Shown here: positions 1 through 6,127 of the stretch, piece after piece
How the letters are laid out: each line of letters begins with the position of its first letter
Numbering within the stretch: the stretch's first letter is position 1
Virus record (IMG/VR): IMGVR_UViG_2690316099_000002
Location: 1 to 6,127 of that record
Reading direction: 5' to 3' (one strand)
Source of the DNA: a virus
Taxonomy: Duplodnaviria > Heunggongvirae > Uroviricota > Caudoviricetes
DNA: 6,127 nt
Position numbers and translations under genes: made by a program
The notes under the pieces: generated by a model
Told to the model about the DNA's origin: nothing
Databases searched by the model: none
The model's input: only the letters and a program-made list of their open reading frames with translations

Positions 1-69
1 GTGCAGAAATCCCTCCGGTTAAGGATTAAATTTTATTTACAGTGCTGGATTTAATTATTCAGATTTGGA

Positions 70-345
70 TTATGCTTTCTCTTCACTCCGGTATACAAGA
101 ATTACAACGTCACCTCTGCTAATCACGCGAGCTGGCTCTCCTGGTTCTATACTGTCAATATCGAAGGTCTCAAAAAACGCATTCATTGCCTTCTGCCGCT
201 GCGTCTGTTTACAGCGTTTATTCCATTCTTTCAGTAACATCAGTGACAGCCACCGCCATGAGCAGAACATGATGTAGCACCAACCAAGAAGCGCCAGCCC
301 CGTATTGAGGGCCGTACCAATCGTCATTGTTGCGTCGATATTCAC
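70..345 (-). CDS. Small hypothetical membrane protein (91 aa from GTG at 345; alternative ATG start at 327)
   Basis: ORF with a hydrophobic stretch (TIGTALNTGLALLGWCYIMFCSWRWLSLMLL), consistent with one or two transmembrane helices. GTG at 343-345 overlaps the upstream stop (GTGA) and is preceded by AGGAGGAGG with a short spacer. No family recognised. Confidence 0.55.
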   Translation of the reverse strand: MNIDATMTIGTALNTGLALLGWCYIMFCSWRWLSLMLLKEWNKRCKQTQRQKAMNAFFETFDIDSIEPGEPARVISRGDVVILVYRSEEKA

Positions 346-638
346 TGTACCTCCTCCTGGAAAATAACTGCATGCCCCAGTTTCTCCGCCAGCGCCAGTT
401 CTGCCTTAGCGCCTGCTGACCGCTGCCAGCCTTTCAGCATGTAAATCGCATCCACACAACGAATCATTGCCATGCAAATATCCATGTAGTGCGGCTGTGT
501 CAGCCCGTCCGGAAGTACTGCCGGGTTTAAGACGGTATGCCCTTCCCGTTTCAGTTCCTCTTCTGCCTTGTGAAACGCCTCACGGTTGAAATTTTCATAC
601 CCCGTCATTGGACCGGCGATATAAACCCTCACCCTCAC
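342..638 (-). CDS. DUF4406-like prophage protein (nucleoside 2-deoxyribosyltransferase-like fold), 98 aa
   Basis: The N-terminus MRVRVYIAGPMTGYENFNREAF...GHTVLNP matches the conserved YIAGPMTG...N...F...G..V.NP signature I recall for DUF4406. GTG start at 636-638 overlaps the upstream stop (GTGA); AGGAGG lies about 7 nt upstream. Confidence 0.7.
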   Translation of the reverse strand: MRVRVYIAGPMTGYENFNREAFHKAEEELKREGHTVLNPAVLPDGLTQPHYMDICMAMIRCVDAIYMLKGWQRSAGAKAELALAEKLGHAVIFQEEVQ

Positions 639-1051
639 GCCATCACCTCCTGAAAATTACCCTGATAAAACGCCAGCACACGCTGCATAACCTTGCTTTT
701 CCGGCACTCGAGACAGATTATGTTCTGACGCCTGTCGTAGTGGCGTATCTCTCCATCTGGTAATGAATAAATCAGGCCAGGGTCGCTCTTCTTTTTCGCT
801 GCACCTTTAGACATCTCTTTATGGGCTTTTATCCAGTCTTTACGTGCCTGCTCAGAAGGGAATATTCCATGCCCTGAACCATATACAACACCACTGTCTA
901 CCAGTTCTTTCGCCAGAACTTCAATCAGATGTCTCGTCGCCCCTGTTTCATTTTCCAGTTGTTTACGCGTTTTCCTACCATCTCTGCGTACCAGTTCCAC
1001 AATACGCGCCTTTACTTCTTCCCGTTGTTCGGGAGTAAAAACTTTTACCAT
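635..1051 (-). CDS. Hypothetical phage protein, 138 aa, possibly DNA-binding
   Basis: ATG at 1049-1051 preceded by AGGAGGA at good spacing, 14 bp downstream of the preceding gene's stop. Basic, charged N-terminal region; no confident family match from sequence alone. Confidence 0.7.
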   Translation of the reverse strand: MVKVFTPEQREEVKARIVELVRRDGRKTRKQLENETGATRHLIEVLAKELVDSGVVYGSGHGIFPSEQARKDWIKAHKEMSKGAAKKKSDPGLIYSLPDGEIRHYDRRQNIICLECRKSKVMQRVLAFYQGNFQEVMA

Positions 1052-1065
1052 AAGTCCTCCTGAAA

Positions 1066-1569
1066 TTACTTCACAACCCTCAGGTGTCTGACATTCGAAC
1101 GCCAGCTCTCCCAGTTAAAATTCACCCAGCGACCACCGTTCATGACCATGCGGTCCATCACACGCTCGCCAAGAAGCGTACTCATCGCTACGTGGTTCAG
1201 GTTCGTCAGCATTCCGACACTACGCATCGAAGCAGTTCTGCGGTCGACTATCTGGTTCAGTGTGACCTGCTCGTTGCGCGTATCCCGCTGCATTCCGATT
1301 TCATCCAGGACAAGCAGGTCAACATCACACAACCCCTGTAAAAATTTTTCGCCTGAGTTTTTGTTGTCGTAGCTGTTGTGTAACGCCAGCATCACATCAG
1401 CCACCGTTATCACAATCACGCTGCGACCTTTCGCCAGAAGATGATTGCCAATGGCGGCTGCAAGGTGGTTCTTTCCGGTACCCGGCTTACCGCTGAACAC
1501 AAAATTCGTGCACCCTGTCATCAGTTCGTCAGCGATGGATTTTGCCTGGACGTCAAATACAGTTTCCAT
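1066..1569 (-). CDS. N-terminally truncated DnaC-like AAA+ ATPase (about 167 aa from ATG at 1569; the ORF track extends to a TTG at 1587)
   Basis: Roughly 80% identical to residues ~89-248 of the upstream 248-aa DnaC-like protein. Walker A (GKPGTGKNHLAAA) and Walker B (DLLVLDEIG) are intact. Own ATG preceded by GGAGGA; the DnaB-binding N-terminal region is absent. Confidence 0.75.
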   Translation of the reverse strand: METVFDVQAKSIADELMTGCTNFVFSGKPGTGKNHLAAAIGNHLLAKGRSVIVITVADVMLALHNSYDNKNSGEKFLQGLCDVDLLVLDEIGMQRDTRNEQVTLNQIVDRRTASMRSVGMLTNLNHVAMSTLLGERVMDRMVMNGGRWVNFNWESWRSNVRHLRVVK

Positions 1570-2073
1570 TAAAACATCCTCCAACAAAAATTACTTCACA
1601 ACTCCCGGAAAGCTGACATTTGAACGCCAGCTATCCCAGTTAAACGTCACCCACCGACAACCGTTCATGGTCATGCGGTCCATAATCCTCTCACCAAGAA
1701 GCGTGCTCATTGCGGCATGATTCAGGTTTGTTAACATCCCGACACTGCACAGTGATGCTGTCCGGCGATCAATTATCTGGTGCAATACCACCTGCTCGTT
1801 TTTCGTCTCCCGCTGAATGCCTATTTCATCCAGGACCAGCAAATCAACCCCGCAAAGCTCCTGTAAAAATTTTTCACCGGATTTGCCGTTGTCGTAGCTG
1901 TCATGCAACACGCTCATGACATCAGACTCGGTGACGATAATCACGCTGCGCCCCTTCGCCATCAGCCGGTTACCCATCGCCGCTGCAAGGTGATTTTTCC
2001 CGGTGCCGGTTTTACCGCTGAACACAAAATTCGTGCACCCTGTCATCAGTTCGTCAGCGATGGATTTTGCCTG
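1066..2073. repeat. Tandem direct duplication (period about 525 bp, roughly 80% identity) spanning the AAA+ portions of the two DnaC-like genes
   Basis: 1066..1548 aligns with 1591..2073 at the protein level and, by eye, at the nucleotide level. Both copies end ...AATTACTTCACAAC. Identity is estimated from the translations, not computed. Confidence 0.7.
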
Positions 2074-2337
2074 GTTCAGCGCATGTTTTTGCCCGTCGTT
2101 CTGCACCTGATAATTCGCAAACGAGCATTTGCTGTGCAGAGGCTGGATGCCCGAACGATTCAGGATTTTTTCCACCCGCAACTGGCGATTCTGGCGGTTG
2201 ATCTCCTCGCTACGTTTTCGCCCTTCTGCCAGTTGCCACTCGCGCCACTCATCCACTGTCCGGTACGGCGCGATTACATGCTGCGGGGTCAGCTTACGGA
2301 TACGCTCAAGAACACCACCTGCCGCGATATTTTTCAT
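1591..2337 (-). CDS. DnaC-like replicative helicase loader (prophage YdaV-type), 248 aa
   Basis: Full-length similarity to DnaC as I recall it: N-terminal region with NRSGIQPLH...CSFANYQV, Walker A GKTGTGKNHLAAA, Walker B DLLVLDEIG, C-terminal LGERIMDRM. ATG at 2335-2337, 6 nt downstream of the preceding stop. Confidence 0.85.
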   Translation of the reverse strand: MKNIAAGGVLERIRKLTPQHVIAPYRTVDEWREWQLAEGRKRSEEINRQNRQLRVEKILNRSGIQPLHSKCSFANYQVQNDGQKHALNQAKSIADELMTGCTNFVFSGKTGTGKNHLAAAMGNRLMAKGRSVIIVTESDVMSVLHDSYDNGKSGEKFLQELCGVDLLVLDEIGIQRETKNEQVVLHQIIDRRTASLCSVGMLTNLNHAAMSTLLGERIMDRMTMNGCRWVTFNWDSWRSNVSFPGVVK

Positions 2338-2343
2338 GGCCCG

Positions 2344-3309
2344 TTACCCCCTGAACCCCGGCGGAATTTCGGTATCCGGCTCAGAAATATGATTCACACA
2401 ACGCTGTACAGACGAACGCCCCAGGCGGATAACCAGTTCATCCCATTTTCCGCGAAGCTTTGACGGACTCATGATATTTTTTACCCAGAATGGATCCCGC
2501 TGCGCCCGACCAAACATTTCACAAATTTGTCTGTGAGTTCTGCCATCCAGCATCCGCATTGTGCGCACGTCGTTGGCCCATGCGGTCCAGTTGGGTTCTT
2601 TCGGTCGCGAAATCTCGCCATCATCGCTGGCGGCCTGCTCGTAAAGACTCACGATTCGCCCCCAGATCCACTGCGCACACGCCAAATCTTCCTGGTTGCC
2701 CCACTGGCGTTTTTTTGCACTGAACACAACCGCGTCAGGGTGTCGGGTTAAAAAATCCTGTTCAACCGTCTGCGGGTCCGGTTGCGAAGCTTCCGGACGA
2801 GAAGTGTTTTTATTCTCTGTAGTAATCTCTGTTGTATTCTCTGTAAGATCATCAGGCCATTTTGACCCGATGACATTGAGTCGTTTTGAACCAATGGAAC
2901 GTGCCATTTTGGCCTCTTCCATCGTGTCATTCTGACCTGATGGAGCAGCGCATTTTGACCTGATGGATTCGCTCACTTTGCCACCATCTAAAAGCTCGCT
3001 CTCGTAATTAATCGTGTAAAAATTAGTCATATCACGCTTTGATTTATTGAGCTTTTCGCAACGCAAAAGCCCCAGCGTTTTCAGACTGGCAAATGCGCGT
3101 TTTAACGTTGACTCTGACCAGAACGGGAACTGCTCCAGCCATTGTTCTGTTGTGTTATAAATCCAGCGAACACCATCACATTCCATGCCGGAACCGGTAT
3201 CTCTCAACCAGTAGTGCAGTTGTTGCAAAACAATGGCTTCGTTTAAGCCAATTTTCATTGCCAGCTGCGTGTTTATAACCAGTGGGCGTTCAGCAAAAAG
3301 AAGGCTCAT
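2344..3309 (-). CDS. Phage replication initiation protein (replisome-organiser / O-like, N-terminal HTH), about 321 aa
   Basis: Long ORF immediately upstream of the DnaC-like gene, the usual position of the initiator. N-terminal HTH-like segment (LAMKIGLNEAIVLQQLHYWL). The track's start at 3363 is a TTG; the first ATG is at 3307-3309 (used here), overlapping the upstream gene by 20 bp. Start is uncertain; another ATG lies at 3256-3258. Confidence 0.7.
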   Translation of the reverse strand: MSLLFAERPLVINTQLAMKIGLNEAIVLQQLHYWLRDTGSGMECDGVRWIYNTTEQWLEQFPFWSESTLKRAFASLKTLGLLRCEKLNKSKRDMTNFYTINYESELLDGGKVSESIRSKCAAPSGQNDTMEEAKMARSIGSKRLNVIGSKWPDDLTENTTEITTENKNTSRPEASQPDPQTVEQDFLTRHPDAVVFSAKKRQWGNQEDLACAQWIWGRIVSLYEQAASDDGEISRPKEPNWTAWANDVRTMRMLDGRTHRQICEMFGRAQRDPFWVKNIMSPSKLRGKWDELVIRLGRSSVQRCVNHISEPDTEIPPGFRG

Positions 3310-3811
3310 AATTCCATCCAGCTTTTTGTTGGTATTGCTGTCGATACGCAAGTTTGAAAGCAATGGCTTTTTCTATAAGTTCGTCAGTTTCACGATCCAC
3401 TACAGCTGGATCTGCAAAAAGCAGCCCGGACTCCACCACATCGCCATATTCTTTGTTTAACCCGGCGATCATGTACGTGATGCTTTTTCCGTCACTAATT
3501 TCACGATACAACCTGAAATCATTAATCCGGATAGCCTCCATAATTGCCGGAATCAGCGCCGTGAATTTTTTCCGCTTATCCCTGGTGTCGATAGCTTTCC
3601 AGCGTTCGAATATCTTCACCCGGTTAACGCCCAGCGCCCGTTGATCAACCTCGCCATCATTAAACGTGACGCGTTGAACATCGATGTTCGGGCGTTCTTT
3701 CAGAGCCCAGAATGCTTCCGTGATTAATATCGTCGCCTGCTCCTGTGTCATTCCTGGTCGGCACACCCAGGCATCCAGAGCCTCACAAACCTGTTCAGGG
3801 GTGATTTTCAT
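3290..3811 (-). CDS. YdaT-like protein (putative toxin YdaT family), 173 aa
   Basis: Sits directly downstream of the Cro-like gene, as ydaT follows ydaS in Rac-type prophages. ATG at 3809-3811 overlaps the DicC-like 3' end by 17 bp. Family assignment is from position and general sequence character, not a verified alignment. Confidence 0.65.
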   Translation of the reverse strand: MKITPEQVCEALDAWVCRPGMTQEQATILITEAFWALKERPNIDVQRVTFNDGEVDQRALGVNRVKIFERWKAIDTRDKRKKFTALIPAIMEAIRINDFRLYREISDGKSITYMIAGLNKEYGDVVESGLLFADPAVVDRETDELIEKAIAFKLAYRQQYQQKAGWNYEPSFC

Positions 3812-4022
3812 TGTTCAACCGCCCCGCCCGCTTCGTCTTACGATATTCGTCATAAACTTTGGGATCATACTGAAGCTCCCCGCCAGATGCCTCTTGCAGG
3901 CGCATCGCGCGACCTTCAGGAACCAGTTCCCCCCATTGAGAAACAGCAGATGGATCAACACCAGCAGCTTTCGCTACTTTGGCTTTCGTCCCATAAAAAT
4001 TAATTACGTCTGATTTAAACAT
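3795..4022 (-). CDS. dicC: DicC-like Cro-type regulator, about 75 aa
   Basis: The C-terminal two-thirds (GELVPEGRAMRLQEASGGELQYDPKVYDEYRKTKRAGRLNNENH) closely match my recollection of E. coli DicC. ATG at 4020-4022 preceded by GGAGGGG. The track's longer start at 4049 is a TTG lying inside the operator-like palindrome. Confidence 0.8.
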   Translation of the reverse strand: MFKSDVINFYGTKAKVAKAAGVDPSAVSQWGELVPEGRAMRLQEASGGELQYDPKVYDEYRKTKRAGRLNNENHP

Positions 4023-4034
4023 CACCCCTCCAAA

Positions 4035-4050
4035 ATTGAGTTTTCTCAAT
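4035..4050. promoter_or_regulatory. Operator-like inverted repeat ATTGAG-N4-CTCAAT in the dicC/dicA divergent promoter region
   Basis: Perfect 6-bp inverted half-sites with a TTTT spacer. A near-identical copy lies at 4568..4583. CTCAAG/TCAAGG half-site-like direct repeats follow at 4058..4080. Confidence 0.55.
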
Positions 4051-4099
4051 AGTAATCACTCAAGGAATCTCAAGTCAAGGGTTATTAAGATATCTAAAT

Positions 4100-4507
4100 A
4101 TGAACGAGAAAACTTTAGGTCAACGAATTAGAGAAAGACGCAAACAGGTTGGTTTAAGTCAAAACGATTTAAGCAAAGCCGCTGGCGTATCTGGCTCATC
4201 AATTTCACTATGGGAAAGCGACCATACAGCCCCGCGTGGGCAAAATTTGCATCGCCTGGCTGAGGTATTGCAATGTTCACCAACTTGGATACTGTTTGGT
4301 GACGAGGATAAAACACCAGATCCACCAGTTGCACTCAACAGCGCCTTAGACTTATCGGAAGATGAGTTGGAGATGTTGCGATTGTATCGCGCACTTCCAA
4401 AATCAGAGCAGCAAGCACAAATCAGCGAACTCCGTGCCCGCGTTGAGAATTTTAATCGCCTATTCACCGAGCTACTAGAAGCTCGCAAACGTAACAAACA
4501 TCAGTAA
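4100..4507 (+). CDS. dicA: DicA-like XRE-family HTH repressor (CI-type), 135 aa
   Basis: N-terminal HTH (GQRIRERRKQVGLSQNDLSKAAGVSGSSISLWE) and the motif LQCSPTWILFGDEDK, plus a C-terminal segment SEQ...RARVENFNRLF.ELL.A, all close to my recollection of Qin DicA, which has the same length. No clear Shine-Dalgarno upstream of the ATG. Confidence 0.9.
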   Translation: MNEKTLGQRIRERRKQVGLSQNDLSKAAGVSGSSISLWESDHTAPRGQNLHRLAEVLQCSPTWILFGDEDKTPDPPVALNSALDLSEDELEMLRLYRALPKSEQQAQISELRARVENFNRLFTELLEARKRNKHQ

Positions 4508-4524
4508 TCCCCTTCACAAATTTT

Positions 4525-4558
4525 AAAGCCTTACATTTCAATGTATTGGCTTTATTTT
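4525..4558 (+). terminator. Putative intrinsic terminator downstream of dicA
   Basis: AAAGCC (4525-4530) pairs with GGCTTT (4548-4553), with additional inner pairing ACAT/ATGT, followed by ATTTTG. The stem is AT-rich, so it is probably a weak terminator. Confidence 0.4.
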
Positions 4559-4567
4559 GCATTAAAT

Positions 4568-4620
4568 ATTGAGTTTTCTCATTAAAAGCACTTGACCAAC
4601 AGTCATGAGAAAACTAAATT
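4568..4620 (+). promoter_or_regulatory. Second operator-like repeat (ATTGAGttttCTCATT, 4568..4583) with a candidate sigma70 promoter for the leftward operon
   Basis: The repeat matches the 4035..4050 site at 15 of 16 positions. It is followed by a -35-like TTGACC (4592-4597), a 17-bp spacer and a -10-like TAAATT (4615-4620). Confidence 0.45.
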
Positions 4621-4696
4621 ACCACCCATCAAGACACCGCACGGTGTTCTCAGCAAACAGTTCCGCTACCCGGCGTTAAGGGGAAATGAGGTCAAC

Positions 4697-4849
4697 ATGG
4701 ATACTATCGATCTTGGTAACAACGAATCTCTGGTGTACGGCGTGTTTCCCAACCAGGACGGCACATTCACCGCGATGACGTATACCAAAAGCAAAACGTT
4801 TAAAACCGAAGCTGGCGCGCATCGCTGGTTAGCAAGAAACTCTGACTGA
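4697..4849 (+). CDS. ydfA: YdfA-like small protein (DUF1391), 50 aa
   Basis: ATG at 4697 preceded by GAGG. Size and position (first gene after dicA, same strand) match ydfA of Qin. The longer track ORF from 4592 has no RBS and includes the promoter region. Confidence 0.65.
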   Translation: MDTIDLGNNESLVYGVFPNQDGTFTAMTYTKSKTFKTEAGAHRWLARNSD

Positions 4850-4860
4850 TGAGGTTGACG

Positions 4861-5499
4861 ATGGAATTTAAAGATTTACCTACTTCAATCCAGGAGATTG
4901 CAGCACACACACTTCGTCATCGTCTGAACGAACTTGCATTGGAATCGGTAACGAAAAAAGACACTGATAATATGGCTCGTAATGTGCGCGATGCGTTTAC
5001 CGGATTGTATTTCTGTGCGTCTGTAAATAAACACGACTCAGATAGTGTGGCAAATAAAATTGCAGAAACGACAGCGCAAAACATCAATACGAAACCAACG
5101 GAAGAAGAAATTGATCAGTTTGCTCATGATGCTGGTTTAAAAAACAAGAAAGAAAAATCGCCATATGCGGGGAACATGTTTGTTTATGACAATCTCATCA
5201 GAATTCGTGGCGAAATTCCGGCGGAATACCTGGCAAGAGTCCATCAGGCATTGCTTAAAAATCTGGAAACAGAATTATTTGATGGCAACACTAACGGTTT
5301 CTTCATGGTATCAGGCCTTGAGAAAGACTGGGATGCAGAAAAACGCTGGAATGTTGCCACATGGTTATTCAGTAACAGAGCCGCTGCCCTGGAAGCTTCG
5401 GCATGTATTTGCGGCCTGTTCTTAACAGACCACAAATATAATCTGGATGTGTACAGTTATATTTACGCTGAACACGGTCCGCTCTGGATTGACTGGTAA
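4861..5499 (+). CDS. Hypothetical protein, 212 aa, in an AT-rich insert (candidate moron)
   Basis: ATG at 4861 preceded by GAGG with about 7 nt spacing. The track's start at 4849 overlaps the ydfA stop (ATGA) and is an alternative. Visibly lower GC than the replication module. No recognisable family. Confidence 0.7.
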   Translation: MEFKDLPTSIQEIAAHTLRHRLNELALESVTKKDTDNMARNVRDAFTGLYFCASVNKHDSDSVANKIAETTAQNINTKPTEEEIDQFAHDAGLKNKKEKSPYAGNMFVYDNLIRIRGEIPAEYLARVHQALLKNLETELFDGNTNGFFMVSGLEKDWDAEKRWNVATWLFSNRAAALEASACICGLFLTDHKYNLDVYSYIYAEHGPLWIDW

Positions 5500-5709
5500 T
5501 TATAAGGAAACACCAGCAGGGCCGAGGCGACCAACTGAACGATTAAAATCAATAATGCCATTATAAAGGACATTATTTAATTTATCGTCGAATGCTGATT
5601 CTGTGAGCCTCAACTCTGAATGAGTTTTTAATAACCCTGATTGCCTGAGTTGATTTACCAGGCATTCAATCTGTTTTTCAATAAGCGGATTTCTTTTTTT
5701 GTTTGGCAT
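5500..5709 (-). CDS. Hypothetical small basic protein, 69 aa, convergent with the 212-aa ORF
   Basis: ATG at 5707-5709 preceded by GGAGGA at 4-5 nt. Very AT-rich. Its stop is immediately adjacent to the stop of the plus-strand 212-aa ORF (5497-5499 / 5500-5502). Basic N-terminus (MPNKKRNPLIEKQ) suggests possible nucleic-acid binding. Confidence 0.55.
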   Translation of the reverse strand: MPNKKRNPLIEKQIECLVNQLRQSGLLKTHSELRLTESAFDDKLNNVLYNGIIDFNRSVGRLGPAGVSL

Positions 5710-6044
5710 TTTATCCTCCATTGAGGTTCTGGGTTAAAAATGGAGACCAACACGCTGCCACGTGTGGTCGTGCGCCGGACACGGATAAGAATCCGGTACT
5801 GACAGTTTACTGAAAGGATATATCCCTGAAAAGCCAGGGCATAACGCGAAAGCGCACGGCGAAGTTCGTCTCACTGTACGGTGTCGTTAAATTTAATTCG
5901 ACCGTGCGCTTCCGGTTGTGGCACTCCGCGAAATGGCGCGGCGGTAAGTATGGCGGGGTTATTCCTCCCCCATTGAGACACCGGGTTGCCAGGTTGACCA
6001 TACGCTTAAGTGACAACCCCGCTGCAACGCCCTCTGTTATCAAT

Positions 6045-6097
6045 TTTCTGGTGACGTTTGGTGGTATCAGTTTTACTCCGTGACTGCTCTGCTGCCC
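6045..6097 (+). ncRNA. dicF: DicF-like antisense sRNA (ftsZ-targeting cell-division inhibitor RNA)
   Basis: TTTCTGGTGACGTTTGGTGGTATCAGTTTTACTCCGTGACTGCTCTGCTGCCC matches the roughly 53-nt E. coli DicF sequence as I recall it, apart from two C-to-T changes in the terminal stem. It is followed by TTTTT. Confidence 0.7.
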
Positions 6098-6102
6098 TTT
6101 TT
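6058..6102 (+). terminator. Intrinsic terminator forming the DicF 3' end
   Basis: GGTGGTA (6060-6066) can pair with TGCTGCC (6090-6096) using G-U wobbles, with inner CAG/CTG pairing, followed by a T5 run at 6098-6102. Confidence 0.55.
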
Positions 6103-6127
6103 AAAGTGAATTTTGTGATGCGGTGAA

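Follow-up and report, generated by a model that had tools for sequence, protein, structure and literature searches.

Gene map of the control region

The window, by which we mean the whole stretch of DNA that was analysed (6,127 nt, positions 1–6,127 of IMG/VR record IMGVR_UViG_2690316099_000002), contains an ordinary lysis/lysogeny control region of the kind found in Qin-type prophages of Escherichia coli. A plus-strand gene for a DicA-type repressor appears to face a minus-strand, rightward operon that would encode a DicC-type Cro, a YdaT-family regulator, an O-like initiator and a DnaC-like loader (Table 1). The YdaT-like gene occupies the position of cII, between cro and the replication genes and divergent from the repressor gene. 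The same order of repressor gene, divergent cro, YdaT-like gene and replication gene or genes is common to Qin, Rac and the Raoultella, Citrobacter, Klebsiella and Stenotrophomonas phage loci, and most of the region is present in 775 complete E. coli genomes.

Table 1 Features of the control region, in window coordinates
Feature	Coordinates	Strand	Basis or remark
Replication initiation O-like gene, next in operon	2344..3309	-	phrog_391 'replication initiation O-like', 6.6e-95
Overlap of ydaT-like 3' end and O-like start, 20 nt	3290..3309	-	O-like start at 3309 from RefSeq homologue in prophage L001
YdaT-family transcription regulator, 173 aa	3290..3811	-	PF06254, phrog_163; intact form of K-12 YdfX
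DicC-type Cro-like gene, 75 aa	3795..4022	-	P22_Cro and DicC models
Overlap of cro and ydaT-like gene, 17 nt	3795..3811	-	Direct sequence reading
YdaT-box-like site TTGAACAATGAAAATCAC, predicted operator	3801..3818	-	ydaT ATG within 6-nt spacer
-10-like hexamer TACGAT, predicted PRE-like promoter	3839..3844	+	20 bp from box
PR-like sigma-70 promoter candidate, cro-ydaT-O operon	4049..4078	-	TTGACT-18-TACTAT, consensus match only
DicA-type (CI-like) repressor gene	4100..4507	+	Divergent from cro; DicA NF007257, HTH_3

The repressor scores 238 bits against the NCBIfam DicA model NF007257 (cut-off 101) and 60.9 bits against HTH_3, and is 56% identical to K-12 DicA; a Shine-Dalgarno sequence was not found upstream of its gene (dG -3.3). 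In a standard promoter scan of positions 3200–4600, the PR-like candidate was the sole promoter-like site, and the cro ATG lies 27 nt downstream of it. The only RNA matched in the Rfam search was DicF. An oop-like antisense RNA was considered for a terminator-like hairpin at 3234–3250 and ruled out, the hairpin lying inside the O-like gene with no overlap of ydaT.

The Cro-like gene, which starts with the ATG at 4022 and ends with the TGA at 3797–3795 (open reading frame list and sequence), has a strong Shine-Dalgarno sequence (dG -9.8). Its product, called DicC-like in the first-pass annotation, bears out that label, matching PF14549 P22_Cro at 64 bits (cut-off 30.2) and NCBIfam DicC NF007282 at 167.8 bits (cut-off 130), with 72% identity to K-12 DicC. 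Over the last 42 aligned residues the only difference from the K-12 protein is at the very end (P in place of S), and the N-terminal helix-turn-helix part diverges. A DicC-type partner in place of a YdaS-type one had been presented as unexpected and as belonging to a different Cro family, neither of which held up. In K-12 Qin itself, DicC precedes YdfX and the overlap is again 17 nt, and YdfX was identified in 2025 as the YdaT homologue of Qin in the DicC operon (PMC11879457). The pairing of a DicC-type Cro with a YdaT-family regulator is found in existing annotation and in the literature. K-12 YdaS exceeds the cut-off of P22_Cro, and the Cro of the window matches YdaS_toxin at 21.4 bits, under the cut-off of 30; judged by these profile scores, DicC-type and YdaS-type Cro proteins are related. 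The observation beneath the earlier claim, that YdaT is paired with differing Cro proteins, stands: the same YdaT module lies behind different Cro types. Both DicC-type and YdaS-type cro genes are found before near-identical YdaT genes, and in five loci a YdaS-type cro before the same YdaT likewise ends in NNENH and overlaps ydaT by 17 nt.

K-12 Qin resembles the window in having dicA divergent from dicC and ydfX, an identical dicC/ydfX overlap, a YdfX that is 89% identical over 93 aa, a DicC at the identity given above and the DicF RNA downstream of dicA. It differs in that YdfX is a truncated remnant of 96 aa, whereas the gene in the window is intact, encodes 173 aa and is followed by replication genes. 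The helix-turn-helix part of Cro and most of the repressor also differ from those of Qin, and the window is therefore of another immunity type.

The YdaT-family protein

The 173-aa protein is a member of the YdaT family, as had been proposed. The profile searches matched it to PF06254 YdaT_toxin at 25.6 bits (cut-off 21) over residues 59–131 and to phrog_163 'CII-like transcriptional activator' at 7e-41 over residues 1–155. In RefSeq and phage records the protein is labelled 'toxin YdaT family protein', 'cII' or 'CII-like transcriptional activator'. The NCBIfam search returned no model matching the YdaT-like protein, and Phage_CII PF05269 gave no match at E values up to 0.01. The protein is an analogue of lambda CII by position and inferred role, not a member of PF05269. 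As for the Pfam score itself, it is only modestly above the cut-off.

A profile built from the window's own subfamily alone reaches canonical YdaT-like proteins, and a wider family profile matches two solved structures of YdaT, 8bt1 (1e-26) and 3c4r (about 2e-25). The family profile was needed: a single-sequence search of the PDB was marginal, with 8bt1 at an E value of 0.2 and armadillo repeats at 0.07. Direct similarity to Rac YdaT is confined to 29 residues (41% identity, E 4e-6), and a genome scan with a narrower family alignment returned 10 loci only. An AlphaFold2 model from a 26-sequence alignment had a pLDDT of 86.7, as compared with an unusable 51.5 from a 7-sequence alignment. The top Foldseek matches of this model were two chains of 8bt1 (probability 1.00, TM-score 0.66 normalised by target length). 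The model predicts helices at residues 23–36 and 57–73, connected by a loop of residues 37–56, and C-terminal helices at 111–130 and 135–164.

The YdaT proteins of Rac and CP-933P (8bt1; also 3c4r) belong to the same Pfam family, share the predicted fold and occupy the same slot after cro, and their recognition helix contains an invariant Arg (R60 in CP-933P, R57 in Rac) with a neighbouring Trp. In an alignment of 27 sequences, Rac YdaT among them, the equivalents here are R70, which never varies, and W71, which hardly varies; they correspond to Rac R57 and W58. Rac R57 stabilises DNA binding and W58 maintains the fold (PMC11879457). Rac YdaT also requires H56 for binding; the equivalent residue here is E69, and the DNA specificity may therefore differ. 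Compared with its Rac and CP-933P counterparts, the protein has about 19–29% identity over the aligned length and a longer α2–α3 loop (37–56), and its predicted C terminus comprises two helices rather than the one of CP-933P. The partner Cro is of the DicC type and the two genes overlap, whereas in Rac they are separated by a 22-nt gap.

Homology backs the start codon of ydaT, the ATG at 3811–3809, with M1 present in all of the 26–27 aligned sequences and I3 and E6 in most of them. This codon is preceded by a moderate Shine-Dalgarno sequence (dG -7.2).

A predicted operator and a proposed opposing promoter

The cro/ydaT overlap coincides with a predicted YdaT-box-like operator, which lies in a register of -7 from the ydaT ATG, as does the Rac box ATGATTCATGAAAATCAA. 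The Rac box has been footprinted with DNase and has the ydaT ATG in its spacer (PMC11879457). The register is also that of the boxes in other lineages, including CP-933P, for which it was deduced from primer sequences. The box has three mismatches to the consensus TTGATT-N6-AATCAA, with half-sites TGATT and TGAAC in place of the symmetric TTGATT/AATCAA. Matches to the consensus with up to three mismatches are not enriched in the whole window (4 found, 4.8 expected), so only the position and register of this one match are informative. The point at which homology between DicC-type and YdaS-type upstream genes breaks down is the left edge of the box. A weak 23-nt direct repeat at the junction (3817–3839 and 3873–3895, 74%) was regarded as G+C-rich coding sequence.

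All 15 of the lineages compared have a -10-like TAnnnT element on the strand opposite to ydaT, at a distance of 20–21 bp from the box, and so have 39 of a further 51 distinct regions; because not every lineage is independent of the others, these counts overstate the significance. The combined loose pattern of box and -10 element was seen once in the window, compared with 0.095 expected per shuffled window. This conserved spacing points to a PRE-like promoter in which the centre of the box is near -41.5. Its predicted start, near 3851, would place a transcript antisense through cro towards the repressor gene. The standard promoter scan returned no plus-strand promoter in 3200–4600, and a relaxed scan of that strand gave weak candidates only, with 7 of 12 matches; the PRE-like candidate has a poor -35 and matches the -10 consensus at 4 of 6 positions. 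The proposal consequently draws on comparative conservation and not on match quality. Such a promoter adjoining the box differs from the proposals of the Rac and CP-933P authors: the YdaT-dependent promoter of Rac was placed about 190 bp from the box (PMC11879457), and in the CP-933P paper the predicted PRE lies upstream of the box.

Prophage L001, which is 99.9% identical, and phage HannyBb each have, upstream of xis/int, a second box with the same asymmetric half-sites and a -10-like hexamer. In Rac and in a Stenotrophomonas phage, boxes of the local type precede xisR and the integrase operon, respectively; with a strict pattern, no second box was found near int in Klebsiella phage ST405-OXA48phi1.2. 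The YdaT regulators of enterobacterial and Stenotrophomonas phages may, at about even odds, share a single promoter design, in which an 18-bp box is centred some 41.5 bp upstream of a weak start with the -10 element at 20–21 bp. Each phage would have two copies of the design, a PRE-like one antisense to cro, in which the box often encloses the ydaT start codon, and a PI-like one before xis/int; at both, the Qin-type clade would read the asymmetric TGATT-N8-TTCA.

Lambda cII (PF05269) and P22 c1 likewise lie between cro and O, and the leftward, PRE-type activator role of their products is documented for YdaT homologues (PMC9986795). The activator site would, as in lambda and P22, overlap the -35 region, with a second site of the same kind before int. 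In contrast to lambda CII, which uses a TTGC direct repeat, the published YdaT structure is a 222-symmetric tetramer on an inverted repeat. As regards further regulators of the lambda pathway, we know of no CIII gene or FtsH control for the YdaT family.

Gene overlap and probable regulatory role

The ydaT ATG and the cro TGA define an overlap of exactly 17 nt, confirming the length given in the first-pass annotation. The proposed comparison across prophages showed the overlap to be retained in 78 of 80 IMG/VR loci with a 93–99% identical YdaT-like protein, all of them close kin, and to be present in dicC/ydfX of K-12 Qin and in CP-933P-type phage loci. Spacing between cro and ydaT across the family ranges from -20 to +55 nt, and the overlap is therefore not a family-wide trait. 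From the arrangement of the junction, tight translational coupling of the two genes is plausible, since coupling is common where stop and start signals overlap. The next junction is likewise overlapping, by 20 nt (annotated also in phages HannyBb and PhiR42_1), and the O-like gene has a weak Shine-Dalgarno sequence (dG -5.5). A competing view, to which we assign a little under an even chance, is that the overlap plays no part in coupling and is a by-product of the joint at which cro and ydaT were recombined, ydaT being translated from its own ribosome-binding site, as its moderate Shine-Dalgarno sequence would allow. In our preferred reading too, the overlap would arise because the box and the start region belong to the ydaT module and any cro joined upstream reads through to the next stop, which would also account for the shared ...NNENH tail. 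The homology breakpoint at the box edge, the occurrence of that tail in both DicC-type and YdaS-type cro genes and the variable spacing across the family favour such an origin, as does the presence of the same TGAACAATGA in another frame in Raoultella and Citrobacter loci, where a 4-nt overlap results; retention of the overlap in nearly all relatives speaks for coupling, albeit among close kin. This question concerns the coupling step only, and either answer is compatible with the main explanation.

The YdaT-like product had also been described as a putative toxin, a description that the evidence does not sustain. A type II toxin-antitoxin-like module, with YdaT-like toxin, Cro-like antitoxin and an overlap that fixes their ratio, would be in keeping with the Pfam names YdaT_toxin and YdaS_toxin, with the RefSeq name and with the toxicity reported for ectopic Rac ydaS/ydaT expression (PMC5700377). 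These toxin names, however, are the legacy of a 2007 prediction. According to Jobling, a 2010 study yielded no evidence for such a pair, and overproduction of lambda CII is also toxic, yet CII is no toxin (PMC5917428). Jurenas et al. found no toxic effect of CP-933P YdaT (PMC8630535), and published work describes no toxin-antitoxin behaviour of the CP-933P pair and speaks against it in the case of Rac (PMC5917428, PMC8630535). The 173-aa protein is predicted to fold as a DNA-binding domain of the helix-turn-helix kind, as in 8bt1, its gene takes the place of cII in a lambdoid early region that is complete and gives no local hint of a toxin-antitoxin system, and the occurrence of the same YdaT gene behind unrelated cro alleles argues against a co-adapted neutralising pair. 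We consider a toxin-antitoxin module highly improbable. Less remote, though still unlikely, is that the protein is a YdaT-family DNA binder whose main work is repression or autoregulation at the start codon of its own gene, or control of host genes, and which does not activate synthesis of repressor and integrase. The start codon of ydaT and some of the ribosome-binding region fall within the predicted box, a position from which transcription or translation could be blocked, Rac YdaT binds the racR-ydaS intergenic region and the promoter of the host gene rcsA (PMC11879457), and 'repressor' is the term applied to CP-933P YdaT in PMC9986795. Binding at the Rac box, however, caused little change in ydaT expression and up to 29-fold higher leftward transcription (PMC11879457), and activation fits better both the conserved -10-like element on the opposite strand, at 20–21 bp, and the second box before xis/int in four lineages.

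In our preferred reading, the window comes from a Qin-type lambdoid prophage of E. coli, of which it contains the immunity and early-right region, and YdaT serves there as a CII-like regulator; for this explanation as a whole we estimate a probability of about 0.85. The earlier suggestion of a CII-like factor is upheld by the cII slot, the phrog_163 match and the documented behaviour of the family, YdaT having been described as a CII analogue that activates a PRE-type promoter (PMC8630535, PMC9986795, PMC11879457). DNA binding and promoter activation have been demonstrated for the Rac and CP-933P homologues, and by analogy with them we infer every activity of the 173-aa protein itself. The protein would be a transcription factor that binds DNA through a POU-like helix-turn-helix, with a modelled recognition helix at about residues 57–73 (R70, W71), and its C-terminal helices may serve oligomerisation. 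Made together with Cro from the PR-like transcript, it would take the part of lambda CII, bind the predicted box over its own start codon and, from there, activate the weak leftward promoter 20 bp away. The leftward transcript would run antisense through cro into the repressor gene, and a promoter of the same design upstream of xis/int, outside the window, is probably activated too. The 17-nt overlap may permit translational coupling of the regulator to Cro.

The finding itself matters little: the prophage switch was read correctly, but it is common and has been annotated before. Annotation gains modestly, since the window has in intact form the gene that survives in K-12 as the remnant ydfX, and the 'toxin' label, a recognised misnomer, should be dropped. 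The design offers a testable wiring proposal for the whole YdaT family: a box at or just upstream of the regulator's own start, an opposite-strand -10 at a fixed distance and a second copy before the integrase operon. If the shared two-site design is true, the YdaT-dependent promoter of Rac would adjoin the box and not lie 190 bp away as published, and the YdaT family would be a CII analogue with a CII-like regulon. If confirmed, YdaT would represent a convergent replacement of lambda CII acting on the same two targets.

Layout of the window and the YdaT-family protein

The DicF small RNA in the window confirms a Qin-type layout, dicA–ydfA–...–dicF. The two DnaC/IstB-like ATPase copies adjoin one another directly and share 79% identity over the C-terminal 160 residues of the full copy, in contrast to the single copy in the sister prophage L001; this suggests that the window arose by unequal recombination between two related prophages.

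Features of the window, with the predicted strength of anti-Shine–Dalgarno (anti-SD) pairing at four of the genes
Feature	Position	Strand	Basis	Anti-SD pairing
DUF4406 protein	342–638	-		
DUF977 protein	635–1051	-		
DnaC/IstB-like ATPase, truncated second copy, 173 aa	1066–1587	-		
DnaC/IstB-like ATPase	1591–2337	-	family match	
O-like replication initiator	2344–3309	-	family match	-5.5 kcal/mol, weak
YdaT-family protein, 173 aa	3290–3811	-	ORF, family matches	-7.2 kcal/mol, moderate, bulged
Cro-like protein, 75 aa	3795–4022	-	ORF, family matches	-9.8 kcal/mol, strong
DicA-type repressor	4100–4507	+		-3.3 kcal/mol, no Shine–Dalgarno
DUF1391/ydfA-like gene		+		
DicF small RNA	6046–6097	+	Rfam RF00039, 66.9 bits, E 1.5e-13	

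The assignment of the 173-aa protein to the YdaT family, made in the first-pass annotation, is borne out by profile searches: it exceeds the Pfam YdaT_toxin cut-off (25.6 bits, cut-off 21), its residues 1–155 match phrog_163, 'CII-like transcriptional activator' (7e-41), and a 26-sequence profile matches both YdaT structures that have been solved (1e-26 and 1.7e-25). A subfamily-only profile, built from E. coli, Citrobacter and Raoultella sequences and searched against 1.84 billion proteins, found 82 representatives, its matches including full-length proteins that shade into YdaT of the Rac-like and CP-933P-like kinds. The AlphaFold2 model obtained with the 26-sequence alignment (pLDDT 86.7) has helices at residues 5–16, 23–36, 57–73, 77–97, 99–106, 111–130 and 135–164, and its sole specific Foldseek matches in the PDB are chains of 8bt1, 'YdaT transcription regulator (CII functional analog)' (probability 1.00). 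Rac YdaT residues R57, which stabilises DNA binding, and W58, which maintains the fold (PMC11879457), align with R70 and W71. A Pfam search found no match to lambda CII (PF05269). The last two helices align with most family members, the Rac sequence being gapped across part of residues 111–164. The solved CP-933P YdaT has a single oligomerisation helix, whereas two C-terminal helices are predicted here, so the long form may have a different oligomeric state.

The earlier proposal of a CII-like component of the lytic switch is right and agrees with the published CII-like role of YdaT; its description as a putative toxin does not stand, the toxin–antitoxin idea having been dismissed in the same papers (PMC5917428, PMC8630535, PMC9986795). 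The DicC/YdaT-like arrangement is already known and annotated. In K-12 Qin, ydfX follows dicC with a 17-nt overlap identical to that in the window, and the 96-residue YdfX shares 89% identity with the N-terminal 93 residues of the 173-aa protein, whose gene is therefore intact in the window. YdfX is named in PMC11879457 as the Qin homologue of YdaT, encoded in the DicC operon. The stretch 3200–4600 has matches in 2715 of 5426 complete E. coli genomes, 775 of which cover 80% or more of its length; in RefSeq the genes there go by 'toxin YdaT family protein', 'Cro/CI family transcriptional regulator' or 'DicC'. Homologues 93–95% identical to the 173-aa protein are encoded in fourteen phage genomes. 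Phage HannyBb names its homologue 'CII-like transcriptional activator', and phage PhiR42_1 names its own 'cII', beside 'Cro / Protein DicC'.

Exchange of cro alleles upstream of ydaT

The Cro-like protein is DicC-like, as first annotated (167.8 bits against the curated DicC model, cut-off 130), and also matches P22_Cro (64 bits, cut-off 30.2). That this represents a Cro family different from YdaS appears to be true only loosely: the protein scores 21.4 bits against YdaS_toxin, under the cut-off, K-12 YdaS exceeds the P22_Cro cut-off (36.8 bits), and BLASTP aligns the two proteins at 2e-5. K-12 DicC is 72% identical to the window protein overall; the final 42 aligned residues are the same save the last (S in K-12, P in the window), whereas the helix-turn-helix (HTH) part has diverged. 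Correspondingly, K-12 Qin DNA is 90% identical to window positions 3532–3932, from the N-terminal part of ydaT through the C-terminal half of cro, and diverged over 3933–4507 (the cro HTH part, the operator region and most of the repressor gene), with only one 67-nt island of 78% identity. This mosaic pattern is that of an immunity-cassette swap with one breakpoint within cro.

The start ATG of the 173-aa gene (3811–3809) and the cro TGA (3797–3795) make the reported 17-nt overlap exact; a second overlap, of 20 nt, joins the 173-aa and O-like genes. Among 80 IMG/VR loci whose YdaT-like gene is 93–99% identical to that of the window, a DicC-type cro lies upstream in 73, in three different N-terminal (immunity) versions, a YdaS-type cro (PF15943, 41.7 and 34 bits) in 5, and no intact ORF of at least 60 aa in 2. 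The pairing with DicC, taken at first as unusual, is not. At least three DicC N-terminal types in these loci share one C-terminal half. Wherever cro is intact (78 loci), both the 17-nt overlap and the Cro C terminus ...NNENH(S/P/T) are retained; by this comparison, cro alleles have been exchanged upstream of one YdaT module. In phages vB_EcoS-813R8 (L106) and Klebsiella ST405-OXA48phi1.2 (L107), an annotated 'DicC' or Cro gene precedes CP-933P-type YdaT genes (92% and 60% identical to the 8bt1 sequence) and the overlap is again 17 nt, so it recurs in another YdaT subfamily.

Translational coupling is plausible over both overlaps of the window, and is not a family-wide feature. The homologues in Raoultella and Citrobacter (42–45% identical) each overlap the preceding YdaS-type gene by 4 nt, and cro–ydaT spacing in more distant members ranges from -20 to +55 nt.

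Candidate operators (palindrome TTGAG-N4-CTCAA, repeats TCAAG(G/T)) lie in 4036–4080. On the + strand of 4078–4100, a TAAGAT hexamer ends 8 nt short of the repressor ATG; with no Shine–Dalgarno sequence present, the repressor mRNA may be leaderless, as are those of lambda cI and PaaR2 (PMC8630535). A terminator-like hairpin, TGGCTT-CGTTT-AAGCCA (3234–3250, both strands), followed on the + strand by a T-rich run, lies near the start of the O-like coding sequence, within its 5' part and clear of ydaT, and has no match in Rfam.

A predicted YdaT-box and promoter-like spacing

The footprinted Rac YdaT-box, ATGATTCATGAAAATCAA, holds the ydaT ATG inside its 6-nt spacer (PMC11879457), and the CP-933P ATG is likewise in the box spacer, as deduced from primer sequences (PMC8630535 supplement). 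The window has a predicted box, TTGAACAATGAAAATCAC, at 3801–3818, which shares the register of the Rac box (-7 relative to the ATG), and related boxes occupy this register in other lineages. Loci with a DicC-type cro and loci with a YdaS-type cro become homologous in DNA sequence from the left edge of the predicted box onwards. A single module thus takes in the box, the start codon and the final codons of any upstream cro, which accounts for the constancy of the overlap and of the C-terminal tail. With 3 mismatches the window box fits the consensus weakly, matches of this kind are not enriched overall, and the position of Rac H56 is E69 in the 173-aa protein; the box is accordingly regarded as a predicted operator with altered specificity.

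On the strand opposite ydaT, each of 15 lineages has a TAnnnT hexamer 20 or 21 bp past the box, and the other 52 spacings together have only 7. The upstream sequences of these lineages are unrelated, though not every lineage is independent of the others; they comprise the window, a sister locus of the YdaS type, Rac, a CP-933P-like phage, phages of Klebsiella and Stenotrophomonas, and loci from Raoultella, Citrobacter and metagenomes. Among 51 further distinct regions from another clade, 39 have the hexamer at 20–21 bp, and several of the remaining 12 carry near -10 hexamers, such as GATAAT or TAATAC, at roughly that distance as judged by eye. For the loose pattern TGA-N10-TCA, 20–21 bp, TAnnnT, shuffling gave an expectation of 0.095 per window, against one occurrence in the window. 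We infer a conserved promoter-like design. Assuming a start 7 nt past the hexamer, the box would be centred near -41.5; in the window, hexamer TACGAT (3839–3844, +) would direct a start near 3851 and a transcript antisense across cro towards the repressor gene, like lambda PRE. The -35 regions of the proposed promoters are poor, and the published papers, PMC11879457 among them, assign their promoters other positions.

A second box-like site upstream of excisionase and integrase genes

In L001, 99.9% identical to the window, the pattern recurs as CTGATTTTTAATGTTCAA, 20 bp and TATTCT (12003–12046, +), stopping 28 nt short of the excisionase ATG, with the integrase gene next. Phage HannyBb has the same second box ahead of its own, different xis/int genes (L192 from 4780, -). 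Both second boxes have the asymmetric half-sites TGATT and GTTCAA, as in the window box. K-12 Rac carries a near-perfect box, CTGATTATTAATAATCAA, 21 bp and TAACAT, just upstream of xisR–intR (L193 2004–2021, -), and a Stenotrophomonas phage has a box upstream of its integrase operon (L195 5105–5122, -). These box-like sites, outside the window and each with a -10-like hexamer 20–21 bp further on, suggest a PI-like promoter under YdaT control before xis/int; no mention of integrase or excisionase was found in PMC11879457. The predicted box in the overlap, the fixed -10 spacing and the second box ahead of xis/int are refinements of a modest and testable kind, and concern the YdaT family, not the window in particular.

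Follow-up and report, generated by a model that had tools for sequence, protein, structure and literature searches.

Results

Organization of the immunity region

The window, meaning the whole 6,127-nucleotide stretch of DNA that was analyzed, contains the following features.

3795 to 4022, minus strand: dicC-like gene for a Cro-type protein of 75 amino acids (Pfam P22_Cro, E 1.1e-17; 72% identical to K-12 DicC).
4027 to 4031, minus strand: Shine-Dalgarno sequence GGAGG of the dicC-like gene, read from the sequence, 4 nt before the ATG at 4022-4020.
4035 to 4050, no strand: putative operator copy 1 (core 4036-4049, TTGAGTTTTCTCAA), the equivalent of Qin Oc, at the OR1 position of P22.
4049 to 4078, minus strand: predicted leftward dicC promoter (-35 TTGACT at 4078-4073, 18-nt spacer, -10 TACTAT at 4054-4049; 9/12 in a consensus scan).
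4060 to 4073, no strand: candidate weak site TCAAG-GAAT-CTCAA at the P22 OR2 position, overlapping the dicC -35.
4085 to 4098, no strand: candidate site TTAAG-ATAT-CTAAA at the P22 OR3/Qin Oa position, ending 1 nt before the dicA ATG.
4100 to 4507, plus strand: dicA-like immunity repressor gene, 135 amino acids (Pfam HTH_3 at residues 10-64, E 1.2e-16).
4524 to 4560, plus strand: terminator-like hairpin and AUUUUG after dicA (fold -12.3 kcal/mol, z -3.7, 0/200 shuffles as good).
4568 to 4583, no strand: putative operator copy 2 (core 4569-4582, TTGAGTTTTCTCAT), 8 nt upstream of the rightward -35.
4592 to 4620, plus strand: predicted promoter of the ydfA...dicF/dicB operon (dicBp/PL equivalent; TTGACC-17-TAAATT; 9/12 in a consensus scan).
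4604 to 4619, minus strand: putative operator copy 3 (core 4605-4618, plus-strand sequence ATGAGAAAACTAAA), in the spacer and -10 of the rightward promoter.
4697 to 4849, plus strand: ydfA-like gene, the first of the putatively repressed operon (Pfam DUF1391, E 3.5e-29).
6046 to 6097, plus strand: DicF small RNA, a distal product of the ydfA operon (Rfam RF00039, 66.9 bits, above the gathering score).

The dicA, dicC, and ydfA-operon assignments made in the first-pass annotation hold. The DicA-like protein is 56% identical to K-12 DicA over 128 amino acids, including the C-terminal LPxSE...NFNxLFxELL region, while divergence of the DicC-like protein from K-12 DicC is confined to the N-terminal HTH part, with residues 31-75 nearly identical. 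Residues 1-72 of the DicA-like protein align without gaps to the N-terminal domain of P22 C2 (PDB 1adr, 2r1j) at 47% identity. A Pfam search with this protein returned HTH families alone (residues 6-71) and no LexA-like S24 cleavage/oligomerization domain; in its length of ~135 amino acids, N-terminal HTH_3 domain, and short conserved C-terminal part, it resembles other short immunity repressors of the DicA type. An HTH_3 repressor gene beside a divergent P22_Cro gene is also the gene arrangement of a P22 immC-type region. By analogy with Qin, control of the repressor probably lies with an antirepressor of the Rem type (PMC10448788). The hairpin after dicA is kept in related alleles.

A 14-bp dyad is repeated on both sides of dicA

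An operator-like inverted repeat, ATTGAG-N4-CTCA(A/T)T, had been reported from the letters at two places, and both copies were found there: ATTGAGTTTTCTCAAT occupies 4035-4050 as a 6-N4-6 palindrome without mismatch, and ATTGAGTTTTCTCATT occupies 4568-4583 with 1 mismatch to the 16-mer. The accompanying view that the ydfA-operon promoter carries a single copy was incomplete, as a third copy, ATTTAGTTTTCTCATG, had been overlooked at 4604-4619 on the minus strand, with 3 mismatches to the 16-mer. Chance repetition is ruled out, as the window holds 3 matches to the 16-mer at up to 3 mismatches versus 0.10 expected, and none of 200 shuffles reached 3. Because A4035 is replaced by G or C in most related alleles, the conserved core is a 14-mer rather than the 16-mer, TTGAG-TTTT-CTCA(A/T) at 4036-4049, 4569-4582, and 4605-4618. 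This core is twofold symmetric, with two 5-bp half-sites around a 4-bp A/T-rich center, which is the geometry of lambdoid P22 immC-type operators (PMC5175364, PMC4267663). Copy 1 (TTGAG-TTTT-CTCAA) is a perfect dyad, and copies 2 and 3 retain 9/10 and 8/10 of the half-site bases, respectively.

The sites overlap core elements of the predicted promoters, as do those of P22 immC-type regions. Copy 1 covers the last 2 nt of the predicted dicC -10 together with the predicted start site, and not, as first described, the DicC RBS/start region: it begins 3 nt upstream of the Shine-Dalgarno sequence and overlaps neither that sequence nor the start codon at 4020-4022. Copy 2 abuts the -35 (4592-4597) of the rightward promoter and copy 3 lies between this hexamer and the -10 (4615-4620), reaching into the latter, so that the two copies stand 36 bp apart, center to center, around the promoter. 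By its position over the -10, copy 3 is the more repressive-looking of the two. The dicC -35 column AGTCAA is invariant across the window, P22, K-12, Buttiauxella, and Rosenbergiella, and the start of the K-12 counterpart of the dicC promoter was mapped by 5'RACE (PMC3441716).

Conservation of the sites among related prophages

The motif is conserved beside dicA homologues in other prophages. Among 51 distinct alleles, which include Buttiauxella but are mostly from closely related E. coli prophages and hence non-independent, column entropy is 0.027 for copy 1 versus 0.38 and 0.28 in its flanks, 0.105 for copy 2 versus 0.55 over the next 9 nt, and 0.050 for copy 3 versus 0.93 (4598-4604) and 0.41 (4621-4630). 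The hexamers of the rightward promoter have entropies of 0.086 and 0.046 in the same alleles, and conservation of copy 3 is confounded with promoter function. Variation among the raw alleles is concentrated between the sites and the promoter hexamers, which stand out as islands of conservation. All three copies are retained in Buttiauxella, where the repressor is 75-76% identical; copy 1 is identical in Buttiauxella ferragutiae (L004), and copy 2 is present in both this allele and L005. An alignment-based scan of viral contigs, intended to widen the range of immunity types, recovered the near-identical E. coli alleles again and added no diversity.

Degenerate dyads between dicC and dicA

CTCAAG is present at 4059-4064 and 4069-4074, and these half-site-like repeats (CTCAAG/TCAAGG, within 4058-4080) had been put forward as possible lower-affinity sites. 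The repeats exist but are individually non-significant, the loose pattern TTGAGNNNNCTCAA with 2 mismatches showing no enrichment (5 matches versus 3.2 expected), and positional homology is thus what argues for the dyads at the OR2 and OR3 positions. Read as 5-N4-5, 4060-4073 has 2 mismatches to this pattern; the region is identical at 17/20 positions to P22 OR2 plus its -35 (TAAAGGAATCTTTAGTCAAG), and its entropy among the 51 alleles is 0.074, with 3/14 bases changed in Buttiauxella. Weak sites within 4058-4080 are plausible, because this is the P22 OR2 position. The second dyad, 4085-4098, has 2 mismatches to the half-sites, aligns with P22 OR3 and K-12 Oa, and is invariant in the 51 alleles (entropy 0.000), although a function in the dicA promoter or start region could explain this conservation just as well. 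As in a P22 immC-type region, there are several sites on either side of the repressor gene: the interval between dicC and dicA has one strong copy and both degenerate dyads, and the promoter that follows dicA has the other two copies.

The 4085-4098 box (TTAAGATATCTAAA) matches the P22 consensus core TTAAGATATCTTAA at 13/14 positions, better than it matches the TTGAG dyad of its own region, and it is unchanged in a heteroimmune Citrobacter relative. It could accordingly be an immunity-independent element rather than a cognate operator, one that P22/21-type repressors of co-resident prophages might occupy, although we regard this as quite improbable. Were it true, cross-talk at the box would let one prophage set the repressor level of another and hence its dicB/dicF expression.

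Comparison with phage P22

The immC region of P22, with C2, Cro, and six OR/OL operators, shares with the window the 5-N4-5 geometry and A/T-rich center, and the DicC-like protein belongs to the same P22_Cro family as P22 Cro. Three dyads with 23-25 bp spacing lie between cro and the repressor gene in both, and both hexamers of the PL-type promoter, TTGACC-17-TAAATT, are identical. The sites align position for position with the P22 operators, copy 1 with OR1, copy 2 with the dyad ATTTAAGTTTTCTTCAAA upstream of the PL -35, and copy 3 with the dyad AATTAAGAAGTCTTAAAT. The two regions differ in that the OR2-position site is degenerate in the window, in that a terminator hairpin stands where P22 has a third upstream OL dyad, with none evident in the window, and in the operon under PL, which is ydfA/dicF/dicB in the window and gene 24 (N-like) in P22. 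The window repressor, at 135 amino acids, also lacks the LexA-like cleavage/oligomerization domain of C2. The P22 consensus ATTTAAGATATCTTAAAT has TTAAG half-sites and a 4-bp center that is not contacted, and Val33 packs on the TTAA methyls (PMC5175364, PMC4267663). The window has TTGAG half-sites in place of TTAAG, and Ser at position 33 of the repressor; repressor residues 32-34 and 37 are G, S, S, and L, versus N, V, A, and Q in C2.

Comparison with K-12 Qin

Gene order and sizes in the dicC-Oc/Om/Oa-dicA-dicBp region of K-12 Qin are those of the window, as are the TTGACT -35 of dicC and the downstream operon with ydfA and DicF. The operator lies 12 nt upstream of the dicC start codon in the window and 14 nt upstream in K-12 (Oc), and both overlap the dicC -10 by 2 nt. 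At dicBp (TTGACC-17-TAATCT in K-12, TTGACC-17-TAAATT in the window), the layout is again shared, with one dyad in the spacer/-10 and another upstream of the -35, 35-36 bp apart, and copy 3 aligns with the K-12 dyad ATGTTAGTCATGGCTAATCT. The K-12 DicA protein occupies Oc in vivo and is a repressor of both dicC and dicBp (PMC3441716, PMC10448788), although its binding at dicBp is described only as "predicted" (PMC10448788); K-12 DicC binds to either side of the dicA gene (PMC3441716, PMC10448788, PMC11430063).

Despite this likeness, the K-12 Qin specificity (Oc = TTGTTAGTCATAACTAACAA) is not that of the window. The operator is TTGAG-TTTT-CTCAA in the window versus TTAGT-CATA-ACTAA in K-12, so both half-sites differ, and the recognition helix is SGSSISLWE versus SHVSVSQWE. 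DNA identity to K-12 Qin falls to 30-60% from ~3910 to 4628, between boundaries of >90% identity that resumes from 4629 on, so that the HTH half of dicC, the whole of dicA, and every one of the sites fall inside this divergent module. Because operator sequence, recognition helix, and DNA identity all differ from K-12, the window represents a heteroimmune variant; it probably works like Qin but lies outside the Qin immunity group.

Covariation of site and repressor

Five specificity groups were compared, each having its own dyad, which lies ~64 nt ahead of the repressor ATG and recurs ~60 and ~98 nt beyond the stop codon. Among heteroimmune relatives, differences in the repressor recognition helix are accompanied by differences in the dyad at the corresponding positions. 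An automatic OR1-position dyad picker was discarded, as it chose spurious ties in several loci, and it was replaced by an unbiased comparison of the upstream and downstream regions, in which the best shared 14-mer averaged 12.6/14 within groups versus 11.0/14 between groups. The site thus changes with repressor specificity, as operators of the P22 immC type do.

Related viable phages

The immunity type of the window is also found in mEp460_ev081 (LR597641) and HannyBb (PP925841), whose DNA is 91-92% identical over the region; the HannyBb repressor is 96% identical to that of the window. Both are complete, viable temperate phages. In mEp460_ev081 (45.9 kb), which encodes dicB and a rem-like gene, close matches are limited to the three repressor-flanking sites and a single 2-mismatch match inside the major head gene. 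A search of the literature found no description of the operators of these two phages and no match to the string TTGAGTTTTCTCA.

Discussion

The repeated inverted repeat almost certainly supplies the operators of a Qin/P22-like prophage immunity switch whose DNA specificity is distinct, and it is very likely that the 14-bp dyad is the operator of a Qin/mEp460-type lambdoid prophage, bound by the DicA-like repressor. The sites are selectively conserved, lie on promoter elements, covary with repressor specificity, and are positionally homologous to characterized operators; from this we infer binding itself, the assignment of proteins to sites, cooperativity, and activation of dicA. A dimer of the 135-amino-acid repressor would bind the dyad with each HTH_3 domain reading one TTGAG half-site, the A-tract center would be read indirectly, and the Cro-like DicC would very probably bind the same sites. 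As copy 1 covers the end of the dicC -10 and the start site, repressor bound there would block RNA polymerase, turning off dicC and the early-right genes, and, like K-12 DicA at Oc, it may stimulate dicA as well. With copies 2 and 3 bracketing the rightward promoter, repressor bound to them would keep the ydfA...dicF-dicB operon off. The dyads at 4060-4073 and 4085-4098, in the OR2 and OR3 positions, may be weak auxiliary sites. The earlier suggestion that a DicA-type protein represses both dicC and the dicB operon is thereby supported by the conservation footprint, the covariation with the recognition helix, the homology to Oc/dicBp and to P22, and the published K-12 data.

A narrower reading, in which copies 1 and 3 are the true DicA operators and copy 2 and the OR2/OR3-position dyads are P22-like relics or sites for DicC only, appears unlikely. 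Copy 2 has the least conserved core of the three, with half-site variants such as TTGAGATTTCTTAT and TTGAGTTTTATCAT tolerated among alleles, and the OR2-position dyad has changed in Buttiauxella. Om and Oa, the K-12 counterparts of the OR2- and OR3-position dyads, were not bound by DicA as individually cloned sites (PMC3441716), and both degenerate dyads may accordingly be inactive. The repressor, with Pfam matches to HTH families only, also has no equivalent of the C-terminal domain through which C2 and cI act cooperatively. Copy 2 is nevertheless conserved far above its flanks and reads TTGAGTTTTCTCAAT without mismatch in both Buttiauxella species, and a dyad occurs at its position in every specificity group, changing with the group.

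It is very improbable that the repeats are functionless remnants persisting in a cryptic prophage that is degenerating. Qin-like elements are often cryptic and a few alleles (e.g., L052 and L066) have damaged sites, but the islands of conservation amid variable spacers, the intact dicA and dicC reading frames, and the same sites in the viable temperate phages mEp460_ev081 and HannyBb (PMC10448788) are difficult to reconcile with simple inheritance, as is the presence of the region, at ≥80% coverage, in at least 766 of 5,426 complete E. coli genomes.

A role for the palindromes as RNA or DNA structure, either as a hairpin in the dicC 5' leader or as a cruciform or long hairpin of copies 2 and 3, which are oppositely oriented, is extremely improbable. 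Copy 1 can form a 6-bp hairpin inside a -6.3 kcal/mol fold of the dicC leader and ~14 bp of pairing is possible between copies 2 and 3 (-12.6 kcal/mol, z -3.9), but RNA-level explanations were rejected, as neither the dicC leader fold (z -1.65) nor that of the ydfA leader improves on shuffles, an Rfam search of 4500-4720 gave no match, and copy 2, being upstream of the rightward promoter, is absent from that transcript. The sites are also invariant, without compensatory changes, their sequence tracks the recognition helix, and the imperfect dyads of copies 2 and 3 retain half-sites rather than pairing.

The operator set described here is a new specificity variant inside a long-known kind of regulation, an ordinary though well-supported example. 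The immunity type is common among E. coli, and current understanding of lambdoid switches is unchanged by it. Knowledge of the operator should allow co-immune Qin-like prophages within a strain to be predicted and reporter and mutant designs to be drawn up. The pairing of TTGAG with Ser33 here and of TTAAG with Val33 in P22 also constitutes a natural specificity switch on a structurally solved scaffold.

Results

The gene assignments of the first-pass annotation for dicA, dicC and ydfA hold by Pfam families and K-12 identities, and the DicF RNA establishes the presence of a dicBF-type operon in the window.

Genes and RNA of the region
4100-4507, plus strand: dicA-like repressor gene (135 aa; HTH_3 Pfam, E 1.2e-16; 56% identity to K-12 DicA)
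4022-3795, minus strand: dicC-like gene (75 aa; P22_Cro family; 72% identity to DicC)
4697-4849: ydfA homologue (DUF1391)
6046-6097: DicF small RNA, full length (Rfam RF00039, 66.9 bits)

The window belongs to a Qin-like prophage of E. coli. Two E. coli chromosomes match it at 99.8% identity, a 1.3-kb region is found at at least 80% coverage in 766 of 5,426 complete genomes, and the temperate phages mEp460_ev081 and HannyBb are 91-92% identical to it. Elsewhere, two tandem DnaC/IstB-like ORFs occupy 1066-2337 on the minus strand, one full length (1591-2337, 248 aa) and one without approximately its first 87 residues (1066-1587, 173 aa); they share 79% identity over 160 aa, and the pair resembles either a partial duplication or the scar left by recombination between two prophage replication modules. 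DNA similarity to Qin falls again from ~4840, and a plus-strand ORF of 216 aa with no Pfam match (4849-5499) lies at the position of K-12 Qin ydfB and ydfC.

Direct reading of the window confirmed both proposed copies of the ATTGAG-N4-CTCA(A/T)T motif, copy 1 at 4035-4050 (ATTGAGTTTTCTCAAT) and copy 2 at 4568-4583 (ATTGAGTTTTCTCATT), and a mismatch search added one that had been overlooked, copy 3 on the minus strand at 4604-4619 (ATTTAGTTTTCTCATG; plus-strand reading CATGAGAAAACTAAAT). The 16-mer with up to three mismatches occurs three times in the 6.1 kb of the window versus 0.10 expected, a count attained by 0 of 200 dinucleotide-preserving shuffles, which excludes a chance origin; repeat finding returned all three pairwise relationships among the copies (D2, I2, I3). 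Copies 2 and 3 are oppositely oriented down to their asymmetric centres (TTTT versus AAAA), an arrangement retained in both Buttiauxella loci, and this orientation allows the promoter region at 4568-4619 to form a long hairpin or a cruciform (-12.6 kcal/mol, z -3.9).

A consensus scan of 3950-4750 found exactly two promoter-like sites.

Predicted promoters
Leftward (dicC), minus strand: -35 TTGACT at 4078-4073, 18 nt, -10 TACTAT at 4054-4049
Rightward, plus strand: -35 TTGACC at 4592-4597, 17 nt, -10 TAAATT at 4615-4620

Copy 1 had been described as overlapping the DicC RBS/start region, which is inaccurate because it stops 3 nt short of the dicC Shine-Dalgarno (GGAGG, 4031-4027); instead, it takes in two bases of the leftward -10, and the predicted start site falls within it. 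Copy 2 does lie just upstream of the candidate ydfA-operon promoter, ending 8 nt before the TTGACC -35, and copy 3, 36 bp away centre to centre, fills the spacer and -10. Between dicA and this promoter lies a U-run hairpin (4524-4560; -12.3 kcal/mol, z -3.7). The leader from promoter to ydfA (4629-4697) shares more than 95% identity with K-12 Qin even though the adjoining immunity cassette is divergent; it contains a small hairpin (ACACCGCACGGTGT), has no Rfam match, and as a whole folds no better than shuffled sequences.

The footprint sample comprised 83 loci, or 51 distinct sequences, from E. coli prophage contigs, two metagenome bins and Buttiauxella ferragutiae; most alleles are closely related and thus not independent samples.

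Mean column entropy by segment
4023-4035, flank left of copy 1: 0.38
4036-4049, copy 1 core: 0.027
4050-4059, flank right of copy 1: 0.28
4060-4073, OR2-position dyad (TCAAG-GAAT-CTCAA; 5-N4-5, two half-site mismatches): 0.074
4085-4098, OR3-position dyad (TTAAG-ATAT-CTAAA; 5-N4-5, two half-site mismatches): 0.000
4569-4582, copy 2 core: 0.105
4583-4591, spacer before rightward -35: 0.55
4592-4597, rightward -35: 0.086
4598-4604, rightward promoter spacer: 0.93
4605-4618, copy 3 core: 0.050
4621-4630, segment after rightward -10: 0.41

Variation is therefore concentrated between sites and hexamers, the cores beside dicA homologues being conserved across the 51 alleles while their flanks vary. 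Most alleles have G or C at position 4035, the first base of the motif as proposed, which reduces the conserved unit to a 14-mer. All three copies are present in both Buttiauxella species, where the repressor is 75-76% identical; the OR2-position dyad carries three changes in B. ferragutiae (L004). Two contigs assigned to 'Bacillota bacterium' and 'Veillonella parvula' MAGs (L002, L003) contain this E. coli-type prophage region with 96% protein identity and are most likely binning contaminants, not genuine hosts.

The half-site repeats noted at 4058-4080 do include the dyad at 4060-4073, one of two degenerate dyads in the interval from dicC to dicA. Neither of the two is significant alone, as two-mismatch stringency gives 5 matches in the window versus 3.2 expected. 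Centre spacings from copy 1 onward are 24 and 25 bp. The box at 4085-4098 (TTAAGATATCTAAA), immediately ahead of the dicA start codon, agrees with the P22 consensus core TTAAGATATCTTAA in 13 of its 14 bases, is closer to P22-type operators than to this prophage's own dyad, and is unchanged in the 51 alleles and in the heteroimmune Citrobacter braakii locus (L006).

Thirteen other-species loci were sorted into five groups by recognition helix.

Recognition helices and dyads
Window and Buttiauxella: S(G/D)SSISLWE; TTGAG-N4-CTCAA
K-12 type: SHVSVSQWE; TTAGT-N4-ACTAA
Symbiopectobacterium, Yersinia, Rosenbergiella: (S/A)HVTISQWE; TTAGA-N4-(C/T)CTAA, degenerate in Symbiopectobacterium
E. whittamii, LSJC7: SSVSVFKWE; ATAAC-N4-GTTAT-like
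Citrobacter braakii: SHATISLWE; TTGAG/TTAAA hybrid

When the 85 nt before the repressor ATG were searched against the 140 nt after the stop codon, the best shared 14-mer in every locus was its own group's dyad, placed at ~-64 from the ATG and at ~+60 and/or +98 from the stop. Upstream-downstream pairing scored 12.6/14 within groups versus 11.0/14 between groups (Mann-Whitney p ~1e-11, for pairs that are not independent).

Discussion

Identity between the window and K-12 Qin exceeds 90% left of ~3910 and right of 4628 and is 30-60% between; the divergent cassette therefore encloses precisely dicA, all the sites and the HTH half of dicC, which is how a heteroimmune imm region is classically built. 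Qin Oc (TTGTTAGTCATAACTAACAA) occupies the position of copy 1, and the two-dyad layout of the rightward promoter recurs at dicBp. K-12 DicA binds Oc, which overlaps the dicC -10, in vivo, a single base change abolishes binding, and Om and Oa on their own are not bound (Yun et al., PMC3441716). K-12 dicBp is derepressed 22-fold without dicA, and operator binding there is called predicted (Ragunathan et al., PMC10448788).

The DicA-like N-terminal domain is 47% identical, ungapped, to P22 C2 (PDB 1adr, 2r1j). P22 operators, read from AF217253 and then aligned to the window, place OR1 at copy 1, OR2 with the PR -35 at 4060-4079 (TAAAGGAATCTTTAGTCAAG vs TCAAGGAATCTCAAGTCAAG), and OR3, adjoining the repressor ATG, at 4084-4099. 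The P22 dyads upstream of the PL -35 (ATTTAAGTTTTCTTCAAA) and over the PL -10 (AATTAAGAAGTCTTAAAT), whose OL1/OL2 naming is our own assignment by order from the promoter, correspond to copies 2 and 3, and the TTGACC and TAAATT hexamers of PL and the rightward promoter are identical. The P22 consensus operator (ATTTAAGATATCTTAAAT) has TTAAG half-sites around a centre of four base pairs that are not contacted, and the four thymine methyls of each TTAA make packing contacts with Val33 (PMC5175364, PMC4267663). The window has TTGAG, with one thymine methyl fewer, and Ser at residue 33, and we infer that these are linked changes.

Footprint, specificity covariation and K-12/P22 homology indicate that the operator interpretation was right in substance, and the region is most likely a bistable switch of the P22/Qin type that has a specificity of its own. 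Repressor dimers at copy 1 would silence dicC together with the genes that follow it, those at copies 3 and 2 would turn off the ydfA-dicF-dicB operon, and DicC, with its HTH half encoded in the divergent cassette, probably acts at these sites in the opposite order of preference. We infer repressor binding, cooperativity, dicA activation and any part played by the two degenerate dyads. It is possible that the system is only partly functional in this sense, with copy 2 and the degenerate dyads vestigial or DicC-only. That the sites are relics of decay is unlikely, as this is contradicted by the conservation pattern and by their occurrence in viable phages: the 14-mer with up to two mismatches has four matches versus 0.55 expected in the 45.9 kb of mEp460_ev081, three flanking the repressor gene and the fourth a two-mismatch match in the major head gene, and this phage is described as functional and temperate, with dicAC, dicB, dicF and rem (PMC10448788). 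Action of the palindromes as RNA or cruciform elements does not fit site invariance or half-site logic, and copy 2 is outside the transcript.

Pfam matches of the repressor are limited to HTH families; as it has no cleavage domain, induction of the proposed switch would, by analogy, go through a Rem-type antirepressor. The rem product is a DicA antirepressor in Qin, and the rem-like gene of mEp460_ev081 (L176, 36287-36538), a viable phage of the same immunity type, suggests the same induction route for the window's type.

The searchable literature yielded no account of this operator sequence. Systems of this kind have been known since the 1980s, and the window holds a heteroimmune member of that kind, whose operator sequence appears to be new within it.

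Follow-up and report, generated by a model that had tools for sequence, protein, structure and literature searches.

A convergent gene pair, a candidate cognate module, at a polymorphic slot in the early operon of Escherichia coli prophages

ORF212 and ORF69, two genes that converge between ydfA and dicF in a 6,127-nucleotide stretch of viral DNA (the window), are both real genes under purifying selection. Together they are one allele, T1, the commonest at a polymorphic slot whose position in the early operon of E. coli prophages is fixed. Both ends of the slot are conserved, namely the N-terminal domain of the sense gene on one side and the leader, Shine-Dalgarno (SD) sequence and first codons of the antisense gene on the other; between them, a variable middle encodes the C-terminal portion of the sense protein as well as the small-protein body. 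What is such a pair for? The best explanation, which we hold tentatively, is that ORF212 and ORF69 form a cognate two-protein accessory module, the T1 allele of a polymorphic convergent slot in the early-left operon, of dicBF type, of enterobacterial temperate prophages. Its function probably concerns phage-phage conflict, a role in defence, exclusion or anti-defence being suggested by the genomic context. The features of the region are collected in Table 1.

Table 1. Features of the cassette and its flanks, in window coordinates
Feature	Position	Strand	Basis
dicB-operon promoter-like site, TTGACC-17-TAAATT	4592..4620	+	promoter scan; upstream of ydfA
ydfA (DUF1391), conserved left flank of the slot	4697..4849	+	Pfam PF07151, 3.5e-29
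ORF212 N-domain, residues 1-60, MEFKDLP...NVRDAFTGLY, predicted helical hairpin	4861..5040	+	PHROG matches, AF2
ORF212 linker, residues 61-97, low-complexity, acidic	5041..5151	+	dN/dS 0.7-0.9; AF2 pLDDT ~57-65
ORF212 C-domain, residues 98-212, small alpha/beta	5152..5499	+	AF2, dN/dS, pairing with ORF69
ORF69, 69-aa basic soluble protein, pI 9.4	5500..5709	-	phrog_4274, dN/dS, open frame
5' leader (platform) of the antisense small gene	5710..5797	-	conserved upstream of unrelated small ORFs; folding
Pre-dicF leader of the dicBF transcript, right flank of the slot	5768..6045	+	near-identical to K-12 Qin from ~5768
Putative sigma-70 promoter of ORF69, TTTTCA-17-TAAACT	5804..5832	-	read from sequence
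DicF sRNA	6046-6097	+	Rfam RF00039, 66.9 bits, E 1.5e-13

ORF212 (212 aa) occupies positions 4861-5499 of the plus strand, its ATG at 4861 lying within a listed open reading frame of 216 aa at 4849..5499; ORF69 starts at the ATG at 5709, within a listed frame of 73 aa at 5500..5721. The earlier note had given the coordinates and strands of both ORFs exactly, and its placement of the pair between ydfA and dicF is borne out, the cassette adjoining the dicF leader. RefSeq annotates the same two coding sequences (WP_000394554.1 and WP_001133036.1) in an E. coli chromosome of 99.9% identity. The good ribosome-binding sites described for both genes are indeed present in the sequence, GAGG 6 nt 5' of the ATG at 4861 and GGAGG 5 nt 5' of that at 5709. 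No nucleotide separates the two stop codons (TAA at 5497-5499 on the plus strand, TAA at 5502-5500 on the minus strand), and a scan of the window found no convincing terminator between the abutting 3' ends. ORF212 is acidic, with a pI of 5.3, and ORF69 is basic and antisense to the dicBF operon, as had been claimed. The cassette was also said to be much lower in GC than its neighbours. It is lower, at 40.6% (ORF212 41.9%, ORF69 36.7%) against 48.4% for ydfA, 45.8% for dicA, 52.7% for the segment 5710-6045 and 47.5% for the whole window, but a gap of 5-12 points is not dramatic.

The operon in which the cassette sits produces two inhibitors of cell division, DicF and DicB. This sense operon is repressed by DicA, and dicF and dicB are toxic and under tight repression (PMC5069750). 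The promoter-like site upstream of ydfA, at which an CACTTGACC block is conserved in alignment with K-12 Qin, would drive ydfA-ORF212-dicF-dicB and would be repressed by DicA in lysogens. Homology to K-12 Qin stops at about 4848 on the left side. The Qin layout given in the earlier note, dicA-ydfA-ydfB-ydfC-dicF-dicB, is correct. Its estimate of about 320 bp of non-coding DNA before dicF is close to the 336 nt that separate ORF69 from dicF; this stretch is not an anonymous spacer, since it holds the ORF69 leader (5710-5797) and, from about 5768, sequence homologous to the K-12 pre-dicF region. The latter is the "long untranslated region containing dicF" with which the dicBF operon has been described (PMC5069750).

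Neither protein belongs to a recognised family, as had been surmised. Pfam and NCBIfam gave zero matches for ORF212 and ORF69, the PADLOC-DB v2 defence models none at E<=1, and PDB sequence-profile searches with both proteins only noise at E>1; the sibling cassette proteins likewise returned nothing meaningful from PADLOC. Full-length PHROG matches were obtained for ORF212 (phrog_2151, E 4.8e-145, residues 1-212 of 212) and ORF69 (phrog_4274, E 9.1e-51, residues 1-69 of 69). Both families are annotated as being of unknown function, so membership is uninformative on mechanism. A literature search found nothing on these genes.

The two halves of ORF212 have different histories and company. Its N-domain, about 55 aa long, is the conserved 5' end common to the sense genes of several cassette types and is present as at least two strongly diverged alleles. 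Matches of ORF212 to PHROGs 1363, 9419, 6937 and 33007 are confined to residues 1-51 to 1-75, and 43 of its 53 representative matches involve the N-terminal region only, against seven that involve only the C-terminal region. The N-domain has a dN/dS of about 0.3, and its dS is 1.4 where that of the C-domain in the same gene pair is 0.5, which indicates that the ORF212 gene is a mosaic. AF2 predicts helices at residues 8-24 and 32-55 of the N-domain with a pLDDT of about 65-70. A repeat match to this domain in a protein of 5,212 aa (P0184) was judged spurious. The C-domain, with a dN/dS of 0.17-0.20, is the part that travels with ORF69. Because the AF2 model of full-length ORF212 was poor (pLDDT 60), this domain was modelled alone from 20 sequences that included a distant subfamily (pLDDT 74.8, pTM 0.70). 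The predicted topology is beta-beta-alpha-beta-beta-alpha followed by a poorly modelled tail. Foldseek searches with the model returned nothing significant, and no ligand-binding motif was identified in the domain. Alignments with alpha/beta sandwiches of the ACT, ArgR C-terminal and DCoH types extend over only 60-67 residues at about 10% identity; the possible ACT/ArgR_C-like resemblance of the model is thus one of fold class and not a family assignment.

ORF69 has 36 homologues, in Escherichia and Salmonella. In relatives with saturated synonymous sites its length stays at exactly 69 codons with no indels, and its dN/dS is 0.15-0.25. Only one of the six frames across the region is stop-free, that of ORF69 itself, while each of the other five holds 3-8 stops. 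Conserved motifs are SGLLK, F..KL and a C-terminal GRRGPAGVxL, of which GRRGPAG is retained through different codons in a relative, L006. The protein is hydrophilic (gravy -0.41) with no hydrophobic stretch, and no DNA-binding motif was detected in it by Pfam or PDB sequence-profile searches.

Upstream of ORF69 lies a leader of about 90 nt, the platform, which is identical or near-identical ahead of at least seven unrelated small ORFs. It comprises hairpin 1 (5796-5775, CCGGA...TCCGG), hairpin 2 (5769-5745) and the SD sequence GGAGG (5719-5715), followed by the ATG. Two hairpins occur at the same positions, with differing hairpin-2 sequences, in the window, L006, K-12, L062 and L007 (folding z -2.3 to -3.3). 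The putative ORF69 promoter ends 7 nt before hairpin 1; it scores below the threshold of the consensus promoter scan and went unreported there. In four upstream contexts, -10-like hexamers (TAAACT, TATAAC, GATAAT and TATAGG) end 6-7 nt before hairpin 1. Neither K-12 Qin nor phage Tritos has an antisense ORF, yet each retains the promoter-like site and the two hairpins. A minus-strand promoter match at 5737..5708 was discarded, since its -10 shares bases with the ORF69 start codon, as was an attenuator formed by hairpin 2 and a U-run, the U-run not being conserved (L007). An integron-attC-like reading of the boundary hairpins was set aside, there being no dedicated recombinase nearby and the cassettes having promoter-like sites of their own. 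A lead to the Pas sRNAs proved irrelevant, as those sRNAs belong to the late region.

What else occupies the slot? K-12 Qin and Tritos carry ydfB-ydfC, with no antisense gene, and other prophages carry different pairs or several modules in tandem; in some (L008) the cassette coexists with ydfB and ydfC instead of replacing them. The suggestion that the content varies at a fixed position was therefore sound, with alternative occupants in L007-L011, Tritos and 38 IMG/VR loci and with K-12 flanks that align. The idea of a simple insertion of two independent genes fared less well: the arrangement is rather that of convergent, apparently cognate partners in a slot conserved at both ends. By small-protein type, the 38 platform-bearing IMG/VR loci include 13 S1, 10 S3, 6 S2, 3 S5, 2 S4, 2 S7 and 1 S6, and each type faces a single sense C-terminal type. 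S5 and S6 face near-identical sense ORFs of 48-52 aa (MNETELKHV...). Across platform loci the two genes meet or overlap at their 3' ends (0 to +77 nt), so sense and antisense transcripts must overlap; the exceptions are T2 loci whose sense gene is frameshifted (-37 nt) and loci in which either gene is truncated.

A 573-nt query across both genes matched 600 complete E. coli genomes, 594 of them over at least 80% of its length, which places the exact pair in about 11% of complete E. coli genomes (594-600/5,426), including O157:H7 and other STEC. Frameshifted or IS-disrupted copies (L009, L056, L077 and L106) indicate that the module is dispensable to the host. Profiles of ORF69 or the C-domain found no confirmed relative in genome contigs from one genome per species, which fits a narrow, strain-variable distribution. 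GenBank phages contained neither ORF69 nor the C-domain, and the N-domain was found only in Stx phages, at 40% identity. As a control, dicF-type modules were present in 53 phage records, so this absence is specific to the cassette.

Does strict pairing mean that the partners are matched in function? Within E. coli, the same pairing is predicted by linkage if recombination is confined to the flanks, so only the distant contexts argue for function. The two could be unrelated, moron-like accessory genes that share a recombination slot, paired only by tight linkage between conserved flanks, and the slot would then be a case of ordinary prophage mosaicism. Consistent with this, the breakpoints of variation in E. 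coli fall at the conserved N-domain and platform, genes that are adjacent or overlapping are hard to separate, and in the Stx phage locus L012 the N-domain has no convergent partner. We nevertheless consider it somewhat unlikely, since two other phage backgrounds, whose N-terminal domains and flanks differ, still carry the pair at about 30% and 40-50% identity. In one of them, a Salmonella prophage, a protein 33% identical to the ORF212 C-domain (P0189) lies after cox and faces a 69-aa protein 51% identical to ORF69; P0176, in which an XRE-type HTH domain is fused to a C-domain-like domain, faces a homologous partner of 64 aa. The pair also outlasts loss of the N-domain: in the Salmonella locus L003 this domain is gone, the linker is missing along with it, and the C-domain still abuts ORF69. 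The same persistence is seen for the sibling T4 pair versus ymfJ/ymfI of e14. Mosaic phage genomes seldom retain synteny for so long absent selection, and retention of the T1 pair in two distant Salmonella-type contexts argues for cognate partners.

How might a cognate module work? ORF69 would be made in the lysogen from its own putative promoter, while the DicA-repressed sense operon is silent. ORF212 would be made only upon derepression of that operon, by induction or infection, and its C-domain may then bind and neutralise ORF69; strong sense transcription could also suppress the ORF69 gene through collision or antisense pairing. The most likely purpose would be phage conflict, with ORF69 serving the lysogen as a factor for exclusion, defence or regulation and ORF212 as the early-lytic source of self-immunity. 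The mirror image is also possible, in which ORF212 would be an early host-takeover factor and ORF69 a lock against its leaky expression or against the same factor from a superinfecting relative. A broader proposal, possible if rather doubtful, is that the slot is a previously undescribed polymorphic conflict locus in which interchangeable small proteins from at least seven families, expressed in the lysogen from the common antisense platform, are each matched to a cognate C-domain on an early-lytic sense protein, the sense proteins having their N-domain in common. These would be recognition or neutralisation pairs serving defence with self-immunity or self/non-self discrimination between related prophages; ORF212/ORF69 would be the most abundant allele and K-12 ymfJ/ymfI another. 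The layout is analogous to that of polymorphic toxin CT/immunity cassettes, here convergent and intracellular.

Alternatively, one product could be toxic and the other neutralise it, possibly with antisense RNA from the convergent transcription, in an addiction or abortive-infection module of toxin-antitoxin (TA) type. Type II and type V systems such as GhoS/GhoT are likewise small, polymorphic, two-gene and acidic/basic; the diverse cassettes are strictly paired, their 3' ends overlap or abut like those of antisense-controlled TA loci, and the sibling small protein S5 is weakly GhoS-like, its Pfam score for this type V antitoxin, 21.2 bits, lying at the threshold of 21. However, ORF212 and ORF69 are convergent and not the co-directional, autoregulated operon of type II, no toxin or antitoxin domain was found (Pfam, NCBIfam, PADLOC), and the hydrophilic ORF69 is unlike type I toxins. 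The expected expression logic differs as well. The lysogen should express the antisense gene only, so that a constitutive toxin would be unopposed. We regard such a module as unlikely.

Less probable again is that ORF69 or its transcript controls dicBF, antisense transcription from the platform dampening read-through into dicF and dicB and ORF69 being a small nucleic-acid-binding regulator or anti-regulator that targets the C-domain protein. The promoter-like site and hairpins retained by Qin and Tritos would suit such control, as would the tight repression of the toxic dicF and dicB (PMC5069750); ORF69 is basic, and the P0176 fusion resembles a repressor with a partner-binding domain. Against this, the small proteins encoded at the platform, which are unrelated and number at least seven, are under purifying selection, so that what counts is the protein bodies and not the transcript alone, and ORF69 lacks a detectable DNA-binding motif. 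Interference of ORF69 transcription with read-through into dicF, as the earlier note proposed, is architecturally plausible given the promoter-like site of ORF69 and the lack of a terminator between the 3' ends. That ORF69 is a chance ORF in AT-rich DNA, as its shortness, low GC and antisense position inside an operon might suggest, is effectively refuted by its constant length and dN/dS at saturated dS, the stops in every other frame, its strong SD, the recoded GRRGPAG motif, and its PHROG family and RefSeq annotation.

Several known systems resemble the cassette in part. BstA/aba is a prophage defence with cognate self-immunity, and lambda rexAB and sieB are lysogen-expressed exclusion genes near the immunity region. 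Like these, the cassette is an accessory locus that adjoins the repressor and varies in content between related phages, and it plausibly has one component expressed in the lysogen and a cognate that acts when the prophage goes lytic. It differs in consisting of far smaller proteins that have no homology to theirs, and self-immunity would here come from a protein domain that the opposite strand encodes. P2 and P4 reportedly have hotspots of antiviral systems, work attributed to Rousset et al. in 2022. Those hotspots and this slot are both fixed positions between conserved phage genes with interchangeable cargo, but the former carry recognisable multi-gene defence systems, whereas the slot carries convergent pairs of 60-210 aa with no known domains and a shared expression leader. 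The two-ended conserved design explains how prophages exchange such cargo. Should the pairs prove to be cognate effectors and neutralisers, the slot would offer new functions in phage exclusion or host takeover in a compact form that is easy to clone, and a role would be assigned to the K-12 y-ome genes ymfI and ymfJ. Antisense control would then also be revealed for dicF and dicB, which influence the virulence of EHEC and its resistance to phage.

Qin ydfB/ydfC share the position of the cassette, from ydfA to the pre-dicF leader, and the same DicA-repressed operon; they have no sequence similarity to ORF212/ORF69, and both lie on the sense strand. The uncharacterised ymfJ/ymfI of e14, beside the repressor ymfK/cohE, show the same order of repressor, sense early gene and convergent antisense gene. 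YmfI is the family of the sibling small proteins S7 and S5 (NCBIfam NF051477, YmfI_phage), which ORF69 does not match, and the YmfJ C-terminus (YHDTMVKALR...) matches the sibling T4 sense C-terminus. Between T1 and YmfJ/YmfI there is no sequence homology, ORF212 and YmfJ having no common segment, and e14 differs from the T1 slot in its N-terminal module and upstream leader. The 3' ends of ymfJ and ymfI overlap by 63 nt, where those of the window pair meet at adjacent stops.

The window comes from a Qin-like (DicA/DicC-type) lambdoid prophage of Escherichia coli, of which it is the immunity and early region; two E. coli chromosomes are 99.9% identical to it over positions 4000-6127. The gene order given in the earlier note (dicA-ydfA-ydfB-ydfC-dicF-dicB) is that of the K-12 Qin record. 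In a pairwise alignment with Qin, homology runs through ydfA to about 4848 and resumes from about 5768 to the end, with none between. Both reading frames that the note placed here, ORF212 and ORF69 (named by length in residues; together, the cassette), are present, with the good RBSs claimed for them (GAGG 6 nt 5' of ATG 4861; GGAGG 5 nt 5' of ATG 5709) and the low GC (40.6%; ydfA has 48.4%, the leader downstream 52.7% and the window as a whole 47.5%). Their stop codons (5497-5499 and 5500-5502) are adjacent. The 320 bp before dicF, described simply as non-coding, required revision: because Qin homology resumes at about 5768, this stretch consists of the long untranslated pre-dicF leader, already known (PMC5069750), and the 5' leader of ORF69.

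Coordinates of features in the window and in compared prophage or phage loci (L numbers)
Feature	Locus	Position	Strand	Basis or remark
173-aa ORF	window	1066-1587	-	
248-aa ATP-binding (DnaC/IstB-like) replication protein	window	1591-2337	-	
'Toxin YdaT family' gene	window	3290-3811	-	after cro-like gene
Cro/CI-type regulator	window			first in gene order; RefSeq, one of the two 99.9% chromosomes
HTH repressor, dicA-like	window	4100-4507		next in order; RefSeq
ydfA (DUF1391)	window	4697-4849		after the repressor; RefSeq
ORF212 (WP_000394554.1)	window	4861-5499	+	hypothetical protein; RefSeq
ORF69 (WP_001133036.1)	window	5500-5709	-	hypothetical protein; RefSeq
dicB	window			after WP_001133036.1 in gene order; RefSeq
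DicF	window	6046-6097		Rfam, 66.9 bits
TTTTCA to TAAACT	window	5832-5804	-	
Inverted repeat, pre-dicF leader	window	5848-5915		
Same repeat, Salmonella	L006	about 7028-7100		recognisable
Promoter-like site and leader hairpins	window	5745-5832	-	
ORF-less leader, K-12 Qin	L002	about 3560-3660		
ORF-less leader, phage Tritos	L137			
Tandem cassettes, Salmonella	L003	about 5227-6630		
P0176 gene	L134-L136	5001-5861		
ymfJ (-)/ymfI (+), E. coli K-12 e14	L133	4498-5085		directly after ymfK
147-aa N-domain protein, Escherichia phage ArgO145	L012	3501-3944		

What occupies this slot in other prophages? Neighbourhood comparison shows other sense/antisense pairs at the same site, bearing out the proposal of variable content at a fixed position. 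There, a sense gene combines the N-terminal domain of ORF212 (N-domain) with another C-terminus, and the small antisense gene opposite it differs from ORF69 but has the same upstream region and SD and, in some cases, the same first codons (MPNKP...). Searching IMG/VR with the 15-nt SD-ATG string, and keeping hits only with the upstream element, gave at least 38 such loci, in which counts per antisense type (S1-S7) are a sample: S1, the ORF69 family (at least 13 loci); S3, 64 aa, MSEQELKLGACY... (at least 10); S2, 61-80 aa, zinc-ribbon-like, MPNKPCPACN... (at least 6); S5, 94 aa (at least 3); S4, 75 aa, and S7, about 100 aa (at least 2 each); S6, a 63-aa zinc ribbon, and an unclassified small protein (at least 1 each). 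Among the matches listed, every interpretable locus pairs a given small type with a single sense C-terminal type (T1-T6), S5 and S6 both facing near-identical 48-52-aa MNETELKHV... ORFs. The 3' ends of intact pairs among these matches abut or overlap (0 nt for T1, the type of ORF212/ORF69; +4 to +77 nt for the others), except at those T2 loci whose sense gene is frameshifted: the final sense ORF there ends 37 nt before the small-gene stop. Three Salmonella loci (L003-L005) carry two units in tandem, each with its own leader copy; the copies lie 689 nt apart, one for the 64-aa S3 protein and the other for an ORF69 homologue. The slot is two-ended, recombination-friendly and carries convergent gene pairs, of which T1 is a selected, long-lived one.

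The same architecture occurs in K-12 e14: ymfJ comes next after the repressor gene ymfK, and ymfI runs against it, overlapping it by 63 nt. At its C-terminus YmfJ matches the T4 sense type, and YmfI belongs to the family of S5 and S7 (NCBIfam NF051477); ymfJ and ymfI are y-ome genes. Family and literature searches gave no described function for the sibling proteins or YmfI/YmfJ. In its behaviour the slot resembles other accessory hotspots that prophages carry near their immunity regions but, unlike them, it has tiny convergent pairs as cargo, a common expression leader and a common sense N-domain. Our literature search found no paper on the slot or its proteins; in Balasubramanian et al. (PMC5069750), the non-conserved O157 genes upstream of dicF are unlabelled boxes in a figure.

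ORF212 comprises an N-domain (residues 1-60; dN/dS ~0.3) with two very different alleles, an acidic, relaxed linker (dN/dS 0.7-0.9) and a well conserved C-domain (residues 98-212; dN/dS 0.17-0.20). For one and the same gene pair dS is 1.4 in the N-domain and 0.5 in the C-domain, which makes the gene a recombinational mosaic. When 1.84 billion representatives were searched exhaustively with a profile, 53 hits came back, 43 to the N-terminal region only, with different C-termini or ending after it, and 7 to the C-terminal region only; four further PHROGs match only residues 1-51 to 1-75. The N-domain alone (~40% identity, residues 1-86) also starts a 147-aa protein in ArgO145 and 73 other Stx-type phage records, downstream of recombination genes and with all neighbours on the same strand, so this domain is not limited to the convergent slot.

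The C-domain travels with ORF69. Salmonella P0189 (220 aa), the product of the first gene downstream of cox in a prophage whose int-repressor-cox switch is P2-like, has a different N-terminal domain and shares only the C-domain (33% identity); the convergent gene facing it encodes a 69-aa product 51% identical to ORF69. P0176 (286 aa) has an XRE-type HTH inserted before a C-domain-like region; opposite its gene, and overlapping it by 11 nt, is the gene for a homologous 64-aa protein (...AEQLILSGLLK...RGTPAGVRL). That this HTH fusion still faces an ORF69-like gene hints at a C-domain serving as a partner-binding or sensor module attachable to a DNA-binding protein. Salmonella L003-L005 have lost the N-domain and linker by deletion, and there a C-domain-only ORF, uncalled as a gene in the L003 assembly, abuts the ORF69 homologue stop-to-stop. 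A 573-nt query over the C-domain and ORF69 matched 600 of 5,426 complete E. coli genomes, 594 with at least 80% of the query covered. Neither was found in 50,697 GenBank phage records, 53 of which carry the dicF module. Our main argument that the C-domain and ORF69 probably function together is that order and orientation are kept at deep divergence in three phage backgrounds. Independent morons, joined by physical linkage only, are in our judgement unlikely.

As the earlier note had it, neither protein belongs to a recognised family: Pfam, NCBIfam and PADLOC gave zero matches, and the PHROGs assignments (phrog_2151 for ORF212, phrog_4274 for ORF69) are both of 'unknown function'. The structural check it suggested was run on the C-domain. 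AF2 (20 sequences; pLDDT 74.8, pTM 0.70) predicted a beta-beta-alpha-beta-beta-alpha sandwich, for which Foldseek found no hit in PDB or BFVD at E <= 0.001. ORF69 is indeed basic (pI 9.4) and ORF212 acidic (pI 5.3); neither is hydrophobic. Among the siblings, S5 lies at the Pfam GhoS threshold (21.2 bits). We consider a TA-like module improbable.

How might the pair work? The sense dicBF operon is DicA-repressed in lysogens and toxic once induced (PMC5069750). ORF69 would be made in the lysogen from its own putative promoter, and ORF212 only upon derepression. Since a scan found no terminator between the two genes, sense transcription, antisense to ORF69, would collide with that of ORF69, and the C-domain may bind the ORF69 protein. 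Most likely, a small effector or regulator expressed in the lysogen is paired with an early-lytic cognate neutraliser, an arrangement that could serve exclusion or defence with self-immunity; in the mirror image, the alternative, an early host-takeover protein would be kept in check by a safety lock. The architecture and partnership of the pair are probable, the full mechanism is tentative at best, and a specific defence role is more tentative still.

The antisense leader (~90 nt before the small ORF) consists of hairpin 1 (CCGGA-N12-TCCGG, stem invariant), hairpin 2, a short spacer, GGAGG and ATG. Hairpin 2 differs greatly in sequence between the window, L062, L006 and K-12 and folds at an unchanged position (z -2.3 to -3.3); in the predicted folds of L006, L033 and L062 the SD is hidden within a third helix. 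A -10-like hexamer (TAAACT in the window type, TATAAC, GATAAT or TATAGG) ends 6-7 nt 5' of hairpin 1 in four different upstream contexts, and in the window type TTTTCA precedes it at 17 nt; the putative start of transcription lies at the base of hairpin 1. In K-12 Qin and phage Tritos the promoter-like site and the two hairpins are present with no ORF, so the element may also have a role as antisense RNA or as part of the sense dicBF transcript. In these ORF-less leaders it could represent an antisense RNA, not yet annotated, directed at ydfC or the dicBF leader, or else a sense-transcript structure such as a processing site. That the cassette is mainly a regulatory antisense unit for dicF and dicB seems to us slightly less credible than a TA-like module. 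The pre-dicF leader also holds a long-range inverted repeat (GAAAGCGCACGG ... CCGTGCGCTTCC), also present in K-12, which could be a dicF-precursor processing structure.

ORF69 and ORF212 are genes. The 36 ORF69 homologues, from Escherichia, E. albertii and Salmonella, keep 69 codons with zero indels. Its dN/dS is 0.15-0.25 (Nei-Gojobori; against copies with dS 0.38-0.64), and 51% of residues are kept in the most distant copy, where dS is saturated. The remaining five frames contain 3-8 stops each. The conserved C-terminal GRRGPAGVxL uses other codons in L006, so it is the protein that is under selection; that ORF69 is not a gene is very unlikely. Decayed cassettes are many (T2 in L011, L022, L068, L079 and L087; T1 in L009, L056, L077 and L106). 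In most E. coli loci a frameshift splits the T2 sense gene (129 + 50 aa), and the damage to T1 copies includes an insertion of IS100, a frameshift in the sense gene and another in ORF69 (MPNKKEIRLLKNRLNAW).

Elsewhere in the window, the 173-aa ORF repeats, at 79% identity, the C-terminal two-thirds of the replication protein next to it; the closest genomes have a single copy. The eight best matches among the 5,426 complete E. coli genomes (all at least 99.7%) end at about 1549, so this junction seems to be rare, and recombination or faulty assembly could have produced it. The YdaT-family gene recalls the Rac ydaS/ydaT arrangement, and related prophages (L010, L011) carry a RelB/RelE pair between repressor and ydfA; the immunity region therefore has several separate accessory slots.

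Follow-up and report, generated by a model that had tools for sequence, protein, structure and literature searches.

Few bacterial small RNAs have been known for as long as DicF, the precursor of which has been treated for 35 years as a long untranslated region. The closest described relative of the locus studied here is the leader of the Qin prophage of Escherichia coli K-12 with its 190-nt pre-DicF (Faubladier et al. 1990; Ragunathan et al. 2023, PMC10448788). In K-12, the 190-nt pre-DicF requires RNase III and the 53-nt DicF requires RNase E, the 190-nt species accumulates in vivo, and no internal promoter was detected by primer extension (PMC10448788). The window analyzed here comprises 6,127 nt of viral DNA (Caudoviricetes; IMG/VR record IMGVR_UViG_2690316099_000002, positions 1 to 6,127), and the term always refers to this whole stretch. 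The region 5' of dicF in the window has an RNase III-type helix, a folded RNA domain (referred to as the core), an identical linker, and DicF itself in common with the K-12 Qin leader. The two differ in the upstream genes, in the unrelated apex of the helix, and in a 1-nt deletion and two mismatches within the core of the window.

The same core occurs in the 'dicF-like region' of P1 and P7 (AF234172/AF234173), 3' of the C1-controlled promoter Pban (97–101 bits, 80–82% identity). As in the window, an intrinsic terminator follows the core, and the early operon headed by the core is under repressor control. In contrast, the P1/P7 RNA has no RNase III helix; the −10 element is located approximately 45 nt and the inferred start approximately 35 nt upstream of the core, the closing helix and the terminator are different, the DicF seed is missing, and tRNA genes, tciABC, and ban are located downstream. 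The kilR leader of the Rac prophage with the sRNA KilS (PMC8175672) occupies the same position in the early-left operon, flanked by a DUF1391 gene on one side and a division inhibitor on the other. Its RNase III-type helix is homologous and its post-terminator sequence is the same, but the core is precisely missing. The 3' arm of this helix contains the KilS 5' end, which was ascribed to a possible promoter of its own (PMC8175672), and kilR is reached only via read-through at lowered NusG levels (PMC5793797). SroC, CpxQ, and SdhX likewise obtain their 3' end from an intrinsic terminator, located within an operon or at its end, and their 5' end from RNase E; in the descriptions given by the review, however, neither a conserved structured domain nor RNase III processing immediately precedes the RNase E site in any of them (PMC9438474).

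The putL and putR sites of phage HK022 are factor-independent processive antiterminators, which suppress termination in cis through the zinc-binding domain of the RNA polymerase beta' subunit. They resemble the core only in their working principle, as a candidate for a system that works like it: in both cases a structured nascent RNA follows an early promoter and precedes the first terminators in a lambdoid phage without N. However, put comprises approximately 70 nt with two stem-loops and occurs in two copies (after PL and PR), whereas the core comprises approximately 115 nt with four helices and occurs once. A search of HK022 with the core model (12 kb including 24000–33500) gave no match, and HK022 was absent from the BLAST matches. 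The core thus showed neither the two stem-loops and sequence similarity nor the two copies of put (a single match in the complete Ayreon genome and in each of the other loci searched), and an identity with put was rejected.

The DicF leader and its predicted processing

Window positions 5767–6127 align with the spacer between ydfC and dicF of K-12 Qin at approximately 91% identity (90.7% by megablast against K-12 strains), and positions 5998–6060 are identical. In K-12, the spacer downstream of ydfC is 340 nt long, non-coding, and devoid of annotation. The initial annotation had expected ydfB/ydfC in this region and had considered it a possible remnant of deleted genes. Neither suggestion was borne out, as K-12 carries the same non-coding stretch 3' of ydfC, with the homology beginning at approximately 5767, and the replacement of ydfB/ydfC is located farther upstream, where an ORF of 216 aa and an antisense ORF of 69 aa are found in their place. 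The latter (5500–5709, minus strand) is annotated by RefSeq at the equivalent position in strain 504838 (100% identical) and matches phrog_4274 (function unknown). The junction segment at 5710–5766 is without homology to the K-12 leader and carries the Shine-Dalgarno sequence of the 69-aa ORF together with its promoter-like site, TTAACC-18-TAAAAT, on the minus strand at 5737–5708. The adjacent 5' part of the leader (5767–5839, plus strand) aligns with the K-12 spacer and forms small local hairpins in the MFE fold. Many E. coli genomes begin matching at window position 5769 or 5829 (query position 270 or 330).

A 10-bp inverted repeat had been pointed out in the initial annotation and was found exactly as described: AAGCGCACGG (5850–5859) and CCGTGCGCTT (5902–5911) are perfect reverse complements 42 nt apart, and the palindrome TTAAATTTAA is located at 5887–5896 in the loop between them. 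By repeat search, the arms can be extended to 13 nt at 92% (5847–5859/5902–5914). Of 1000 dinucleotide shuffles of 5722–6044, only 1.6% contained a perfect repeat with arms of 10 bp or more and a loop not exceeding 60 nt. The repeat represents the centre of an imperfect RNA helix of approximately 22 bp on the plus strand (5840–5863/5897–5920, 22 predicted pairs). Its 5' arm (5840–5863) contains the left repeat, its variable apical part (5864–5896) includes the AU-rich palindrome, and its 3' arm (5897–5920) contains the right repeat and ends in a segment, 5915–5920, that doubles as the 5' strand of helix P0 of the core. The stretch from 5838 to 5922 had a predicted folding energy of −34.4 kcal/mol compared to −24.3 ± 2.6 for shuffled sequences (z = −3.82), which was reached by none of 200 shuffles. 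In all contexts folded (up to 346 nt), the central ten pairs had a probability of 0.8–1.0, with values of approximately 1.0 at the centre, indicating that pairing of the repeat is favored over local alternatives. Among 41 distinct Qin-type copies, 96.7% of the cells in the helix alignment were paired and changes were mainly C to U or U to C facing G. The apical sequence is unrelated among sub-lineages while the helix arms are retained, and leaders of the Ayreon/Citrobacter type have an equal-sized helix of different sequence.

Counting 190 nt back from the DicF 3' end of K-12 leads to K-12 position 1649245, which corresponds to window position 5909 (CCGTGCG/CTTCC). Predicted double-stranded RNA of approximately two helical turns spans this mapped 5' end, the feature that marks a K-12 Qin-type leader. 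An RNase III cut is predicted between G5908 and C5909, within the 3' arm of the repeat; the position is derived from the 190-nt gel size and from homology, and the published numbering (813/814) could not be matched to coordinates. A partner cut on the 5' arm would be expected at approximately 5854/5855. Cleavage at approximately 5908/5909, and presumably at the partner site, would excise a hairpin of about 54 nt, detach the RNA 3' of it from the preceding mRNA, and leave a 5'-monophosphate tail with the sequence CUUCCG. An AU-rich, single-stranded linker of 16 nt (6029–6044, plus strand) is identical to that of K-12 and would be cut by RNase E at approximately 6044/6045, as judged by the K-12 dicF annotation, to yield DicF (6045–6097), the 3' end of which would be provided by its own intrinsic terminator. 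DicF was identified at 6046–6097 by Rfam (RF00039, 66.9 bits with a gathering threshold of 48, E = 1.5e-13, model positions 1–52 of 52). Together with the terminator it occupies 6045–6102 on the plus strand, with a hairpin at 6060–6070/6085–6097 and a U-run at 6098–6102, and the terminator stem has two G·U wobbles where K-12 has G-C.

The RNase III step and the RNase E step that comes after it have been shown experimentally in K-12 and are transferred to the window by homology. The homology to the K-12 leader, the processing established there (PMC10448788), and the location of the 190-nt 5' end within the 3' repeat arm all support the earlier suggestion of a processing structure releasing DicF from a long transcript. 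We therefore regard it as probable, and as the best explanation of the whole region, that 5767–6044 belongs to a DicF precursor RNA as its untranslated leader, with the working parts described here and below. The leader would be transcribed rightwards from a repressor-controlled early promoter beside the dicA-like gene. The inverted repeat itself is ordinary, already-known biology, and the region is an allele of the K-12 leader.

A folded domain between the RNase III-type helix and DicF

As another option, the initial annotation had raised a separate RNA element. Such an element was identified just 3' of the repeat, although in a form that had not been foreseen, namely as a structured domain of approximately 115 nt (core; 5915–6028, plus strand) that has four helices and one variable hairpin and may form a pseudoknot. 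The core is closed by helix P0 (5915–5921/6022–6028), the 5' strand of which reads GUUGUGG, and further contains helices P1 (5926–5930/5937–5941), P2 (5942–5945/5980–5983), and P3 (5984–5991/6011–6018) and the variable hairpin P2b (5955–5958/5968–5971). RNAalifold independently recovered P1, P2, P2b, and P3, and the single-sequence MFE fold recovered these together with P0. The tentative pseudoknot would be formed between UAUGG (5949–5953) and CCAUA (5998–6002) and includes one covarying pair (U-A 68, U-G 4, C-G 3). A covariance model built from the core, R1, matched window positions 5907–6037 with 142 bits. The copy in the window has a C·A mismatch in P3, another C·A at the base of P2b, and the 1-nt deletion in the internal loop of P2.

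Across 75 distinct sequences, 95.1% of the cells in the core helices were paired, compared to 31–59% in slid controls. Changes on both sides occurred at 13 pairs (50 cells); 6 of the 8 pairs in P3 were compensatory, and no double changes occurred in P1. None of 500 shuffles attained any of the five covariation measures for the core; this has to be read with the close relatedness of the homologues (effective sequence number of the model, 1.67), as kinship alone can beat column shuffles. All changes in the 3' strand of P0 were wobble-neutral (U-G/U-A 36:29, G-U/G-C 42:22), indicating that the plus strand is the functional strand. The loops of the core are near-invariant, its joining regions are highly conserved, and indels are limited to one hairpin loop. 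The folding energy of the single sequence was ordinary (z = +0.45).

Of 5426 complete E. coli genomes, 4309 (79%) carry the core, in up to 8 copies per genome; it further occurs in about 500 P1-like plasmids and in lambdoid phages without an N-like gene. In a pattern scan of species genomes, approximately one third of the matches came from unrelated MAGs by chance and were rejected by the covariance model. According to the model search, each phage genome has a single core copy, and no second copy near pR was present in the full Ayreon genome. The core is always located in a repressor-controlled early operon, in Ayreon, cdtI, and 2H10 a few hundred nt past the repressor gene. No N-like gene was seen in the core-bearing operons; lambdoid phages without N, 2H10 relatives among them, have been acknowledged as an open case (PMC12315714). 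A hairpin followed by a T-run occurs 32–114 nt 3' of the core in 84 of 87 distinct downstream flanks. The linker between core and terminator (10–60 nt) is unrelated and lineage-specific, the terminator stems differ, and the downstream modules of seed plus terminator fall into at least eight types, while the core is constant. The core is placed at mosaic junctions with unrelated flanks, and copies from P1-like and lambdoid elements are 80–84% identical. Deletion variants arise between CGCGAAA direct repeats.

In the records examined, no annotated feature covers the core except for minus-strand hypothetical proteins in Ayreon, 2H10, cdtI, and pPE4. Rfam searches with the whole window (E ≤ 1) and with sub-stretches of 216 nt and 261 nt from the window and P1 (E ≤ 10) returned only DicF and chance-level matches such as gut-2 (11 bits); no riboswitch class was among them. 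In the literature searched, the core is not described and papers speak only of a long untranslated region, although an early mention may exist. The known RNase III stem is thus separated from DicF by a strongly conserved, apparently undescribed folded RNA domain.

The GUUGUGG strand would first be held by pairing at the foot of the RNase III helix. As its two conserved pairings are mutually exclusive, we infer that P0 may close only after cleavage or strand displacement.

Several further resemblances were examined and rejected. ARAGORN identified no tRNA-like structure in three loci with a T-arm-like GGTTCGATTCC in the upstream flank. The 186-nt ECS009 RNA of CPS-53 (PMC3175480) is not a copy of the core, as neither CPS-53 nor Rac of K-12 contains one. 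A likeness by eye to 5S rRNA loop E/helix IV or to the sarcin-ricin loop (GGUAAGUAUGG...CCCC...UUGAGGAC) received no support from Rfam scores, and a boxA-like ACGCUUAAG in the P3 loop is replaced by GCGCCUGAG in other lineages. The idea that the core masks the DicF seed was set aside, since only MFE-level pairing with the 3' arm of the terminator was observed in this lineage and none in P1.

Alternative explanations and the possible role of the core

In agreement with the initial annotation, no credible plus-strand ORF was found, the longest ATG-started reading having 20 codons (5741–5803). Longer frames starting with GTG or TTG, of 59 aa (5904–6083, plus strand) and 78 aa (5807–6043, minus strand), cover the core in the window, as do the hypothetical proteins in the Ayreon, 2H10, cdtI, and pPE4 records. 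They would be accounted for if the region were degraded or unrecognized coding sequence, either a ydfB/ydfC remnant or a small protein such as the 78-aa frame or the phage-annotated ORFs, but this is highly improbable. The frames are not conserved as such: approximately half of 124 homologues have no core-spanning ORF on either strand, ORF lengths range from 36 to 78 aa, the distance between invariant anchors (55–61 nt) falls into all three mod-3 classes (69/35/20), and variability shows no 3-nt periodicity (0.115/0.097/0.105). Substitutions preserve RNA pairing, G·U included, and in K-12 both ydfB and ydfC are intact with the spacer still present 3' of them. Based on the missing conservation of the frame, a protein-coding identity of the core was rejected. 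We further consider it very unlikely that DicF or the long species is initiated from a promoter inside the region. The two hexamers named in the initial annotation, GTGACA (6010–6015) and TGTTAT (6035–6040) with a 19-nt spacer, are indeed present, the DicF 5' end is located 5 nt beyond TGTTAT, and TAAATT (5888–5893) with TTCGTC 17 nt upstream provides another candidate. In Rac, TGTTAAATT, the homologue of TTAAATTTAA, immediately precedes the reported KilS 5' end, where global TSS data were taken to indicate an independent promoter (PMC8175672). However, a consensus scan of 5400–6127 gave no plus-strand promoter-like site; the candidates have at most 7 of 12 matches or a wrong base at position 2 of the −10 element (TGTTAT has no A there), the 19-nt spacer exceeds the 16–18 nt of a sigma-70 promoter, and GTGACA is the 3' strand of helix P3, conserved with compensatory changes. 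In K-12, which is identical here, loss of RNase E abolishes the 53-nt species and loss of RNase III the 190-nt species, and primer extension gave no extra start (PMC10448788). The absence of a scan call and of a K-12 promoter thus speaks against the weak dedicated promoter that the hexamers had been suggested to form. Very little probability was likewise assigned to a conservation due to recent horizontal spread of DNA, with the core acting as a recombination 'linker' or as a DNA site such as an RfaH ops-like GGCGGTA. Such a spread would fit the placement at mosaic junctions between unrelated flanks and the deletion variants, and GGCGGTAAGTATG in the core resembles the ops consensus GGCGGTAGnnTG. 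Five helices, however, display compensatory and wobble-neutral changes on one strand only, indels are confined to one loop, and an identity of 80–84% between P1-like and lambdoid copies does not indicate recent transfer. The T required by RfaH is a C in P7-like copies, with its partner changed from A to G (U-A 70, C-G 4); as this critical T covaries as part of a base pair, ops was rejected.

Among the roles for the RNA itself, a riboswitch-like attenuator, by which a ligand, an ion, or temperature would decide between termination and read-through, is rather unlikely. In its favor, the core is built like an aptamer, with a junction of several helices, joining segments and loops that are highly conserved, a peripheral hairpin that varies, and perhaps a pseudoknot. 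Moreover, GUUGUGG can pair with either of two conserved strands, and an intrinsic terminator follows in the 84 of 87 flanks. However, no conserved overlap of aptamer and expression platform was visible, with the terminator 10–60 nt off and lineage-specific; the only conserved alternative pairing found for the core involves the upstream RNase III helix, no riboswitch class matched in Rfam, and the gene context offered no ligand candidate. Alternatively, the core might not be a cis regulator at all but either a biogenesis scaffold, in which P0, closing once RNase III has cut, brings the 5'-monophosphate tail beside the RNase E site, or a stable trans-acting RNA (core with terminator, approximately 175–190 nt, or the leftover of approximately 136 nt once DicF is released) binding a conserved host protein, a possibility to which we give clearly less than even weight. 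It is consistent with the accumulation of the 190-nt species in vivo, with an RNase III helix kept in two lineages of differing sequence, with P0 setting 5909–5914 beside 6029–6044, and with the resemblance of promoter, core, and terminator in P1 to a self-contained gene of approximately 175 nt. A constant core combined with at least eight variable seed-terminator modules fits a conserved partner other than the mRNA targets. On the other hand, Rac yields the Hfq-associated KilS from a similar leader without a core, P1 retains the core although no processing from a long mRNA is needed there, near-invariant loops would be unnecessary for a scaffold, and a stable RNA has no known partner and published blots were probed for DicF only. 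As K-12 Rac has kept the helix and KilS but lost the core, the core appears dispensable for sRNA production at such loci. The role we tentatively prefer is that the nascent core acts in cis on RNA polymerase or on the terminator just downstream, and would thereby set the read-through past the sRNA terminator and a long untranslated stretch into the dicB/kil, recombination, and int genes. Such a role would serve phages without an N-type antiterminator. The absence of a second copy downstream of pR, unlike in HK022 put, argues against it, as does the conserved RNase III helix, which suggests that release of the RNA matters. In its full form the preferred reading is equally tentative: the core may define a new class of cis-acting phage RNA that, folded on the nascent early RNA, renders E. 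coli RNA polymerase resistant to the downstream intrinsic terminator and, along the long untranslated stretch, to Rho, either constitutively or in response to a signal. It would then be the missing early antitermination device of lambdoid phages without N (Qin/DicF and Ayreon/2H10/Stx2c/cdtI types) and of the P1 ban operon, with RNase III cleavage licensing the closure of P0.

If the core is functional, a second element may have been lost in previous 'dicF' deletions, or carried along in 'dicF' clones, wherever these extended into the flanks. A functional core would also matter for the silencing or activation of toxic division inhibitors (dicB, kil), and would be a candidate for the factor allowing passage of the early terminators in lambdoid phages without N and in the P1 ban operon. 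In E. coli, few structured RNAs lacking annotation would then be as widespread.

Gene order and the dicF spacer

The window covers a lambdoid prophage's immunity and early-left region. It begins this series with a Cro-like gene (3795-4049, minus strand) and a DicA-like repressor gene (4100-4507, plus strand), followed by a YdfA-like DUF1391 gene (4697-4849), a 216-aa ORF (4849-5499, plus strand), a 69-aa antisense ORF (5500-5709, minus strand), the non-coding stretch under study (5722-6044), and the phage small RNA DicF, located at 6046-6097 by Rfam (66.9 bits) and at 6045-6097 by the K-12 annotation. The two ORFs belong to phrog_2151 and phrog_4274, respectively, both families without known function, and neither has a Pfam match. 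The 216-aa ORF lies in the slot held by ydfB/ydfC in K-12 Qin, and its N-terminal ~55-75 residues match four further PHROG families. E. coli strain 504838 is 100% identical to the last 628 bases of the window and continues downstream with dicB, a DUF1482 gene, an exonuclease gene, xis, and int. On the minus strand, two adjacent ORFs of 173 aa (1066-1587) and 248 aa (1591-2337) have long near-identical stretches in common (AKSIADELMTGCTNFVFSGK.GTGKNHLAAA...LLVLDEIG...TNLNH.AMSTLLGER); this suggests that part of a DnaC-like helicase loader gene was duplicated in tandem.

The initial annotation had expected ydfB/ydfC in the non-coding stretch at 5722-6044. This expectation was wrong: K-12 itself has 340 nt in which nothing is annotated, between the end of ydfC (1649041 in MG1655) and the start of dicF (1649382). 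Window positions 5767-6127 align with this spacer and are identical to it at 5998-6060, and the differences between the window prophage and K-12 Qin are located upstream of 5767. As the aligned K-12 spacer is likewise unannotated, the suggestion of missing genes was not supported. The left end of the stretch (45-57 nt, within 5710-5766) contains the Shine-Dalgarno sequence and a promoter-like site (5737..5708, minus strand) of the 69-aa ORF, which is antisense within the rightward early operon. Thus, transcription from the dicA side must cross this ORF in antisense before reaching the DicF leader.

A probable RNase III helix and DicF processing

The 10-bp inverted repeat was confirmed at its exact position (arms at 5850-5859 and 5902-5911). 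When dinucleotides were shuffled, 1.6% of the resulting sequences held a perfect repeat of this length. Centred on the repeat, a longer but imperfect helix comprises 22 pairs (5840-5863 with 5897-5920). Its central pairs had probabilities near 1.0 in all sequence contexts folded, and its energy was 3.8 standard deviations below that of shuffles; folding thus favoured the repeat over local alternatives. Among 41 distinct Qin-type copies, 96.7% of helix cells were paired, most changes being C<->U opposite G, and the apical 30 nt were unrelated between sub-lineages. Ayreon- and Citrobacter-type leaders have a helix of equal size and position but of other sequence, pairing CAACGAUGAG(G/A)GCAU... 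with ...GUGCUCUCAGCGUUG. This conservation supports the predicted helix.

A role of the repeat in RNase III/RNase E processing, as initially proposed, was borne out and is already known from K-12. A 2023 study by Ragunathan et al. (PMC10448788) upheld what Faubladier et al. had found on DicF in 1990: in K-12, DicF derives from a transcript initiated at dicBp, a 190-nt species is lost when RNase III is missing and builds up when RNase E is, and the 53-nt species requires RNase E. In the same study, primer extension revealed no internal promoter in K-12, and the dedicated DicF promoter proposed for the window is therefore not supported. A 190-nt RNA sharing its annotated 3' end with DicF would start at K-12 position 1649245, which aligns with window position 5909, a site (CCGTGCG|CTTCC) within the 3' arm of the repeat. 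Based on gel size and homology, we infer that RNase III cuts just before 5909, give or take a few nucleotides, and, assuming a 2-nt stagger, that the partner cut lies at about 5854|5855.

By homology to K-12, where these steps were shown, transcription would be driven by a DicA-controlled promoter, RNase III would cut the helix, RNase E would cut the AU-rich linker, and termination would occur at the DicF hairpin. As judged from sequence, RNase III cleavage would also release the motif GUUGUGG and allow closure of P0, a helix of the RNA domain downstream, placing the monophosphate tail 5909-5914 beside the RNase E site. In the DicF terminator stem (6060-6097), two G-C pairs of K-12 (GGCGG.../...GCCGCC) are replaced by G.U wobbles (GGUGG.../...GCUGCC), which could weaken termination.

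A conserved RNA domain upstream of DicF

In BLAST searches against phage records, the most widely conserved part was neither DicF nor the repeat, but the segment between them (~5915-6036). It matched phages Ayreon, 2H10, cdtI, and Stx2c (86%), a phage labelled as infecting Actinobacillus (84%), P1 and P7 (80-82%, named 'dicF-like region' in GenBank), and Salmonella phage F1055 (80%), and the flanks were unrelated between these groups. Scanning species genomes and viral contigs by pattern yielded, after dereplication, 83 distinct copies of this core, originating from Escherichia, Shigella, Citrobacter, Trabulsiella, Erwinia, Izhakiella, Serratia, and P1-like elements. Searched for on its own, the core occurred 8934 times in complete E. 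coli genomes, 4309 of 5426 of which carry it, with as many as 8 copies each; none of the listed matches coincided with an annotated feature. It was also present in 511 plasmid records, mostly P1-like.

From an alignment of homologues, we derived a fold for the core (5915-6028, plus strand) consisting of P0 (5915-5921/6022-6028), P1 (5926-5930/5937-5941), P2 (5942-5945/5980-5983), the variable hairpin P2b (5955-5958/5968-5971), and P3 (5984-5991/6011-6018), with a possible pseudoknot between UAUGG (5949-5953) and CCAUA (5998-6002) in the P3 loop. RNAalifold independently found P1, P2, P2b, and P3, and the single-sequence minimum free energy fold of 5909-6030 reproduced all five helices. In a model-based alignment of 75 distinct but closely related sequences (effective number 1.67), 95.1% of cells were paired, 13 pairs displayed changes on both sides (50 cells), and none of 500 shuffles attained any of five measures. 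Pairing fell to 31-59% when the partners were shifted by 1-3 columns. This alignment, used for the final pair count, was fitted to the model, but an unfitted MAFFT alignment agreed with it: 92.8% of cells were paired, double changes occurred in 11 pairs, and shuffles matched four of the five measures in 0/500 cases and the fifth, further pair types, in 5/500. The best-supported helix is P3, with compensatory changes in 6 of 8 pairs (GGGUAACCA/UGGUUACCC in Izhakiella). P2 changes from U-A to C-G in four P7-like copies, P2b is retained as a hairpin of varying sequence and length, P1 has zero double changes, and one covarying pair supports the pseudoknot. The P0 3' strand displays wobble-neutral variation only (U-G/U-A 36:29, G-U/G-C 42:22), which also shows that selection acts on the plus-strand RNA. 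The window's own copy is slightly off consensus (142 versus 156 bits with the covariance model), with two C.A mismatches and a 1-nt deletion.

The core homologues have no conserved reading frame, in agreement with the initial annotation. Distances between two invariant anchors fall into all three mod-3 classes (69, 35, and 20 sequences), variability across the homologues has no 3-nt periodicity, and about half of them have no core-spanning ORF on either strand. The minus-strand 'hypothetical proteins' annotated over the core in several phage records are thus probably artefacts. No Rfam 15 family matched the core, even with relaxed thresholds on short inputs. As far as the literature examined shows, the core is apparently an undescribed structured RNA domain.

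Several copies deviate individually. In Shigella flexneri and IMG/VR contigs (L026, L053, L098), the RNase III helix and P0 are absent with the remaining core intact; they appear to have been lost by deletion between copies of the direct repeat CGCGAAA, which lie at 5845-5851 and 5927-5933 in the window and form part of direct repeat D1. In a P7-like copy on an IMG/VR contig (L169), the pseudoknot strand is separated from P2b by an insertion of 23 nt, rich in G (CGGGGGGGGGGGCGACTCCCTGA), which may be an assembly or homopolymer artefact. In phage pPE4 (L009, 2600-2720), the segment from core 3' end to terminator (CCCCGCCACAACAACCCATGTTGATTACCTTTTGGCG...) occurs a second time, in tandem, past the first terminator, so that two sRNA modules are present. 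The locus shares 84% identity with prophage sequence of E. coli, and its genes include dicA, ydaT, kil, and exoVIII, so its Actinobacillus host label may merit a check. In Salmonella phage F1055 (L007, ~2400-2450), Erwinia tracheiphila (L042), and Izhakiella australiensis (L044), a sequence resembling the T arm of a tRNA (GGTTCGATTCC/GGGTTCAATTCC) lies in the leader before the core, and ARAGORN called no tRNA there; downstream, in their long terminator region, AGGAG...ATG could start a tiny ORF.

Operon position and possible roles

At all loci examined, the core lies on the transcribed strand of a repressor-controlled early operon, once per genome. A hairpin with T-run follows 32-114 nt after the core in 84 of 87 distinct downstream flanks, and this terminator and the preceding linker differ from lineage to lineage. 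In lambdoid leaders, GUUGUGG, the P0 5' strand, doubles as the base of the RNase III helix, its upstream partner being CAUAAC or GCAACG; P0 and the helix base therefore cannot form together, and of the two pairings the upstream one is the first to be transcribed. Unlike these leaders, the P1 RNA is without an RNase III-type helix: the -10 of a C1-controlled promoter lies about 45 nt and the predicted transcript start about 35 nt upstream of the core.

Our favoured, though tentative, guess is that the core acts in cis on the elongation complex or the terminator and thereby controls read-through, since every lineage, even P1, which requires no processing, has it between the early promoter and the first terminator, and since the phages lack N. 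No N-type antiterminator gene was recognisable in the operons examined; lambdoids that are related to 2H10 and have no N are a recognised puzzle, and a put-like RNA has been proposed for them without supporting evidence (PMC12315714). About equally possible is a function as scaffold or stable RNA, but a pure processing scaffold is argued against by K-12 Rac, a natural deletion that retains the RNase III-type helix and the terminator-proximal module and precisely lacks the 115-nt core. The sequence after the terminator is also retained (L186, 9406-9600, minus strand). The Rac deletion, from a single cryptic prophage, is compatible with read-through control. A ligand-sensing attenuator is less likely, as core and terminator show no conserved overlap.

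The terminator-proximal module of Rac is KilS, a 98-nt Hfq-associated sRNA. Its annotated start is in the 3' arm of the Rac helix, and just upstream lies an extended -10-like sequence (TGTTAAATT) homologous to the AU-rich palindrome in the window's helix loop. The downstream gene kilR is reached only via read-through when NusG is lowered (PMC5793797). In P1, tciA and ban are both located downstream of the core-terminator unit (L005, ban operon). In a P1vir transcriptome from an hfq mutant, both were reportedly over-induced and most phage genes under-induced, with tciB/C changing in the opposite direction to tciA/ban (bioRxiv 10.64898/2025.12.28.696737), so that a tie of this over-induction to the leader is not clear-cut.

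Behind the core, at least eight types of seed-plus-terminator modules occur, only some of them DicF-like. The inverted repeat, whose RNase III/E processing was already known from K-12, leads on to a structured core RNA, and the varied modules suggest that one conserved upstream platform serves a family of phage sRNAs whose seeds can be exchanged.

Follow-up and report, generated by a model that had tools for sequence, protein, structure and literature searches.

The DNA analysed here, a stretch of 6,127 bases that we call the window, holds a genuine and ordinary dicF gene, as judged from its sequence, with all those defining features of DicF that can be checked here at the level of sequence. 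It is very probable that this gene encodes a DicF predicted to be functional, carrying two tolerated, probably near-neutral wobble substitutions in the terminator stem with at most quantitative effects. DicF is an sRNA already known, and the sequence of the present allele, which we term U18/U49, already exists, unannotated, in 24 public complete-genome records; a description of the allele was not found in the DicF papers examined, and none of the papers found for DicF together with enterotoxigenic E. coli names DicF in its title or abstract.

The DicF allele and its terminator hairpin

A covariance-model match to the DicF family (RF00039) lies at 6046-6097 on the plus strand, within the last 83 bases of the window; it scores 66.9 bits (E 1.5e-13) against a gathering score of 48 bits, covers model positions 1-52 of 52 without truncation, and represents the sole Rfam family in the 6,127 bases. 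No non-canonical pairs were flagged in the alignment, and K-12 dicF scores 76.7 bits against the same model. The match bears out the identity that the initial annotation had proposed. In a base-by-base comparison with the annotated K-12 ncRNA dicF (b1574, NC_000913.3 1649382-1649434), the window RNA was identical at 51 of 53 nucleotides and differed at exactly two, C18 and C49, each of which is T in the window (Table 1). By these changes GGCGG becomes GGTGG in the 5' arm and CCGCC becomes CTGCC in the 3' arm, just as the initial annotation had stated; both fall in the terminator stem and neither in the loop, and nt 23-48 have the K-12 sequence. The span 6045-6102 comprises the 53-nt RNA and its TTTTT tail. 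In length, hairpin topology, loop, 5' single-stranded region and TTTTT tail the RNA resembles the DicF of the K-12 Qin prophage, from which it differs in that two G·U pairs stand in tandem in the outer stem, with the loss of stability that this entails.

Table 1. Features of the window around dicF (window positions; nt, nucleotides of DicF)
Feature	Position	Strand	Basis
P22 Cro-like regulator, in the DicC position	3795..4049	-	Pfam P22_Cro 1.4e-17
DicA-like HTH repressor, 135 aa, 56% identical to K-12 DicA	4100..4507	+	Pfam HTH_3 1.2e-16; BLASTP 2e-51
Promoter-like site homologous to K-12 dicBp	4592..4620	+	Consensus scan; alignment of the K-12 dicA-ydfA intergenic region
ydfA-like gene (DUF1391), first gene of a dicBF-type operon	4697..4849	+	phrog_751; K-12 ydfA alignment; annotation of near-identical locus
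212-aa protein, in the ydfB/ydfC position, hypothetical in relatives	4861..5499	+	phrog_2151 5e-145
69-aa protein, opposite strand, between the operon genes and dicF	5500..5709	-	phrog_4274 1e-50; annotated in relatives
Non-coding leader/precursor (~275 nt), homologous to the K-12 ydfC 3'UTR	5770..6044	+	K-12 alignment
Mature 53-nt DicF sRNA, rare allele U18/U49	6045..6097	+	RF00039 full-length; 51/53 nt as in K-12
Terminator hairpin: outer stem nt 16-22/46-52, inner stem nt 24-28/38-42, loop nt 29-37	6060..6096	+	MFE and centroid structure, as in K-12
C18U, C18-G50 to U·G in the outer terminator stem	6062	+	K-12 comparison; fold
Loop nt 32-36 (CUCCG), tested ftsZ contacts, unchanged	6076..6080	+	Primers of PMC5069750; K-12 identity
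C49U, G19-C49 to G·U in the outer terminator stem	6093	+	K-12 comparison; fold
U-tract TTTTT of the intrinsic terminator, as in K-12	6098..6102	+	Sequence

C18U and C49U hit adjacent stem pairs and generate the tandem G·U 5'-U18 G19-3' over 3'-G50 U49-5'. The initial annotation had stated that both changes convert a G-C pair into a G-U wobble and leave the hairpin in place, which is what we found (U18·G50 and G19·U49); the changes that it called paired lie in adjacent pairs, and the two altered bases do not pair with each other. We therefore rejected compensatory covariation, C18U and C49U being independent wobble substitutions in neighbouring pairs. A quasi-palindrome templated mutation was rejected by inspection, since it would alter the partner G50 and not the neighbouring pair. 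Because a G·U on the plus strand corresponds to an A·C mismatch on the minus strand, the pattern would at least fit constraint acting on the plus-strand RNA.

Folding with ViennaRNA gave the same MFE and centroid structures for all four allele combinations, the energies of the 58-nt RNA being -15.9 kcal/mol for the K-12 allele (C18/C49), -14.0 kcal/mol for U18 only, -13.7 kcal/mol for U49 only and -11.1 kcal/mol for the window allele (U18/U49). As had been expected of a fold of both variants, the hairpin was thus kept but weakened, here by 4.8 kcal/mol (~30%) relative to K-12; for the hairpin only (nt 16-52) the values were -15.1 kcal/mol in K-12 vs -10.3 kcal/mol in the window. Pair probabilities in the outer stem of the window allele were 0.90-0.95, and a two-tier hairpin (7 + 4-5 bp) with all pairs canonical, followed by the U-tract, is present in the window DicF. 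The window allele has the weakest fold among the 11 natural alleles compared, with the other alleles ranging from -12.4 to -18.5 kcal/mol, and its fold energy is not distinguishable from that of shuffled sequence (z = -0.68). A simple terminator scan made no call at the DicF hairpin; the loop rule of that scan leaves out two-tier stems.

From these models, the U18/U49 allele may terminate less efficiently than that of K-12, and both termination and production of the 53-nt form could be substantially impaired. The strength of the terminator hairpin of Hfq-binding sRNAs is, however, tuned and not maximised (Morita et al., PMC5558911), and over-stable terminator hairpins can lower the amount of functional Hfq-binding sRNA (PMC5558911), so that a weaker stem is not necessarily a loss of function. 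The terminators of such sRNAs typically have at least 7 T in the U-tract (PMC5558911), in contrast to the 5 T found in DicF of both the window and K-12.

The dicF locus and DicF biogenesis

The window corresponds to part of a lambdoid prophage, namely its immunity, replication and early-left region, and, besides the genes of Table 1, encodes DUF4752, DUF4406 and DUF977 proteins, DnaC/IstB-like ATPases, an O-like replication initiator and a YdaT-family protein. As in the K-12 Qin prophage, dicF is located between a DicA/DicC-type immunity region and dicB; in contrast to Qin, the 212-aa and the reverse 69-aa ORFs replace ydfB/ydfC, and the prophage of the relatives adjoins potC and not the Qin site. 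In the dicBp-like site the -35 element CACTTGACC is conserved relative to K-12, and the operator and the -10 have diverged. No Pfam match was found for the 212-aa protein. The 69-aa gene, which has a promoter-like site at 5737-5708 on the minus strand, stands antisense before dicF, so that a transcript from the dicBp-like promoter must cross a convergent gene if DicF is made as in K-12. Replacement of ydfB and ydfC notwithstanding, the dicF leader is conserved from about 5770 on.

The 53-nt DicF is produced by early Rho-independent termination and RNase E cleavage, and a 72-nt form by RNase III processing of read-through RNA, the terminated ydfABC-dicF transcript being 1,146 nt and the read-through ydfABC-dicFB-ydfD transcript 1,608 nt long (PMC9438474, PMC10448788). 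Early Rho-independent termination within an operon followed by 5' processing is shared with SroC-type 3'UTR/intra-operonic Hfq sRNAs (PMC9438474); these are unrelated to DicF in sequence and have other targets, so the likeness is one of biogenesis and not of family membership. In the window, 55 nt on the 5' side of DicF nt 1 and 23 nt beyond nt 53 are identical to K-12, which leaves the RNase E context and the U-tract unchanged, and we infer that the ~190-nt RNase III precursor would start at about 5912. The RNase III 3' arm and dicB fall beyond the window end; in loci 99.8-100% identical to the window, dicB is intact 174 nt downstream of dicF, at the K-12 spacing.

When the ~195-nt precursor was folded, positions 5940-5959 (GGCGGUAAGUAUGGCGGGGU) formed a helix of ~20 bp with DicF nt 31-52 (6075-6096). 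GGCGGUAAGUAUGGCGGGGU shares GGCGGUA with the 5' arm of DicF, the helix competes with the terminator hairpin in K-12-like as well as window sequences, and C49U would likewise be a G·U within it. In this fold the terminator hairpin lies 3.7 kcal/mol above the MFE for the window and 2.6 kcal/mol for the K-12-like sequence. We did not adopt this candidate helix as an 'antiterminator': 68 unique precursors showed no covariation between its arms, and a few upstream changes would break it.

Several further features of the region were noted. A 59-aa ORF with a GTG start (5904-6083, plus strand; partial match to phrog_8854, 1.2e-12) overlaps the DicF precursor and DicF, and a 'hypothetical protein' is annotated across dicF in several phage records; such ORFs look like a family of false gene predictions at a locus that encodes a non-coding RNA. 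At the other end of the window, a DnaC/IstB-like helicase-loader gene shows a tandem partial duplication (1063-1362 and 1588-1887) in 300-nt copies that are 77% identical and 525 nt apart. The two minus-strand ORFs concerned (1066-1587 and 1591-2337) both match Pfam IstB_IS21 and Bac_DnaA, the shorter one (173 aa) being without the N-terminal part. The closest complete genomes have one helicase-loader copy only, and for this reason ~5% of the window is not covered by them.

Pairing with ftsZ and manX

DicF silences ftsZ and so stops cell division. Its Hfq-dependent repression of ftsZ translation, and the filamentation that follows its overexpression, have been documented in K-12, and it is the 3' region of DicF that pairs with ftsZ (PMC5069750). 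According to the mutagenic primers in the supplement of Balasubramanian et al. 2016 (PMC5069750), dicF9 changes nt 32-34 and dicF21 nt 30-32; dicF23 affects G36, and a compensatory mutation in ftsZ rescues it; dicF3, at nt 6-8, leaves ftsZ repression unaffected (PMC5069750). Since nt 18 and nt 49 are outside all four mutated sites, the window retains every ftsZ contact that has been tested by experiment, and its mutationally validated nt 30-36 are as in K-12.

Above-chance complementarity was found between DicF nt 25-53 and ftsZ -28..-1. Paired with ftsZ -45..+10, DicF nt 25-53 gave -27.8 kcal/mol, a value reached by 7 of 1,000 shuffles, and the DicF 5' half had no complementarity to ftsZ beyond chance in the same kind of comparison (shuffles, z = -0.03). 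Nucleotide 49 faces ftsZ G-25; C49U turns this pair into a G·U and changes the energy from -27.8 to -26.1 kcal/mol, a cost of 1.7 kcal/mol, and no substitution at nt 49 other than C-to-U leaves this base able to pair both with G19 and with ftsZ G-25. Thus, the earlier view that the ftsZ-pairing region is unchanged is correct for the tested contact bases nt 30-36, but the pairing extends beyond the loop and includes nt 49, now in a G·U. A full-length DicF-ftsZ duplex (RNAduplex, nt 5-52 with -28..+25) had suggested the gain of a U18-A(+12) pair and was dropped, the 5' half being at chance level; the full-length duplex as a whole was near chance (-39.7 kcal/mol vs a shuffle mean of -34.0, sd 4.4 kcal/mol).

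The ftsZ leader of the carrier strain E8 is identical to that of K-12 from -80 to +37; the target shows no co-evolution. In a co-fold model, an equilibrium calculation only, net binding to the ftsZ leader was -19.0 kcal/mol for the window allele vs -13.1 kcal/mol for K-12, because the variant has less self-structure to open; the gain is ~3 kcal/mol if the chance-level pairing of the 5' half is ignored. As for manX, the documented site is a 3' 18-nt site that pairs with the DicF 3' end (PMC5861419). The base opposite nt 49 in this site is a U, with which neither C nor U pairs, and C49U is therefore neutral there. A full-length DicF-manX duplex (-52.3 kcal/mol) was set aside, since the documented site comprises the 3' 18 nt only (PMC5861419).

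We propose the following course of events for the U18/U49 allele, whose expression, processing, target repression and altered termination are all projected from homology and models. Once the DicA-like repressor of the prophage is lifted, transcription would start at the dicBp-like promoter, as homology with K-12 suggests, and, assuming co-transcription, would continue through ydfA and the gene for the 212-aa protein as far as the conserved leader. At the DicF hairpin and U-tract some of the transcription would end, and the remainder would read through into dicB. RNase E cleavage at the unchanged site would free the 53-nt RNA, whose loop and 3' half would pair with the ribosome-binding region of ftsZ and block translation; DicF would also pair with manX, pykA and xylR. 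The two C-to-U transitions keep every hairpin pair and, for nt 49, the pair with ftsZ G-25. Small quantitative effects are likely: termination may be somewhat leakier, giving more read-through into dicB and less DicF that ends at the hairpin, and the stem may open with greater ease. From a hairpin weaker by 4.8 kcal/mol we infer a modest shift towards read-through.

Distribution and origin of the allele

We surveyed 20,395 records of complete E. coli genomes (chromosomes and plasmids), 4,021 of which carry dicF, and counted alleles as exact 58-nt matches. The canonical K-12 dicF was found in 3,055 records, the U18/U49 allele in 24 of the 4,021 dicF-bearing records (~0.6%), U49 only in 18, and U18 only in none of the 4,021. 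Counted by genome, at least one dicF copy is present in 4,011 of 5,426 complete genomes, some of which have up to 7; for EHEC strains, up to four copies have been reported (PMC7873438). In several strains, E8, E54 and AST85 among them, the U18/U49 allele is the only dicF copy. The double change was absent from 22 dicF-bearing phage records, from the 120 IMG/VR loci sampled and from five dicF matches among species-representative genomes. Over the last 828 bases of the window, all 24 U18/U49 records match it at 99.8-100% identity, and the host is human in all 23 with a listed host. Other low-frequency dicF alleles have real stem mismatches (G16A, G50A).

Annotation of the gene is sparse: among the records listed, dicF is annotated in the K-12 MG1655 record and in one phage record, Tritos, and in none of the non-K-12 RefSeq records. 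A near-identical E. coli-type dicF is also present in a 2.5-kb actinobacterial contig of a Collinsella sp. MAG (JAIIUG010000151.1) and in the 254-kb record of Aeromonas phage AP1 (MT713136.1, 249916-249973), and both most likely reflect contamination or mis-binning.

We inspected five variant loci (AST85, 503025, E200086, E8 and ATCC 43896), all in lambdoid prophages of human isolates; the prophage adjoins potC, with xis, int and then potC/potD in the four of five loci fetched far enough. All five have in common an early-left module consisting of DUF1391 (ydfA-like), the 212-aa gene, the reverse 69-aa gene, dicF, dicB, DUF1482 and an exonuclease, which is joined to four immunity regions, with a 135-aa DicA-like repressor, a 214-aa HTH protein, RacR or a LexA-family protein; the replication modules differ among the five as well. 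The five potC-adjacent prophages offer a clear view of lambdoid module exchange at one integration site. Since one early-left module occurs with four immunity regions, the allele is older than the module shuffling and has been kept through it.

An early-left module like that of the window, with a canonical-stem dicF, is found in ETEC E24377A, in EHEC/STEC prophages and in PPompW-type phages, where this module (ydfA/212-aa/69-aa reverse/dicF/dicB) is 96-98% identical to the window over 828 nt; the dicF of E24377A has C18 and C49 as in K-12, plus A10G. Between the window and the nearest non-variant haplotype, that of the E24377A type, there are 16 differences in 828 positions (1.9%), 13 of them outside DicF, and intermediates on the window haplotype were not found among the complete E. 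coli records. The U49-only allele shares the C49U wobble with the window and keeps C18; among the matches listed, its records are from pigs and comprise porcine ETEC and O139:H1 strains. Its haplotype was examined in one record, K_EC180 (NZ_CP062203.1, 2501-2558), where the allele resides on a K-12-Qin-like haplotype with ydfABC and has K-12 flanks on both sides. Going by these haplotypes, C49U most likely arose twice, independently. Both mutated cytosines, C18 and C49, are in CpG context.

Ordinary divergence, together with a tolerance for wobbles, accounts fully for both changes. At the flank rate of the E24377A-type comparison (13 differences in 775 nt), 0.89 differences are expected in 53 nt, and the Poisson probability of two or more is P(>=2) = 0.22. 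When all single substitutions in the 53-nt RNA were enumerated, two random transitions left all pairs canonical with P = 0.66, and, if both fell in the stem, kept pairing with P = 0.34. Pair-preserving transitions are thus common by chance, and the pattern alone is not evidence of selection.

These figures bear directly on the idea that the weaker hairpin was selected, either because it shifts the DicF:DicB ratio through dicB read-through or because it frees the 3' arm for ftsZ. We regard such adaptive tuning as improbable. It would fit with the hairpin being the weakest among the sampled alleles, with the more favourable net binding to the ftsZ leader in the co-fold model, with retention of the allele across four immunity-module backgrounds and with the appearance of C49U on two haplotypes, which suggests recurrence that selection at nt 49 could underlie, C-to-U alone retaining pairing with both G19 and ftsZ G-25 at this position. 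However, two differences in 53 nt are in line with the flank divergence, pair-preserving transition pairs are expected by chance at the probabilities given above, the allele is confined to 24 of 4,021 records vs 3,055 with the canonical sequence, and all 24 copies sit on one haplotype and so represent a single evolutionary event. The apparent U18-A(+12) gain, moreover, concerns a part of DicF that is no more complementary to ftsZ than chance would give and that, as the DicF3 mutant shows, ftsZ repression does not require (PMC5069750).

A reading as decay, in which dicF is slightly broken under relaxed selection, yields too little stable 53-nt RNA and is heading towards a pseudogene, we hold to be less probable still. 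The ~30% loss of stability, the z-score against shuffles, which becomes non-significant, and the less favoured terminator hairpin in the precursor fold (3.7 vs 2.6 kcal/mol above the MFE) all point that way, and the G16A and G50A alleles show that the stem is not absolutely protected. Against this, all pairs are canonical and the hairpin is still both the MFE and the centroid structure with high pair probabilities; the loop, RNase E context, U-tract and downstream dicB are intact, the surrounding prophage retains int, xis and intact early genes, and weaker is not simply worse where an over-stable hairpin can itself leave less functional Hfq-binding sRNA (PMC5558911). That both changes are C-to-T could have hinted at a sequencing or assembly artefact in the window, to which we assign a negligible probability: 24 complete E. 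coli records, each assembled independently, contain an identical 138-nt stretch, and those inspected come from Japan, India, Mali and Bangladesh; a sequencing artefact is excluded on this ground. In summary, a probably functional DicF with two tolerated substitutions, most probably close to neutral, accounts best for the window.

Beyond annotation the finding has little importance; it shows that the window carries a standard DicF gene. The effect of stem stability on terminated DicF versus dicB read-through was not addressed in the dicBF literature examined, and the natural series CC, CU and UU allows one to ask how the stability of the terminator stem sets the ratio of DicF to dicB read-through. 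Since the U18/U49 allele is the sole dicF copy in several human isolates, any defect or gain that it may bring would apply to the whole DicF output of the strain.
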